Below are positions 1 to 64,000 of a stretch of 64,000 nt of DNA, one piece after another. Within the stretch, counting starts at the first letter, position 1; the number at the start of each line of letters is the position of its first letter. The stretch is from assembly GCA_041691135.1 (NCBI GenBank), contig JBEPVF010000003.1, positions 64,001-128,000 on the forward strand, given 5' to 3'. This stretch comes from Candidatus Peribacteria bacterium. GTDB taxonomy: Bacteria; Patescibacteriota; Gracilibacteria; Peribacterales; Peribacteraceae. The notes under the pieces are model-generated. The model ran no database searches. It was not told where the DNA came from and saw only the letters and a program-made list of their open reading frames with translations. The position numbers and the translations under genes were made by a program.

Positions 1-104
1 TCAATCTGTCCCTCAAAGTATTGGACTGTAAGTGTGCGTCCCGCATGAAGAGCCTCGTCTGTAAGGTTGTTTTGTTTTGGAGATTCGATAGCGTCAGAGG
101 ACAT
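1..104 (-). CDS. Partial hypothetical protein (runs off window start)
   Basis: ATG at 104 opens MSSDAIESPKQNNL... with no stop before position 1; TTGACA-containing AT-rich promoter-like region upstream. Confidence 0.4.
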   Translation of the reverse strand, partial: MSSDAIESPKQNNLTDEALHAGRTLTVQYFEGQI

Positions 105-324
105 GAAGATACAATAATGTTTAATTTATAATCTGTCAATGTATCGGCTTGCTGGAATCTAGTACAACTGTGATGAGTGCTTCTAGGAGTTTGTGTCCAT
201 GACTTTATAAACAACTTTCTATGATTCCCATCAGTTCGTGTCGAATTCCGATTATCCGTTTTGCTTTAAAACAGCTCAAACGGCTAAATAGGCTATTTTG
301 CGAAAATATGATATAATATTCATT

Positions 325-1338
325 ATGACGCATCCTCTTCAACCTGAACGTCCTTCCGATCTTCCAGTTGCTCCGGCCAAAGAGACACAATCGCCGGTCT
401 TATCGGAGAGAGAGGTGGTAGCAGAAGGCATGAAAGAATTATTGCGTACTGAAACCATTACAGATCCTACTGACCAAAGAATCCTGAACGCTGCTTCTGT
501 TTTTCTTCAAACTCCATCCTTAGATCGTGCATTGGTTGAAAAGCATCAATCGAATGTTGCGGAAGTGGTGGCCGGTTATGAAATGCAGCAAATAGTGGTG
601 CCGAATGAAATTCTGGCAATCCATGATCAGCTTGGTCGCCTGCATCAGGAGATCATGAAAGATGCAGAGAAACACCTTGAGAAGGAGCCCCTCACGTCCG
701 TGCAGCTATTAGCGAAAGTACAAAACCTGGATTGTCATGACAAGCCTTTTGAGCGCAAAAATAACGATAAAATTGCGGAAATGGTTGGTCTTATGGAACG
801 TTTAGCTCGTTCTTATTTGAAAGACTTGGAGGGGGAACTTGCGAAGGCCACGCCCGATATTGCTGCCAGTAAGAAATTGATGAATTTGGCCTACCAACAG
901 GCGCGACTCCTTGAAATGGGCAATGCTAATAACGCTACAGCCATGCAAGAGCTGAAGGAGTGGCAGGTATCAGTGGTTGTGAATTATCCCCAAGCAATCG
1001 CGCAACTAGCTCAGACGTATGTCGATGCCATCAACAAGGATGTTGCAGAGCCAAAATCAGAGCCCATTATGCTTAGACAATGGATAGGCTTAGCTGTGGG
1101 TTTTGATCCTAGCCTTGCCCAGGAATTGCAGGAAAAATATCTACAAGCGATCCATAAAAATTGCATGTACTTTCTTACGCAGGCAGAAGCAGAGCTTCGC
1201 AAAGAGCGGCCTGACTTTGCGGCGATAGAGCGGTATATTATTGTTCCACCCAAGTATTACACAGAGCTAGCCGTAGGAAGCGGCATTCCTGAAAAAGTAC
1301 AGGAATTACAGCAGCTCCTTGAGGCTCGTCGTAAGTAG
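325..1338 (+). CDS. Hypothetical alpha-helical protein
   Basis: Long ORF (start set at MTHPLQ); no recognisable motif. Confidence 0.7.
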   Translation: MTHPLQPERPSDLPVAPAKETQSPVLSEREVVAEGMKELLRTETITDPTDQRILNAASVFLQTPSLDRALVEKHQSNVAEVVAGYEMQQIVVPNEILAIHDQLGRLHQEIMKDAEKHLEKEPLTSVQLLAKVQNLDCHDKPFERKNNDKIAEMVGLMERLARSYLKDLEGELAKATPDIAASKKLMNLAYQQARLLEMGNANNATAMQELKEWQVSVVVNYPQAIAQLAQTYVDAINKDVAEPKSEPIMLRQWIGLAVGFDPSLAQELQEKYLQAIHKNCMYFLTQAEAELRKERPDFAAIERYIIVPPKYYTELAVGSGIPEKVQELQQLLEARRK

Positions 1339-1367
1339 TAAGAGGAGGGCAAGCAGAACCTCGAATG

Positions 1368-1387
1368 TGGAGCGGGTTACTGGAATC
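1368..1387 (-). repeat. Degenerate copy of tRNA-Gly 3' end (att-like)
   Basis: TGGAGCGGGTTACTGGAATC matches the tRNA-Gly(TCC) end TGGAGCGGGTAGCGGGAATC at 17/20. Confidence 0.65.
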
Positions 1388-1410
1388 TATGGCAATCAAG
1401 ATGCGTGCGT

Positions 1411-1977
1411 CTAGGAGTTTGTAGCCGTGAGCGGAGCATATCGTAGGATGATACCGCCCGTCTTGAGTGGGCGATCCTCTAGCAATGTAAATTTCTGGGA
1501 GGGGACACCCGATGGGAAGAGAGGATTTCCTTTACCCAGAATCACTGGAGCAACGAGAAGTCGGTACTCGTCGAAAAGCCCTTCTTTGGTCAGGGTTTGA
1601 GAGAGGTTGCCACTACCGAAGACGAACATGTCGCCATCACCCTCCTCCTTCAGCTTCGGAATCTCTAGCGCCGCATCCCGCACGATCTCCGTATTATTCC
1701 AATCGGCAGTCTGAAGACTGTGTGAGCAGACAATCTTGCGAATGCTATTCATATATTCTGTCGTTTCGCCTTCGTCCTTTGCGGTCTGCCAATACGCCGC
1801 CATGCCCTCATAGGTTGTTTTCCCAAAAACGAGCATATCCGCATTTCTTAGTTGCTCGAGGCCAAACTGCTCCACTTCGTCATTCCAAATAACATTGTGA
1901 AACGATAGGTCCCATTTCTTTTCACCCTCGAAGTACCCATCGAGTGTGATGACATTCCACATGATAAGTTTTCTCAT
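1411..1977 (-). CDS. Dihydrofolate reductase/RibD C-terminal family protein
   Basis: MRKLIMWNVITLDGYF, FGKTTYE, GSGNL, LFDEYRLLVAPVILGKG motifs. Confidence 0.9.
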   Translation of the reverse strand: MRKLIMWNVITLDGYFEGEKKWDLSFHNVIWNDEVEQFGLEQLRNADMLVFGKTTYEGMAAYWQTAKDEGETTEYMNSIRKIVCSHSLQTADWNNTEIVRDAALEIPKLKEEGDGDMFVFGSGNLSQTLTKEGLFDEYRLLVAPVILGKGNPLFPSGVPSQKFTLLEDRPLKTGGIILRYAPLTATNS

Positions 1978-2076
1978 ACAGATAGACAGAAACAACTGCA
2001 CAAGTGTACATCCTTAGTGGTTGTATTTCCACTTACCTGTACAAAATAAAATGACTTTCATAAGCCATGAACTAGT

Positions 2077-2093
2077 TGGAGCGGGATACGGGA
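2077..2093 (-). repeat. Exact 17-nt copy of tRNA-Gly(CCC) 3' end (att-like)
   Basis: Reverse complement TCCCGTATCCCGCTCCA is identical to 32180-32196. Confidence 0.8.
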
Positions 2094-2098
2094 GCTTA

Positions 2099-3085
2099 TC
2101 AGGTGCCAGTTCGAACTTCTTCGTTAGGGATCAAGTGAACTAATGCAAATGACAACGCGCTTATATGCTCATAAAGTTCATGCTGTACTTCTTTCACAAT
2201 GTTATTCCCTTCTTTAATGGAAAGAGAAGGATCAATAGAAATCGTCAATTGAGCATGTAGCTCGTGGCCGATCCATCTGGCCCGTACATCGCGGATATTT
2301 TTCACACCTGCTACATGCTTTGCTGCATGCTCAAGTTCATCGAGGATCCCAGCTTCAACTCCATCTAATGCACGGACAAAGACGGTTTTCATTGAGTCCC
2401 ATACAATAAAGAAGATCGCGATTGTAATACCAAGTCCAATGACCGGGTCGGCGAGTGGATAGCCGAAGTAGACGCCTACAGCTCCGATTAGGACGGCAAG
2501 GCTTGTCCAGCCATCGGTGCGGGCATGGTAGCCATCCGCAATTAGCGCAGCGCTGTGAATTTGTTTCCCCACACGAATGCGGAAAACTGCGACAGTTTCA
2601 TTTCCCAAGAAACCAAGAACAGAAGCTGCTAAAACGGCTCCTATGTGTGATATGGATTGCGGGTGAAGAAACCGATTAATTGCTTCGTAGCCGGCAGTCA
2701 GAGCGCTGAAAAGAATAATGAGGACTACTGCCATGCCCGCCAGATCTTCCACGCGTCCGTAGCCATAGGAAAAGCGTTTAGTGGGCTTGAGCCTGCTAAT
2801 AGAAAATGCAATGCCGAGCGGAATGGCAGTCGATGCGTCCCCAAAATTGTGGATGGTATCTGCAAGAAGAGCAATGCTCCCCGACAGAAAAACGACCATA
2901 ACCTGCAGGCAGGCCGTGACGAACAAGATAATAAATGACCATTTCACTGCCCATAATCCTTTCTCAGATGAAATAATCGACGGATCGATAGTGCCGTGTG
3001 CATGTCCGTGATCGCCAGTAGGTCTATGGCTATGTGAATCATGAGCGTGACTATGATCATGATGATCTTGCCGTAGAGAGGTCAT
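2099..3085 (-). CDS. Cation diffusion facilitator (CDF) metal transporter
   Basis: His-rich N-terminus, SIALLADTIHN, FSYGYGRVEDL, ALIADGYHARTD, about 6 TM segments. Confidence 0.95.
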   Translation of the reverse strand: MTSLRQDHHDHSHAHDSHSHRPTGDHGHAHGTIDPSIISSEKGLWAVKWSFIILFVTACLQVMVVFLSGSIALLADTIHNFGDASTAIPLGIAFSISRLKPTKRFSYGYGRVEDLAGMAVVLIILFSALTAGYEAINRFLHPQSISHIGAVLAASVLGFLGNETVAVFRIRVGKQIHSAALIADGYHARTDGWTSLAVLIGAVGVYFGYPLADPVIGLGITIAIFFIVWDSMKTVFVRALDGVEAGILDELEHAAKHVAGVKNIRDVRARWIGHELHAQLTISIDPSLSIKEGNNIVKEVQHELYEHISALSFALVHLIPNEEVRTGT

Positions 3086-3167
3086 AAATATTCTTTAAGA
3101 AGAAAGTGCGTTACTTTGATATGGTATACATTATCGAGGATGTAAGTGCAGTGTTTGTTTGTTTCAT

Positions 3168-3241
3168 TGGAGCGGGTAGCGGGAATCGAACCCGCATCCT
3201 CAGCTTGGAAGGCTGATGTACTACCACTGTACGATACCCGC
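3168..3241 (-). tRNA. tRNA-Gly(TCC)
   Basis: GCGGGTA...TACCCGCTCCA acceptor stem, anticodon loop CTTCCAA, GGTTCGATTCC T-arm. Confidence 0.97.
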
Positions 3242-3331
3242 AGAGCACAGGGATTATACCGAAGTAGTGATGAAGAGAAAGGCTCTAAGATGAATATTTG
3301 GCATAGATATCGAGGGTGGTATCATGTTCGC

Positions 3332-3751
3332 ATGCCTGACATTAAGAGCATTACTGTGGAAGCAACCGTAGAAGCACCCATTGCGAAAGTATGGCAATAC
3401 TGGACCGAGCCTGAGCACATCATGCAGTGGAATAACGCTTCGGATGATTGGCACACACCCAGGGCAACTATGGATTTACAAGAAGGTGGCCGGTTTAACT
3501 CTCGTATGGAAGCGAAAGACGGTAGCGAGGGATTTGATTTCAATGGAGTGTTCACGAAGGTCGTACCCCACAAGCAATTGGAGTACACAATGGAAGGAGG
3601 CCGCACAGTCTCGATTACTTTCGATGAGCGAGATGGAACAACCCACGTTGTCGAAACCTTTGAAGCAGAAAACGAGAATCCTTTAGAAATGCAGCAACAG
3701 GGATGGCAGTCGATTCTCCATAATTTCAAGACCTACGTCGAAACGCATTGA
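3332..3751 (+). CDS. SRPBCC/AHSA1-like protein
   Basis: APIAKVWQYWTEPEHIMQW, MEAKDGSEGFDF, QQQGWQSIL; start moved downstream of the tRNA. Confidence 0.9.
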   Translation: MPDIKSITVEATVEAPIAKVWQYWTEPEHIMQWNNASDDWHTPRATMDLQEGGRFNSRMEAKDGSEGFDFNGVFTKVVPHKQLEYTMEGGRTVSITFDERDGTTHVVETFEAENENPLEMQQQGWQSILHNFKTYVETH

Positions 3752-3791
3752 TTGCTAAGAACGCTTACTAAAGCCCGAATGTCTGCCCATA

Positions 3792-3819
3792 TTGACATTA
3801 TTTTAAAATGTATTATATT
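3792..3819 (+). promoter_or_regulatory. Sigma70-like promoter
   Basis: TTGACA-N16-TATATT, ending 6 nt before ATG 3826. Confidence 0.65.
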
Positions 3820-3825
3820 TTTCAC

Positions 3826-4416
3826 ATGGCTGAGGCTGCCCCAAGAGAAACGGCCGGAGGTTTCCCAGTCGAACGAATTAACGCAATTTTAATTGCGGAC
3901 CAAATTGCCGATATAATCCTTACACAACGTCCTCAGCTTGCGGGGGCAATTTTTGCAAGACGGTTAGCGAGAGAAACATTTGTAGGTATTGCAAAAGCAG
4001 AATCCAATGCTCTTCAGGAAATAGGGGCTAAAACAGACGCAGTAAGATTTAGTGTTGTTCAAAGGGTGTGTAACAGTGGATTAGCTTCAGAGCTGGGAAG
4101 CAGAGTGAAAAGCGAAATTCGTTCTCGCATGATGAGGAAAAGACCATTCAATCCTGAGGGTCAAGCAAAAGCGGCCAAGGCTACACGTATTCATGAATGG
4201 ACAAATGAAGATAACGCGGAACTCGTGCGCCTTGCAGAAACTATGCTCCACAGGATCGGGTCACACACGGGCATGCCGGATTGGAAAAGCATTGCAGAAA
4301 TCATGAACGACAGATCCAAAACAAGTTTTACAGCTGCGCAATGGAGAGGCCGTTTTCAACATCTCCAAAAATACAATCCAGCCACACCGGCTGCTGATCA
4401 AGAAAATATCCGGTAG
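3826..4416 (+). CDS. Hypothetical protein with C-terminal Myb/SANT-like domain
   Basis: WTNEDNAELV...DWKSIAEIMN...TAAQWRGRF pattern. Confidence 0.6.
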   Translation: MAEAAPRETAGGFPVERINAILIADQIADIILTQRPQLAGAIFARRLARETFVGIAKAESNALQEIGAKTDAVRFSVVQRVCNSGLASELGSRVKSEIRSRMMRKRPFNPEGQAKAAKATRIHEWTNEDNAELVRLAETMLHRIGSHTGMPDWKSIAEIMNDRSKTSFTAAQWRGRFQHLQKYNPATPAADQENIR

Positions 4417-4456
4417 CCGATTGATAACGCCTCCTAAAATCTGATACAGTCAGGGC

Positions 4457-4891
4457 ATGCCAATGAATCCTGTTGTTCACTTCGAAATGCCGTCCGGCGA
4501 TCAGAAACGCATGGTCGATTTCTATTCAAATGTGTTTGGATGGAAGACACAACAGTTGGGTCCCGCGATGGGGGACTACGTCGTCGTCACGACGTCCGAG
4601 TTGGATGAGAAAGGTTTTCCAACCAAGCCGGGAAGAATCAATGGCGGATTTTACAAGAAAACGGATGACAAAATATCGCAGGCTCCGTCGGTGGTTATCG
4701 CGGTCGACGATATTCGTGAGCACATGAAGAAAGTCGAAGCAGCCGGCGGCAAAATACTCGGTGGACAGGTAAGCGGCGAGCCCGATGACATCCCCGGTAT
4801 CGGTTTGTACGTCTCCTTCGTGGATACGGAAGGCAATCGTGTCAGCATGATCCAGCCGTCGATGGGCATGGAGATGCACAAAGAAGCGTAG
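4457..4891 (+). CDS. VOC/glyoxalase family protein
   Basis: NPVVHFE, FYSNVFGW, INGG, FVDTEGNRV. Confidence 0.92.
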   Translation: MPMNPVVHFEMPSGDQKRMVDFYSNVFGWKTQQLGPAMGDYVVVTTSELDEKGFPTKPGRINGGFYKKTDDKISQAPSVVIAVDDIREHMKKVEAAGGKILGGQVSGEPDDIPGIGLYVSFVDTEGNRVSMIQPSMGMEMHKEA

Positions 4892-4968
4892 TCACCGCGT
4901 ATAAATGGGAACCTATTTAGCGGTTGTTTTTTACTTATACATCAAAATACACCTGATACACTTGTGCC

Positions 4969-5427
4969 ATGAGAATACGCCGGGCACGGGATACAGATTA
5001 TGCCGAGATTGCCCGCTTGCGCAGGCAGACAATTCGCAGCGTGAACTCCAAAGATTATCCGGAAGACGTCATTCATAGCTGGTCAGCCAAAGCGGGTGCG
5101 CGAAGTTTTAGGGAAAGTGCCGATACATGCAAACGATGGGTTGCGCTGGAAAAAGAGAAAATCGTCGGTTTTTGCGAACATTCCTTTGAGTGTGAGCTCT
5201 CCAGGATTTATGTACACAAAGATGCTCTACGGAAAGGGGTTGGCTCTCGATTGCTGGGAGTTGCTGAAGCGTCGCTTCAAAAACAGGGCTGCAAAGTAGT
5301 CATCCTTGAATCAACCATCACCGCCAAAGAATTTTACAAGAAAAATGGATACAAGGTTTTGTCGAAGACTTTTTATCAAGAAAAAGAGAACGAGCCCGTC
5401 TACAAAATGTCCAAAAAGCTGTCATAG
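4969..5427 (+). CDS. GNAT family N-acetyltransferase
   Basis: IYVHKDALRKGVGSRLL acetyl-CoA motif, FYKKNGY. Confidence 0.9.
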   Translation: MRIRRARDTDYAEIARLRRQTIRSVNSKDYPEDVIHSWSAKAGARSFRESADTCKRWVALEKEKIVGFCEHSFECELSRIYVHKDALRKGVGSRLLGVAEASLQKQGCKVVILESTITAKEFYKKNGYKVLSKTFYQEKENEPVYKMSKKLS

Positions 5428-5484
5428 AATCTCTTTTAGCAGCTCTGGTATCAACGTACTATAGCTGCCCTTTCGCCCATGCTT

Positions 5485-6930
5485 ATGTCTATGAATAGCG
5501 ATACTCATAATAGCCGCACTCGTTGGATTGCGCTGATTGTTCTCTGTCTTGGCTCACTGATGATCGTGCTCGATACGACCATCGTGAATGTCGCGTTGCC
5601 GTCGATCAGACAGGATCTTGGCTTTTCCGAAACATCGCTCGCGTGGATCGTGAATGCATACATGCTCACATTCGGCGGATTCCTCCTACTGGGTGGTCGG
5701 CTTGGTGATCTGTTCGGTCATCGCAAACTCTTCCTGATTGGCATCGTTCTGTTTGTATTCGCGTCACTCGCTTGTGGCATGGCGAATTCACGGATATTGC
5801 TCATAGCGGCGCGGGCGGTACAGGGACTCGGCGGTGCGGTGGTGTCTGCTGTCGCATTGTCACTGCTCATGAATATGTTTACTGAGGAAGGGGAGCGAGC
5901 CAAAGCTATGGGCGTGTATGGCTTCGTGTCTGCTGGCGGCGGAAGCATCGGCGTGCTGCTCGGCGGCGTGCTCACGAGCACGCTCAATTGGCATTGGATT
6001 TTTCTGGTGAATATTCCGGTCGGTATTCTCGTCTTCATTCTTTCGCTCCTCATACTCCCGGCTCCGCAAAACCTTGCTACCAGCAGGCACATCGATGTGG
6101 CCGGTGCGGTTACCGTCACCACGTCGCTCATGCTGGCCGTGTATGCGATCGTGAACGGCAACGGGGCTGGGTGGACTTCCGGCATTACTCTCGGCTTACT
6201 GGCTGCAGCCGCGCTGCTCATGGCGCTTTTTGTGTGGATCGAATCGCGCATTCATTCGCCACTCGTACCGCTCAGTCTGTTTCGTCTGCGCAATGTGACT
6301 GTCTCGAATATCGTCGGTGTCCTGTGGGCCGCAGCGATGTTCGCCTGGTTCTTCCTGTCCGCTCTCTATTTGCAATTGGTTCTTGGCTACAGTCCGCTGA
6401 TGGTTGGCCTGGCGTTCCTGCCCGCCAACTTGATCATGGCTGCATTCTCTCTCGGCCTGTCGGCCAAGATCGTTATGCGCTTTGGTATCCGTGGGCCACT
6501 CTCGATCGGCTTATTCCTGGCGGCCTCCGGTCTCGCATGGCTTGGACGAGCGCCTATTGGCGGGCACTACGTTCTGGATGTGCTGCCGAGCATGATCGTC
6601 CTCGGCGTCGGCGCCGGTACTGCGTTTAACCCGATGCTCCTCGCTGCCATGAGTGATGTTCCGCCTGACGAATCCGGTCTGGCCTCAGGAGTCGTGAATA
6701 CGTCGTTCATGATGGGCGGTGCTCTCGGACTCGCAATCCTCGCCAGTCTCGCCGCCGCACACACCAGCAGTTTGGTCGCTTCTGGCACCGATCAACTGGT
6801 TGCACTCACCAGCGGGTATCACATCGCATTCTTCGTCGGTGCCATCTTCGCCGCTCTCGCCGCGACACTTGCTGCTGTCTTATTGCGCAAAACAAATGTA
6901 GTAGCTGATGGTCACGTGGGAGGCATTTGA
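5485..6930 (+). CDS. DHA2 (EmrB/QacA) family MFS efflux transporter
   Basis: LDTTIVNVALPSI, GRLGDLFGHRK, WHWIFLVNIPVG; 14-TM pattern; start 5479 or 5485. Confidence 0.95.
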   Translation: MSMNSDTHNSRTRWIALIVLCLGSLMIVLDTTIVNVALPSIRQDLGFSETSLAWIVNAYMLTFGGFLLLGGRLGDLFGHRKLFLIGIVLFVFASLACGMANSRILLIAARAVQGLGGAVVSAVALSLLMNMFTEEGERAKAMGVYGFVSAGGGSIGVLLGGVLTSTLNWHWIFLVNIPVGILVFILSLLILPAPQNLATSRHIDVAGAVTVTTSLMLAVYAIVNGNGAGWTSGITLGLLAAAALLMALFVWIESRIHSPLVPLSLFRLRNVTVSNIVGVLWAAAMFAWFFLSALYLQLVLGYSPLMVGLAFLPANLIMAAFSLGLSAKIVMRFGIRGPLSIGLFLAASGLAWLGRAPIGGHYVLDVLPSMIVLGVGAGTAFNPMLLAAMSDVPPDESGLASGVVNTSFMMGGALGLAILASLAAAHTSSLVASGTDQLVALTSGYHIAFFVGAIFAALAATLAAVLLRKTNVVADGHVGGI

Positions 6931-6950
6931 AAGAAATAATTCTATGGTCT

Positions 6951-6981
6951 TCCACCCAGCGCCCGCGAGGGGCTGGGTGGA
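6951..6981. terminator. GC-rich hairpin between convergent MFS gene and peptide unit A
   Basis: TCCACCCAGC...GCTGGGTGGA 10-bp stem. Confidence 0.7.
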
Positions 6982-7000
6982 GAGACAGGATCGATGGTGG

Positions 7001-7228
7001 TCATTTGCCCTGGTTTTTCTTGTGCTCATCCCACTGTTGCTTGAGAACCATTGCCCGCAAAGCAGACTGGCTTTTTTCGTCCAACTGAATCTGCTCCGCC
7101 TGAGAGACTTGCTGAGTTGGTGCTTCGGAAGGCGACGAGGTTGCGTACCATATAGCGCCCATTGCGACTGCCGCACCGGCCAGCATGCAAGCCACCACGA
7201 TAGCGGCGCTCTTTTGTGGAATCGTCAT
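7001..7228 (-). CDS. Small single-TM protein (75 aa), unit A
   Basis: MTIPQKSAAIVVACMLAGAAVAMGAIWY...; GAGGAG SD upstream. Confidence 0.75.
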   Translation of the reverse strand: MTIPQKSAAIVVACMLAGAAVAMGAIWYATSSPSEAPTQQVSQAEQIQLDEKSQSALRAMVLKQQWDEHKKNQGK

Positions 7229-7396
7229 TCGGTGCTCCTCAAACAGACGTAGGGATCTCCGCCGACGCCGACGTGGCGATCGCACAGAGCTTCTGACTGC
7301 AGCCTCTTGAGCACATGAATACTCAAAAAGCTGCAGTCTGGCGTATTTACCAATCGATCCTGTCAATGATCTCTCGAAACATATACGTATCAAGAA
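7229..7396 (-). ncRNA. Structured leader RNA of unit A (putative)
   Basis: Hairpins 7373-7394 and 7295-7338; 7353-7364 pairs with 3' UTR 6984-6995; homologous to the unit B leader. Confidence 0.65.
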
Positions 7397-7401
7397 AGCC
7401 T

Positions 7402-7429
7402 ATTATAGAATAATATTTAAATAAAGCAA
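7402..7429 (-). promoter_or_regulatory. Promoter of unit A
   Basis: TTGCTT-N16-TATAAT. Confidence 0.7.
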
Positions 7430-7437
7430 TGTTTGAT

Positions 7438-7466
7438 AAAAAGCCAGCACCCGCGAAGGGTGCTGG
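7438..7466 (-). terminator. Intrinsic terminator of unit B
   Basis: CCAGCACCC-TTCGC-GGGTGCTGG followed by CTTTTT on the minus strand. Confidence 0.85.
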
Positions 7467-7492
7467 ACAAAGGACAGGACGACAGCGGTGGT

Positions 7493-7627
7493 TCATTCGA
7501 CTGTTTCGGTCGGAGCCGGTTCTGGCGCCGACTCCACGGCGGAGAAATACATGATGCCGCCGATGACTGAGGCCCCTAGTACGATGAGGCCTACAACAAT
7601 CAGCAAAATTTTTTTCCAGGAGAGCAT
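7493..7627 (-). CDS. Small single-TM peptide (44 aa), unit B; not in the ORF track
   Basis: MLSWKKILLIVVGLIVLGASVIGGIMYFSAVESAPEPAPTETVE*; GGAGG SD upstream. Confidence 0.75.
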   Translation of the reverse strand: MLSWKKILLIVVGLIVLGASVIGGIMYFSAVESAPEPAPTETVE

Positions 7628-7775
7628 CCGCGTTTCCTCCGAAGATCATTTTGAGACCGACGTGATAACTACGCAACTGCAGCACTCTAGATACACCTAT
7701 ATCCAGAGCGCCGCAGTCCGATGAGCTCACCTGTCTATCCTGTCAATGAACGCTTGAAACTATGTGTCTCAAGAA
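7628..7775 (-). ncRNA. Structured leader RNA of unit B (putative)
   Basis: Hairpins 7753-7773 and 7676-7717; 7731-7744 pairs with 3' UTR 7473-7485. Confidence 0.65.
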
Positions 7776-7780
7776 CGCTT

Positions 7781-7808
7781 ATTATAGAATACTATTCAAC
7801 AAAGACAA
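7781..7808 (-). promoter_or_regulatory. Promoter of unit B
   Basis: TTGTCT-N16-TATAAT. Confidence 0.7.
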
Positions 7809-7822
7809 TAATTGATGTGCCT

Positions 7823-8860
7823 TCACAACTCGATTCCCAGTTCTGCACCCACCTCTTTAATTGCTTCTGTAACGTGATGCAAAACAGTCGCGCCGTCTGC
7901 GTTATTGTCGAAGTCGCCTTGTATGCGCCATTTGCCCTGTTCGATATATACCTGCACTCCCATGCTCGCTACCTCACTGCGTTGTAGCCGTCTGCCGATT
8001 TGCGAGAGTACGGCAAAGCGGGCAACAGGATCGGTATGGAACTGCGCTGGATGAACAGGCACACCGTATCTCTGTGCCAGCTGCGTATGTAGAGGGATAT
8101 CTTCCTGCAGGTATTGCGTTATAAAGCCCGGTGCATCGGCTCCCGAATATTTTACTTTTCGCTCCAACGTCACCGGTTCTTTTTCTTGCTCGAACAATGC
8201 TGTCATCTGCTGACGTTGCGGGAGGGTAATCGACGCGAGTTCAGCATCGTAGAGCGGATCGACCTCATTGTGTACCCACCATTCATAGGCAGCCACAATG
8301 TCTTTCTCTGGAACCTTCAGCTGCGCAGCGCGCTCGGAAAAGTCCGCTTGGACGAATGTCGGCCTATGGAGCAGGAACTGAGTGCTGGGATAGGAGAGCC
8401 GTTCTTTGCCCTGGGAAAAAAGAACATGCGCAGCGCTTGCGGCCACGGATGTCGCCAGCGTTTCGATTCCTTCGCTACCGGCTATGCGATTCATATACTG
8501 CGAAAACATGCGCTGAACAGACACTCCGCCCCCGCGTGAATTTATGAGTACGGTTATATCAAATCTTTTTTCCAGCAGCACCCGCAGTAAAGGTGCGGGA
8601 ATTCGTTGGTGTGATGCTTGGACACAGTTTTCTACTGTCGCCTGGATGTTTGGTTCCAGATACTGCAGTCGGTCGATTTCAGCTTGAGGAAAGTTGAATC
8701 CACACACTGGCAGGGCAGCACCAAAAGATTTGTAGGCATTGTCTCGATATCTATGAATGGCAACTTCAGCCGTATTCAAAGCAGTTGCATCGAGCTTGGA
8801 ATTAATGCACCAGAACATCCTTCCTTCAGCATCTGGGGACCGGAGTGCAATAGCAGACAT
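7823..8860 (-). CDS. Divergent ClpP-like (peptidase S14) protein with N- and C-terminal extensions
   Basis: VLINSRGGGV, SVAASAAHVLFSQG, YPSTQFLLHRP align with ClpP INSPGG / AASMG / MIHQP. Confidence 0.7.
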   Translation of the reverse strand: MSAIALRSPDAEGRMFWCINSKLDATALNTAEVAIHRYRDNAYKSFGAALPVCGFNFPQAEIDRLQYLEPNIQATVENCVQASHQRIPAPLLRVLLEKRFDITVLINSRGGGVSVQRMFSQYMNRIAGSEGIETLATSVAASAAHVLFSQGKERLSYPSTQFLLHRPTFVQADFSERAAQLKVPEKDIVAAYEWWVHNEVDPLYDAELASITLPQRQQMTALFEQEKEPVTLERKVKYSGADAPGFITQYLQEDIPLHTQLAQRYGVPVHPAQFHTDPVARFAVLSQIGRRLQRSEVASMGVQVYIEQGKWRIQGDFDNNADGATVLHHVTEAIKEVGAELGIEL

Positions 8861-8949
8861 AATAAAATTAATTTAAAACATTATAGTAATTTAGTCAATA
8901 ATCTTCATTTCATGACGATACATTTACGACTGCATTTTATGCTGACACT

Positions 8950-8984
8950 AAAACCGGAGGCTCGTCTTTCGACGAGCCCCCTGG
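8950..8984 (-). terminator. Intrinsic terminator after the 390-aa ORF
   Basis: GGCTCGTC-GAAA-GACGAGCC core stem with TTTT downstream on the minus strand. Confidence 0.75.
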
Positions 8985-9016
8985 TTCTTTTCTACGGCTG
9001 GTTGCCCCCCAGGGGC

Positions 9017-10189
9017 TTAGGCGATGAGGCCCTGCCGCTTGAGGGCGGCCTCGGCGACGGCTGTGTGCCACACGGCGGTACCGGTTTTGCCCTGACGGAT
9101 CACGGTGTAACCCGTGCCGCCCGAGTTGGGGTAGTTAGCAGCGGATGGATCGACGATGGCGGGATTCCCGTTAACGTTGGTCACGACCACGCCGAATTCC
9201 TTGTGCCAAGGTTCGTCCATGTAGTGGACGCCACCCATGGCCGTCACCGCCCGAACGAAGATCCGGTTGGCGTCCCGGATCCGAACCCATTGCCCCTTGG
9301 TGAATGACGCTCCGCCGTTGTAGCCGATTTGGCGGAAGTGCTCTGTCAGACGGGGATCTTCCTTGATCTTGGCGTGCAAGACGTCGAAGTTGCCCTCGTC
9401 TTCTGTGAACAGCAATCCCGTCACTGTGGTGTCGGGGTAGTCAAACGGGACAGGGCTCATGATCCATCCTGCCTTGTCGATGATCATGCCGTCGAAGGCT
9501 CCGCCTCCGTGCACGATGTGCGAGGCAGGCATCGACACACCTGCGTCGATGCCTTCACGCAGGTCGAGGCAGGCCAGGATGCCTGCGTATTCCTCGACCA
9601 GCGCAGTGCTGACGGGGTCGCGAGGGTCGTTGGCGTCGCGGAGCTGGCCCACGAGGTCAGCCTGCGAGCTGAGACGATCGACGAGCTGCGCGAAGTTATT
9701 GTCTTTCGTTGGACGCGGCCGCGAGAAGATGCGATCAGCCTTGCGGCTGGAGAGCAAAATCTGTGCCGGAGTCAGATCACCGCCGTCACCAACGATTTGC
9801 AGGAACGTTTTCTGATGGCCCGCACGCTGGCGGGCCGGACGCCGGAGGACTTCGAAGGCGCAGTAGGCGAACTCGCCATCCGAGGCCTCCTGAATGAGAG
9901 CATCCATGCGCTCGATGCCGCGAATGACGGTCTCAACGCCAATGACTTTGCCATTCTTGACACCACCACCCAGCTTCATGCTGGAGTTGGCGTTGGCGTA
10001 GATATCGACCCTGCCCTCGTACACCGGTCGCGTCATGCAGCCGGTGAGCTCCGCCATCACGACAGTGTCGTTCTGGGGGAGCAGCTGAACGTCCGTGTAG
10101 CCGTCATCATCATCCATGATGCCTTCCTTGGCCTTGTCGAGCGGGGTCGTCCGCCAATCCTTGACGGGAACCAGATAGGACTTTCTCAA
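9017..10189 (-). CDS. Hypothetical protein (390 aa)
   Basis: Long ORF with TTG start, GGAGG SD, and its own promoter and terminator; family not recognised. Confidence 0.75.
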   Translation of the reverse strand: MRKSYLVPVKDWRTTPLDKAKEGIMDDDDGYTDVQLLPQNDTVVMAELTGCMTRPVYEGRVDIYANANSSMKLGGGVKNGKVIGVETVIRGIERMDALIQEASDGEFAYCAFEVLRRPARQRAGHQKTFLQIVGDGGDLTPAQILLSSRKADRIFSRPRPTKDNNFAQLVDRLSSQADLVGQLRDANDPRDPVSTALVEEYAGILACLDLREGIDAGVSMPASHIVHGGGAFDGMIIDKAGWIMSPVPFDYPDTTVTGLLFTEDEGNFDVLHAKIKEDPRLTEHFRQIGYNGGASFTKGQWVRIRDANRIFVRAVTAMGGVHYMDEPWHKEFGVVVTNVNGNPAIVDPSAANYPNSGGTGYTVIRQGKTGTAVWHTAVAEAALKRQGLIA

Positions 10190-10315
10190 GAGTCACCTCC
10201 ACTGAATCTGCGCTTCCGTTCAGGTAACTCTCTCCGCCACAGCTTTTTGGTTTAAAAAACCAGCCGATGGCGAAAAGAACTTTGTTATTTTCACATAAAA
10301 TGTTATAAATGTCAA
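10188..10315 (-). promoter_or_regulatory. Promoter and structured 5' UTR occluding SD/start
   Basis: TTGACA-N17-GAAAAT; stems 10234-10244/10262-10273 and 10188-10198/10222-10232. Confidence 0.55.
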
Positions 10316-10371
10316 TATATGCCAATAAAATGCACATATTGGCTAAAATGAGTGTTTTAAGCATTCCACAG

Positions 10372-11133
10372 TTAGGCATCCATTCTTACCTCTTTAGTTC
10401 CTCGGTGTTCTATATCTCCGGCCAGAATAATGTAATCGCCGACAAATTTGACGATGATCTCTTTGCCCGTTGGCTGTGTAATCGTGAATGACGATTCGCT
10501 GCTCCTGTCGTTAAGTACTGCCGCCAGTGCAATGCTGCCCGAGCCGCACGATGTTTCGTGAATCAACGTATCGGTGTCGCGCACGTACACGTACGGGTCG
10601 ATCACTACCGTGTTGCCTTCTTCCCGTGCATAGATCACGCCGACGGCCGGCAGATGTTTGTAGTCTTTGATCAACTCCTGGGTCAGTTGTTCGTTCGGCT
10701 CGGCCCAGCATAGGATGTGCGTGATACCTTTGAGTTCCACGATGGAGCTATTTTCGTCTACATGATCAATGTTCTGTATCAATGACAATGGCAGGTGTAC
10801 AGAACTGTCTGTGGGAGAGGCGAAGGCAGGGATAAGTTCATCGATGCCTGAAGTCCGCAGCGTGATGCGATCTTTACCGATTTTGTTGGCCCAGTAGAAG
10901 GCAGTCGAGCGTGTGGCATTGCCGCAGAATTCTCCGCCCATCATCTGCAGCTGCACGTCTATCTCACCGGTCGGGTCAGTCTGCAGAAAACCCACTTGTT
11001 CGATCTCCGGATATTCCTTCATGATCGTACTCGCCACCTGCGCCCGGTCTTCGGATGCGATGGGTATTTCGACGAGCGCCGTGGTATTGCCGCCCGGCCA
11101 CAGTATCTGAAAGGGGATGGTCGATGGTGCCAT
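10372..11133 (-). CDS. DapF-fold, CntK (histidine racemase)-like amino-acid racemase/epimerase
   Basis: PGGNTT, EQVGF, MMGGEFCGNA and ETSCGSG two-cysteine motifs. Confidence 0.85.
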   Translation of the reverse strand: MAPSTIPFQILWPGGNTTALVEIPIASEDRAQVASTIMKEYPEIEQVGFLQTDPTGEIDVQLQMMGGEFCGNATRSTAFYWANKIGKDRITLRTSGIDELIPAFASPTDSSVHLPLSLIQNIDHVDENSSIVELKGITHILCWAEPNEQLTQELIKDYKHLPAVGVIYAREEGNTVVIDPYVYVRDTDTLIHETSCGSGSIALAAVLNDRSSESSFTITQPTGKEIIVKFVGDYIILAGDIEHRGTKEVRMDA

Positions 11134-11138
11134 AGTTG

Positions 11139-12761
11139 TTATAGAGATGCGCAGGGGGCAATCTTTTCGCGCAGGTTGGTATGGCGCGTGATGTCCTCCG
11201 CGGAAATGGTGAGGAGTTCTTTATTGCGTTCGGCTTCGGGATAAATGATGGAATACAGTTCGGGCATCATCGGATTCATCGCTTCTGTCAGCGAGATATT
11301 CTTCGATTCCTCGACGAACAGCTGCCACCAATTTTCTTTGCCGTAGAGCAACAGGTCGATGCCGGTTGCCGGCACGAGCTCGCCGGCGGCAGTCTCGAGG
11401 AATGCCACGTTCACGTCGCCGACAATCTCTTTGGTCTGGGCGCGGGCACAGACTTCGATACTGCGGTACTTGCCGCGATCCACCTGCATCTTGATGTAGG
11501 CATTCTTCATGAAGGTGAGGTAATTCACCTGACTAAAGCCGCCGAGGCATTTGAGACCGTAGTAGAAGCACAATACGGTGTACACAAGCATGCTGCTCGG
11601 GATCAATTCCTTGCTTAAAAGTCCCTCACGAATGGCTTCCGGTGTGATGTCGTACGAGTATTTGCCATCGTCGGTCACCAGTTTGTTGCCTATTTTCTTC
11701 AGGCCCATTCGGTACCGTTCGCCCTTGGGCAGTGCCCAGAACATGTACGTTCCCCAATTGTCGGCAACGGAGAATGTTCCGGTGATACCCTGGAAATACT
11801 CATTGATGAGCGGATCACACTCTGGATCGAACAGGAAGTGATTGATCGTTGTGTCTTCGTTGAGGTGAAATTCTAGGATCAGCTGCGACACGATGCTCTC
11901 GATTTCCAGATAAACAAGGTTCGGAACGCGCGTTGTTCCTTTGCTACTGCCCAGCAATTTTTTCCACAGCGTGTAATTCGTCTTCGTCACCTGGTCGCCG
12001 TAGGATTTGCAACTCAAGATGTCATCTTGCTCATAAATCTCTGCAAAAATGTCGTTGAATTTGTTGGCAGTCGCCTGATCCATGCAGCCGCTCTTGACCC
12101 TTTCGGCGATGCCTTTGTGTAAATTCTTTAGGTCGTTCTTGTCGTATGGCTTGAAGTTATAGACGGGGCACAATCTGTACTGAGCTGCAAAAAACGCAGT
12201 TGAGTTAAAATGTGTACTGCCATCATCGGCCTTACTGTGGAATACCACACCGCGCGGGAAGGATGAGTTGTTTTGCGAGACTGCCGCGCAGGCCAGAACA
12301 ATCACGTTATCGAGTGTTTCGTTGTATTCGCCGAATGGTGTTGCAATCAGCAGGTTGGAATTGATGAAAAACGGATGCGTGAGTGGACCATGATGGTCAG
12401 CTGTACTCACGAAGTAGTACTGACTCAATTGTTTGACGACGCTGGCCGCCACTTTGGGTCCAAGTAGGCGCGAGGTTTCCTTTTCTACAACAGATAACAG
12501 TTGCTCCTGTCGCAGGGCGATCGGCGGATTCAGGTTCACATCGATGTAATCTTTGGCGTAGTCGTAAAGCATCTTGTGGCCATGCTTCTCCAAGATTTCC
12601 TTGAGCACGGGCTTCTTGGCCAGTACCGCGTCTTTTAAGCCGGTGAACAGTTTATCAAACGCATTCTCACTGAGAGAACTGCCGGTAAGTTCCATACAGG
12701 AAACATGGCCGGTCGCGTCGGTAGTTCCTTCGCTGATAAGGCTAGAGGTGGCTGGTCCCAT
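11139..12761 (-). CDS. Hypothetical 540-aa protein, possible ligase
   Basis: Long ORF ending 5 nt before the racemase start; STADHHGP and LGGFSQVNYL motifs. Confidence 0.75.
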   Translation of the reverse strand: MGPATSSLISEGTTDATGHVSCMELTGSSLSENAFDKLFTGLKDAVLAKKPVLKEILEKHGHKMLYDYAKDYIDVNLNPPIALRQEQLLSVVEKETSRLLGPKVAASVVKQLSQYYFVSTADHHGPLTHPFFINSNLLIATPFGEYNETLDNVIVLACAAVSQNNSSFPRGVVFHSKADDGSTHFNSTAFFAAQYRLCPVYNFKPYDKNDLKNLHKGIAERVKSGCMDQATANKFNDIFAEIYEQDDILSCKSYGDQVTKTNYTLWKKLLGSSKGTTRVPNLVYLEIESIVSQLILEFHLNEDTTINHFLFDPECDPLINEYFQGITGTFSVADNWGTYMFWALPKGERYRMGLKKIGNKLVTDDGKYSYDITPEAIREGLLSKELIPSSMLVYTVLCFYYGLKCLGGFSQVNYLTFMKNAYIKMQVDRGKYRSIEVCARAQTKEIVGDVNVAFLETAAGELVPATGIDLLLYGKENWWQLFVEESKNISLTEAMNPMMPELYSIIYPEAERNKELLTISAEDITRHTNLREKIAPCASL

Positions 12762-13024
12762 TAGTGGAGAGGGGAATATGCAAAACGAACCGCCGTTCCA
12801 GATTCGGGGTGGAATCGGACGATTGCTTGAGCGGTTGTCTTCGAGGCAGGGGGTGTCCTCATAAAAATTGACAATCTAGTTTAGTGAAGGGCAAGCCGAA
12901 ATTCAATGGTTCCTTCAGGTTTTCTTTAATTGCCCAAGCGGGCAAGTTTTGGCGCTTAAACTGGTAAATGTCGCTTAACTTTTAGCGTGGGCTGGTTCGA
13001 TAGTTCCTGTTATAGTTCTGAACT

Positions 13025-13633
13025 ATGAAGCGACTTCTCCTATTTGCCACTGCGTTTACCCTCGTGGCTTGCCAGACTCAGACTGAGCCAGAAATTTCTG
13101 ACAAGATTACTTCTTCGGATGTGAGCAGCACCGTTTTGTCGGTTTCGTCCGCGAAGATGCAAACCTATACCAGTCAAAAAAATGGATTCACCTTCCACTA
13201 TCCAGCCGATTGGAAAGTGGCAGACGCGAGCGACGCTGAAGCAGGATTCAATATCATCGCGTGGGTCTACACGCCGAAAGCAGCGGTTGCGGTTGATACG
13301 TGCCAACGGATGCATAAGAAAGCTGAGTGGCGTATGGAGTGTGGTTCTGTTCAGGCAGACTCGGCGATTGGTGTCTATCGTTCTGACTTCATTCGCTATG
13401 ATTCTCTCAGCGAAACTGACAAACAGAATTATCCGGGCTATAAGAAACTGACTATGGGGGATGCAGATGTCTTTGCATACTCCGAAGCGACTAACGCGCT
13501 GACTCAGAATTTCCACATCAATAATCCATCCGGAAAGTCAGGTGTGACGGTTACGGTATTTGCGAAGGATGAGCAAAATTTGTCGGTGGCTCAGCAAATC
13601 CTTTCGACTTTTACGTTCACGACGAATAAGTAA
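13025..13633 (+). CDS. Lipoprotein, PsbP-like domain
   Basis: Lipobox LVAC; TYTSQKNGFTFHYPADW; QILSTFTF. Confidence 0.75.
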   Translation: MKRLLLFATAFTLVACQTQTEPEISDKITSSDVSSTVLSVSSAKMQTYTSQKNGFTFHYPADWKVADASDAEAGFNIIAWVYTPKAAVAVDTCQRMHKKAEWRMECGSVQADSAIGVYRSDFIRYDSLSETDKQNYPGYKKLTMGDADVFAYSEATNALTQNFHINNPSGKSGVTVTVFAKDEQNLSVAQQILSTFTFTTNK

Positions 13634-13645
13634 TAAGAGGTGGAT

Positions 13646-13942
13646 TTACTCCACGCCCAGTACTTTTCGTATTTTCCTCTCGTCCGGTTTTCGCCACGGA
13701 TGACACGTCAGCACTCTGAGGAATGCCATGATGCTTCCACGCACGAATCCCTTCCGTTCCAACTGCAGTTTCGCGTATGCCGAACACGTCGGTTCGTGGC
13801 GACAGTAGCCGTACGGATGCAGGTGGCGCAGAGGACCATGGTCCGGCGAGAGTGTGTGTTGGTACAGCGTGACGAGTGTCATCGATGCGTTCCTCGGTAG
13901 ATGCCAGAGTTGTAGCAAGAACCTTTTTGGCATACTTTGCAT
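13646..13942 (-). CDS. yidD: Membrane protein insertion efficiency factor
   Basis: LYQHTLSP...CRHEPTCSAY...RVLTCHPW. Confidence 0.88.
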   Translation of the reverse strand: MQSMPKRFLLQLWHLPRNASMTLVTLYQHTLSPDHGPLRHLHPYGYCRHEPTCSAYAKLQLERKGFVRGSIMAFLRVLTCHPWRKPDERKIRKVLGVE

Positions 13943-14007
13943 GTCAGTACATTGAAGAATTCCGTCTTAGACTGTAGATTCATCGTACTCTTTTTCCTCT
14001 GCGACGT

Positions 14008-14265
14008 ATGCCATTCACCTACGAACAAGCGCTCATGTTCCTCTACATGCTCGTTGCCGTGATGCTGATTATTGTCCTCTACCATGCCCTCTTCATTGTG
14101 GTCGATCTGCGAAAAATCATGCGGCGCGCGCAGAACGTGACGACTGAGGTCGAGAAGGTGATCCTGCGGCCGCTGTCGATGGCCGATCAGATTATGGATT
14201 TCGTGATGGACCTGATCAATCAGAAGAAGCATGCCCATAAGAAGAAATTGCCTTCCGATGAATAA
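14008..14265 (+). CDS. Small membrane-anchored hypothetical protein
   Basis: N-terminal TM followed by a coiled segment. Confidence 0.7.
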   Translation: MPFTYEQALMFLYMLVAVMLIIVLYHALFIVVDLRKIMRRAQNVTTEVEKVILRPLSMADQIMDFVMDLINQKKHAHKKKLPSDE

Positions 14266-14270
14266 TCGCC

Positions 14271-14561
14271 ATGGCGACCAAGAAAGTACCGGCACCGAAG
14301 AAGCCAGATCTTGATGCGCTCAAAAAAATTCAGATCGGTCTGGAGGAGCTGCCGGATCAGTTTCAGAATGCATTCAGCCCGTGGCGTCAGCTTTTCTTCA
14401 ATTATCTTAAAGGCATTGCCGGAGGTCTCGGTGCCATCACGGCACTGGCCATCGTCATCCCGCTCATGCTCTGGCTCCTGCGCAGTTTTCAGTGGGTTCC
14501 GCTGGCCGGCAAAGTGGTCACGGAGATTGTGAATCAGGTGGAAGATGCGAGAAAAAGGTGA
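14271..14561 (+). CDS. DUF5665-like small membrane protein
   Basis: FFNYLKGIAGGLG...VPLAG pattern. Confidence 0.65.
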   Translation: MATKKVPAPKKPDLDALKKIQIGLEELPDQFQNAFSPWRQLFFNYLKGIAGGLGAITALAIVIPLMLWLLRSFQWVPLAGKVVTEIVNQVEDARKR

Positions 14562-14680
14562 CCGAAGAAGCAGAGGTGACCGAGGTTGCAGAGGATTAGG
14601 AAAATGAGGAGAATATTTCATTATCCTCTTAACTCTTTTTCATGGGTTACCTCTGCCACCTCGGTCACATCGGTCACCTT
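14555..14680. repeat. 9-mer tandem inverted-repeat element
   Basis: GTGACCGAn/GTGGCAGAn-type units on the left arm, reverse complements on the right arm. Confidence 0.85.
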
Positions 14681-14681
14681 T

Positions 14682-15191
14682 TTATAGCACTGGTTGTTTA
14701 TCAATAAACACCCGCACGAATATTCTCTTCAGCACATCGTATGATGCTTCCAGAATGCTTGCTAGGAGTGAGTTGAGACGACGGATACGGGCGTAGATGT
14801 TATTCAGTTGATGGGCCGCGCCTGGTTTGTTGCTCGTGTGAGCCAGAGCTTTGGCCTGTTTGGAAAGAACTTCGACCTCCTGCTTAATATGGGTCTGGAT
14901 TTGCTTCTGCAGAACAAGCGGATCGGTCGCTACCGCCGCAATAGCCAGATCGCGTGCAGATTGTCCTTTGGTCGCGGCAGCACCCTTGGTTCCCGTACCG
15001 GAGCCGGCGCCACCAAGGTCGCCCGAACGGTCTTCGCCGGACTGCTCACTCACTTTGTTGGAAAAGCTCTCGAACGTCATCAGTAAATCATTCAACTCCC
15101 GCATCTTGGCCGGCTGCGTCACGATCAACTTGCTCGTCTCGACGGAGGTGCTGAGAGCCAGGTCTGTTTCTGGAGAGGACGAGGTAGACAT
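14682..15191 (-). CDS. Hypothetical protein
   Basis: 169-aa ORF with normal composition. Confidence 0.7.
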   Translation of the reverse strand: MSTSSSPETDLALSTSVETSKLIVTQPAKMRELNDLLMTFESFSNKVSEQSGEDRSGDLGGAGSGTGTKGAAATKGQSARDLAIAAVATDPLVLQKQIQTHIKQEVEVLSKQAKALAHTSNKPGAAHQLNNIYARIRRLNSLLASILEASYDVLKRIFVRVFIDKQPVL

Positions 15192-15400
15192 GTGTGAGAG
15201 TTATTGTTGTTTTTTCTGTGCGAAAGTCAATGAATCAGCACTTGTTTATCCGGCAGGCTCACATCCTTTCATCAGCTGAATCCATATGATTATATGTGAT
15301 GGATTCCTTCTATTATAGCACAAAGAAGCCGTACGAACCATATCGCGATCGGCCACGCCGGGCGATTGCCGCCGTGTTCTGCTGCTCGTATGATCGTCAC

Positions 15401-15727
15401 ATGTCCGAACCGACCATCTTCCATAAAATCCGCGACAAGCAGATTCCGGCCGATATCGTGTACGAAGACGATGTCGTGCTTGCGTTCCGGGACATCCATC
15501 CCAAAGCACCGACACACCTGCTCTTCATTCCCAAAACATTCGTCGCATCCATTGCCGAATGCCATGGTGAGCATGCAGACATTCCCGGCCTCCTTATAGA
15601 AACAGCGCGCAAGTTCGCCGAAGAGAAGGGGATTGAGGGCTACAAATTAACGTTCCATGTCGGACCCAAAGGCGGACAAGAGGTGATGTACGTGCATTTG
15701 CACTTTCTGAGCGATCAGACCCTGTGA
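15401..15727 (+). CDS. HIT family nucleotide-binding protein
   Basis: TIFHKI, AFRDIHPKAPTHLL, GGQEVMYVHLH. Confidence 0.92.
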   Translation: MSEPTIFHKIRDKQIPADIVYEDDVVLAFRDIHPKAPTHLLFIPKTFVASIAECHGEHADIPGLLIETARKFAEEKGIEGYKLTFHVGPKGGQEVMYVHLHFLSDQTL

Positions 15728-15751
15728 GGATTTGGAAGATCTGGAGAGATT

Positions 15752-15866
15752 TCCGAAGAAACCGATGGCGCCGATGGCGCCGATGAAGCCAATGATACTT
15801 TCATGTAAAAAAGAAACCGAGGATTGTCCTCGGTTTCTTCGGAGTTATCGGCGCCGTCGGAGTCCT
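15752..15866. repeat. 9-mer tandem inverted-repeat element
   Basis: GCGCCGATG/AAACCGAnG units; hairpin AAGAAACCGAGGA..TCCTCGGTTTCTT. Confidence 0.75.
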
Positions 15867-17228
15867 CTACGCTTCAAATCCTCCCGTCACTGCCTCCTCT
15901 TCCGTTGCGAAGTGCACGCGGTTCTCGGCTTTGATCTTCTTGCCGGCAGTCGAATCAGCCGGGTAGTACTTTTTGCCCGTCTTGGATGCGACGAACCCGG
16001 TAGTGGGAGCATCCGCATCGCTCTCATCGGTTTCTTCGGATGCATCGCTTCCCTTGGCTTCCTTTTTCGCTGTCGCCTCTTCTTCCTCGCGCTCCCTCTT
16101 CAGGCGTTCCATTGTCTCTTTGTCGATCGGCTGCAATGCCTTGATCGAGAGACCGATGCGGCGCTCGTCGACGTCGATGTTGATCACCTGGGCATCGACT
16201 TTCTGGCCGATGGTGAGGACTTCGGCTGGGTCGGTCACTTTGTGATGAGCCAGTTCACTCAAGTGCACCAATCCGTTGATTTCCTTTTCGAGTTTGAGGA
16301 ACGCGCCGTAATCGGCGAAGCGAATGACCGTGCCTTGTACCTTCTTGCCGACGGGGTAACGCTCGGCGATCTCTTCCCACGGATCCTTCGTCAGCTGTTT
16401 GATCGACAGGCTCAGTTTCTCGCCGTCGATGCCGATCACCTTCACTTTCACGCGGTCGCCCGGCTCAGCGTACTCGGAGGGGTTCTTCACATGGCCCCAG
16501 GCGATTTCGGAGATGTGCACCAATCCTTCCAAGCCGTCGAAGGCGACGAACAGACCGAACTTCACAATACCGCTCACGATGCCTTCCTTCACGTCGCCGG
16601 CATGCAATTGCTCCAGCGACTTCGAGCGTTCCTCGCTCATGGCCTCGCGCTCCGATACGACGATCTTGCCGGCATCTTCGTCCATCGTGATGATTTTGAC
16701 GGTGAAGGTGTGGCCGATGAACTTCTGCAAACGAGTGATGATCTCGCTGGCATCGGCGTTATTGACGCGCGGGTAATTGACCGGAGCCAGTTGAGACACA
16801 GGCAGGAAGGTGCGAATGCCGTCGATGTTGGCGAGCAGTCCGCCTTTGTTGGCTTCCTGCGCCGTGAACTTCATTGTTGCATCCTGCTCCACCAGTTTGT
16901 GGAAACGGTCCCACGCTTTCTGCTGGCTGGCCATGCGAAGACTCATCACGATCATGCCTTCCTCGTTCTCTTCTTCGAGTACGAGTGCATTTACCAGATC
17001 ACCGGTGTGGAGTTCCTTGAACGTGTTAAACGAGTCGCGCAGCTCACGCCCCGAAATAATACCGGTGGCCACGCCATCGATATCCATGAGCAGTTTGTTC
17101 TTTCCTTTAAAGACGACAGTCCCTTCGCGCAGTTCGCCGGGGTGGACGCGCAGGACGGCAGGGGATTCTTTGAGCAGTGCATCCATCACGGAAGACTGCG
17201 GTTTCTTGTTTTTCGAAGCAGTTGCCAT
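15867..17228 (-). CDS. rpsA: 30S ribosomal protein S1 (4 S1 domains) with C-terminal Ada-like domain
   Basis: ANKGGLL, FLPVSQL, GLVHISEIAW, GLVHLSEL, RRIGLSIK. Confidence 0.93.
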   Translation of the reverse strand: MATASKNKKPQSSVMDALLKESPAVLRVHPGELREGTVVFKGKNKLLMDIDGVATGIISGRELRDSFNTFKELHTGDLVNALVLEEENEEGMIVMSLRMASQQKAWDRFHKLVEQDATMKFTAQEANKGGLLANIDGIRTFLPVSQLAPVNYPRVNNADASEIITRLQKFIGHTFTVKIITMDEDAGKIVVSEREAMSEERSKSLEQLHAGDVKEGIVSGIVKFGLFVAFDGLEGLVHISEIAWGHVKNPSEYAEPGDRVKVKVIGIDGEKLSLSIKQLTKDPWEEIAERYPVGKKVQGTVIRFADYGAFLKLEKEINGLVHLSELAHHKVTDPAEVLTIGQKVDAQVINIDVDERRIGLSIKALQPIDKETMERLKREREEEEATAKKEAKGSDASEETDESDADAPTTGFVASKTGKKYYPADSTAGKKIKAENRVHFATEEEAVTGGFEA

Positions 17229-17343
17229 ACAAAAACAGGGGTGCGAGGGAAGGAGTAAAAAAGAAGGGGGAGCGCTCTCGCACGAGCAGCGCAATTCAAG
17301 GAAATTATTCCAGAGAGTGAGAGATATGTCAAAAGCGCATATA

Positions 17344-17468
17344 AAGGTTACCGAGGTGGCAGAAGTGACCGATGTGACCGATGAAGGGAATGCAAAAGAT
17401 TCAGAGGAATACCCTCAAAATCCCTTCTTCTGCCATCTCTGCCCCCTCGGTCACATCGGTCACCTTCT
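17344..17468. repeat. 9-mer tandem inverted-repeat element
   Basis: GTTACCGAG GTGGCAGAA GTGACCGAT GTGACCGAT ... CTCGGTCACATCGGTCAC. Confidence 0.85.
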
Positions 17469-18191
17469 TTAAAGGACGTTTCTTGCAATCTTCATCTGCC
17501 CCTCCTCCGCCAGCTTCTGTTCCTGGCTCGTGGCGGGGTTGTAGATCTGGTAGTACAGCTCGATCAATTCCTGTGTCGTCAGACGATGGCTTTGAAGTCC
17601 GATATTTTCGAGTCCGGCCTGTATCAGGTTCATGCGTTCCTTGAGGATGCGGCTGTTGAAGGCGAAGTCGCGTTCGCGCTGGACGGCTTTGGACATCGAG
17701 TCGTCGGGACTGATCCAGCCGAAGAACTGTTCGACCAGGGTTTTCTTGTGAGCGGCGGCATCCATGGGGATGACGACGAAGAAACGCTTCTGACGGATAT
17801 CGGCCACATCGATCAGCTTCTCCACAAAGTCGGCGTACGAAAGAGTCTGATCTTTCAGGAGTTCATTCGTTTGCGTGCCGCCGATGGTGCGGAGATCGGC
17901 GAGGTACGGATCAATGTTCATCTTGGACGAACGGATGATGATCTGCAGCGGAAAGCTGATTGTGTTCACGAACGATTCGTAGCCGGCGATGATGCCCTGC
18001 TGTTCCGTCTCGCTCTTCAGGCTGAAGTTGAGCGCCTCCACCTGCAACACGGCACGATGGCCGCCGTTCTTCAGAAGCACAGTGTCGTTGCGGATTTCGG
18101 CGATAGGCAGGAAGCGCTGCGTAGAACTCAGCGGACTTTTTTTGCGCTGCTTCACCGTATCCTTGGCCTTTGGTTGCGTCGTCTCGTCCAT
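17469..18191 (-). CDS. TraC/VirB4 N-terminal-like T4SS-associated protein
   Basis: STQRFLPIAEIRND, NFSLKSETEQ, FPLQIII, ELIELYYQIYNP; coupled to prgI. Confidence 0.75.
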   Translation of the reverse strand: MDETTQPKAKDTVKQRKKSPLSSTQRFLPIAEIRNDTVLLKNGGHRAVLQVEALNFSLKSETEQQGIIAGYESFVNTISFPLQIIIRSSKMNIDPYLADLRTIGGTQTNELLKDQTLSYADFVEKLIDVADIRQKRFFVVIPMDAAAHKKTLVEQFFGWISPDDSMSKAVQRERDFAFNSRILKERMNLIQAGLENIGLQSHRLTTQELIELYYQIYNPATSQEQKLAEEGQMKIARNVL

Positions 18192-18838
18192 TAGTCGTGT
18201 TGTGGGAAGATATCTCGAAAGACAGACAAGTCGGATAGCTGCATCGAACCCGCCGGCATGTCGGTCTTGATACGCGTCGGATCAACCGGCAGGGAAATGG
18301 GCTCAGTGGCATTCACTTCATCATTGATCGAAATTTCGGCTGCGGCCGGTTCGGATTCTTTTACTGCCGTCAGCAATGCAGGTGATACCTCCATTGTCGT
18401 GACGCCGCGATCGAGTACAGAACTAAGTTCTTCAATTTTCTTCTGTGTCGTTGCGAGTTCCGGATTCGGTGTCTGATCCGATCCTTGCTTCGAAATAGCG
18501 GCGCTCGTGCGGATGTGGATGGCCAGACCGCGACGTGGGCCATACATGCGCTGGGCAGGTTTGTTCACACGCTCAAGCATCAAGAAGCAGATACGTGCGA
18601 TGGAGAGGTCGTTGATCTTTACCAGTGCGACAATCGCCGATATCAATGCCGGCAACCAGACCAGTACTGTCACCACTATATTCGGCGGACCGCCGTAGGA
18701 TTTTGCAAGACTGGCGTACAGCGCATAACTGAATCCGCCGCCCACGGCGATGATGATGATCTGTCGCAGGGTGAGTGGACCGACAATGCGGTCCTCGATG
18801 TACACGTTCTGCGGGATTTTGACAGGATCGATGGGCAT
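18191..18838 (-). CDS. PrgI family membrane protein
   Basis: IPQNVYIEDRIVGPLTLRQ then two TM segments; start reset to MPIDPV. Confidence 0.85.
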   Translation of the reverse strand: MPIDPVKIPQNVYIEDRIVGPLTLRQIIIIAVGGGFSYALYASLAKSYGGPPNIVVTVLVWLPALISAIVALVKINDLSIARICFLMLERVNKPAQRMYGPRRGLAIHIRTSAAISKQGSDQTPNPELATTQKKIEELSSVLDRGVTTMEVSPALLTAVKESEPAAAEISINDEVNATEPISLPVDPTRIKTDMPAGSMQLSDLSVFRDIFPQHD

Positions 18839-18899
18839 GAGTGTTTGTTGATTGAATCTCTCTATTATAGCCTTTTTTGAGCTTTTTCTCAATAACGAG

Positions 18900-19071
18900 A
18901 AGAAACCGACGGCTGCGAGGGAACCGATGAAACCGAGGATGAGAAATTTTGATTCAAATTCACTTTTTAAGCCATTTTTAAATATTTCTAGTATCGGCTG
19001 TCTGTCAGTCATTTACTAAAAGAAACCGATGATCATCGGTTTCTTTGGTTCCATCGGTTGCCTCGGTTCCG
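18900..19071. repeat. 9-mer tandem inverted-repeat element
   Basis: GAAACCGAn/GGAACCGAT units and inverted arm. Confidence 0.75.
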
Positions 19072-21678
19072 TCAGGCCGTAGCCATTTCTTCCTCTTTCT
19101 GCGGAGCAGCGAGCAGCGGTTTCTTATCGCCGGGCAGGAAATCGAAGTGGCCTTTGTCCTTCTTGACGATCTTGATGGTGTCGCCGTCTTGGAAGATGCC
19201 ACGGAGAATGTGTTCGGCTATTTCGGATTCGATCAGATCCTGGATCACGCGGCGGACGGGACGTGCGCCGTACTCGGGGTCGAATCCTTCCTCGGCCAGC
19301 AGGTTGATCACCTTCTGATCGTACTCAAGGTTGTAGCCCTGATCCTGCAAACGCTTCTCGAGTTCATCGATATGGATCTTCACGATCTTGCGGATGTGCT
19401 GTTGGTTCAGCGCATTGAAGACGATGATGTGGTCGACGCGGTTGAGGAACTCGGGACGGAGATTGTCTTTCAGTTCGCCGATCACTTCCGCGCACTTCTC
19501 TTCGTACGCGTGCTCTTCGGCCTGTGCTTCCTCGTGTAACTTGAAGCCGATCTTGGCGGCCTGCTTGGTCAATTTTTCGGCGCCGATGTTGCTGGTCATC
19601 ACGATGATCGTATTGGTGAAGTCGACCGTCTTGCCCGTGCCGTCCGTCAACTGACCGTCTTCCAGAATTTGGAGCAGGAGATTGAAGAATTCGGGGTGAG
19701 CCTTCTCGATTTCGTCGAACAGGATCACCGAGTACGGCTTGCGGCGGACCGACTCGGTCAGCTGGCCGCCTTCTTCGTAGCCGACGTAACCGGCGGTGGT
19801 GCCGATCAGGCGCGACACGTTGTGGCGTTCCATGAACTCGGACATGTCGATCTTGATCAGTGCATCTTCGCGGTTGAAGACTTCTTTGGCGATGGTGCGG
19901 ACGAGTTCGGTCTTGCCGACGCCGGTGGGTCCGAGGAAGAGAAACGAGCCGATCGGACGGCGTGAGTCGCCGATGCCGACGCGGCTGCGGCGGATGGCGC
20001 GGGCCACCTTCTTGATCGCTTCGTCCTGTCCCACGATGCTCTTGCGCAGTACGACTTCCAGATTAGTCAGGCGCTTGGCTTCCGATTTGAGCAGTTTCGT
20101 TACCGGAATGCCGGTCATGCGGCCGATCACGTTGGCGATATCATCGTCAGTGATCGACAGGGGAGTGCGGCGATCGCCGTCGGCAGATGACTTCATCTTC
20201 TCGATGTCTTCCTTCAATGTCTGTTGTTCCTGCTTCAGGCGCAGGGCCAGATGGTATTTCTGCTCCTTCACGGCCTGTTGCTGCTTGGCGAGCAGCGTTT
20301 CCATCTTTCCTTCCATCTTCTTCAGTTCCGGTGATCCGCCTGAGTGCTGGAGACTTTTGCCGGCGGCTGCTTCGTCGATCACATCGATCGCTTTGTCCGG
20401 CAGATAGCGTTCGGTGATGTAGCGCTTGCCGAGCGTCACAGCCGCCTCAATCGCCTCGTCGGTGATGGAGAGGTGGTGGAACTGCTCAAAGCTCTCGCGG
20501 ATGCCATGCAGGATCTTGATGGCATCTTCCACGCTTGGTTCGTTGACCATGATCGACTGGAACCGGCGCTCGAGAGCACGATCTTTTTCCACCGTGCGGA
20601 ATTCGTCCACCGTGGTGGCACCGATCACGCGCAAAGCACCGCGACTGAGCGCAGGCTTGAGAATATTGGCGGCATCCAGCGATCCTTCGGCTGAGCCGGC
20701 ACCGACGACGGTGTGAATCTCGTCGATGAACAGAATGATTTCGTTGTCGCTCTTAGCTGCTTCTTTAATGATGTCATCGAAGCGTTGCTCAAACTCGCCA
20801 CGGTACTTGGTACCGGCGACCAGTGATCCCATGTTGAGGACGAGTAGTCGCTTGCCGCGCAGGGAATCGGGGACCGTGCCGGCGACGATGCGCTGCGCAA
20901 GGCCTTCGACGATGGCCGTCTTGCCGACGCCCGGTTCGCCGATGAGCACCGGATTGTTCTTGGTCTTGCGGTTCAGGATGCGGATCAGACGCTCGATCTC
21001 TTCGTCGCGGCCGATGATCGGATCGATCTTCTTCTCTTTTACTTTGGCGATCAGGTCATCCGTAAAATAATCCAGCACGGGTGTCTTGCTCTTGCTGTCG
21101 CCCTTCTTGCGCTTGAGGCCTTCGGGCTCGGCGGCACCCTGCTGATTCTGCATGTTGCCGACAATCACTCCCTGCAGGCCGCTGAAGAATGCCTCAAGCG
21201 ATTGCTCGAGGTTGCGGTTCTGCTGTTTGAACTGACTGATCTGACCGAACATTTCCTCCACGCGCAGGCGGAGGTCTTCGGGATCGACCTGCATATTTTC
21301 CAGGATCAAGGTGGCCGCATTCTTTCCGGTTGATACCAGCGAGTGGAGCAAGTGCTCGGTTCCCACGTTCGCGTGGCGGAACTTATGTGCCGTCACGACG
21401 CTCTGTTCAATCACCGTATGCAAATAAGTCGACAGACCGTGCTTCACATGTTCGCCCTCGATGGCGGTCGTCTTCATCGCCTTCATCAGAATACGGACGT
21501 TCTCTTGGGTTACACCGGCTCCCGTGAATATGGAGAAGCCGAGTGATTTTGGAATGCTGAGTAATCCGAGCAGCAAGTGCTCAGTGCCAATGTACGAACT
21601 CTTGAGATTCTTCGCCTCCTGCTCGGCGATCTGCAGCGCGAGCTTGGCATTGGGTGTGAAACGATCGAACGGGTGCAT
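19072..21678 (-). CDS. clpC: ATP-dependent Clp protease ATP-binding subunit ClpC
   Basis: Clp N repeats, two Walker A motifs ([16 protein letters not shown]), UVR-like middle coil, YGARP. Confidence 0.95.
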
Positions 21679-21704
21679 GAGAGATAAGGGTAATGAATGA
21701 CTCC

Positions 21705-21731
21705 TTATCAGTCTATCAACGTGAGTGATAA
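21705..21731 (-). promoter_or_regulatory. CIRCE-like (HrcA) operator overlapping the clpC promoter
   Basis: TTATCACTC-N9-GACTGATAA versus consensus TTAGCACTC-N9-GAGTGCTAA; lies within TCGACA-N17-TAGACT. Confidence 0.65.
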
Positions 21732-21885
21732 CTGTCGAAAGGAATCTTTAGATTTTAACTGATGTATTTTAAAAGTGAAGAGACGCACACCTTCTAATTA
21801 TGGTTTTATGAATAAATGTTAGGTAACAATGACAAGAATACTTTTCATTCTTCTCATAAAAGAAGTGCATCGTTGCTTTCGACCT

Positions 21886-23133
21886 TTACCTCTTCGTCCG
21901 CATCTCGCGCAGATCTTCCAGGAAAATAGAGATGATGGAGGTCACCGGGACGGATAGCATCACGCCCAAGATCGGATGGATGAGCGTGGGGAAGCTGATG
22001 CCGACCATGATAGCGAACAGGATGGCGATGGGTGACAGGCCGACGGCGCGCTTCATAATCAGCGGAACGAGCAGGTTGTTCTCGCACCACTGGATGACGT
22101 AGTAGACGACGGCAACGACCACTCCCCACAGCAATCCTTTGGCGGTCACGGCGATGAGGACAGAAGGGATGGCGGCGATCAGCGGACCGACAACGGGGAT
22201 GAATTCGGTGAAGCCGGCGAGTATCGCGAGAGTGAGCGCGTACGGCATTCCCAGGATCCACAAGGCGATGAACACGAGGATGGCGATGGACAGACATAAC
22301 AGCAGTTGTCCGCGCGCCCATTGCGCCAGTTTGTAGTGGATCATCTCGGACTTATCGTCGACGTAGGAGCGGTAATGCATCGACAGGAACCCGCGCAGCC
22401 AACTGATAATTTTCTCTTTCTCCAGCTGCAAAAAGAAGGCGAGTACGAAGACGGTGATGGCCTGGAGTACAAAGTTGACCAGCGAACCGGCGATCTGAGC
22501 CGCGAAGATGAGCGAACCCTGGGCGGCGGTGTTCAGGTTCTGGCCAAACTGGGTCAGGGCATCCGTGATTTTCGTGATGTTCAGATTCTGCAACGTCGAT
22601 TGGACGAAGACAGTCAATCGCGTGTTCACGTCGCTCGTCAGGAACGGGAAGTGCACCTCGGGGTTCTTGAGGAATACATTGGTCTGATCGTTGATCAACA
22701 CCGCAATCTGCTGAATCTGTTCGGCGATGATCGGGATCAGCGATACGAGCAGGAAAACGATGAGAAACAGGGCGATGAAGTAATCCAACAGCACTGCAAT
22801 AATCCTTGGAATGCCCCAGCGCTGCATGGTCTGTACGCTGGGATCAATAATGGTGGCGATGAAGATGCCGAGCAGCAGCAGGATGATCTTGTCGGCGAGC
22901 ATGTATAGCATGATCACACCGATGCCCACGGCCAGAATGGCGAGTGTGGCTTTGACGATGCTGCCGATAGACAAATGAACCAGAATTTCATCCTGTTTTG
23001 CCGGAGGCGGGAGTTTAACGCCCTGCTTCATCGGATGGCTCTCGTTCATCTGCTTTGCTTTGGCCAGCAACTTTTGCGCTTTCTCGCCGATGATACGCAG
23101 CGATGTGAACGATGGTTTGACGGGTTTTTTCAT
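21886..23133 (-). CDS. AI-2E family transporter
   Basis: WARGQLL, AGFTEFIPVVGP, ENNLLVPLIM..AVGLSP. Confidence 0.93.
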   Translation of the reverse strand: MKKPVKPSFTSLRIIGEKAQKLLAKAKQMNESHPMKQGVKLPPPAKQDEILVHLSIGSIVKATLAILAVGIGVIMLYMLADKIILLLLGIFIATIIDPSVQTMQRWGIPRIIAVLLDYFIALFLIVFLLVSLIPIIAEQIQQIAVLINDQTNVFLKNPEVHFPFLTSDVNTRLTVFVQSTLQNLNITKITDALTQFGQNLNTAAQGSLIFAAQIAGSLVNFVLQAITVFVLAFFLQLEKEKIISWLRGFLSMHYRSYVDDKSEMIHYKLAQWARGQLLLCLSIAILVFIALWILGMPYALTLAILAGFTEFIPVVGPLIAAIPSVLIAVTAKGLLWGVVVAVVYYVIQWCENNLLVPLIMKRAVGLSPIAILFAIMVGISFPTLIHPILGVMLSVPVTSIISIFLEDLREMRTKR

Positions 23134-23525
23134 GAGGCGGGAGTAGCGGGAGTGGTGAGAGCGAGAAGAGCGGTATCGATAATGGCGAAGGCAAACACAG
23201 AGACGGCCAATCCCAGCAGAGCGTACAAGATGCGCATGCGCGGACCAGACGTATCACCCCCCTGCAATCCGCCGAAGGCGATCTGATAGCCCGAATAGAT
23301 GATCTCGGTCAGGGCGATACCGGCGGCAAAACCGAACAGGATTTTCATGAGCATTCCAATATAGATCGGCACGCAGTGGAAGCCGAACTCGCCGGTGATG
23401 AAGTTGCAGCCCGGGGCAAGCAGGCCGTTCTCCGGAATTAGATTAGGGTTTTGTGCCATGGCAATGGCTGGAATCATCACCAGGAGCCCGACGGAAAAAC
23501 GACTGCGCAGCTGCATCGCCTCCAT
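23130..23525 (-). CDS. VirB2/TrbC-like pilin
   Basis: Signal peptide, two hydrophobic helices, IIYSGY...RILYALLGL. Confidence 0.7.
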   Translation of the reverse strand: MEAMQLRSRFSVGLLVMIPAIAMAQNPNLIPENGLLAPGCNFITGEFGFHCVPIYIGMLMKILFGFAAGIALTEIIYSGYQIAFGGLQGGDTSGPRMRILYALLGLAVSVFAFAIIDTALLALTTPATPAS

Positions 23526-23558
23526 TCTGGCTAATAGATGCCGAATGGCCTATTGCGT

Positions 23559-23636
23559 AATTGTTAAATTGTTCAATTGTTAGGTAACATCTGTACAGAT
23601 CGCTTGCGAATACCTGAACAATTTAGCAATGTAGCA
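23559..23636. repeat. 8-mer tandem inverted repeat
   Basis: AATTGTTA AATTGTTC AATTGTTA ... AACAATTT AGCAATGT AGCA. Confidence 0.6.
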
Positions 23637-23639
23637 CTG

Positions 23640-24635
23640 ATGACCTCCTTCAACTGGCAAACCACCCGTCGGCCGATCCTCGCACTTGCCCCCATGGCAG
23701 GTGTCACTGATGCGTCATACCGCCAGCTGATCAAGAGTATTGCGCCGACGACCATTGTCTACACCGAATTTCTCAGTACCGATGCCATCGCGTACGGTGC
23801 CAAAAAGACCATCAGCATGCTGCATTTCAATGCGGAGCTCGAGTGCCCCTTTATTGTGCAAGTGTTTGGCAAGGATCCGGATCATTTCCTGGAGGCGGCC
23901 AAAGTCATCGAACAGATGGGAGCCGATGGCATCGATATCAATATGGGATGCCCGGCGGCGAAAGTGGTGTCGTCGTGCCATGGATCGGCATTGCTCAAGG
24001 ATCCGAAGTTGGCGGCGGAGCTGGTGCATGCGACCAAGAAGGCCGTCTCCATTCCGGTGAGCGTGAAGACACGCCTCGGATGGGATGCTAAAGAAGCACT
24101 CATCCCGTTCTGCCAGGGACTGATTGAAGCAGGTGCCGAAGCACTCGCCATTCATGGCCGGCGTTATTGCGATAAATTCGGCGGCAAAGCGGATTGGGAT
24201 CCGATTTATGCGCTCAAGAACGCGGTCTCCGTTCCGGTCATCGGCAACGGCGATATTTTTACGGCAGCTGACGCGATCGAGAAGATCAGAAACCTGGACG
24301 GTGTGATGGTGGGGCGGGGGACCTTTGGAAACCCGTGGGTGATGGGGGATATTGAGAAAGCATTTGAAACTTTGGGGACGGATGATCAGAGACCGGTTAT
24401 CAGTGATCAGATTGCTGCGCCGACGGTGGCTTCTTTGAAATTCGAAGAGAAAATTCCATTCATTTTGATGCATTGTGAACTGGCCGTGTCGCAGAAGGGC
24501 GAGAAGCGGGGCATGCTCGAGATGCGCAGGCATTTGTCGAGTTATGTCAAAGGATTCGACGGTGCGCGCGAGATGCGCGATAAATTGGTGCGGGTGGAGA
24601 CTCTGGCAGAAGCAAAAACTATTCTAGTTGCTTAA
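23640..24635 (+). CDS. dusB: tRNA-dihydrouridine synthase (DusB-type)
   Basis: LAPMAGVTD, DINMGCP, SVKTRLGW, IGNGDI, GVMVGRG. Confidence 0.93.
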   Translation: MTSFNWQTTRRPILALAPMAGVTDASYRQLIKSIAPTTIVYTEFLSTDAIAYGAKKTISMLHFNAELECPFIVQVFGKDPDHFLEAAKVIEQMGADGIDINMGCPAAKVVSSCHGSALLKDPKLAAELVHATKKAVSIPVSVKTRLGWDAKEALIPFCQGLIEAGAEALAIHGRRYCDKFGGKADWDPIYALKNAVSVPVIGNGDIFTAADAIEKIRNLDGVMVGRGTFGNPWVMGDIEKAFETLGTDDQRPVISDQIAAPTVASLKFEEKIPFILMHCELAVSQKGEKRGMLEMRRHLSSYVKGFDGAREMRDKLVRVETLAEAKTILVA

Positions 24636-24785
24636 AGAGCGCCGTCTCACAGCGCAATGCGGAGACCTAAGTTATTTCGAAGTTTCTTCCATTTTCATCA
24701 GTATGGCGCTATCGCTTTCTGCGCGGCTTCTACAAGAAAGCATATGCATCGCCGGCGTGTACCGCCCAATAGGTGTTTGTACTTA

Positions 24786-24810
24786 AAAGGGCATCGTGAC
24801 GATGCCCTTT
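24786..24810. terminator. Bidirectional terminator between dus and rplA
   Basis: AAAGGGCATCG-TGA-CGATGCCCTTT. Confidence 0.85.
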
Positions 24811-24830
24811 ATTTACGTCTATAAAATTGC

Positions 24831-25532
24831 TTAGAATTCCACCTTCAGGGCTGGGCCCATGGTGGGCGAGACGGACACGCTCTTGATGTATTCGCCTTTG
24901 ATGCCGCTGGGCTTGGCTTCGTTGATGGCCTGCATCAGCATCGTCAAGTTCTCTTCCAATTTTTTGCCGCCGAACGAGATCTTACCGAAGATCACGTGGA
25001 TGATGCCTTGCTTGTCCATACGGACTTCGATGCGTCCTTTCTTCAGCTCATCGATCGTCTTGGCGATCTTGTCGGTTACTGTGCCGGCTTTGGGCGATGG
25101 CATCAGTCCTTTTTGTCCAAGAGTCTTGGCCACTTTTCCCAGGTCTTTCATCACTTTGGGACTGGCAACCGCGACGTCAAAATCGATCTTGCCTTCCTCG
25201 ATCTGCTTGATCAGATCTTCGTTGCCCGCCAGATCCGCGCCTGCTTTTTTGGCGGCATCGATCTGGTCGTCAGGGACGAACGCAGCGATACGGATAGTTT
25301 TGCCGGTGCCGTGTGGCAGGGCAACTGTCGTACGAATAAGCTGATCGGCCTGGGTGGTATCGGCGTTGATGCGGATGTGCACCTCGGCGCTGCCGTCGAA
25401 CGAACTGACGCTCAGTTTCGTCAATAATTCCGTTGCTTCGGCAATCGGATAACTGGGCTTCGTGACGAGCGCCTTGCGCTCAGCGTACTTTTTGCCTTTC
25501 TTCCGCGCGAGCGGGCTTGTTTTACCGGACAT
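24831..25532 (-). CDS. rplA: 50S ribosomal protein L1
   Basis: LPHGTGK, LGQKGLMPSPKAGTVT, PTMGP. Confidence 0.97.
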   Translation of the reverse strand: MSGKTSPLARKKGKKYAERKALVTKPSYPIAEATELLTKLSVSSFDGSAEVHIRINADTTQADQLIRTTVALPHGTGKTIRIAAFVPDDQIDAAKKAGADLAGNEDLIKQIEEGKIDFDVAVASPKVMKDLGKVAKTLGQKGLMPSPKAGTVTDKIAKTIDELKKGRIEVRMDKQGIIHVIFGKISFGGKKLEENLTMLMQAINEAKPSGIKGEYIKSVSVSPTMGPALKVEF

Positions 25533-25547
25533 GATGATAAGGGGGAA

Positions 25548-25633
25548 CGTGGTAGAAATCAGCGAAGTGCTGAGTATGGGCGCCCGGATGAGGCTGACAA
25601 ATGTCACCCTAAACTTGTCGAAGGGCTCCCACG
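25548..25633 (-). promoter_or_regulatory. Candidate L1 autoregulatory leader
   Basis: CGTGGGAG...CTACCACG directly upstream of rplA. Confidence 0.5.
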
Positions 25634-25679
25634 AACCGGGATGATTGTGCAGATAAAGGAGGACGTGCGCAAGGCCTCC

Positions 25680-26498
25680 CTATGCCTTTTTCTTCTTGGC
25701 AGCTGGCTTTTTCTTGGCACTGGAAGCCTTTTCGTCCGCTTTGGGTGGAGTCAGATTAGAACCCGTCGTAGCCGAGAAAGATTCAGCTGGTTTGGCCGCA
25801 GCGACCATAGAGGCCGTGGTCAGGACTTTACCGGGGATAATCGGCTTTGATGGTGATGGGACCGGATCGGGTGGTGTTGCCCGGGCGATCATCGCGGCAG
25901 CGGGCGTGGGTGCAGGGCGAGGAACAGGTACTTTTTGCGGACTGAGGCCCAGAGTGTCCAAGCGGGTGCAGTACGACAGGATCAATCCGTAGACCAGAAT
26001 AATGACCGGCATGATCCACCAGCCGGGTGTAATGCTGGCAACGCCGAAGAGCATGCTCAACAGTAGCGTGAGACAACCGAAGAGGGTGGCGACGAAGCCG
26101 ATAATCTTGAACGTGAAGAAGTAGATGGCGTAGGGGATGGCGCGAGACGGTTCATCGATAGTGCGAGCCAGGTGTTCATGCATTAAGAAAATCAGACCGC
26201 CGACGGCGAACACAATCAGAAGACCCAAATAGGTATTGGTGGAAAACGCCGCCGCACCGACGACCTGACTGGAGAGGACGGAGAAGAGCGAAGGCAGCGC
26301 GCCCATGCTCATCATGATGATGCCCAGGCCCTGCATCAGAAAACTGTAGATCGCTTTTCCGACCGACAACGATCGTGCGCCCGCTGTCAAAATACTGGGG
26401 ATAAACAAGAAGGCGAGCAGCTGCAGCAGAAGGATCGGCAAGATCAAGGCGTAGAGAAGGCCGATCGTTCCAATCGACAAGAAGGGATCACTGATCAT
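25680..26498 (-). CDS. Multi-pass membrane protein with Pro/Ala/Lys-rich tail
   Basis: About 5 TM segments; lies between rplK and rplA. Confidence 0.75.
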   Translation of the reverse strand: MISDPFLSIGTIGLLYALILPILLLQLLAFLFIPSILTAGARSLSVGKAIYSFLMQGLGIIMMSMGALPSLFSVLSSQVVGAAAFSTNTYLGLLIVFAVGGLIFLMHEHLARTIDEPSRAIPYAIYFFTFKIIGFVATLFGCLTLLLSMLFGVASITPGWWIMPVIILVYGLILSYCTRLDTLGLSPQKVPVPRPAPTPAAAMIARATPPDPVPSPSKPIIPGKVLTTASMVAAAKPAESFSATTGSNLTPPKADEKASSAKKKPAAKKKKA

Positions 26499-26631
26499 TC
26501 GTAAAAGCGGAAAGGTCGTTGAAAAGTCTACTCATGATGATGAAATGGTGCACGATAAATGCGTTGCGCATGTGAAAAGAAGTGATCAGAAGACAGTGGT
26601 CAGTGTATCTCTGACTACCTGACTTTCATGT

Positions 26632-27054
26632 TTACTCAACCGTCACTCCCATGCTTCTGGCTGTTCCCATCACGGTTGCCATAGCTCCTTCCAGATCGTT
26701 GGCGTTCAAGTCCGGCATCTTGATCGTGGCAATTTCTTCCACCTGCTTCTTCGTGATCTTGCCGACTTTTTTCTTGTTCGGTTCGCCGCTGCCGCTCTCG
26801 ATCTTGGCTGCTTCCTTGATCATGGCCGATACGGCCGGCTGCTTTACCTTAAAGGAGAAGCTGCGATCGTCGTAGACCGTAATCACGACCGGAAGCATCT
26901 TGCCCATGCGATCCTTGGTTTTGTCATTAAACTGCGTGCAGAATCCACTGATATCCACGCCGGCCTGACCGAGCGCCGGTCCGAGAGGAGGAGCGGGATT
27001 CGCCTGGCCGCCACGGGCCATTACTTTGATGACTTTCTTGATCACTTTTGGCAT
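26632..27054 (-). CDS. rplK: 50S ribosomal protein L11
   Basis: [27 protein letters not shown]. Confidence 0.98.
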
Positions 27055-27127
27055 AGCCGGGGCACTGTATAAGAGACAGTAGGCGTTGACAAGGGCGAAT
27101 AAGGCCTTAAAGGCAGTTTTTAAGGAG

Positions 27128-27216
27128 AGGCCAGAAACCAGATACCAAATACCAGAAGCCGGGAATCCAGATCGTACGAGAATTGCTCATTGGACTTTGG
27201 TATCTGGTTTCTGGCC
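27128..27216. repeat. 7-mer tandem inverted repeat
   Basis: CCAGAAA CCAGATA CCAAATA CCAGAAG ... TGGTATC TGGTTTC TGG. Confidence 0.75.
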
Positions 27217-27218
27217 CT

Positions 27219-27806
27219 TTACATTGATAATGCTTCCATCAACCCCTGTACGTCCATTTCTTTTCCCGGAGCCACATGGAACTCGTACAGCCGATCCTGG
27301 ACGCGCATCAGGATGATTTTTTCGTCGCTGATCTGTGGATCGAGGAAGCTGAGCACATCGCGTACCGGTTTACCTGGATCAGCCACCCGGTCGTCGTGCA
27401 GATCGCGCACGCCAGGCGAGAAGGATTTGAGGAGAGCCGTGCGCATGGCATTGAAATACTCCTTCACATTGGCGGACTGCGTCCACGAAAAGAGAGCCAC
27501 GCGATCGTTGTCCTTGAGCAGGACATAGGTCTGTACCGTGGCAGGATCAGTGATGATGCGCGACAAAAGACTGCCATTACCCGTTCCGTCGCTGGTGGGA
27601 GTCAGGTGTTGTGATTGCAAAATCCCGGTCACATCAGGTCCGGTATGGATATCGACCCCTGATGACGCATCATTCCCGTTACTATGCGGTTGCAATGCCA
27701 TCACCGCGCCGACATCGCTTGGCAGGAGTAGTGCATCGAGGGTGCCCAATGTTCCCAGTGCGCCGATGAACACAACAGTGACGAAAATCTTCCAGACGCG
27801 AGGCAT
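27219..27806 (-). CDS. Secreted or membrane-anchored hypothetical protein
   Basis: N-terminal hydrophobic helix; start set at MPRVWK. Confidence 0.7.
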   Translation of the reverse strand: MPRVWKIFVTVVFIGALGTLGTLDALLLPSDVGAVMALQPHSNGNDASSGVDIHTGPDVTGILQSQHLTPTSDGTGNGSLLSRIITDPATVQTYVLLKDNDRVALFSWTQSANVKEYFNAMRTALLKSFSPGVRDLHDDRVADPGKPVRDVLSFLDPQISDEKIILMRVQDRLYEFHVAPGKEMDVQGLMEALSM

Positions 27807-27892
27807 ACCCCGAGTGTAGCGGAACAGGAGTCGTGCTGGAATTTTCTTCATTCTTCTCTTGTCGTTCAGTCTCTCTGCTATCATTCCTTCCT

Positions 27893-28936
27893 ATGGTGAT
27901 TCAGCGGATACAGACGGAGCCGGTGACGCAGCCTGAAAAGACGAGTGCGGATACGAATGTGTTTGAACAATCGTTGCGGCCGCGGATGCTGAGCGAGTAC
28001 ATCGGGCAGGGGAGGATCAAAGGCCATTTGTTGCTGCACATTCAGGCGGCCAAAGCGCGTAAGGAGCCGCTGGGACATATTCTGCTCAATGGTCCGCCAG
28101 GGCTGGGCAAGACGACGCTGGCGCACATCATGGCGCGTGAGATGGAATCGCAGATCCGGATTACCAGCGGGCCGGTGCTCGAAAAACCGGGTGATCTGGC
28201 ATCCATCCTCACTAATCTGCAGGCCGGCGATGTGTTATTCATCGACGAAATTCACCGTCTGCGGCCGGTGGTGGAAGAGATGCTGTACTCCGCGATGGAA
28301 GATTGTGCGTTGGATCTGGTGATCGGCAAAGGGCCGACTGCACGATCGATGCGGCTCACGCTTCAGCCGTTCACACTCATCGGTGCCACCACCAAAGCCG
28401 GAGCCATCAGCGCGCCGTTGCGTGATCGCTTTCTGCATCAGTATAAGTTGTCGTTCTACGATTTAAATGAGATGGAATTGATCGTCGAACGGAGCGCCGC
28501 CATTCTCTCGATCTCGTTTGAAGAAAAAGCGGCCCGGCGCATTGCCCAGAGCAGCCGCTCAACGCCGCGCATCGCCAACCGTTTGATCCGCGCCGTGCGC
28601 GATTTTGCACAGGTGGCCGGAAAGTCGCTCGTCGATCGTGCATCGGTCGAGACGACACTCGACGCGCTTGAAATCGATGCCGAAGGGTTGGATGCCACAG
28701 ACCGCGCACTGCTCCTTTCGATTGTCGACAGCTTCGGTGGCGGACCGGTAGGTCTCTCGACACTTGCTGCGGTACTTGCCGAGGAAGAGCAGACGATTGA
28801 AGACGTGTATGAGCCGTACTTGATGCAGCAGGGGTATCTGCAGCGCACGCCGAAGGGTCGCATTGCGACGAGGAAAACATTTGAAAAACTGGGCAGAAAG
28901 TTGCCGGAGGGAGCGCAGGCGAGCCTGTTTGTGTGA
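27893..28936 (+). CDS. ruvB: Holliday junction helicase RuvB
   Basis: LRP..LSEYIGQ, GPPGLGKTT, FIDEIHRL, TPRIANRL. Confidence 0.97.
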   Translation: MVIQRIQTEPVTQPEKTSADTNVFEQSLRPRMLSEYIGQGRIKGHLLLHIQAAKARKEPLGHILLNGPPGLGKTTLAHIMAREMESQIRITSGPVLEKPGDLASILTNLQAGDVLFIDEIHRLRPVVEEMLYSAMEDCALDLVIGKGPTARSMRLTLQPFTLIGATTKAGAISAPLRDRFLHQYKLSFYDLNEMELIVERSAAILSISFEEKAARRIAQSSRSTPRIANRLIRAVRDFAQVAGKSLVDRASVETTLDALEIDAEGLDATDRALLLSIVDSFGGGPVGLSTLAAVLAEEEQTIEDVYEPYLMQQGYLQRTPKGRIATRKTFEKLGRKLPEGAQASLFV

Positions 28937-28971
28937 AGAAGAAACCGACGGAACCGAAGAAGTCGAGGATT

Positions 28972-30078
28972 TTATTTCATCGTGTTCTTCACTTCTTGCT
29001 TTATTGCCTCCTCGAATTTCTTACGAGAGAACTCTTTGGCGTGAGCGTGCAAAGTTGCGGGATCGAAGAGGGATCGATCGAAAGTGTAGATGGCATGTGC
29101 CAGTGACTCGGCGGTCGGCTCGTCGAAGAAGATACCGGTTTTCGGTATCACGGTTTCCTTAGCGCCGCCGCGGCCGTAGGCGATCACCGGTGTGCCGCAG
29201 GCCATGGATTCGAGCGGTACCAAGCCAAAATCTTCTTCGCCGGGAAACAGGGTTGCCGTGGCGTTGGCGTAGAGGTTCCTCAGCTCTTCATGTGATCGGT
29301 AGCCAAGGAATTCGATCGTCGGTCCGGCGAGACGCTTGAGCGCGGGTAACGCCGGGCCTTCGCCGACGATTTTCAGTGGCAGCTTCAGTTGGTTACATGC
29401 AGCGATGGCCAGATCGATGCGTTTGTAATCGGCGAGCGTTGAGACGATGAGAAAATATAATGCAGGCTTCTGGTCTCTCGCTTCTGGCTTTTGCTCCAGC
29501 CATGCATCATCGATAGGCGGGTGCACCACCGTGGATTCGCGTCGCCAGTACAGCTCGATGCGCCGTTGTACTTCCTTTGATGGAGCAAGTAATGCGTCCG
29601 GTCGATCAGCCGCTTCGCTGTCCCAGATACGGAGGCGATGGAACGTTCGAGAGAGATACCAGCGTTTGAGCCGGCCGAAGAGGCCGTGACCTGCGCGTTC
29701 CTGTACATCGTGCGTGCGGTCCCACAGATAGCGGGCAGGGGATTGGACATAGCACAGGTGCTTGGGTTGTCCGTTGGTGATGATGCCGTGAGTGAAGGCC
29801 GATGACGACGAGATCACCAGCTCAAAGTCAGAAAAATCCCACGCTTCCACAGCGGCAGGAAAATGCTTCAGATATAGATGATGGTTGGTTGAGAGCCAGG
29901 CCCATTTCTGCAGTTTGCTGGTTACGACTCGATCCTTGGGAAACCACTCGCCCAGCTTTTGCTCGTCGTACAGCAGCGTGTAAATCGGTGCGTCGGGGTA
30001 CATGTCGGCGAGCACGCGTAGAACTCGCTCGGCACCGCCGCGCATGGTCAAGAGTTCGTGGACGAGGGCTACTTTCAT
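28972..30078 (-). CDS. Glycosyltransferase family 4
   Basis: RGGAERVL, YKRIDLAI, EEDFGLVPLESMACGTPV. Confidence 0.93.
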   Translation of the reverse strand: MKVALVHELLTMRGGAERVLRVLADMYPDAPIYTLLYDEQKLGEWFPKDRVVTSKLQKWAWLSTNHHLYLKHFPAAVEAWDFSDFELVISSSSAFTHGIITNGQPKHLCYVQSPARYLWDRTHDVQERAGHGLFGRLKRWYLSRTFHRLRIWDSEAADRPDALLAPSKEVQRRIELYWRRESTVVHPPIDDAWLEQKPEARDQKPALYFLIVSTLADYKRIDLAIAACNQLKLPLKIVGEGPALPALKRLAGPTIEFLGYRSHEELRNLYANATATLFPGEEDFGLVPLESMACGTPVIAYGRGGAKETVIPKTGIFFDEPTAESLAHAIYTFDRSLFDPATLHAHAKEFSRKKFEEAIKQEVKNTMK

Positions 30079-30236
30079 TGCAGATATACTATCGATCAAC
30101 GTCTGATATTCCTATGACGTTCCTTTACACAGCTTTCTGCGCAAAACAGACATTGCTCACATTGCTCGCTCCCATTCTTATATAACCGATATATTGTCCA
30201 ACTTGAGCAAAAAAAGCCCCACTGGAGAGGCAAAGG

Positions 30237-30311
30237 TGGTGGGTCAGGTGGGATTTGAACCCACGGCCAATGCCTTAAAAGGGCACTGCTCTACCGCTGA
30301 GCTACTGACCC
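30237..30311 (-). tRNA. tRNA-Lys(TTT)
   Basis: GGGTCAG...CTGACCCACCA, anticodon loop CTTTTAA. Confidence 0.96.
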
Positions 30312-30379
30312 ATGTACATGGAGCCAGCAAACTATAAAGCATCGCGCCTTGAATACAACCTTCTGTATCCTCTATTTAT

Positions 30380-31144
30380 ATGATCGATTCCCATTGTCAT
30401 TTAGCCGATGCAAAATTTGAGTCGGATTTGTTGCAGGTACTGGAACGTGCCAAGGACCGAGGCGTAACGCAGATGATCACCATCGCCGATTCCGTGGCGG
30501 AATCTGAAAAGTGTGTGGACCTGGCGCGGCGTTACAAACAACTGTTCTGCGCTGTCGGCGTGCATCCGCACCATGCCTCGCAGTGGAATGATGACGCTGA
30601 GCGGCGACTGCTAGCGCTGACGACCTATTCCGATCGGGTGAAGGCGGTGGGGGAGATTGGGCTCGATTATCACTATGATTTTTCGCCGCGTGATGTGCAG
30701 CGCGATGCCTTTATCGCGCAGCTCAAATTTGCCGGCTGCGAAGGATTTCCTGTCGTCGTGCATTGCCGCGAAGCAATTGAAGATGTGCGACAGATTGTCG
30801 AGCAGATCAAACCCGAAAAATTAGTCCTGCACTGCTGCAGCGAGACATTTGCCGATGTCGTCCCGTTACTTGAGCGCGGTTATTTTCTGTCTTTCACCGG
30901 CATTGCCACGTTCCCAAAATCTCAGGATATCCGCGAGACCATCCGGCGTACGCCCATTGAACAGATCATGGTCGAGACCGATGCGCCGTACTTGGCACCT
31001 GTTCCATACCGAGGTAAAAGAAATGAGCCGGCGTACGTAGTGGAAGTGGCCCAGTGTATTGCTGATATCAAGGGTTTGTCCTTGGAAGAAGTGGATGCCA
31101 TCACCACCAAAAATGCGGTAGAGTTCTTCCAATTGCGCTCGTAG
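30380..31144 (+). CDS. tatD: TatD family hydrolase
   Basis: IDSHCHL, GVHPH, GEIGLDY, ETDAPYL, RNEP. Confidence 0.96.
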   Translation: MIDSHCHLADAKFESDLLQVLERAKDRGVTQMITIADSVAESEKCVDLARRYKQLFCAVGVHPHHASQWNDDAERRLLALTTYSDRVKAVGEIGLDYHYDFSPRDVQRDAFIAQLKFAGCEGFPVVVHCREAIEDVRQIVEQIKPEKLVLHCCSETFADVVPLLERGYFLSFTGIATFPKSQDIRETIRRTPIEQIMVETDAPYLAPVPYRGKRNEPAYVVEVAQCIADIKGLSLEEVDAITTKNAVEFFQLRS

Positions 31145-31211
31145 CTCAACTGGATAGAGCGTCGGCCTCCGAAGCCGAAGGTTGTGGGTTCAATTCCCGC
31201 CGAGCGCACCA
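31135..31211 (+). tRNA. tRNA-Arg(CCG)
   Basis: GCGCTCG...CGAGCGCACCA, anticodon loop CTCCGAA. Confidence 0.96.
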
Positions 31212-31370
31212 TTCGGCTTCGCGACGAGGGAGCGACGATCTTGGGGTTGCCTAGGAATGCGTCTGGCCGGCGATCTCGCTACGCCGCAATGGTGTTCGGC
31301 TCACCGGTTTACTAGTTCTAAAACTTCAAATAACCCTTCTGATCTATGCCGCGTAGCCGTATACGATGAA

Positions 31371-31405
31371 GGAGAAGCGGAGTGATTCGAATGCTCCGCT
31401 TCTCC
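31371..31405. terminator. Hairpin terminator between the tRNA-Arg region and the GlsB-family gene
   Basis: GGAGAAGCGGAG...CTCCGCTTCTCC 12-bp stem. Confidence 0.7.
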
Positions 31406-31436
31406 TGAATGTTGTCGATAGCTTTTAATTACTAAG

Positions 31437-31682
31437 TTAGGCTGTTCGTCGGAAGGCGTTGACGATGAACAGCAGTACCACTGCTCCCACTACTGCCGTG
31501 ATGAGCGAGCCGATCAGTCCATAGGTGGTGACACCAAACAGACCGAAGATGTATCCGCCGATCACAGCGCCGATGACGCCGACGACCAGGTTGCCGACGA
31601 GGCCGAAGCCATTGCCGCGCATCAATTCGCCGGCGATCCAGCCGGCTGCAATACCGATGATAAGAAACCAAAGGAGACTCAT
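31437..31682 (-). CDS. GlsB/YeaQ/YmgE family stress-response membrane protein
   Basis: IGIAAGWIA...GNLVVGVIGAVIGG...AVVGAVVLL. Confidence 0.92.
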   Translation of the reverse strand: MSLLWFLIIGIAAGWIAGELMRGNGFGLVGNLVVGVIGAVIGGYIFGLFGVTTYGLIGSLITAVVGAVVLLFIVNAFRRTA

Positions 31683-31866
31683 GGAATAAGGGGGAAGAAA
31701 TCTGATAACACACCCTATGACGCTGCTATGGGCAGGGGATTACCGAATTGCATTTGACATTTCCTTTTGATGAATGTGCAGGTTATTTCGTCCCTAAACG
31801 GTAATAACGGCAAATACAGCAGGACTTGCATCAGATATCAATCCTCCGTAGCATCCTCTGGCTCTT

Positions 31867-31942
31867 GCGGATGTAGCTCAGTTGGTAGAGCGGCGCCTTG
31901 CCAAGGCGCAGGTCGCGGGTTCGAGCCCCGTCATCCGCTCCA
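31867..31942 (+). tRNA. tRNA-Gly(GCC)
   Basis: GCGGATG...CATCCGCTCCA, anticodon loop TTGCCAA. Confidence 0.97.
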
Positions 31943-32115
31943 TCCGGCTTCGCGGAATTCCTCAGAATGTCTTCTAGTTTGTTGAGAAGCTTCTGATCGT
32001 CGATCCCGCTTCGCCCAGATGTCGCTAGTGGAGTTGTCGCGGCGTAGCGGTATCGCCCGCCATGACTCCCTTCTTATTAGCTACAGCATCAATATTATAA
32101 TACCGCGAAGTCGGA
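31943..32115. repeat. Palindrome-bounded spacer between the tRNA-Gly genes
   Basis: TCCGGCTTCGCGG (31943-31955) and CCGCGAAGTCGGA (32103-32115). Confidence 0.7.
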
Positions 32116-32122
32116 CAACTAC

Positions 32123-32196
32123 GCGGGATTAGTACAGTGGTAGTACGCGAGCTTCCCAAGCTTGAGACACGGGTTCGATTCCCGTATCCCGCTCCA
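32123..32196 (+). tRNA. tRNA-Gly(CCC)
   Basis: GCGGGAT...ATCCCGCTCCA, anticodon loop TTCCCAA. Confidence 0.97.
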
Positions 32197-32297
32197 CCCG
32201 GCTTCGCCTGCGGGCTACGCCGAGGTTTCGCAAACTCACGAGAATATAAAAGGCTGGGTGCCTCGGCATAGTCGAGCCGCAGCGAGACGAAGCCGGG
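32197..32297. repeat. REP-like palindrome between tRNA-Gly and the GIY-YIG gene
   Basis: CCCGGCTTCG/CGAAGCCGGG and CTACGCCGAGG/CCTCGGCATAG arms. Confidence 0.8.
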
Positions 32298-32321
32298 CCT
32301 TTTAAGTTAGACTACCCTGCT

Positions 32322-32579
32322 ATGCATTTTGTCTACGTTCTTGAATCGGAAAACAGGCAACATTGGTATTGTGGTATCACAAACAATATTAAACGAAGGC
32401 TAGTTGAACACAATGCAGGTAAAAGTATTCATACGAATAAATTCAAACCATGGACGTTGCGACTCTGTGTGATTTTTAAAGATCGTAAACGCGCGGAAAA
32501 ATTTGAAGATTATTTGAAATCGCATTCGGGAAGGGCCTTCCTGAAGAAGCATCTGCATGAAAGGAGTGAGAATGTTTGA
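32322..32579 (+). CDS. Stand-alone GIY-YIG nuclease
   Basis: FVYVLES...YCGITNNIKRRLVEHN...T.KFKPW...FEDYLKS.SGR. Confidence 0.92.
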   Translation: MHFVYVLESENRQHWYCGITNNIKRRLVEHNAGKSIHTNKFKPWTLRLCVIFKDRKRAEKFEDYLKSHSGRAFLKKHLHERSENV

Positions 32580-32594
32580 GTAGCTGTTACTACC

Positions 32595-32612
32595 TTCCAG
32601 TAGCTCGCTCCA
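32595..32612 (+). repeat. Degenerate tRNA-Gly 3' end copy
   Basis: TTCCAGTAGCTCGCTCCA, 15/18 to the tRNA-Gly(CCC) end. Confidence 0.55.
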
Positions 32613-32745
32613 GACAATTTATGGCAGCAAATAGTTCTGTTCAGCTAACGGAGATTTTTCTTGTTTCGAGGTTGTCTGGAGAATTTTTTAATTGGGAGGA
32701 GGACCTCCCAACCCCTCCCTGGGGCTGAGTCTTGGTCCGAATAAG

Positions 32746-32763
32746 TTCCCATATCCCGCTCCA
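32746..32763 (+). repeat. tRNA-Gly(CCC) 3' end copy
   Basis: TTCCCATATCCCGCTCCA, 17/18. Confidence 0.75.
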
Positions 32764-32867
32764 ACTCTAAACATTTTCTCATCAAGAATTTTGACTAGTT
32801 TTTGCCAAACTCCTCTTACAAGTTTGCACCCATGTACAAGGCAAATACGAATATGTACTCTATTTCT

Positions 32868-33593
32868 ATGAGAAAAATAACCTTCGGTGCCTTAGTTATT
32901 TCCGCAATCATCGTGGCCGCATGTCAGAGTAGCCCGACTTCCGATACGGGAATTGCTTCCAGCTCTCAGGTCAGTTCATTTTCTAATGGATCGTCAAATA
33001 GTTCATCAGTACATGCCGCTTCTTGGAAAACATACACCAATTCTCTGCTGGGTTTCTCTATCCGATACCCAGAGAGTATTTACGTATCTCCCACTGATTG
33101 CTCCGACCCATCTGCCACTATGGCGCTACTCGTTGTGAGTGATGATCCACAGAGGGATCAGATCTATATTGCTCCGGATTACACAATTTCTGGCTCTGAT
33201 TGTAAGAAACAACAGGTAACAATCAATGACCTTAACGGATCGCAAAAAAAACCGATTGCTCTTCCTTTCTGGCGACTTCGCGTGGTGCGCATCGCCGATG
33301 AGGCAGCTCTACGCTACTTCATCGGTAAAGAATTTGGTTCAAGTTGCACAATTGGTAAAAAAACACCAAGTCAGCAAGCTGGCGTGTTTGATGTGGAGAT
33401 CAAAGGAGACGGTAAACCCTTGAGTGAAACGAAGTGTCCAGTCATGGTAAAAGAGGTGCTTAAATACTATCCTGCGACGCAGTCATTAGCTTTTTGGAGC
33501 ATGGGTGAAGAGCCCACCTTCATAGGAGACGCGCAGGGCACAATTATTTATGACTTCGATATGGAAAAATCTTTTCAGTTTATTCAGAAATAG
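32868..33593 (+). CDS. Lipoprotein, PsbP-like
   Basis: Lipobox VAAC, Ser-rich linker, WKTYTNSLLGFSIRYP, MEKSFQF. Confidence 0.75.
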   Translation: MRKITFGALVISAIIVAACQSSPTSDTGIASSSQVSSFSNGSSNSSSVHAASWKTYTNSLLGFSIRYPESIYVSPTDCSDPSATMALLVVSDDPQRDQIYIAPDYTISGSDCKKQQVTINDLNGSQKKPIALPFWRLRVVRIADEAALRYFIGKEFGSSCTIGKKTPSQQAGVFDVEIKGDGKPLSETKCPVMVKEVLKYYPATQSLAFWSMGEEPTFIGDAQGTIIYDFDMEKSFQFIQK

Positions 33594-33672
33594 ATTACCC
33601 CTAATGGGAATGTTCGAACTGGTACCTGATACGTTCTTCTATCCCGTTTTATCCAATTTATTCCTTGTTCAT

Positions 33673-34089
33673 ATGGCGTTTGACGAATTCATAGGAGGGC
33701 AAATCCTGATTTCTGCAGTAACAACAGAAGAGAAAGCAGAAAGACGGGATACCGGATGGGCACTGGATGAAACATATTGGGAAGACCTTGGACGGCAGTA
33801 TGGCAATGAGGCGCTTACTGTCATCCGTGATGCCCGCCATAAACTTGAGCCACAGTTTGGTGCGGCCATGTTCAGCGGAGAATTTGAAGTAATTGTGGAG
33901 CCCACAGGCATGGTTGGACTTCAAATGGCGGATGCAGCGTCACCTCATCGTTCTCCAATTACCATGCATTATGGTCATCTCAACGCCAGTCAGCCTGAAT
34001 TTTGCCAACGCTTTATAAGTCGGGTTCAGAATGATTTTGCCAAACGAGTCATCGCTGCATCCCAAGATCAGTATGAAAAGCACAAATGA
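33673..34089 (+). CDS. Hypothetical protein
   Basis: ORF with start set at MAFDEF; no motif. Confidence 0.55.
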   Translation: MAFDEFIGGQILISAVTTEEKAERRDTGWALDETYWEDLGRQYGNEALTVIRDARHKLEPQFGAAMFSGEFEVIVEPTGMVGLQMADAASPHRSPITMHYGHLNASQPEFCQRFISRVQNDFAKRVIAASQDQYEKHK

Positions 34090-34224
34090 TTCTTGGCTAA
34101 GGATACGGGGTCTGCGGCTCGTCGCGTGTTTTGTAGGTTTAAATCGCCTATAACTACCAAATAACAGCACGCGTGCCCGTATTGAATACTGGCAAGAAAA
34201 CCCGTTTTCTGCTATAATAATTTG

Positions 34225-34614
34225 ATGCTTCGACGTTTTCTCCTTCGGCTGAGTCTGGGCTTCGGATGTGCCTTGGTGCCCTCTGCTGTGTTCGCGCAAT
34301 TCGCCGGTGTGGATGATATTTGTCTGCTCGAACCGATTGGCGGGACGCGCTGCTTTAGTTCCGTGATGCTGAAAGGTCCGTTCGGTCTGTTCGGAGCGTA
34401 TTTCAATTTGATCTACCCGTGGTTCATGGGTGTCGCAGCCGGATTGGCACTTTTGATGGTTCTGACCGGCGGTGTGAATATTATCCAGAGTGGCGGTGAT
34501 CAGTCGGCTCGCCAAAACGGAATCGAGCGCATGAAGTGGGCCATCTTTGGTCTGTTATTCCTGATTTTTGCCAACGTGATTCTCCAGACTCTCAATCCCT
34601 CTTTCTACAAATAA
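34225..34614 (+). CDS. VirB2/TrbC-like pilin
   Basis: Signal peptide, GGVNIIQSGGD...MKWAIFGL...LQTLNP. Confidence 0.8.
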   Translation: MLRRFLLRLSLGFGCALVPSAVFAQFAGVDDICLLEPIGGTRCFSSVMLKGPFGLFGAYFNLIYPWFMGVAAGLALLMVLTGGVNIIQSGGDQSARQNGIERMKWAIFGLLFLIFANVILQTLNPSFYK

Positions 34615-34616
34615 GA

Positions 34617-35222
34617 ATGCGCCGACTCCTGCTGCTAGCGGCTTCGCTTCTGTTCTTCGTTCCTGAGGTATTGTTTGCAGCGGATGATCCCTTGGCTTCG
34701 GTGAAATGTACCGGACTCATCGGTTGTGGCGGAGGGATGGCGAATATCCTGTTGATATCCACTATTCCCGCTATTGCCAAATTACTGCTGCAGCTGGTGG
34801 CGGGTTTGGCCGTGCTGTTCGTCGGGTATTCCGGTTGTATGATCGTCTTCTCGATGGGTGATGAGTCGAAAGTGACCACGGCGCGTACGCAAATTTTGTA
34901 TACGCTTGCCGGCCTGGCTGTCGCCATGTGCGCGGGCACCATCGTCAGCTTGGTTGTGACCGAAAAATACCTGCCGTACAACCCGCCCGGCACGTCTGCT
35001 GTTTTGCTGCTCATCGGTTCGGCAGTCCGCATCGGTGTACTTCTGTTCAATGTTGCCTTCACCGTCATCATCATCTTCGCCGGCATGCGGATGGTCTTGG
35101 CCCAGGGCAAATCGGATGAGTTCGGCAATGCCATGAAGATGCTCACGTATGCAGTGATCGGTGCCATCGTGGTGAACCTGGCCCGGGCCTTGGTTCTTGT
35201 AGTCGCTTTCCTCGGCTTCTAA
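34617..35222 (+). CDS. Pilin with two tandem VirB2-like units
   Basis: YSGCMIVFSMGDE..ARTQILYTLAG and FAGMRMVLAQGKS..AMKMLTYAVIG. Confidence 0.78.
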   Translation: MRRLLLLAASLLFFVPEVLFAADDPLASVKCTGLIGCGGGMANILLISTIPAIAKLLLQLVAGLAVLFVGYSGCMIVFSMGDESKVTTARTQILYTLAGLAVAMCAGTIVSLVVTEKYLPYNPPGTSAVLLLIGSAVRIGVLLFNVAFTVIIIFAGMRMVLAQGKSDEFGNAMKMLTYAVIGAIVVNLARALVLVVAFLGF

Positions 35223-35617
35223 TGCGTTCTGTTCTGCTCTTCCTCGCCGGCTTTCTGCCCCAAAAGGTATTCGCGTACCAGATCGAACAAGTCGGCCGCG
35301 GAGATGGAATCGATGCCATGTGGAGTCAGATCACCAGTATCTTCCCACATATCGAAGGCAACGGCGTCTACTTTATTACAGGTCAGATTATTAACTTCGT
35401 TCTGTTGATGATCGGCGGCGTCGCTGTGGTGGTGATCATTTACGCCGGACTGCAGATGGTCTTGGGCCCCACGGGTGATTCCCGCCTGGCTGACGCCAAG
35501 AAAATGATCATGTACGCGGTCGTCGGTCTTATTTTGGCCCTACTGGGCGACGTGGTCATGGGATTTGTATTGTCATTTTTGAACGGTGCCGCGAGCGGCT
35601 CACCCATTGTAAATTAA
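35222..35617 (+). CDS. VirB2/TrbC-like pilin
   Basis: IIYAGLQMV...AKKMIMYAVVGL. Confidence 0.8.
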   Translation: MRSVLLFLAGFLPQKVFAYQIEQVGRGDGIDAMWSQITSIFPHIEGNGVYFITGQIINFVLLMIGGVAVVVIIYAGLQMVLGPTGDSRLADAKKMIMYAVVGLILALLGDVVMGFVLSFLNGAASGSPIVN

Positions 35618-35723
35618 CGAGTCCTGCGTTCCAGGCTCCTGTTGAGGCGCGGCCTCTTTTTCGTCGCCCCTTATCGGGGAGGAAGATGGTAGAATGTGTT
35701 TTTTCTGCTACTCTCTTGCCCTC

Positions 35724-37247
35724 ATGACCAAGCGTTCGTACGTTACGACGGCAATTGATTACCCCAATGCGGCCCCGCATATGGGCCACGTGCTCGAAAA
35801 AGTGCTGGCTGACGTATGTGCCCGCTGGTTTCGCCTGCGTGGCGACGAGGTGCTGTTCCAAACCGGTACCGATGAACATGGTATCAAGATCCAGCGCACA
35901 GCCGAGAAAGAGGGGATCAGTCCCAAGGAGCTCGTCGATCGCAATGTGCCGCTGTTCCAGGATCTGTATTCACGTCTGAATATTTCATTCGACCGGTTCA
36001 TCCGCACATCGGATCAGAAGATGCACTGGCCCACAGTACAGGCGCTGTGGAATAAGTTGCTGGAGGCGGGCGCTCTCGAAAAGCGAACGTATGTCGGGCT
36101 GTACTGTTCCGGTTGCGAGCAGTTCATGACCAAGCGCGATCTCGTCGATGGCAAATGTCCGATCCATCAGAAAGAGCCGGAAGAAGTGAAGGAGGAGAAC
36201 TGGTTTTTTCGCCTCAAAGATGAGGCCGGCTTCCTCAAGAAATTGCTGTCGAGTGACAAGGGTTATCACATCGTTCCTGATTTCCGGGCCAAGGAGACAT
36301 TTTCGCTCATCGATCAGGGACTGGAAGACGTTTCCTTTTCGCGTCCGCTCTCGAGTCTCTCGTGGGGCGTGCCGGTGCCGAACGATCCGAATCAGGTGAT
36401 GTATGTGTGGTGCGATGCACTCACCAATTACATTTCGGGTCTCGGCTACTTCACCGATCATGAACAGAAAGAATGGTGGGACGATGCCGAAGTGACGCAC
36501 GTGATCGGCAAGGATATTGCCCGTTTCCACGCACTCATTTGGCCGGCGATGCTCCGCAATGCAGGTGTGAAGACGCCCGATCGGTTGCTGATCCATGGCT
36601 TCCTGACGAGTGAAGGCGAAAAGATGAGCAAGTCCATCGGCAACGTCGTCGTGCCCGATGATGTGATCAGCAAGTACGGCATTGATCCGCTGCGCTTCTA
36701 TCTGAGCCACGAAATTCCGGTGGGCAATGATGGCGATTTTTCGTGGAAGCGATTCGGCGAATTGTATGATGCAAAATTGAGGAATCAGCTTGGGAATCTT
36801 CTCAACCGTGTACTGGTACTTCTGAAGAAAGACGACGGCAATCTTACCGCAGGGTCTCATCCGGATCCGGCCTTACTGCTGGATGACTGGAAACGGTACG
36901 CGCAGGCTCTGGAGAATTTTGAACTGTCCATCGCCCTCTCGGTGGCAACCGATCTGGCTGATCGTGGCAACAAGTTCATCGACGTCGAAAAACCGTGGGC
37001 GAAAGAGGCGGACGAAAAAGGAGTAGTGCTGACCCAGTTAGCCGAACTCCTTCGTCATTTGTCGCTCCAACTGCTGCCCTTCATGCCCGAAACAGCGCAC
37101 AAGATCGCCCAACAACTCAATGTTCCCTATGCCGCTCAGATGCTCGAAAAGGACTTTGTTATCACAGATGAACTGAAGCAGTGGGGGAGTCAAAAGCAGT
37201 GGAAGAAGGTGGGGGAGCCGAAGATTCTGTTCGCTCCTGTCGAGTAG
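35724..37247 (+). CDS. metG: Methionine--tRNA ligase
   Basis: YVTTAIDYPN.PHMGH, GTDEHG, YVWCDAL, KMSKS. Confidence 0.97.
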   Translation: MTKRSYVTTAIDYPNAAPHMGHVLEKVLADVCARWFRLRGDEVLFQTGTDEHGIKIQRTAEKEGISPKELVDRNVPLFQDLYSRLNISFDRFIRTSDQKMHWPTVQALWNKLLEAGALEKRTYVGLYCSGCEQFMTKRDLVDGKCPIHQKEPEEVKEENWFFRLKDEAGFLKKLLSSDKGYHIVPDFRAKETFSLIDQGLEDVSFSRPLSSLSWGVPVPNDPNQVMYVWCDALTNYISGLGYFTDHEQKEWWDDAEVTHVIGKDIARFHALIWPAMLRNAGVKTPDRLLIHGFLTSEGEKMSKSIGNVVVPDDVISKYGIDPLRFYLSHEIPVGNDGDFSWKRFGELYDAKLRNQLGNLLNRVLVLLKKDDGNLTAGSHPDPALLLDDWKRYAQALENFELSIALSVATDLADRGNKFIDVEKPWAKEADEKGVVLTQLAELLRHLSLQLLPFMPETAHKIAQQLNVPYAAQMLEKDFVITDELKQWGSQKQWKKVGEPKILFAPVE

Positions 37248-37324
37248 TTGTAATTCTTGTTTGGGAATCTTGATGACGAATCGTTAGGAGTTGACGCTTC
37301 GGCCTCACAACATACAGTTGTCGT

Positions 37325-37412
37325 ACCAGCTACTGTGGTGGCAGCTGGGAGCGTGACTAGTTCAGGATGAACTGTTTATGCGTCCCCCGCACCTTTCGGT
37401 GCGGGGGATTTT
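37325..37412 (+). ncRNA. Candidate ~90-nt sRNA
   Basis: Promoter TTGACG-N16-TACAGT (37291-37318), two hairpins, then 11-bp terminator stem plus TTTT (37383-37412). Confidence 0.5.
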
Positions 37413-37529
37413 GATGCCCTTGATTGCAGCTCTCCATCCATATGCTAGGCTATAGGCAACTCCTACCTTAATGGCGCATGACGCAGTTGCAGGCGAGGGG
37501 TGATTCCATTCTTTTTTCCCCATACTTTT

Positions 37530-37859
37530 ATGTTCGATCCTATGTCGGATCTCACGGATGATCAGCCGGTCGCTCAGCAGAGCCACGACGATATCATCGG
37601 CCTTGCGCGCCCGCCGCGCGGTGGCGGCCAGGGCGGTCAGGGCGGCAATAGCGGCGGTCGCTTTGCCGACGATATCCATTCCGTCACCATCCATGCGCGC
37701 CAGCGCACGTTCTACATCGACCTCAAGCAGTCGGGGAACGGCAAGTTCTTCAAAGTTTCCGAAAAGTCACGCGGCGGTCAGAAGACGACCATCATGTTTG
37801 ATGTCGAAGATCTGGATAAGTTCATCGAGGCTTTCCAGGAGATGAAGACGAAGTTGTAA
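37530..37859 (+). CDS. PUR-family (DUF3276-like) ssDNA/RNA-binding protein
   Basis: RTFYIDLK...KFFKVSEK...TTIMFDVEDLDKF; Gly-rich N-terminus; start uncertain. Confidence 0.8.
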   Translation: MFDPMSDLTDDQPVAQQSHDDIIGLARPPRGGGQGGQGGNSGGRFADDIHSVTIHARQRTFYIDLKQSGNGKFFKVSEKSRGGQKTTIMFDVEDLDKFIEAFQEMKTKL

Positions 37860-37861
37860 TT

Positions 37862-37998
37862 TGACGAAGCCGACGAAACCGACGGCGTCGAAGAAACCGA
37901 GGAATGTCCTCGGTTTCTTTTTATTCACCAGACATATCGATTCTATCAATATTTTCGAATCCTTGGTTCCCTCGGTTACTTCGGTTCCGTCGATTTCC
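37862..37998. repeat. 9-mer tandem inverted-repeat element overlapping the fmt 3' end
   Basis: GAAGCCGAC GAAACCGAC ... AAGAAACCGAGGA..TCCTCGGTTTCTT ... CTCGGTTAC TTCGGTTCC. Confidence 0.75.
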
Positions 37999-38866
37999 TC
38001 CCCGTCGCCCACGCCTTTCCGCTTACCGGTTTCTTCGAAGGTACCTGTATTTCGATCAAATAGAGTGTCGTGTTGTCTTTGCATTCCAACGGAGTTGCTT
38101 CCGGCTGCTCAGAGAGATCTGTTTTCAGAATCTTCAACTCAGTTCCTTCGATAGTCATGGTGACGCCCGGCCAGGGGACGAGGGCCCGGACTTTGCGATC
38201 GATCTCTTCGGCAGTCATGGTTGTCGGGTCTACCAGACCATCCTCACGCTTCAATTTTCGGCAGACGGTGATCCGCGATTCATTCTGCGGTTCGGCTCGC
38301 AACGGCTCCTTAAGAGTATCGGTGAGCAATGGCGCACTGATCGTGGCAAGGCGCTCGTGGAGTGTTTCGGTCGTTTCGCGTGCGGTGATGCTGATGGCAC
38401 GGCGGGCGACGACGGGGCCGGCATCCAATTCCTTCACCATCTTCTGGATCGTGACGCCGGTCTGCGTCTGGCCCGAGAGGATGGCTTGATGGATCGGTGA
38501 CGCACCGCGCCATTGGGGAAGCAGCGACGCATGAACATTGAGTGGTGCAATACGGGGACTATCGAGAATACTCTGGGCAATGATCTGTCCGTACGAGACG
38601 ACAATCAGATAATCGGGTGGTGGCAGATTGCGGATAAGCTCAGCGTAGGCGTCGTTCAGTTTCTGGGGTTGCGCCACCTTTAATCCCAATTGGTCTGCCG
38701 CCTGTTTGACGGGTGGGGGAGTGAGGACCTGTTTGCGGCCAATGGGCTTGTCCGGCTGTGTGATCACCAGGTCGACCACGAACGCCGAATCGCGGGCCAA
38801 CGCCTCCAGACTGGGGATGGCGAATGAGGATGTGCCGCAGAAGATAATATGCAATGGGTTGGCCAT
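37976..38866 (-). CDS. fmt: Methionyl-tRNA formyltransferase
   Basis: FCGTSSFA, TQPDKP.GR, NVHASLLPQWRGASPI, LDAGP. Confidence 0.96.
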   Translation of the reverse strand: MANPLHIIFCGTSSFAIPSLEALARDSAFVVDLVITQPDKPIGRKQVLTPPPVKQAADQLGLKVAQPQKLNDAYAELIRNLPPPDYLIVVSYGQIIAQSILDSPRIAPLNVHASLLPQWRGASPIHQAILSGQTQTGVTIQKMVKELDAGPVVARRAISITARETTETLHERLATISAPLLTDTLKEPLRAEPQNESRITVCRKLKREDGLVDPTTMTAEEIDRKVRALVPWPGVTMTIEGTELKILKTDLSEQPEATPLECKDNTTLYLIEIQVPSKKPVSGKAWATGRKSTEPK

Positions 38867-38959
38867 TTGTGGAATTGTACATGATTATTGGTCGAATAGG
38901 CGGAATGATTGGACAGAACGGTGGACGGACCGGATAAAGACGCCATACTATGGCGTCCT

Positions 38960-39286
38960 ATGTCCAAGCGTTCGTCTATGGTCGGCTCGGCGGTCCGCGA
39001 GATCATCGCGCCGGTGCTGCGTGAATGCCCGCCACAGTGCGGCATTACGTCGATCACATCGGTCGATGTATCCGACGATTTTTCGTACGCGACGGTCTAC
39101 ATTTCGACTCTGCAGGAACCGCAGATGGCGCTGGATTTTCTGGAACGCAAAACAATGGATTTGCAGCGGCAACTGGTGAAGCTCGACCGGAAAAAGATTC
39201 CGCGGCTGCGCTTTCGTTTGGATCGGCAGGGCGAGAGGGGAAGTAGAATTGATGAACTGCTGAAAGAGAGTGAGAAGGTGCAATAA
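38960..39286 (+). CDS. rbfA: Ribosome-binding factor A
   Basis: ITSVDVSDDFSYATVYIS, IPRLRFRLD, RIDELL. Confidence 0.9.
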   Translation: MSKRSSMVGSAVREIIAPVLRECPPQCGITSITSVDVSDDFSYATVYISTLQEPQMALDFLERKTMDLQRQLVKLDRKKIPRLRFRLDRQGERGSRIDELLKESEKVQ

Positions 39287-39385
39287 TCTTTGATTGCTCC
39301 AGGGGCATTCGGAAGATTTTGGGCAGGGCGCTGTCGCTTTCTGCGCAGTGCGTGCAAGTTTTTCGATTCATCGTGAGCAGGTGCG

Positions 39386-39590
39386 CCCTCTCCCCGGCCC
39401 TCACCCCGGCCCTCTCCCACAATCCTATGCTGCAAAGGGAATCATGATAGTTCATTCATCACTGAGCAACAGACACCTGCCGGGAGAGGGAGCTGTGTGT
39501 TTTCTTGTACTAAGACAAATAGATCAACACGTCCTTCCCCGTGTTGGCGTGTGGGGGCCGGGGAAGGTGCCCCAGAGGGCGGATGGGGTA
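39386..39590. repeat. GC-rich palindromes of CCCTCTCCC/GGGAGAGGG type; probable decayed element
   Basis: CCCTCTCCC/GGGAGAGGG and CCTTCCCC/GGGGAAGG arms in a ~420-nt gap. Confidence 0.6.
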
Positions 39591-39708
39591 CAAGGACAAG
39601 AAAAATTTTCATCCGTACTCCACAAGATACTTCCAATCACTTGCAAGACCAGACCATTGAAGCAGGCCGTCACTCCTGCCTACACTCACTTCCTTTTACC
39701 CATATCTT

Positions 39709-40692
39709 GTGCCGATCACGTTGCACGACGCAGAGCAGGCGAAAAAACTGCTGGCTGGAGCCACACGCATTCGCTGTGTGTGTCACCGGAACCCCGATGG
39801 GGATGCGATCGGGTCGCTCCTGGGAATCGGTCAGTTAGTGGAGCAAGCCTTCCCGACGGCCGAGGTAACGATGCACTGTGTAGATCCAGTTCCCGAGACA
39901 TTTCATTTTCTGCCCGGCGTCTTCCGGATCAAACCGTTTCCGCCGCTGTCGGATCTGTCGCCGGAGCGTGATGTGTGTATTTTTGTCGACTGTGCCGAAC
40001 CCAAACTGACCGAACTGCACGAGACTCATGCGGTATTGTTCGATGGGACCTACAAGACGGTCATGTTCGATCATCATCCGAGTAACCCGCTGTTCGCCAC
40101 TGTCAATTTTCTCGTTCCACATGCCGCATCGACGTGTGAAATTATCGTGGAATGCGCCGATCAGTTGCACTGGGAGATCACTCCCGATATCGCCACCTGT
40201 CTGCTGACCGGTGTGTACACCGATACCGGTGGGCTGCTGCACAGCAACACGACACCACAGGTGTATCGGACGGTTGCACGACTGTTGCGAGCCGGCGCGC
40301 GGCGTCAGGCGATCGTCACTGCCGTGTTCCGCACGGCCACGGTCAGCACATTAAAACTCTGGGGCCGGGTTCTCGAAAAAATTACGCTCACCGAGGAAGG
40401 CGGAGCGATTTCGGCTGTCACCGAAGGGGATTTTCGTGCCACGGGCGCCGAGTACACCGACCTCACCGGAGCGATCGATTACGTGAACGCGATTCCCGGC
40501 ATGCGGTTTTCGCTGATTCTGTCCGAGAGAGAAGGGAAGGTGAAGGGATCATTGCGCACATTGCGCGATGACGTCGACGTCTCGAAGATGGCGGGCAAAT
40601 TCAGCGGCGGCGGACACAAAAAAGCGGCAGGATTCGCTTTGCCGGGCAAATTAAAGCCGGAAGTGCGCTGGAAAGTAGTGGAAGAAGAATAA
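39709..40692 (+). CDS. nrnA: DHH/DHHA1 bifunctional oligoribonuclease/pAp phosphatase
   Basis: HRNPDGDAIGS, DHH, TDTGG, GGGHKKAAG. Confidence 0.92.
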   Translation: MPITLHDAEQAKKLLAGATRIRCVCHRNPDGDAIGSLLGIGQLVEQAFPTAEVTMHCVDPVPETFHFLPGVFRIKPFPPLSDLSPERDVCIFVDCAEPKLTELHETHAVLFDGTYKTVMFDHHPSNPLFATVNFLVPHAASTCEIIVECADQLHWEITPDIATCLLTGVYTDTGGLLHSNTTPQVYRTVARLLRAGARRQAIVTAVFRTATVSTLKLWGRVLEKITLTEEGGAISAVTEGDFRATGAEYTDLTGAIDYVNAIPGMRFSLILSEREGKVKGSLRTLRDDVDVSKMAGKFSGGGHKKAAGFALPGKLKPEVRWKVVEEE

Positions 40693-40795
40693 GGCAGGCT
40701 TCATATAGGGATAGAGTCGCAGGCGCTTGTCAGCTCTTTCTGTTTCGGAATCGGCATTGCTATTGATAGAGTGATCAAGATCTCTCTATTCTTTG

Positions 40796-41860
40796 ATGTT
40801 TCTGCGCTCTCATCGGCAGCACGGCTTCACACTTATCGAAATTATGATGGTCATTGCCATCATTGCGATGCTCGTCAGTGTCGTGCTCGTCGCTCTCAAT
40901 CCGTCGAAACAAATTGCCAATGCCCAGGATAAGTCACGACTGAATGATGTCGATAAACTGCGCAAGGCCATGTCGCAATATCAAATCGACTTCGGTGTAT
41001 TGCCGCAGGATGCCTCATGGCCGTCGATCGCCGAAACGCCCAAGCCGGTCTGTGCACCTGGAAAAGTAAATGCGGCTTGTGTGAATTTGGATGCCCAATT
41101 GGTGACGGCGTATCTCACGAGCATCCCGCATGATGCCAACGAAGTGAACCCGAATTTTTCCGGTTACAAAGTGGCAAAGAGCACGCCGGTGCCAGTGGTT
41201 GTGGCGACGAATATGAACCATACCGAGTATGGACTCGACAATGGCCTGGTAGGTCATTGGAATTTTGAAACGCTCGGCAATATTGCATACGATGCCTCCT
41301 TGAGCGGGAACAACGGCAGTATGACCGGTGTTCTTTTGACATCATCTGTTCCCAAGACCACCTTTCCGGACACCAAAAGTGCCAGCTTCAGTGCGGCTAC
41401 GTACATGATCACCGGCAATCCGGCGGCGTTGCAATTATCGAACGGAACCGTGTCGGCATGGATCAATGTGCCTGTCGGAGGCGCTGGTGCAGGCTATCGC
41501 GGCATCGTCACCAAACGATCCGCCTACAGCATGTATCTGCTGAATAATGTATTTGGTGTGTACGATTGGGGGGCAAACCTGGGCCGCAGCTCGGGCGTGT
41601 CCCTGAATGATGGCAAGTGGCATCACGTTGCCTACACATTCCAGAGCGGCGTTGCGAATGGGACGACGTTGTACATCGACGGAGTTGCAATTGTATCCAC
41701 CACGACAAGTGTATCCAACCAGACACTGGCTGTGGCAGTCGGGGCAGGAGGTCCGGTAGGCGGCATAGAGTTGTTCACCGGCAGTATCGATGATGCACGT
41801 ATTTACAACCGGCTGCTGACGGCAGTCGAAATAGCGGCGCTTGCCAAAGGAGAGGGGTAG
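40796..41860 (+). CDS. Type IV pilin-like protein with C-terminal LamG domain
   Basis: GFTLIEIM prepilin motif; LVGHWNFE, WHHVAYT, GSIDDARIYNR. Confidence 0.88.
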   Translation: MFLRSHRQHGFTLIEIMMVIAIIAMLVSVVLVALNPSKQIANAQDKSRLNDVDKLRKAMSQYQIDFGVLPQDASWPSIAETPKPVCAPGKVNAACVNLDAQLVTAYLTSIPHDANEVNPNFSGYKVAKSTPVPVVVATNMNHTEYGLDNGLVGHWNFETLGNIAYDASLSGNNGSMTGVLLTSSVPKTTFPDTKSASFSAATYMITGNPAALQLSNGTVSAWINVPVGGAGAGYRGIVTKRSAYSMYLLNNVFGVYDWGANLGRSSGVSLNDGKWHHVAYTFQSGVANGTTLYIDGVAIVSTTTSVSNQTLAVAVGAGGPVGGIELFTGSIDDARIYNRLLTAVEIAALAKGEG

Positions 41861-41987
41861 TGAGAGATCAGCAATGGATCACTCTACAATTTTATACAAC
41901 CGTTTTGTTGTATCGTAACTTCAACTAAGAATCAGAAGTACTCCTCTGTCACTTCCTTCTCTGCCGACTGTTGATATAGTGCATTCG

Positions 41988-43082
41988 ATGAAGAAGTGCG
42001 CAACAGGCTGCCCAAAGACCGGCTTTACTCTTATAGAGCTCCTCGTTGTTATAGGTATCATTGCAATTCTGGCTTCGATTGTCATAGTGGCGGTGAATCC
42101 CAGCAAACAGCTGCGCACTGCCCGGGACAAAGAGCGTCTTAGCGAGACAAACCAGCTCCAGAAATCTTTGCAGCAATATCAGATCGACAAAGGCGCATTG
42201 CCGCTTGATAGCCAATTACCAACTGTATCGGTAGCGGCCAAACCGGTATGTGCAACGGGTCAGTCCGATCCGACATGTTTGAGTTTGGACACCAGCAGTG
42301 TCGGGCTGGTCGGGCCCTACATTGCGCAAATGCCCCACGATCCAAATGAGCCGAACGTCAAATATTCGGGCTATAAAGTCGCGAAGGGTACGCCGCAGCC
42401 GGTGGTTGTTGCCACGAATCTGGGACATACGGTTTACACCTTGGAACAGGGCCTTGTCGGTCGCTGGAATTTTGAAGTTCCCGGAACGACGGCTTACGAC
42501 GGATCTCTCTACGGTAATAATGGAACGTATGCGGCGGGTGCTTCCCGGACGACCACAGTTACAGCGCCGCTGTCGGCAGGTGGTTTACCGAATACGGGCA
42601 GCGCATCATTCAACGGGGTCGCAAGTGCGGCGATTACGGTCACTAATCCTCCCTCCATGAACGGGCTCACCAGTATGTCATGGACGGCATGGGTCTACAC
42701 CCAGAACTTACCCAAGGATCAGATGATTACGTACCGCAATACCAATTACCTGCGGATTAATTCCAGCCGTTTCCTGGCGAACTTCGTGACGGCTGCCACC
42801 TCATCGAATCAGCAGTTCGCCGCCACCAGTCTGGTTGCGAACAAGTGGTACCATTTGGGAGCCAGCTTCGACGGCACAACCCTCAAAATGTATGTGAACG
42901 GCGTACTCGATACGACACATGCTTTCACTCCTTCTACCCTTAGCTTCACCGGCAATTTCGCGATGGGCAACTCAGCCAGCGGCGGTACTTGGGCTATGCA
43001 GGGGTACATCGATGATGTGCGCGTGTACAATCGCGTCCTCAGTGATGCGGAGATGGCGGCACTCGGGCGCGGCGAAAACTAG
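41988..43082 (+). CDS. Type IV pilin-like protein with C-terminal LamG domain (paralog)
   Basis: GFTLIELLVV; LVGRWNFE, WYHLGASFDG, GYIDDVRVYNR. Confidence 0.88.
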   Translation: MKKCATGCPKTGFTLIELLVVIGIIAILASIVIVAVNPSKQLRTARDKERLSETNQLQKSLQQYQIDKGALPLDSQLPTVSVAAKPVCATGQSDPTCLSLDTSSVGLVGPYIAQMPHDPNEPNVKYSGYKVAKGTPQPVVVATNLGHTVYTLEQGLVGRWNFEVPGTTAYDGSLYGNNGTYAAGASRTTTVTAPLSAGGLPNTGSASFNGVASAAITVTNPPSMNGLTSMSWTAWVYTQNLPKDQMITYRNTNYLRINSSRFLANFVTAATSSNQQFAATSLVANKWYHLGASFDGTTLKMYVNGVLDTTHAFTPSTLSFTGNFAMGNSASGGTWAMQGYIDDVRVYNRVLSDAEMAALGRGEN

Positions 43083-45025
43083 TGTTGCTCGGTGGTGTTC
43101 TCCGGCGTCGGTGCGGGCGGCGGATTTGGCTGTGCAGCCTCGCGATTCGCAATCACTTCGTCGGGCTTGGTCGTGACGATGCTCGATTCTTTGGGGCTCG
43201 CGATGATCTGAATGGCTACGTGCTTGTTGCCGGCGAAGAAAATGCCCTGGCCGACACCGCAGTTGAGCAATACGTACTTCTCGCCGTCGGTAAGATAGAA
43301 TAGTTTTTGGAGATTATCGACGGCAGTGGGGGATTGCTTGAGTAGTACCTGCAGACTGGAGTTGGTGATGATCGGTTTGCCGTAGGGTGAGTTCACGAAG
43401 TCCTCCACGTCCTGCGTGATGGTCGTGATGCCCAGGTAGTACTTGCGGGCGCGCTTGACGATGCCGAACAGGAAACGGGCACTGTCCTCGTGCTGCATCA
43501 GATTCCACGCTTCGTCGATCACCAGGAATCTTTTCTTTAATTCGGTGCGTACGCGGTTCCACAGGAAGTTGAGGATGATGTAGATGGCGATGGGTCGGAG
43601 TTGTTCCTCCAAGTCGCGGATCTGGAACACTACCATCTGCTTCTCCAGTTCCACGTTGGTCGTTTTGTCGAAGATGCCGGCATAACTGCCGCTCGTGTAT
43701 TTCTGCAGCACATTGGCCATGTTCTCGCCGCCATTGGTGGTCATCAGAACATCGACCAGATCGTGCATGGTAGGCGGTTCGATGACGCCCGGATTTTCGG
43801 TGGTCAGCGCAATGCCTTTGAGTGCGTAGGTGTCGAGAATCGCTTTATCCAGAATGCCGTCTTCGGCCGGTGTGAGCGTGCCGAGCATCAGTTTGAACAG
43901 ACCGTGCAGGTTGATCACCGCCGCGCGCAGCGTTTCGCCGGTTTCGGCTTCCTCACCGCGGATCGCTTTGGGCAAATCGAACGGATTGATGCGGAAGCTG
44001 CTCTGGAGAGACATGGGAATGTACGAGCCGCCGACCGTCTTGCACAGTTCGCTGTATTCATTTTCCGGGTCGATTACCAACACTTCGGTACCGAACATGA
44101 GCGAGCGCAGAATTTCGAGTTTGACCATGAACGATTTACCGGCGCCGGAGGTGGCGAACACGTTGCTGTTGGCATTCGGCAGATCGAACCGATCGAAAAT
44201 AACCAAGCTGTCGTTGTGGCGGTTGATGCCGTACAGAATGCCGTGGTCACTGGTGAGGTCCGAGCTGGAGAAGGGGAAGCTCGTGGCTAGTGGGCTTGTG
44301 TTCATGTTGCGATTGATCTCCAGTTCATCCAAACACAGCGGGAGCGTGCTGACGAAGCCATGTTCCATCTGGAACGTCGCCGGTTTAGTCAGCACCAGTT
44401 TGCCACCAAGCAGCGACTCGATATCGGTCTGCACTTTTTTCAGCTTCTCGTCGTCCTCGCCGTACAAGGTAATGTACATGCCGAACTGAAACAGTTTCTC
44501 GCGGCCGCGGGTCAGCAGGTCGCGCAGTTCTTCGGCGTCCTGCAGGGCCGCTTCCAACGCCGGGTCGCGGACAATGCCGCGTTGCTCCAGCATGCGAATG
44601 GACGAGCGCAGTTCAGCTACTTTCTTGCGCAACATCTTCATGATGGCGCGATTGCTGGTCGGGTAGATGAACTGGGCGATGTCGAGTTCGGCATCGAAGT
44701 TCACCGTCTGCTGCAGCCAGTTGGGATAAATGTAGTTCGGCCAGTTGTAGACGAAGAGTGTCCGCGCATGGCGGTCGTTGAGCAGAATTTGATTGGATTT
44801 GATCTCCATGCCTGCCGGTGCGATCAAATCCAGAATCTTCTGCAAACCCTCCTCGTAGCTTTTTATTGCCTGACGATCTTCGCCCGTGAGCCGTTCGTCA
44901 CTGTCCTTTTTCTGGCTCTTCAGCAAATCCTGTGTTTTCTGGTGCAACCCCAGCAGATCATCAATCGCGACGACCAGCGTACTGGGCAGTGGGAGCGCCG
45001 ATGGGTGTTTGGGTGTGGATGTCAC
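43079..45025 (-). CDS. VirB4-like type IV secretion ATPase
   Basis: ATSGAGKS Walker A, VIDPENEY, INPFD, LVIDEAW, KRARKY. Confidence 0.92.
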   Translation of the reverse strand: MTSTPKHPSALPLPSTLVVAIDDLLGLHQKTQDLLKSQKKDSDERLTGEDRQAIKSYEEGLQKILDLIAPAGMEIKSNQILLNDRHARTLFVYNWPNYIYPNWLQQTVNFDAELDIAQFIYPTSNRAIMKMLRKKVAELRSSIRMLEQRGIVRDPALEAALQDAEELRDLLTRGREKLFQFGMYITLYGEDDEKLKKVQTDIESLLGGKLVLTKPATFQMEHGFVSTLPLCLDELEINRNMNTSPLATSFPFSSSDLTSDHGILYGINRHNDSLVIFDRFDLPNANSNVFATSGAGKSFMVKLEILRSLMFGTEVLVIDPENEYSELCKTVGGSYIPMSLQSSFRINPFDLPKAIRGEEAETGETLRAAVINLHGLFKLMLGTLTPAEDGILDKAILDTYALKGIALTTENPGVIEPPTMHDLVDVLMTTNGGENMANVLQKYTSGSYAGIFDKTTNVELEKQMVVFQIRDLEEQLRPIAIYIILNFLWNRVRTELKKRFLVIDEAWNLMQHEDSARFLFGIVKRARKYYLGITTITQDVEDFVNSPYGKPIITNSSLQVLLKQSPTAVDNLQKLFYLTDGEKYVLLNCGVGQGIFFAGNKHVAIQIIASPKESSIVTTKPDEVIANREAAQPNPPPAPTPENTTEQH

Positions 45026-45188
45026 AGAATCCTTTAATTATAGCGGAAAAGGCGGTTTTCTACAAGATGAGGAACCGACGTCCCCACTGGAACTGAAGCA
45101 ATCGAAGAAAATAGGATTTAAGCCAAAATTTGCAGCTGAAACTCTAAGATACGGCTTTTCGCCGGACTCCTCGGCCCCATCAGTCTCT

Positions 45189-46016
45189 TTAGAGTCCTGA
45201 CAGCCCAAAGTCGAACGATTTCGACGTGCCGTTTTGCTGCTTGATCAGACCGAGTTCCTTCACTCCCGGGACATCGACGACACGCAGGCCGGAGATGAGG
45301 ATTTCACGGTTCTGGGTAATGGCGAGGAGGCGGCGGTCCGAGAGGTCATTCAGTTGCTGGTAAATGTGCGCCACATCGCGCAACCGGTTGATATCGGACT
45401 GTGTTTTCGACACCTTCGCGTCGGCTTCGGTTGCATCGCGCTGCAGTGCGCCGGCCGTGGCATAGTCACCTTTATTGAAAGCGTCATGTAAATTCGACTC
45501 AATATCGTTCTGAGCCTGCTGCTCCGTACCAAGTGTATTGTTCAGAGTATCGATCGTCGCTTGGATCTCGGCGGCTTTGTTTTTGGTACGTACGGTGATA
45601 TTCGTCAGTCCGGTCAGGTACTCATTCAACGTGGTTGTTCGATCGGTACTCTGGTTCAGCATATCCGCAACATCCACGCTCAACACGCTGCCGAACTGCT
45701 GGAGCAGCAAGAATGCATCGTTGAGATTCTGCGGGTTCAATGGTTGTACCAATTGGAGAGCGGACTCGCTGCCGAGAACAGCCGACTGCACCGGGAAATA
45801 TCCACCTTGTGACAAGAAGATACTCGCAAAAACTCCGATGGGAGCGGTTGGCCTGTTCAGAGCACTGGTTTGTCGCAGCATCTGCATGCTGTATGTCGCG
45901 CCAGCCACTGCGCTGGTTGTATCGATAGTGTTCGTCGGCGTGCTCTTGCCGCAGCCGGTAAGGCTGAACAGGAAGAGCGCTGTGACAGCCGACGTGCGAA
46001 GGGATGTCCATTTCAT
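45189..46016 (-). CDS. Coiled-coil lipoprotein
   Basis: Lipobox LTGC; long heptad region. Confidence 0.75.
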   Translation of the reverse strand: MKWTSLRTSAVTALFLFSLTGCGKSTPTNTIDTTSAVAGATYSMQMLRQTSALNRPTAPIGVFASIFLSQGGYFPVQSAVLGSESALQLVQPLNPQNLNDAFLLLQQFGSVLSVDVADMLNQSTDRTTTLNEYLTGLTNITVRTKNKAAEIQATIDTLNNTLGTEQQAQNDIESNLHDAFNKGDYATAGALQRDATEADAKVSKTQSDINRLRDVAHIYQQLNDLSDRRLLAITQNREILISGLRVVDVPGVKELGLIKQQNGTSKSFDFGLSGL

Positions 46017-46164
46017 GGAGAGAGTTGGTCGGACTTTCTTTATATTATACATTAAATACGTTAATTTGGCAATAAGCCTATGCGGCACAGAAGTAAGGAA
46101 TACTCTGGCTTTTTGCTGTTATACGAGACAGCGATGCCGCTACGTCGCTCTTGCAAACAGCGCG

Positions 46165-46258
46165 AAGAACCAAGAGCCAAGATCCAGGGAAATCCGAAGG
46201 GTGATTCTTTAAAAACTGAAAATATTCTCGTGGGATTTGGTTTCTGGCATCTGGTTTT
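46165..46258. repeat. 7-mer tandem inverted repeat
   Basis: AAGAACC AAGAGCC AAGATCC ... TTGGTTT CTGGCAT CTGGTTT. Confidence 0.65.
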
Positions 46259-46457
46259 TAATCCGTACTTCTTTCTCCGTATCTCAGGCAATTTTTATAA
46301 AAAAACGTAGCTCCCTTCCGTGCACAATTTGTGTTCGGACAATGAGGAGAATTTGTGTGCAAGAACAAATGTTGTTTTCAGGTGTCGCTCCCGGATCTTC
46401 GTGATAGATTTGCCATAACTTCTGAACAGCAAGGTTGTTCACGAGTGCATTCCGCTT

Positions 46458-48173
46458 ATGCTTCCTTCGCTCACCGCACGGGCACAAAAAATTATCCACG
46501 ACACGTTTGATGTCGATGTCGAACCGCAGTGGCAGTTTCCGCGTGAAGTGGCGCATGGAGATGTCACCCTCTCGCTTGCGCTCCAGTTGGCTAAGCGGGT
46601 GGGGAAGAATCCGAAGGAGATCGCAGACCTACTTCGAACAGGACTCGAGAAGGATCCATCGGTGATAAAAATTGAAGTGGCGGGGAATGGCTACGTGAAC
46701 GTGTGGCTTTCTGCCGGCGCACTCCAATCAGAACTGGACGCGGCGATGGCCGCCGGGAGCGCACAACCTATACGAAAAAAAGAGGCACCGGTGATCGTGG
46801 AGTATTCATCGCCAAATATCGCCAAACCGCTTGGTATCCATCATATTCTGTCGACAAGCATTGGACAGGCGATTGCGAATCTGTACCAGCATGGGGGGTT
46901 CAAAGTCATCCATTGGAACTACATCGCCGATTGGGGACTGCAGTTTGGAAAATTGTGGGTTGCCCACCAGAAATGGGGAACGCGTTCGGTTGAAGACTAT
47001 TCGTTGGATGACATGCTCCAGCTCTATGTGAAGTTTCACGCAGAGGCGGAGACAGACAGTACGTTGGAAGATGCCGCCCGCGCGGAATTTAAAAAACTGG
47101 AAGACGGTGATCCGGCCATTCGTCACTTCCTCGATGTCATTACGGACAGCACCAAGAAGGCGAACAAGCATATTTATGATCGTCTCAACGTCGCCTTTGA
47201 TGTGGAATACGGTGAAGGTTTTTATGAGGACAAGATGCAGCCGGTCATTGACGAAGGGAAGAAGAAAAAAGTGATGAAAGAAGGCGAGAAAGGCGCGCTC
47301 ATCGTGGAGTTTCCCGAGGAGTCAAAATTGCCGCCGTACATGATCTTGAAAGGGGATGGTGCGACGCTCTATTCCACGCGTGATCTGGCGCAGATGCGCT
47401 ACCGCATCGATACCTATCACCCGCAAGGAATTTACATTGTGGTTGATGTGGCACAGAAGTTGCACTTTCAGCAGCTGGAAGCGACATGCAAGCTGCTCGG
47501 ATGGGAGTTGCCCAGCTTCGAACATGTCATTTTCGGTCGCATGAGTTTTACGGACCAGGCGATGAGCACACGCAAAGGAAATATCGTGAAGCTCGACGAT
47601 GTTCTGAACGAAGGTGTCGAGCGGGCAAAAAAGAAGATCGACGAGCATCGTGCTTCAATTCAGACCGATGACGAAGCCGAGTTGGCCGAAATCATGGGAG
47701 TGGGTGCACTCGTCTACGGCATTCTGAGTCAGAACCGTAAAATGGATATTGTCTTTGATTGGGACAAGATGCTGAGCTTTGACGGCAACAGCGCGCCGTA
47801 TTTGCAGTACACGCATGCGCGGGCGAGATCGATATTGCGAAAGGTGACCGACCCGCCTTCATCTGCGGACTCCGGCGAGGCAGGGGTGACAGAGGAGGAG
47901 CTCATGTTGGGAGATTATGAGCGGACGCTCATCAAAACGCTGATGCAGTTTCCGGCGGCGATCGCCGAAGCGCGTGAGACGCATATGCCGCATAAGTTAG
48001 CCAATTTTTTGTTTCAGTTGGCACAGGATTTTAACGGCTTCTACAACATCGAACCTATTTTAAAGGCCGAAGGTCCGTCCCGCGCATTCCGCCTGCGTCT
48101 GGTCGAACTGACTGCCGATACATTGCGCACCGGCGCTTCGCTTCTTTCCATTCGTGTTCCCGACCGGATGTAA
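46458..48173 (+). CDS. argS: Arginine--tRNA ligase
   Basis: VEYSSPNIAKP, DWGLQFG, DGATLYSTRDLA, MSTRKG, PYLQYTHAR. Confidence 0.97.
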   Translation: MLPSLTARAQKIIHDTFDVDVEPQWQFPREVAHGDVTLSLALQLAKRVGKNPKEIADLLRTGLEKDPSVIKIEVAGNGYVNVWLSAGALQSELDAAMAAGSAQPIRKKEAPVIVEYSSPNIAKPLGIHHILSTSIGQAIANLYQHGGFKVIHWNYIADWGLQFGKLWVAHQKWGTRSVEDYSLDDMLQLYVKFHAEAETDSTLEDAARAEFKKLEDGDPAIRHFLDVITDSTKKANKHIYDRLNVAFDVEYGEGFYEDKMQPVIDEGKKKKVMKEGEKGALIVEFPEESKLPPYMILKGDGATLYSTRDLAQMRYRIDTYHPQGIYIVVDVAQKLHFQQLEATCKLLGWELPSFEHVIFGRMSFTDQAMSTRKGNIVKLDDVLNEGVERAKKKIDEHRASIQTDDEAELAEIMGVGALVYGILSQNRKMDIVFDWDKMLSFDGNSAPYLQYTHARARSILRKVTDPPSSADSGEAGVTEEELMLGDYERTLIKTLMQFPAAIAEARETHMPHKLANFLFQLAQDFNGFYNIEPILKAEGPSRAFRLRLVELTADTLRTGASLLSIRVPDRM

Positions 48174-48215
48174 GCCGGTCTTCCCGCTCTCCCCGTTTCC
48201 TTTCTCCACCTTCTC

Positions 48216-49643
48216 ATGTCCACGCATCGTTCTGCTCACCGGAAGCATTCCTCTTCCGGCGCCGGTCCCCTGGTTGCTTTCACGCTGATTGCCATGTTCG
48301 GCATCCTGTTTGCGGGTTGCACGCCGGCGATCAAAGGACCGCGCGACGTGGCTCCCGAAGATGTCACCTTCACCGAACAGGACATCGCAGCCATGCATGC
48401 CACACTGTCGTCTGACAGCGGTCAGACCACGTCCGGCGGAGAAGGCATGGCGCAACTTGAGGGCTCTGCAAGCGGGACGACAACTGCGGTTATCCCCTCG
48501 GCCGATCCGGCGTTGGTGGCTGCATACGATGCGTTGCGTTCGAATCCCAAGGCCGAGGCCAATGGCTACAAGGTGGTCAACTCCTTCGTGAACGTCCGGT
48601 CTGAACCGGCATCATCAGCGGCATTCGTGCAGCGTTTGGAGGAAGGTGTTGCGGTGAATGTGGTGGAATTCGTGAATGCGAAGTGGGCCAAAGTGGATCT
48701 TGGTGGCGGCAAAATAGGCTACATATCGTCACAGTATATTGCCAAGCTGACGACAGACGATAAGTTGGCAGAGGATAAGAAAGCATTCAGCGGACTCTAC
48801 TTCGTCGACTTCGCGTTCGTAAACGTACGCAAGGAACCGAATCAGCAGAGCGAGAAAGTGGGTGAAATTCCGGGACAGTCTCTGCTCCGGCCGCTCAGCA
48901 TGGATAAAGACTGGGCCCGTGTCTCGTTCGAGGGACATGAAGGGTTTATATCCTCGCAATATCTGACGCCATTCTCTCCCAGTTTTGTTGTGCGTCAGGC
49001 GAAGTTCGCTCTGCCGATCTTTGTCTATTCGGCCGCGACGCCCAACATGGTTACCACTCTCCGGACGCAGATGCAGACACTTAAGGACAATGGCGCCCAC
49101 TTTACGACATTGCGTGCGTTCCGTGATTTGCTGCGCAGCCAGGAGGGGAGAGACGTCCGACTCGATCCGAAGAGCGTCATCATCGCCATTGCCGACGTGA
49201 ATGCCACGACTGTCGGTCCCATCACTGATGCGCTGCATGAGCTGAGTGTTCCGGCAACGCTCTTCGTGCAGACCAAGAACGTGGGACTGAGCGCGATTAC
49301 CGAAAAGACCCTCATCACCCTCGTCGCGAACGGATTTGATCTGCAGTCGGGAGGTCATTCGGGCAACGATTTGCGGACGCTGACCAATGCGCAGATCGAT
49401 CTGGAATTGTCACAGAGTCGTAAACTGCTCGAAGACGCGATGCATCAGGATGTCTTCGCCGTGGCGTATCCGCAGGGCGGGACCAACGATCGCGTGATGG
49501 AACACGTGCGGGCAGCCGGCTATCTGTTCGGTATCGGCGCCAGTCCGGCACCGGTATTCTCGCGGGCCGACTTCCTCAATCTGCCGAGCTATCAAGTAAC
49601 GCCCACGATGGGCGCTGATGAATTGCTCAAGCTGCTGCAATAA
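48216..49643 (+). CDS. Lipoprotein with two SH3b domains and a NodB-like polysaccharide deacetylase domain
   Basis: Lipobox FAGC; VNVRSEP and VNVRKEP repeats; ATLFV, AVAYPQG. Confidence 0.8.
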   Translation: MSTHRSAHRKHSSSGAGPLVAFTLIAMFGILFAGCTPAIKGPRDVAPEDVTFTEQDIAAMHATLSSDSGQTTSGGEGMAQLEGSASGTTTAVIPSADPALVAAYDALRSNPKAEANGYKVVNSFVNVRSEPASSAAFVQRLEEGVAVNVVEFVNAKWAKVDLGGGKIGYISSQYIAKLTTDDKLAEDKKAFSGLYFVDFAFVNVRKEPNQQSEKVGEIPGQSLLRPLSMDKDWARVSFEGHEGFISSQYLTPFSPSFVVRQAKFALPIFVYSAATPNMVTTLRTQMQTLKDNGAHFTTLRAFRDLLRSQEGRDVRLDPKSVIIAIADVNATTVGPITDALHELSVPATLFVQTKNVGLSAITEKTLITLVANGFDLQSGGHSGNDLRTLTNAQIDLELSQSRKLLEDAMHQDVFAVAYPQGGTNDRVMEHVRAAGYLFGIGASPAPVFSRADFLNLPSYQVTPTMGADELLKLLQ

Positions 49644-49653
49644 TCCTCAGTCT

Positions 49654-49995
49654 TTATTGGGCACTCGATTGTTGCGCGTCGCGGTGCTTCTGAAGCGCAT
49701 CCTGCATCTGTTGAATCTGATTCATCATGTCGTCCGACACGGTGCCTGACGCATTCTGTGAGGTACCCGTAATTTGTTTGGCAGCGGCCTGCGTCATCTT
49801 TCCAATGATTTCGTCGCTGTGCACGAAGAAGTACCACGTCGACCATATGAGCAGTGCCATGGGGATCAGGCTGATCAAAAAGCGGAAAAATCCGCCAACC
49901 ATGCGTCTACCATCGCGACGGTCCATGCGTTCGAGATAGGCGATCATAATGTCCAATTTGTCTTCGACAGATTGAGGAGGCTCTTGAGCGGGCAT
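49654..49995 (-). CDS. Small single-TM hypothetical protein
   Basis: One TM segment; start set at MPAQEP. Confidence 0.65.
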   Translation of the reverse strand: MPAQEPPQSVEDKLDIMIAYLERMDRRDGRRMVGGFFRFLISLIPMALLIWSTWYFFVHSDEIIGKMTQAAAKQITGTSQNASGTVSDDMMNQIQQMQDALQKHRDAQQSSAQ

Positions 49996-50065
49996 GCGGG
50001 GAGTGTACCTGAGGGCAAGACGAGAATCCAAAAACCAAAAACCAGCGGGCAAACACAGATGGCTT

Positions 50066-51157
50066 TTAAAAGCCCCGCTTCCATTTACGCAGCACCTCGA
50101 AGCTGCGGGTGATGTGGTAACTCGGCTTCAATGGGATATCTATGCAGTGCATCAGTTCAAGTATTTTGCCGCCGAAACCGGTCTTGAACAGCGTGACGCC
50201 GGCAAACGGATGTTTGGCGTCGAACGTTTTTTCCTCCGATGCCTGCGGACCTTCTTGGCTTTTTTGCTTCTGCGGTGCGATTCCCCAGAAGTTATACACG
50301 TGATCGCCGCGTTTGAGCGCGTCCTGTATGGCGGTCCACTGCAACAGGTAACTCGACGGAATTTTCCGATGGGCCACTGTACTGGCCCCGTGGTGATAAC
50401 TCGTTTCGCCGCTCACATGCATGTGGATGGAGGCGGAGATCACCTCGCCCTGATAATCAGCCAGATAGAGCGTGCACTCGTTGCGTGGAGCGAAGTGGCG
50501 CACCTGAGCGCGGAAGAAACTATCCGAATAGGGTGTGAATCCGTGGCGCTTGCGTGTTTCGTCGTGGAGACGCAGGAAAAGATGCAGGTCGTCGACAGGA
50601 TTGTTGGATGCACGAATAGTGACGCCCTCTTTCTCGGCGCGCCGGATCAGGTTGCGGGTCGTCGCGCGCATCTGCTTCATCAGTTCATCCGGCGAGCGAG
50701 CAGGGGAATGCCTGCCGCCATCGGTTGACCAGGCATCAACATCGGTCAGCGGCAGATACCACAGATGTTCAGCCAGCAAATGCAGAGGTGATGGTCGTGT
50801 GGATACCAGAGACGACGGTGTTGCATCTTTTGGAATGTGCGGACTCAGACGGATAAAACTGCAGCCTTCGCGGCTCGCTTCTTGTTGTAGCGCATTCAGA
50901 AGGACAGGAAGAGCGTCCTGATGAGCGATAACCGGTCCGTAGGGAACCGACAAGTGCCGGCCGCGACGCGCCGGGACCACCAGTGCTTGGCAGATGCCTT
51001 GGATACCGCTCGCATCCTCTGCAATCAGGCGAATAGGGGTCTGCTTCAGATCGGCATACACGTCGCCCATCGTCCAACTCTGGAGGAACGGCGAGAAGCG
51101 TTGGACTTTGAGAAAATCATCCCATTCCCGCTGATCGGTGGCATGACGAATGTTCAT
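50066..51157 (-). CDS. FemABX family peptidoglycan aminoacyltransferase
   Basis: FLQSWT.G, TRNLIRRAEKEGV, YHHGAS, YLLQW, YNFWGI, FKTGFGG. Confidence 0.92.
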   Translation of the reverse strand: MNIRHATDQREWDDFLKVQRFSPFLQSWTMGDVYADLKQTPIRLIAEDASGIQGICQALVVPARRGRHLSVPYGPVIAHQDALPVLLNALQQEASREGCSFIRLSPHIPKDATPSSLVSTRPSPLHLLAEHLWYLPLTDVDAWSTDGGRHSPARSPDELMKQMRATTRNLIRRAEKEGVTIRASNNPVDDLHLFLRLHDETRKRHGFTPYSDSFFRAQVRHFAPRNECTLYLADYQGEVISASIHMHVSGETSYHHGASTVAHRKIPSSYLLQWTAIQDALKRGDHVYNFWGIAPQKQKSQEGPQASEEKTFDAKHPFAGVTLFKTGFGGKILELMHCIDIPLKPSYHITRSFEVLRKWKRGF

Positions 51158-51199
51158 AGAAAGAGTATGACGGGCGGCGCAGGAAATGCGAAGAGGGAA

Positions 51200-52459
51200 T
51201 CAGAGGCGGTTCAGTTCCTTGGCCAGAACATCCATCAAATGCGCAGCTTGTTTCAGGGTCATCAGTGGATGGGTAGGCAGCGATAGAATGCGTTCGCACG
51301 TGTCTTCGGCCACCGGGTCGCTGTCCGGTTCATACCCGGCCGCCGCCGCATCGGCCGACGCAGGACATACGACACAGCCTGTCCAGCCGTCATCCAGATA
51401 GATCTGCTGCTGCTTCAGTTTTTTGCGCAGCGTGTCTGCCCCGCGGAGGAAGAGCGGAAACTTCTGCAGTGGCATATCGGCTCGAATCGAGTTCGGCACC
51501 TGCACCGCTGAGTTCTCTTTCAGCCAGCCGTTCTTTTGACAGGCTTGCAGATAAAACTGCGTCAGCGTTCGCCGGTGATCGTTCAGTGCCTGCCGGTGTC
51601 GCCATTGCTCAATGGCCAGGAAAGCACAGGCATTGGGCATCGTGTGCAGGAGTGCCGGCATCGTGCCTTTCTTTTCGAGTTCCGTGAGTATGGGTGGCAG
51701 GTTGCCGATCATTTTCTGGAAGTACATGGCCGCCTTGCCGATGCCCGAGCGATAGAGTGGCAGCGCGCGACGGTAGATGAGTGGATAGTGAATCAGATGA
51801 TGAATGTGCAGCCATGAATAGGGGATCGCTGTGTGCTCGCCGTCACGGAGGTTTGCCGAGAGCGTTTTGTCGCGGATCACCACCGCTCCGCCCGTCACGC
51901 CCGAGATCGCTTTATCGCGACCAAAGCTGGCGATGATCGCGTCGCCATGTTTGCCGATTTCGCCGGGTCCGGAGCTGTCGGGCAGGATGTGTGCGCAGTC
52001 TTCAATCAACAAAATCTTGTGCTGATCACAGAGATGTCGAAGGCGGGTTGTATCGGCGGGAATGCCGAAGGTGTGCTGACAGATGACGGCACGTGTCTTC
52101 GGTGTGATGCATGCCTCGAGCGCATCGGGATCCAGGTTCAGCGTATTGCGGTCAATGTCGCAGTAGACTGCCTTGCCACCGGCCGCATGGATCGCATTCG
52201 GCACCACCACACAGGTGTAGCTCTGGACGATAATTTCTTCGCCCGGAAGCAGATGCATAGCCTGAAGTAATGCCAAGAGCGCCTCGCGGCCGGAACCAAA
52301 CAAGTACGTATCCGCACCAAAGAAATCGCGGATGCTCGACTGCAAGGCCGGCAGACTCTTGCCGTGCACGTATCGCCACGGCGTGTATGTGATTCCCAGG
52401 GCGCGTTTGCACTGCGTATCAGTGGCAAGCGGACCGAAGGTGTGGTGGATGGGATACAT
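51200..52459 (-). CDS. DegT/DnrJ/EryC1/StrS family PLP aminotransferase
   Basis: SGREAL, IEDCAH, SFGRDK.ISGVTGG, ILSLPTH. Confidence 0.9.
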   Translation of the reverse strand: MYPIHHTFGPLATDTQCKRALGITYTPWRYVHGKSLPALQSSIRDFFGADTYLFGSGREALLALLQAMHLLPGEEIIVQSYTCVVVPNAIHAAGGKAVYCDIDRNTLNLDPDALEACITPKTRAVICQHTFGIPADTTRLRHLCDQHKILLIEDCAHILPDSSGPGEIGKHGDAIIASFGRDKAISGVTGGAVVIRDKTLSANLRDGEHTAIPYSWLHIHHLIHYPLIYRRALPLYRSGIGKAAMYFQKMIGNLPPILTELEKKGTMPALLHTMPNACAFLAIEQWRHRQALNDHRRTLTQFYLQACQKNGWLKENSAVQVPNSIRADMPLQKFPLFLRGADTLRKKLKQQQIYLDDGWTGCVVCPASADAAAAGYEPDSDPVAEDTCERILSLPTHPLMTLKQAAHLMDVLAKELNRL

Positions 52460-52467
52460 GAGGCGTC

Positions 52468-54078
52468 TTATGAAACAGGAACGAACCGATCAATAGTCGA
52501 TTTTGGCATTCGTCCGACGCAGATCAGGAGGGTTTTCGGGGGAAGACGGTTGATAGCCGTATTTTTTCCGACGACCGTCACACGTTTGCCAAAGCCTTTG
52601 GCGAATGGTTTCGCGAGGGACGGATTGAGAAAAAAGACTTCGTCGAAGATCGGGGCAGCCGACGCGCCTAATTCGTGATGGATGCGCGCTTCGTCCTTCG
52701 ATCCAAGTTCGATGATGCCGCTGGTCAGAAGTACCTTGTGGCTTTCCGGCTGCACGCGAGCCCATTCGATGGCTGCCTGAAAACTCGCTTCACTGGCATT
52801 GTGCGTATCGTCCAGAATCAGTACACCATGTGCGGTCCGCACGTCGAAGGTGCTTTTCGGCGGTGCGAATGTTTTCAATCGTTCCTTCATTTCCGGCAGT
52901 GTCATTCCCAGGTGTTGCCCGACTGCTACGGCCAGCAACACGTTGGTGACATTATGTGCCCCATGGATAGGGACATCGAAAGATGTCTTGTTTACGTGGA
53001 AGCCGATGCCGGTATCGAGTACGTTGACGGCTAAAGCCTGCAGATCGTCGTGCCCGGCTGTTCCGACGATCGTTGCCGGACATTTGCAGCGAGACTTCAT
53101 CAGGCGGCAGGGGGCGCAGTCGCCGTTCAGGAACGCATGGCCCGTCTCCGGCAATGCTTCGAGCAGTTCACTCTTGGCATCAATCAGCGCTTGCTGTGAA
53201 CCGAACAGAGCCAGATGCTGTGAACCGATATAGGTGATCACGCCCATCGTCGGTTGGACGATCGAACAGAGGTTCTTGATCTCGCCTTTGGCGTACGCGC
53301 CCATCTCGATAATGAGGATCCGTGGCGCCGATTTGTCTGTCACTTGTGGCTTCTGCAGTTGCTTGGTCAGCCATTGCGCCACTCCCATTTCCGTATTCAC
53401 ATGCGCCGGTGTCACCAGCGGCTGGCGGTCGGCCAGCAGATGGGCGAGAAGTTCTTTCGTCGTGGTCTTGCCAACGCTGCCCGTGATGCCGATCACCATC
53501 ATGTCGCGTTGAGCACGCAGCACGGTGGCCTTCTGTATGATGCGATGCTTCAAAATCCGGTCGATGGGGGAGAAAGCCAGCCACGAGAGAACGATAGCTA
53601 CCGGTTGCAGTAATACGAGGAAGGGAATCAGCGGAAGACTGGAGGTCCAGATAAGGACGGCGATGGTTGCTGCGTCGAGCAGGCCGGCACCCAGCGTCAC
53701 TGCCAAAGATTTCTGAGTCCATTTTGGTATACGTTGCGCATGACGCACAAATTGAACAACAGTCAGCAGGCCGAGCAGTACGGGTGTGAGATAGACGGAC
53801 AGAGCGAAGTAGCCGAGCAACGCAAATGAATGCTCGTTCGATGCCGTCCGTTCCAGAAATGCGACCACAATCCACCACGCGACATACAGGGCGACGATCA
53901 ACGGCCGCGTCCAGCCAAATAGCGTCCGAAAAATGCCTTCGCGCTGCAAGTGTTCGCGTAAACGGTCCCAACGCCACTCCTTCAATTGCCACAAGTAACT
54001 CAGTGTGAGTAGTGGCGACAGGCAGGCCAACAGCGATAGGGCGGCAATGCCAATGGTGATGTCAGGAGGGGGAGTCAT
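52468..54078 (-). CDS. murF: MurF-like Mur ligase with N-terminal membrane domain
   Basis: GITGSVGKTTTKE, EMGAY, LDDTHNAS; several N-terminal TM helices. Confidence 0.8.
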   Translation of the reverse strand: MTPPPDITIGIAALSLLACLSPLLTLSYLWQLKEWRWDRLREHLQREGIFRTLFGWTRPLIVALYVAWWIVVAFLERTASNEHSFALLGYFALSVYLTPVLLGLLTVVQFVRHAQRIPKWTQKSLAVTLGAGLLDAATIAVLIWTSSLPLIPFLVLLQPVAIVLSWLAFSPIDRILKHRIIQKATVLRAQRDMMVIGITGSVGKTTTKELLAHLLADRQPLVTPAHVNTEMGVAQWLTKQLQKPQVTDKSAPRILIIEMGAYAKGEIKNLCSIVQPTMGVITYIGSQHLALFGSQQALIDAKSELLEALPETGHAFLNGDCAPCRLMKSRCKCPATIVGTAGHDDLQALAVNVLDTGIGFHVNKTSFDVPIHGAHNVTNVLLAVAVGQHLGMTLPEMKERLKTFAPPKSTFDVRTAHGVLILDDTHNASEASFQAAIEWARVQPESHKVLLTSGIIELGSKDEARIHHELGASAAPIFDEVFFLNPSLAKPFAKGFGKRVTVVGKNTAINRLPPKTLLICVGRMPKSTIDRFVPVS

Positions 54079-54800
54079 ACTTGGTTGGCACGGATGACAG
54101 CGGCAATATCCGCCGCCCGGTCCCGGTGCACACGATGCCGTATGCCGGGGAACAAGTGGAGCTTGCTGCCGGGGATTTTTTCATGCATCAACTTTCCGTC
54201 ACTCACCGGTGTCATCCCGTCATCAATGCCCCAGAAAATATCGGTCGGGACATGGATGCTTGGCAGCAGACTGCGCAGATCTTCGCGTGTCACATTGATG
54301 AGTGTCTGCCGCATCACCGGACTGGCTTTTTCGTAGTCGTGGACGCGGACCAGTTTGTAGAGAAGTTTTTTGCCAAGCGGTTCCAGTACCCTCAAACCGG
54401 GGACCGAGAGGAAGAACTTCCCGGCTTTGGCCATTGTGAGGCCGATCACACGTTTGATGTGGCGCGGATGATGAATGCCTGCAGCAGCACACAGGTACAA
54501 GTGCTCGATCGGCGGCGTTCCCCGTGCTGCCATTTTGATCGCGATGCGTCCGCCGTGGGAATGGCCAATCAGGAAGAGTTTTTGAGTTTGGAAGTCCGGA
54601 ACCTCTTTTCTCAGATACTGCAGGACCCATTCGACATAGTCGTCCGTTGTCCATGCCGTCGGCGGCTCCGGCTGGGCGCCAAAGCCAGGCAGATCGGGTG
54701 CCAGAATTTTTATATCCACATCCTTGAGTGCATCACGCAGTTCGTTCCACGACGATGTATCGCCGCCCCAGCCGTGCAGGCAGAGGAGAAGGGGAGTCAT
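54075..54800 (-). CDS. Alpha/beta hydrolase
   Basis: LHGWG, PDLPGFG, GHSHGG nucleophile elbow. Confidence 0.93.
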   Translation of the reverse strand: MTPLLLCLHGWGGDTSSWNELRDALKDVDIKILAPDLPGFGAQPEPPTAWTTDDYVEWVLQYLRKEVPDFQTQKLFLIGHSHGGRIAIKMAARGTPPIEHLYLCAAAGIHHPRHIKRVIGLTMAKAGKFFLSVPGLRVLEPLGKKLLYKLVRVHDYEKASPVMRQTLINVTREDLRSLLPSIHVPTDIFWGIDDGMTPVSDGKLMHEKIPGSKLHLFPGIRHRVHRDRAADIAAVIRANQV

Positions 54801-54831
54801 GAGAGGAGTATAGCTTTGATTGGGGGTGGGT

Positions 54832-54892
54832 GACGAGGACGAAGTGGTGATAAGGAACCGAGGTGACCGATGTAACTGAGGAAACCGAGGAT
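54832..54892. repeat. 9-mer tandem array (single arm)
   Basis: GGAACCGAG GTGACCGAT GTAACTGAG GAAACCGAG. Confidence 0.7.
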
Positions 54893-54895
54893 CTC

Positions 54896-55201
54896 TTAGT
54901 TTCTGGAATAGTGAAGTTCTTTACCCAGAATCAGTTTTTCCTTTTGAGCTTTTCTCCATTTCTTCACCGCTGCTTCGCGCTTTAACGCCTCGGACTTCGT
55001 CCCGAACGCTTCGTTGTACACGATGCGTATCGGTTGTCGGCTGCGGGTGTATTTTGCTCCTGTTCCGGCATTATGCGCCGCTTCGCGGTCCGTAAGATTG
55101 TTACAGTAGCCGGCGTACAGTGAATCATCGGCGCAGCGGGCCAGATAAAAATAGAAGAACGATTTCTTCTTCGCAGGTTTTTTAGCCGTAAACTTACGCA
55201 T
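54896..55201 (-). CDS. GIY-YIG nuclease, UPF0213 (YhbQ/YazA-like)
   Basis: YLARCADDSLYAG, HNAGTGAKYTRSR, ALKREAAVKK. Confidence 0.9.
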   Translation of the reverse strand: MRKFTAKKPAKKKSFFYFYLARCADDSLYAGYCNNLTDREAAHNAGTGAKYTRSRQPIRIVYNEAFGTKSEALKREAAVKKWRKAQKEKLILGKELHYSRN

Positions 55202-55583
55202 GGCCGCCCGGCGAACAGGATGCCTGTGCCAAGCCCACCGCTGTGACGCAGGTCCACACATCTGGTCCGGTAGCCGTCTTGGTCGGTCCCCAGACGGTGC
55301 CGTCGCCTGCCGTTAAATCACACCATTCGCCGGTGGAAGACGGTGGCAGTCCGATGTAGTGCGTGGTGCCGTATTCGTCGAATTGTTCGTAATCCGGCCG
55401 CATCAGATTGATGCCGTCTTTGGTATGCGGTTTGGTGGTGCAGATAATTTTGTTCACATCGACATGTTGCACAGCAAGACGGTGCATGAGATAGGGATAG
55501 CCAAGTACGGCTGCATACCCCACCAATGCGAGGACGATGATGCGCGTGGTGAAACCTTGTACTCCGTCGAACATGCTTTTCAT
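55194..55583 (-). CDS. Membrane-anchored Cys-containing hypothetical protein
   Basis: Start set at MKSMFD; one TM then a Cys/Thr-rich domain. Confidence 0.6.
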   Translation of the reverse strand: MKSMFDGVQGFTTRIIVLALVGYAAVLGYPYLMHRLAVQHVDVNKIICTTKPHTKDGINLMRPDYEQFDEYGTTHYIGLPPSSTGEWCDLTAGDGTVWGPTKTATGPDVWTCVTAVGLAQASCSPGGHA

Positions 55584-55615
55584 CGTAGCAACCTTGTCCC
55601 GTATCTTCCAGTTGA

Positions 55616-56278
55616 TCAAATGTCCGTAATCTCGTTGATCAATGCATTGGGTTTGTCGTCTCGATGGGTGCGAGTCGTGGGGTGAGTCAGTTGTTTCGGA
55701 TGTCCGTACCGGGCGATCAACACGATCAGGAACGAACACAGCAGCATGCCCGCGATCCAGAACAGCAGCTGTTCCAACGGTCCCGTCACGCCAAACTGCA
55801 GTTGGGGCGGATAGGGAGAAGGCCCGCGCAACAAGACGAAAATACAGCTGGTGCCGAGCAGGAAGTAATAATCGAGCGGGAAATGTCCGGCCCAGGTGCG
55901 AAACCACCAGATGTATCCGCGCATGAATCTTTGCCAGCCGAAGTATGGATTCAGCAGGAACCACAGGAAGTCCCAAAATACAAAGTACTCGCAGAAGCTG
56001 GCGAGCAGTGTCCATTCCAATGACCACGTCCATCCGATGAACAGGATGGGAAAGTGGAACATCAGCAATTGAACGATGTTGAGGTACAGGTGATAGCCCG
56101 TCAGCGGCTTACCGTTATTCAAAAAACTGAGCCACTTGGATTCCACTTTCCATGTCGGCAGAGCCGTCGCCCATCCGTGCGGGCCTTCGATCTGAATCTC
56201 GAACAGCGCTGTTACAATCGACAGGACCAGGATGAACAGCTGCAGGATAAGGAGAAATACAGGACTCTCGTAGGGCAT
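55616..56278 (-). CDS. Conserved-looking membrane protein
   Basis: EIQIEGPHGWA.LPTW, LTGYH, DFLWFLLNP; several TM segments. Confidence 0.75.
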   Translation of the reverse strand: MPYESPVFLLILQLFILVLSIVTALFEIQIEGPHGWATALPTWKVESKWLSFLNNGKPLTGYHLYLNIVQLLMFHFPILFIGWTWSLEWTLLASFCEYFVFWDFLWFLLNPYFGWQRFMRGYIWWFRTWAGHFPLDYYFLLGTSCIFVLLRGPSPYPPQLQFGVTGPLEQLLFWIAGMLLCSFLIVLIARYGHPKQLTHPTTRTHRDDKPNALINEITDI

Positions 56279-56405
56279 GCGCAGAGAGTACCCCCATTTT
56301 GTCCGCGTTTCACCTCTTGAATGTTCCGGTGACTATATTTCAGTTCTGTGTAGTGATGGAATGGGACGTTGCTCCACAATTTTTGTAAGATGTTTTGTTG
56401 GGCAG

Positions 56406-56510
56406 TTCGACTGCGCTGCGGCTCCGCTCACTGTCATTCGCTTCGGCAAAGAATGGCCGGAGCGCTGGAGCGCGACGACCATGAGCGAGGCGCCAGAGCG
56501 CCGAGTCGAA
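56406..56510. repeat. REP-like palindrome abutting the tRNA(CAT) 3' end
   Basis: TTCGACT...CGCTCA / TGAGCG...AGTCGAA. Confidence 0.7.
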
Positions 56511-56586
56511 TGGTGCCACCGGCCGGGATTGAACCGGCGACCCCGGGCTTATGAGTCCCGTGCTCTACCAACTGAGCTACAGTGGC
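56511..56586 (-). tRNA. tRNA with CAT anticodon (elongator Met or Ile2)
   Basis: GCCACTG...CGGTGGCACCA, loop CTCATAA; paired G1-C72, so not an initiator. Confidence 0.93.
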
Positions 56587-56661
56587 ATGTAATGAAAAGG
56601 TCATTTCGATTCGCCTGCCACGAGCTAGTCTTGTTTCCTGACGCCCGCGCGGCGGGCTAGG

Positions 56662-56682
56662 CAACTGAGCTACAGTGGCATG
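56662..56682 (-). repeat. 21-bp direct repeat of the tRNA(CAT) 5' end
   Basis: CAACTGAGCTACAGTGGCATG identical to 56569-56589. Confidence 0.9.
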
Positions 56683-56889
56683 GACGTGGATTATGAATCA
56701 AGAAGGCTGATTTATGAAGGGATTTTAGATGAGGAACGTAAAGCCGTTCCAGAGGACGCAAAACCCCTTTGATCTCGCCCGGACTGATGTTATTGCATTG
56801 TTGAGATTCGCGTAGTTGCCAAGAGAATTGCAACGAAGTTTCGGCATTCACGTCATAGAAACTGATGTATTTTTTTCCTCTTTATTTCT

Positions 56890-57078
56890 ATGGCACAAAT
56901 GTATGGACCCAAGGCGCAGAGCAAAATGAAGAAAGTCATGCATGAATACAATCGGGGAAAACTCAAGAGTGGCAACTCCAACACAAAAGTAAAAAGTCGC
57001 AAGCAAGCAGTAGCGATCGGCCTCAGCGAAGCGCGTAAGGCTGGCGCAAAAGTCCCAGCCCGGTCGAGGCGGAAGTGA
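56890..57078 (+). CDS. DUF6496-like small basic protein
   Basis: KVMHEY..GKLKSG...VKSRKQAVAIGLSEAR. Confidence 0.85.
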   Translation: MAQMYGPKAQSKMKKVMHEYNRGKLKSGNSNTKVKSRKQAVAIGLSEARKAGAKVPARSRRK

Positions 57079-57151
57079 AGAGAAAGTGGACCATTGCGCT
57101 TGGCGGTCAAACAGCTTACGATGCAATCCTACTCATTTTCCTTATTTTTCT

Positions 57152-57373
57152 ATGAAGCGTTCTTCGCTCCTCTTGGGTGCTGCCGTGTTCTCGCTCGCAC
57201 TCGGCGCCTGTTCTTCTTCCGGTACGCCAACGGCGACCGACGGTACGACGAATGTCTCTTCTGATGAGGCAACGTCTGCAATGATGCAGGACACGTCGTC
57301 CGTGCCCGACGCCATGACTGGCGACACGATATCGGCCGATGGAACTGTTATGTCGGCAAGCTCGGCATACTAA
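57152..57373 (+). CDS. Small Ser/Thr-rich lipoprotein
   Basis: Lipobox LGAC. Confidence 0.7.
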   Translation: MKRSSLLLGAAVFSLALGACSSSGTPTATDGTTNVSSDEATSAMMQDTSSVPDAMTGDTISADGTVMSASSAY

Positions 57374-57453
57374 GTTCGACATCTCTGCTAATCAGTGTTC
57401 GTTACAAGAGAGGAGGTATAGGATAGATCCTGTACTTCCTCTTTTTCATACTC

Positions 57454-58065
57454 ATGAAACGTCTCATCTTCCCTGTCGTCCTCAGCGTGGGACTCATCAT
57501 TCTGGCGGGTGTGAAAACGCATGAACTTCTGAATGCCAAGAATCCGGACCCGAATCATTCGCATGCCGATTTTGCCGTGTGGATCGATCGCAAGCAGCTC
57601 GACTTTTCGGCCGACAAATACATGACAAAACCCGGCTTGGATGACACATTGCCAGCCGGTGATCCACGGAAGTACTTCCACCTGCACGATGGGAACGGCC
57701 ATGTGATTCACCGGCACAAGCCCGGTTTGGGGTTGGATGAATTCTTCAAGACCATCGGCTTCACACTCACCGACAGTTGCCTCACGCTCGATACGAACGA
57801 AAAGGTGTGTACGACTCCCGACGGCTCAAAAGCATGGCGCATGTATGTAAACGGCGTGGAGCTGTCGCCGGTAAAGCCGCAGTATGTTTTTCAGGATGAC
57901 GATGCCATTCTGCTGACTTACGGTCCCAACGATTCGGCGGAAGTGCGAAAGGAACTCAATGCCATGTCGCACGATGCCTGCCTGTACTCGCAAACCTGTC
58001 CGTGGCGCGGCAAGCCGCCGACGGAGAATTGCATTGCTGATCCGGAGGTGCCGTGTAAAGCATAA
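57454..58065 (+). CDS. Secreted His/Cys-rich hypothetical protein
   Basis: HSHADF, HLHDGNG.VIHRH, C-terminal Cys cluster. Confidence 0.8.
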   Translation: MKRLIFPVVLSVGLIILAGVKTHELLNAKNPDPNHSHADFAVWIDRKQLDFSADKYMTKPGLDDTLPAGDPRKYFHLHDGNGHVIHRHKPGLGLDEFFKTIGFTLTDSCLTLDTNEKVCTTPDGSKAWRMYVNGVELSPVKPQYVFQDDDAILLTYGPNDSAEVRKELNAMSHDACLYSQTCPWRGKPPTENCIADPEVPCKA

Positions 58066-58192
58066 AAGGTGACCGAAGACGCAGAAGTGACCGAGGTGGC
58101 AGAGGATTTACGTGCAAAAGAATAGTAAGAGGATAATTCCTCGTACTTCTTTTCGTCGGTCACTTCTGCCACCTCGGTCACATCGGTCACCT
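58066..58192. repeat. 9-mer tandem inverted-repeat element
   Basis: Closely similar to 14555-14680 and 17344-17468. Confidence 0.85.
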
Positions 58193-59608
58193 CACTAACA
58201 CATCCGCCCTCAGCATTCCCATCGAACAGGTGAGCACGAAATCATGTTGGGGATTCATGATCGGGCCGAGCCAGTTGGTGCCGACATTGATAGGGACCTC
58301 CAGGTTATGCGAGGCGTCGACCAGGTACGCAGCGCAGCCGCTGACGGGTTTTTGGGCGATGGCGTAGATCCAGGTTTCCTGGCCTTTGTGAATGGTGAAC
58401 GTATTCGGACTGTAGCCGCTGTCGGTGACATACATGACAATAATCTGGTGTCCCTGGGCATCGGTGCTGACATAGGGATCCTTTATGAGCTGGCCCTGTA
58501 TCGATGTCGGCATGAGCGTTCGTTCGATCAGACCTTCGGCATCGACGCCGGTCAGCAGAAGTCCGCTGTTGATATTCACCAGTCCCAGAAGCAGGACGAC
58601 AGTACCGGAGAAGCGCAGGAATGTTCGTGCAGCGCGCCCTTCGAGAACTGTACTGATCACGCTGATGCTGAGTAGAGAGGGGAGCGTGCCCAGTGCGAAG
58701 GTGAGCATGATGAGTCCGCCGTGCAAGAAACTTCCCGAACCCAGTGCCAGTACCTGCATCGACTGCGTGAATCCGCAGGGGACAAAGAAAGTGAGCGCCC
58801 CGAGTGCCAGTGGCATGGCAGGGTTCTGCGAGGCCGAGAGCGCCTGAATGCGGCGCATCATGCTTTTCGGGAGCGGAAGTGTGCAGTAGCGTTTGGGCAG
58901 TATGCGGAGGATGTTCAGGCCCAATATAACCATGACGATGGCAATGATGATCGTCAGAATGCCGGTCATCTTGGGACTCAGCGTCAGCACCTTGCCGGCC
59001 AGTCCCACCAGTCCGCCCAAGAGGAAATAGCCGCCCAAACGACCGACGTTGAACAACAGCATCGGCTGAAATTTGGTCCATCGATCCGCTTGTTCATGGG
59101 CCTCCGCCCATTTGGCAGAAACCGACAGCAGCAGGCCGCCTACCAGTGCCAGGCAACTGGATGTGGCAGCGACGAGACCGATCGTGAAGATACTGCCGAA
59201 GCCGAGAGCGCCTTCGATATTGGACGAAAAACTGAAGACGTGAAACGTGCGAAAGATGTAAAACAGAGCAATGACGAGAACCAGCATCCCACCCACTTCG
59301 ATCCAATTGATGCCGGTTGGTTCCGGAGCAGATGGGGCTGGCGATACGACAGCGATTGGTGCAAGCGTCTGCAACGTATAGGGTGAATCAGTGAGGACCG
59401 ATCGCAGCGTGGAAAGACCGATGCGTTTCGTTGAAAAAATCTCCACTTCGCCGCGTCGTTCACTTGCGCGGACATCGGTGACACCGGCGACTTCTGCCAG
59501 CTTTTGCTCGATCAGCAGCTCACAGCTGCGGCAGGTCATGCCACGTACGCCATACAGTTGACGATACGTTTTGACAGGCGAAGTCTGTGGCTTCTTGGCT
59601 GACATCAT
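58187..59608 (-). CDS. HMA + DsbD_2/TauE-like + cupredoxin-like membrane protein
   Basis: GMTCRSCE, SSCLALVGG, FFVPCGFTQ, FALGTLP, TCSMGM. Confidence 0.9.
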   Translation of the reverse strand: MMSAKKPQTSPVKTYRQLYGVRGMTCRSCELLIEQKLAEVAGVTDVRASERRGEVEIFSTKRIGLSTLRSVLTDSPYTLQTLAPIAVVSPAPSAPEPTGINWIEVGGMLVLVIALFYIFRTFHVFSFSSNIEGALGFGSIFTIGLVAATSSCLALVGGLLLSVSAKWAEAHEQADRWTKFQPMLLFNVGRLGGYFLLGGLVGLAGKVLTLSPKMTGILTIIIAIVMVILGLNILRILPKRYCTLPLPKSMMRRIQALSASQNPAMPLALGALTFFVPCGFTQSMQVLALGSGSFLHGGLIMLTFALGTLPSLLSISVISTVLEGRAARTFLRFSGTVVLLLGLVNINSGLLLTGVDAEGLIERTLMPTSIQGQLIKDPYVSTDAQGHQIIVMYVTDSGYSPNTFTIHKGQETWIYAIAQKPVSGCAAYLVDASHNLEVPINVGTNWLGPIMNPQHDFVLTCSMGMLRADVLVR

Positions 59609-59712
59609 GGCTATTGTAACATCCAAACAAAGCACGAAGCACTAAATTGGAAATTCGAATTTTCCTGGCTCCTGGCTCTTGGTTCTTCGTACTTCTCTTC
59701 TATACTTCACGT

Positions 59713-60231
59713 ATGACCGATCCGCAGTCTACCGACGAAACAGATGCTCCGTTGCCAGATGATGGCACTATCGCTGAGTTGGAGGCGAAAGTTGCCGAGT
59801 TGACCGAACAGGTGGCTGCGTTCACCGGCTTGGCGGCACGTTCCCAGGCCGATCTACAGAATGCCAAGCAACGCATGGAGCGTGATGCGCGCGACCTTCG
59901 TCAGTTTGCAGCCGAATCAATCCTCGTGCGGCTGTTGCCGACGATCGACAACTTCCAGCGTGCCTTTCAGCATCTGCCGGAGGATCTCAAGAATCATGAA
60001 TGGGTGAAGGGAGTCGCGGGAATCGAGCAGGATCTGGTCAAACAAGTGTCCGAGATGGGCCTGAAGAAGATCGAATCTCTCGGTCAGCCCGTCGATACGC
60101 ACCGTCACGAAGTGATCACGACCGGCGAAGGTGAGGAAGGGGAGATTACCGAGGTGTTCGAAGAAGGCTACGAGCTCAACGGCAAAGTGATCCGTCCGGC
60201 TAAGGTGAAAGTGGGAGTGGGGAAGAAATAG
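59713..60231 (+). CDS. grpE: Nucleotide exchange factor GrpE
   Basis: ADLQNAKQR, LLPTIDNFQRA, GYELNGKVIRPAKVKV. Confidence 0.95.
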   Translation: MTDPQSTDETDAPLPDDGTIAELEAKVAELTEQVAAFTGLAARSQADLQNAKQRMERDARDLRQFAAESILVRLLPTIDNFQRAFQHLPEDLKNHEWVKGVAGIEQDLVKQVSEMGLKKIESLGQPVDTHRHEVITTGEGEEGEITEVFEEGYELNGKVIRPAKVKVGVGKK

Positions 60232-60303
60232 TGATCGCATGGTGAAGTAATTCGTGAAGAATGTGCTTTGCTAATACGTCAGCAGTCGTATCCTTGTGTG
60301 TAT

Positions 60304-60726
60304 ATGGTCGAAAATGAGCCGCTCTTGTCACCGGAAAGTCCGGGCCTTCCGAAGCTTGAAGAAGGCGGCGATATCAACGTTCTCACTCCGCATCGTACGG
60401 TTGTACGAAAGGCGATAGAGCAGGTGTACATACCGCCCTGGAAGGAAACTCTTGCCCGCAAGTTGCAAGTCGATGATGCATTCACATTGCCAGACATGCT
60501 TCAGTTACTGGAAATGCTCATGGCAAGGATTTCTCAGGCCAATCACCGAACATTGGCCTCGATTCAGATTGATTTGGAGCAGCAGCCTGATCTTGATCGG
60601 CAGGCGTATCTTTTAACAATGGGGATAAGGCCTTTGCTGCAGCGGATCGACATGTTCAAATATGCGTTGGCACACAGATCGGCTAGGGCCATAGAGGCTT
60701 TGCATAGGCACTTGAAGGGGTCTTAA
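60304..60726 (+). CDS. Hypothetical protein
   Basis: 140-aa ORF; no motif. Confidence 0.55.
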   Translation: MVENEPLLSPESPGLPKLEEGGDINVLTPHRTVVRKAIEQVYIPPWKETLARKLQVDDAFTLPDMLQLLEMLMARISQANHRTLASIQIDLEQQPDLDRQAYLLTMGIRPLLQRIDMFKYALAHRSARAIEALHRHLKGS

Positions 60727-60729
60727 CGC

Positions 60730-62010
60730 TTAGGATCGGCGAGCACATGCGGCAAACTTCTCGCCCTTCTCCTCGAAGTTCTTGAACATGCCGTAGCTTG
60801 GTGACGCAGTGGAGAGCAGGCAGATCTTGCCGGGCTTGGTTACTTCTTTGGCTGTTCGCACTGCCATTTCCATATCCGGTGCATCATGGAAAACGATGCC
60901 GACACGATGTGCATCCATGATGGCCTGTTTGATGCGCGGGCCGCTGCCCGGAAACAGGATCACGTGGCCGATCTGCGAATTGGCTACTTCATCGCCCAGA
61001 TCGCCGAAGTTATTGCCGCGGTCCTGGCCGCCCAGAATGATCGTGCCGATGCGATTGCCCAATGCTTTGAGGGCGGCCATCGTCGATTCCGGTGTCGTCG
61101 AAATTGCGTCATCCACCCAGTCGATGCCGCCGATCGTTCCGAGGAATTGGAGCCGATGGGGCAGACCGGTGAAGCTCTTGATCGCTTCGATTGCCGTCAT
61201 GTCGTTCACACCAAAATGCTTCGCGATCTTGAACGCACCGCCGATGTTTGTCAGATTGTGTTCGCCGAGTAATTTGGTTTCCTCGATTTTTACGGGCGCA
61301 TCCACAGCTGAGTAGGGGACTTTGGTACCGGCGCTCTCATTCGCAATCTCTTGCGCGCCCAGCGAGGTTGAGTTGAAGAACACGACATCATCCGCAGCCT
61401 GAAAGCGTGTGATGTGCTTTTTGGCTTCCTTATACGCTTCCAGCGAGCCGTGGTAGTCCAGGTGTTCGGGGAAAAAACTCGTCACCACGGCGAGAGCCGG
61501 GCTCACCGTCAGATCCATCAGCTGATAACTGCTCATCTCCAGCACGAATATTTTGCCCGGTTCGGCCTGATCGATGTAATCGATCGATGGGATACCGATG
61601 TTGCCGATCAGGTCTACGTCTTTGCCACTGGCTTTCAGAATGGCGTGGATCAGGCTCGATGTGGTGCTCTTACCTTTGGAGCCGGTCACGCCGATCACGG
61701 TCACGCCGGTGTCTTTGATCGTGTCCAGAAAAATCTGTGTCGATGATGTGATTTTGGAACCTACGGCTGCCAGTTCTTTATTTGGTGGAATGCCGGGAGA
61801 TTTGATGATCACATCGAACGGATCAAGATTCTTCATATAATTGGGACCGGTCTGGAGTGTGTAACCCTTTGCTTCCAGAGCAGGATTGCTATCGCCAATC
61901 GTGATGTCGGCCTGTATGCCGTTCTTTTCAATTGCCCTGAGCATGGCCTGGCCTTCGCGGCCGTAGCCGAGTAAGAGAATGGATTTGCCGCTGAGATCAT
62001 TGATATGCAT
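60730..62010 (-). CDS. murD: UDP-MurNAc-L-Ala--glutamate ligase (probably MurD2-type, adding L-Glu)
   Basis: GYGREG, KSPGIP, GVTGSKGKSTT, EMSSYQL, PEHLDYHG, DDAISTTP; directly downstream of murL. Confidence 0.9.
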   Translation of the reverse strand: MHINDLSGKSILLLGYGREGQAMLRAIEKNGIQADITIGDSNPALEAKGYTLQTGPNYMKNLDPFDVIIKSPGIPPNKELAAVGSKITSSTQIFLDTIKDTGVTVIGVTGSKGKSTTSSLIHAILKASGKDVDLIGNIGIPSIDYIDQAEPGKIFVLEMSSYQLMDLTVSPALAVVTSFFPEHLDYHGSLEAYKEAKKHITRFQAADDVVFFNSTSLGAQEIANESAGTKVPYSAVDAPVKIEETKLLGEHNLTNIGGAFKIAKHFGVNDMTAIEAIKSFTGLPHRLQFLGTIGGIDWVDDAISTTPESTMAALKALGNRIGTIILGGQDRGNNFGDLGDEVANSQIGHVILFPGSGPRIKQAIMDAHRVGIVFHDAPDMEMAVRTAKEVTKPGKICLLSTASPSYGMFKNFEEKGEKFAACARRS

Positions 62011-62022
62011 GGGTTCGCCGAG

Positions 62023-63399
62023 TTAGGTCATGGCGGGGAGATACATGGCGGGAATGGCGTGATGAGGGGAAGGAGTGAGTTGCTCCTCCATCATGGCGTG
62101 CACGTCATCGGGCAAGGTGGCTTCGTCCATGGCCACTTGCATAATCGGTGTGTCGCTCAGTTCGCCGCGTTCCTGCGCCAGGATGAAGGCGCTGAGGGTT
62201 TCTTCGGGTGTGCCGACGCACTCGAAGGGCTTGAAACCTTCCAAGCCAAGGAGCTCTCGATACAGCGGTTTGAGCGTTGCATCGTCGTAGAGGTTTTTGC
62301 CGAACATACTCACGAGTGTCTCTTTGGGCAGGAAGCCAGCGAGCAAGCTGAAAACGAACGCGCATTTGGGGCACTTTCCACACCAGCCTCCGCTGCGAGC
62401 TACGGCTGGCAGGCCAGCTTTTAAGGTATCTTTCAGGATTTTCCAGTTGGCATTGCAGCTGGTCACATGTTCAAAGTACTGCGGAAACCGTGTGAACAGT
62501 TTGGCGATGTGCAGCTCGCTCAGTGGCCGCAGTAAACTGAAGTAATCGATATCGGGCGTGATGAACTGATGAACGTACGACTGGAACAGCCGTTCGAATT
62601 CCAGGCTCTTGCTCCACTGGTGATTGATCTCGCGGCCGAGGTACTTCACGTTGCCGTAGTTGGCGCTGCGCTCGTTGCTCATCACCACGGCGTCGAAGCC
62701 GTACAGAATGGCCAGGATGATCGTGAGGAACGATAGGTAGGCCGTGATGGGAATATGCCCGTTGAGCGCGCCTTCTTCGTTGAGTTTAAAGAGCGTGGGG
62801 GATAGCTGACGGTCGACGGTGATGAGCGGCAAACCGGCAATGCTCGCCAGTTCGTCGAGCAGCGGATGCGCACCCAGACGGAACAGCGTGATGTCGTAGC
62901 CCGCCTCGCGCAGCAGTTCGATGGTCACCATCGAATCCTTGCCGCCGCCGATCGGAACCAGTACGCGCTTCTTCCCGCGTTTTGCGCTCGATGCGGAGCG
63001 TTCGGTGAGGTTGGGCATCGGAGGGCCGTCCGACGGGAAGCGGATCAGCTTCCGGTAGTCGATTTTATTATTGAAAAAGAACTCGCCCAGGCCGTTCTCG
63101 TACACCGTGTTCCAGAAGTTCGCCTGCAGTGTGCTCATCGTCCCCGAGCGCATCTCAATCGTTTTGGGCAGGCACGTTTTGTAGTAGCTGATGCCGCCCA
63201 TAATGTGGAGCGCACTGATCGCCGCATTCAGCGCTGCTTTGTCCTGCGCCAGTACCTCCGGTCGTATCTGCAGCATGGTGGGCAGCGTCAGCGTTTCGGT
63301 AAAGTGCAGCTCGTTATCCAGGCTGTAATTGAACGCCATGATGCGACTATTGGCATCAAAACTGTAGGAATCGAAGATGAACTTATCGTATTGTTTCAC
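62023..63399 (-). CDS. murL: MurL-like UDP-MurNAc-L-Ala-L-Glu epimerase
   Basis: GISYYK, GGGKDS (PP-loop-like), GHIPIT, SNERSA, NHQWSKS, WCGKCPKC, KPFECVG. Confidence 0.82.
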   Translation of the reverse strand: MKQYDKFIFDSYSFDANSRIMAFNYSLDNELHFTETLTLPTMLQIRPEVLAQDKAALNAAISALHIMGGISYYKTCLPKTIEMRSGTMSTLQANFWNTVYENGLGEFFFNNKIDYRKLIRFPSDGPPMPNLTERSASSAKRGKKRVLVPIGGGKDSMVTIELLREAGYDITLFRLGAHPLLDELASIAGLPLITVDRQLSPTLFKLNEEGALNGHIPITAYLSFLTIILAILYGFDAVVMSNERSANYGNVKYLGREINHQWSKSLEFERLFQSYVHQFITPDIDYFSLLRPLSELHIAKLFTRFPQYFEHVTSCNANWKILKDTLKAGLPAVARSGGWCGKCPKCAFVFSLLAGFLPKETLVSMFGKNLYDDATLKPLYRELLGLEGFKPFECVGTPEETLSAFILAQERGELSDTPIMQVAMDEATLPDDVHAMMEEQLTPSPHHAIPAMYLPAMT

Positions 63400-63472
63400 G
63401 GGCAGAGGATAGCGGAAAAAGGTAGCGGGGTAGAATAGAGGGATTTGGAGATGATGCTAGGGTGAAACATTC

Positions 63473-63748
63473 TTAGAGATCGGTCTTCCTGATCACATAC
63501 CCAGCGCCCGGACGCGTAACAATCATCAGGCACTCCCCGCGAGTGGCATTTAAAACAGAACATGCAGCTTCAAATGACTGGGGCAAATTTCGGATGATTG
63601 CGTGTTCGGGGATGCTTGGTCCCGTTGCTAACCCTCTTATTCCCGACGATATAATATTGCCCGTCGCTTCAACCGGAACAGCATCTCTGCTCTCCAATGG
63701 AACTGCCTGACCATCCAATCCCATCATCGACGTTTTATCTTTACCCAT
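63473..63748 (-). CDS. Hypothetical protein
   Basis: 91-aa ORF; no motif. Confidence 0.45.
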   Translation of the reverse strand: MGKDKTSMMGLDGQAVPLESRDAVPVEATGNIISSGIRGLATGPSIPEHAIIRNLPQSFEAACSVLNATRGECLMIVTRPGAGYVIRKTDL

Positions 63749-63783
63749 GAACTGATGGTATCACGAATTTGCAGCGGCCCTCT

Positions 63784-64000
63784 TCAAGAGAGCAATTGAA
63801 TAAGTTCCTGCACCTTGGCGATTTCCTTTTCATCATAATCAGCAATATTGTGCATGTTGGGAATCTTCTCCCACTTACGATGAAAATCCCGATGGGACTG
63901 AGACACAGCAAGATAACCCCGGAGATACGCTACTACCTCTTCGTGAGTCTCCAGTCCAAAGTGATGCAATAAGCCGTCACAAAGGTCTTTCACTGAATAA
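63784..64000 (-). CDS. Partial hypothetical protein (3' end only)
   Basis: Frame appears to continue to the window edge. Confidence 0.45.
   Translation of the reverse strand, partial: YSVKDLCDGLLHHFGLETHEEVVAYLRGYLAVSQSHRDFHRKWEKIPNMHNIADYDEKEIAKVQELIQLLS

Follow-up and report, generated by a model that had tools for sequence, protein, structure and literature searches.

A covarying leader whose 5' arm pairs with the stop-codon region recurs on diverse genes across the Peribacteraceae

The window, a 64,000-nucleotide stretch of DNA from a Candidatus Peribacteria genome of the family Peribacteraceae, carries a head-to-tail pair of related units on its minus strand (7808-6951), with unit B (7808-7437) followed by unit A (7429-6951). 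The parts come in the same order in both: a promoter-like site, hairpin 1, CATTGACAGGAT, hairpin 2, CACGTCGG, a Shine-Dalgarno sequence (SD), an open reading frame (ORF) for a peptide with one transmembrane (TM) helix, and a 3' hairpin (Table 1). The original prediction had described these eight parts and interpreted the pair as a new type I toxin-like or dual-function RNA family; all eight are found on the minus strand where it placed them. Its promoter TTGnnT-N16-TATAAT is present in both units, recovered by the consensus scan in B and by reading only in A, and the two single-TM peptides (75 and 44 aa) are encoded as described, each with one hydrophobic helix. The related GC hairpin proposed for the 3' ends also occurs in both units, but it is terminator-like in B only, as the copy in A lacks a T-run.

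Table 1. Features of the two minus-strand units, in the order in which they would be transcribed
Feature	Position in window	Strand	Basis
Unit B promoter-like site, TTGTCT-N16-TATAAT	7781..7808	-	Consensus scan, 10/12 matches
Unit B hairpin 1, CTTGAGAC / GTTTCAAG	7753..7773	-	Reading, fold, A/B comparison
Unit B conserved motif CATTGACAGGAT and closing-helix 5' arm GACAGGATAGACAGGTG	7728..7748	-	Word search, fold, arm test
Unit B hairpin 2 (family P2), 19 bp including 3 G-U	7676..7717	-	Fold, A/B comparison, covariation
Unit B CACGTCGG, common to A	7657..7664	-	Reading, A/B comparison
Unit B Shine-Dalgarno, GGAGGA	7635..7640	-	Reading, 16S-tail scoring
Unit B ORF, 44 aa, one TM helix	7493..7627	-	
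Unit B 3' arm CACCGCTGTCGTCCTGTC, begins 3 nt past stop codon	7473..7490	-	Fold, arm test
Unit B hairpin and T-run, intrinsic-terminator-like	7437..7466	-	Scan
Unit A promoter-like site, TTGCTT-N16-TATAAT	7402..7429	-	Reading; absent from scan list
Unit A hairpin 1, CTTGATAC / GTTTCGAG	7373..7394	-	Reading, fold, A/B comparison
Unit A conserved motif and 5' arm GACAGGATCGATTGGT	7349..7368	-	Word search, fold, arm test
Unit A hairpin 2 (P2)	7296..7337	-	Fold, A/B comparison, covariation
Unit A CACGTCGG, common to B	7268..7275	-	Reading, A/B comparison
Unit A Shine-Dalgarno, GAGGAG	7235..7240	-	Reading, 16S-tail scoring
Unit A ORF, 75 aa, one TM helix	7001..7228	-	
Unit A 3' arm ACCACCATCGATCCTGTC, first base is last base of stop codon	6984..7001	-	Fold, arm test
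Unit A 3' GC hairpin without T-run	6952..6980	-	Reading, fold, scan

The leaders of A and B are about 80% identical, and the exact word CATTGACAGGAT occurs only twice in the whole window, at 7748-7737 and 7368-7357. Between B and A, hairpin 2 has undergone five two-sided and six one-sided changes, and its 19 pairs are all kept, with none broken; each copy includes three G-U pairs, positions at which the other strand would have mismatches. Co-variation, which had been claimed for the hairpins in general, holds for hairpin 2 but not for hairpin 1, where the changes are one-sided alone. The two peptides are paralogs (36% identity across 39 aa, E 2e-6). Scored against the 16S tail of their own genome, the two SDs reach -7.5 and -6.5 kcal/mol, values equalled by 2/50 and 3/50 long frames of the window when the best candidate start is allowed for each frame, and in this sense strong SDs are rare here, as predicted. 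Folding of the full units brings each leader onto the stretch just past its stop codon, with 16 paired bases in A and 17, interrupted by one bulge, in B. The minimum free energies of the two full units are -145.4 and -191.7 kcal/mol, with z values of -6.9 and -6.1; no shuffle among 100 is as stable. The pairing of each leader with its own 3' end, as had been proposed, is present in both folds. When the leader of unit B is folded alone, its 5' arm pairs with CACGTCGG. On balance we regard A and B as paralogous monocistronic genes for small one-TM peptides, each lying inside a UTR cassette.

The genome to which the window belongs (G000; 1.74 Mb in 35 contigs, 92% complete) has these two copies of the element alone. 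A DNA search at the level of BLAST across 61 relatives returned nothing real outside this genome, only one chance match of 22 bases (E 0.005). Nevertheless, the covariance model R1, for which the two window leaders were the sole input, matches other genera of the family, for example G171 (E 4.5e-9) and G020 (E 2.9e-7), and identifies two tandem copies in G120. A refined model of eight sequences (R2), with the window units among its seeds, has matches at E<=0.1 in 68 of 151 Peribacteraceae genomes, representing 42 of 84 genera; the total is about 130 matches, with at most eight per genome. At E<=0.001, R2 had no match in 135 genomes representing 33 further families of the class, and in the same scan it matched 4 of 15 Peribacteraceae genomes. 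The antisense strand scored far lower with the models. Homology of the element is visible to covariance models only. The window units score 80.6 and 78.2 bits under R2, figures that are not independent since both are seeds; independent support for their membership comes from R1, which was built from them alone and retrieves other members. Both have the features by which we define the family, namely the motif UC(A/U)UUGA(C/G)AG, a P2 hairpin with 16 bp or more and a 5' arm that can pair with the region of the stop codon.

In Rfam 15 the window has only tRNAs at gathering thresholds, and the search over both units returned sub-threshold noise of the microRNA type only. The leaders of six related loci are likewise without an Rfam 15 match. 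A search of the literature on Peribacteria and Peregrinibacteria, covering papers without their supplements, found no paper on such an element. The proposal of a new RNA family could be checked by comparison with Rfam, by covariance-model searches of related genomes and by covariation among homologs, and all three came out in its favour: the leaders have no Rfam match at the gathering threshold or at permissive E-values, 68 genomes of the family have matches, and P2 covaries throughout, as described below. This is a previously uncatalogued RNA design, common to many genes across the Peribacteraceae.

Among 96 distinct sequences of P2, two-sided changes occur at 16/16 modelled pairs and 90.2% of cells are paired, values reached by none of 500 shuffles; in slid-register controls, the figure for the whole structure is 29-52% paired. 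Covariation of P2 was also examined in a smaller, 33-sequence version. The helix is conserved in sequence as well as in pairing, with a basal A-U in 91/96 sequences and a G-C/C-G step in 92/96 and 91/96; G-U pairs are fixed at set positions and non-pairs recur at a small number of positions inside the helix. From the alignments we distinguish two subtypes. In subtype I, to which the window units belong, a 5'-terminal hairpin whose sequence varies precedes UC(A/U)UUGACAG. Subtype II begins directly with (A/G)UGUUCUUUSAGAGCAUCG, a few bases past a TTGACA-N17-TAnAAT promoter. The cassette as a whole would be read, from its 5' end, as a leader (here with a 5'-terminal hairpin), the motif UC(A/U)UUGA(C/G)AG, a variable 5' arm and the long conserved P2; behind these come a strong SD, an ORF of any kind, a 3' arm that begins within the stop codon or immediately past it and pairs with the 5' arm, and a terminal hairpin. 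The idea that the motif is a translational enhancer was considered and dropped, because its complementarity to the genome's 16S rRNA is no better than that of shuffled motifs.

The models contain the leader alone, so that the 3' partner of the 5' arm provides an independent test. For this we used 71 loci with a confident complete ORF beginning at most 110 nt from the match. ORF calling in this set demanded an SD-like word, a bias that makes the frequency of strong SDs across the family circular. The mean energy of the 5' arm with its own stop-codon region is -18.1 kcal/mol. Paired with the stop-codon regions of the remaining loci, the arm averages -12.9 kcal/mol, and none among 5000 permutations gave a mean as low as that of the own regions. 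The own stop region ranks best in 14/71 loci and within the top tenth in 34/71. When the windows are shifted by -120, -60, +60 or +120 nt, own and other regions are no different in the same test. Searching the whole 1.5-2.6 kb downstream, we found the best duplex at the stop region in 26/71 loci, where about 1.8 would be expected by chance, and several loci with a mis-called ORF (e.g. L034, L096, L106 and L051) likewise have their best duplex where the long ORF stops.

The 3' arm is anchored to the stop codon itself. A duplex of -15 kcal/mol or stronger is present at 56 loci. At 39 of them the helix begins inside or ahead of the stop codon, and at 53 its start is no more than 10 nt from the stop. 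The stop-region duplex is weaker than -15 kcal/mol in the other 15/71 loci, and at a few loci the best partner lies 20-60 nt beyond the stop or was not found. The arms vary widely from locus to locus and remain complementary, as in GGCAGUU with AACUGCC, GGAGUUCAAG with CUUGAACUCC, and ACGAUUGAUGAAU with AUUCGUCAAUCGU. Support for compensatory pairing therefore takes the form of natural covariation across 71 loci with flat offset controls. The closing helix reaches 12-25 bp, many examples being interrupted and shorter than two helical turns, and 153 of its 1244 pairs are G-U. It has a modest advantage in the sense over the antisense orientation (-18.1 vs -17.1 kcal/mol; 42 vs 29 loci, p 0.027). 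What the comparison shows is the existence of the family, covariation in P2 and in the 5'-3' helix, a 3' arm fixed at the stop codon, and diversity among the genes enclosed.

Inverted repeats that flank diverse ORFs could also be a feature of the DNA, with the arms serving as terminal inverted repeats of mobile gene cassettes. The units are often tandem and multi-copy, and the neighbourhood in the window looks strain-specific; a ClpP-like neighbour, used as a synteny query, was not found in four same-genus genomes. Several findings weigh against this reading: both arms are within the transcribed region, between promoter and terminator, G-U pairs are common in the closing helices (and fixed at set positions of P2), and the antisense strand scores poorly. 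The arms also change by locus with their complementarity kept, a PPDK-like gene has the leader in two genomes (see below), and transposase or recombinase genes are absent next to the units in the window. We consider a mobile DNA cassette extremely improbable.

A survey of the genes behind the leader, to which sixty further loci were added, shows how varied the cargo is. It includes Fae (PF08714, E 1.8e-72) and xylose-isomerase-like TIM-barrel proteins (PF01261, E 3.9e-33), as well as ORFs that by reading only are Gfo/Idh/MocA-like (oxidoreductase-like), pyruvate-phosphate-dikinase-like (PPDK-like) and SDR-like; the PPDK-like gene follows the leader in both G101 and G114. The commonest cargo is an orphan family of about 180-290 aa. 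It has no match in Pfam, and of ten ORFs scanned against PHROGs one had a single marginal row (E 0.007); a fold search found none at E<=0.001, only weak C-type-lectin-like rows. Small membrane peptides are few: the two of the window and those of 54 aa in G171, 56 aa in G110 (L081) and 68 aa in G121 (L043). The 44-aa and 75-aa peptides retrieve only themselves from a collection of 5.8 billion proteins. In Pfam, the 75-aa peptide has only a sub-threshold match to DUF6023 (17.1 bits, cut-off 26.8) and the 44-aa peptide has nothing, while PHROGs gives the latter one weak row, 'membrane protein' (E 0.007).

Because the cargo is diverse, the RNA design is no marker of toxin genes. In type I systems such as hok/Sok and AapA1/IsoA1, the mRNA encodes a small hydrophobic peptide, is highly folded and pairs its 5' and 3' ends. 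The window units are similar in their small one-TM peptides, their folded mRNA, their end pairing and their predicted SD masking. On this view the peptides would be membrane toxins, and the fold-back together with a masked SD would keep their mRNAs locked until processing activated them. The fold-back is real, and the predicted probability that the SD is unpaired is 0.02 in B and 0.16 in A; in prediction, the coding segment of codon-order shuffles masks the SD as much in 0/50 cases for B and 4/50 for A. The predicted anti-SD segments, though, lie at non-homologous codons in A and B. In contrast to hok/Sok and AapA1/IsoA1, neither an antisense promoter-like site (by scan) nor an overlapping leader ORF was found in the window units, and the architecture is shared with enzyme genes and with the 180-290-aa family, so the fold-back is not toxin-specific. 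The consensus scan gave no promoter-like site on the plus strand between 6800 and 7950, in line with the earlier failure to see a promoter for an antisense antitoxin. No toxin family of Rfam or Pfam is matched, and the peptides have no relatives. Of the new RNA family that had been put forward, what stands is an uncatalogued, covarying element with a real fold-back, and what is not supported is its restriction to type I toxins, since enzyme genes carry the same leader. A type I toxin-antitoxin-like system is quite improbable, and the window peptides are better regarded, with some confidence, as cargo that is not demonstrably toxic.

We favour, with a probability of roughly 60%, the reading that the leader and its 3' partner are a 5'/3'-UTR closing module that acts in cis and is used across the lineage, as a general means of control or stabilization and not as a toxin system. 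The 5'-3' helix would clamp both ends of the reading frame in cis and, as we infer, could control decay. It may protect the leader and the sequence near the stop codon against RNase Y and against exonucleases attacking from the 5' or the 3' side, and ribosomes on the strong SD may block RNase J, after the model for the B. subtilis hbs mRNA. Genes for RNase III, RNase J (PF17770, 83.6 bits) and RNase Y (PF12072, 55.3 bits) are present in G000, where RNase E/G was looked for and not found; the set is a decay machinery of the B. subtilis type, as in the hbs model. In both window units, predicted SD accessibility is the same whether the 3' arm is included or left out, so folding does not point to the helix having a direct part in translation. 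With the stop codon inside the helix, each terminating ribosome would have to open it, so that the fate of the mRNA is probably tied to its own translation and the helix probably also reports translation.

The hbs mRNA is the closest precedent. On the account available in Braun, Durand and Condon (2017, PMC5737220), a 14-bp interaction between its leader and 3' UTR limits cleavage by RNase Y, ribosomes on a strong SD block RNase J1, and the role of the interaction in this single gene was shown by mutation. As far as that account extends, the window units resemble hbs in having a structured 5' UTR with hairpins, a strong SD, a leader-3' UTR helix of about 14 bp and a short monocistronic mRNA, and G000 encodes the RNase Y and RNase J on which B. 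subtilis relies. This shared list of parts (5' hairpins, leader arm, strong SD, short-range 3' arm and terminal hairpin) is what leads us to favour a cis clamp that controls decay. The analogy is partial, because the 3' partner in hbs, as described there, lies just upstream of the terminator, whereas the Peribacteraceae 3' arm is on the stop codon. Also unlike hbs, which is described as a single gene, the present element is a conserved motif family with about 130 matches in 68 genomes, diverse cargo and a putative function.

A more specific form of the closing module is possible, although we advance it tentatively. In the Peribacteraceae, which are ultra-small CPR bacteria, a subset of the mRNAs could be closed panhandles with the stop codon in the helix; terminating ribosomes would melt the helix, and the mRNA would in this way sense its own translation. 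Untranslated copies would remain closed, and be stored and protected or else marked for RNase III. Translated copies would open in every round and may return the ribosome to the strong SD, which lies some 100 nt away from the 5' arm. If this is true, the eukaryotic closed loop would have a counterpart in bacteria, one that is purely RNA-encoded and portable between genes.

The conservation of the leader beyond its pairing suggests another possibility, in which the single-stranded motif and the P2 stem bind a factor acting in trans, which could be an RNA-binding protein, an sRNA or a small ligand and would switch translation of a Peribacteraceae regulon, the closing helix being scaffolding. The motif and parts of P2 are kept in sequence, and carbon metabolism accounts for much of the annotated cargo. 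Many subtype II leaders have further small hairpins, and the SD lies inside a local perfect hairpin in 21/74 units, a count made without a background control. A candidate factor was not identified, however, the motif is no more complementary to 16S rRNA of the genome than its shuffles are, and the structure is simple for a ligand aptamer. Such a riboregulator would also leave the stop-codon anchoring of the 3' arm unexplained, and we regard it as rather unlikely.

The double-stranded parts might instead be stalks for RNase III, as in rRNA precursor stems and the early mRNAs of phage T7, with cleavage of P2 (about 19-22 bp) and of the closing helix leading either to maturation or to destruction of the mRNA. 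P2 is long and almost fully paired apart from its recurrent inner non-pairs, the closing helix extends up to 12-25 bp, and the enzyme is encoded in G000. This proposal fits poorly with the many closing helices that are interrupted and span less than two helical turns, and we judge it unlikely.

Other known arrangements share single aspects of the cis closing module that we favour. The 3' UTR of the S. aureus icaR mRNA reportedly pairs with the SD itself, unlike the 5' arm of the window units, which lies about 100 nt upstream of the SD and whose pairing leaves predicted SD access unaffected. Pairing of the icaR 3' UTR with its own 5' UTR is described in the published account (PMC3868564). Cis-regulatory leaders catalogued in Rfam are similar in placing a conserved, covarying 5' UTR structure before a set of genes, but no Rfam 15 family matches here, and part of the present structure is closed by a partner past the ORF. 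End pairing of mRNA 5' and 3' ends is itself known; the novelty lies in a UTR pair that is conserved within a CPR lineage, portable and anchored on the stop codon.

As a modular cassette conserved at many loci, in 68 of the 151 Peribacteraceae genomes sampled, the element provides a comparative data set for mRNA end pairing in bacteria and adds a lineage-specific RNA family for CPR organisms, about whose gene regulation next to nothing is known. It also points to the use of portable UTR pairs in controlling mRNA stability. For annotation, it is a warning that structure alone is insufficient to name small hydrophobic ORFs in folded mRNAs as toxins. A broader search of the literature on bacterial UTR pairing brought up cases of single genes, such as hbs and icaR.

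The commonest cargo behind the leader, an RNA family found in Peribacteraceae by covariance models, is an orphan protein family of ~180–290 aa (L030, L037, L058 and other loci) that is frequently multi-copy and tandem. The family has no Pfam match, and PHROGs returned a single marginal row for one member (E 0.007). The AlphaFold2 model has a mean pLDDT of 77, and a fold search yielded weak C-type-lectin-like rows only, the best being the C-terminal domain of Bdellovibrio Bd2740 (E 0.017).

In the window, the gene next to unit B encodes a ClpP-like protein, which a search of four same-genus genomes did not find. The three ORFs beyond it have no Pfam or PHROG match. The genome of the window, G000, is larger than those of its relatives, and the region that holds these four genes may be an accessory island. 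Elsewhere, in the related genome G120, two units occur in tandem, and a tRNA gene precedes the first of them by ~160 nt.

Positions and lengths of genes and sequence elements in the window and at other loci
Feature	Location	Length	Match
ClpP-like gene	directly upstream of unit B, within window 7823-12761	345 aa	PF00574, E 5.9e-8
Three ORFs after ClpP-like gene	within window 7823-12761	390, 253, 540 aa	
Orphan cargo, example	L058:380-1054		
tRNA gene, G120	L030:1272-1344		
16S rRNA locus (L141)	G000:C9:1433-5901; 16S 3' end near G000:C9:2933		
Hairpin 1 5' strand and motif	window 7778-7730 and 7399-7350		

The 16S rRNA of G000 ends in ...GGAUGGAACAUUUCCUUA. In place of CCUCC, the usual anti-Shine-Dalgarno (anti-SD) core, this genome has UUUCC, so that its best SD would be AAGGAAA-like, with GGAGG pairing via G-U. 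In 21/74 units (an uncontrolled raw count), the SD core lies inside a perfectly paired local hairpin with a stem of 4 bp or more, often CUCC-YGAAA-GGAG. Many subtype II leaders, distinct from the subtype I leaders of the window, have a small hairpin 5' of the SD (CCAG-CGGnnnn-CUGG, CCGA..UCGG or CCGG..CCGG).

A possible mini-hairpin, (A/G)UGUUC-UUUSA-GARCAU, would form the 5' terminus of the leader: in columns 1–17 of A9, the alignment of leader matches, 74% of cells are paired and 3/6 pairs have both-sided changes. In the window leaders, the motif that follows hairpin 1 (GCGUUCAUUGACAG...) looks similar by eye to the hairpin's own 5' strand (GCGUUCUUGAGAC...), and the motif may have been duplicated.

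Several CUUGA words occur 3' of the 3' arm in subtype II 3' UTRs such as those of L058, L039 and L047, a raw observation, and are followed by a terminator conserved in sequence, AACCUCCGCG...CGCGGGGGUUCUUUU. CUUUGA is also present in the 5' motif of the leader.
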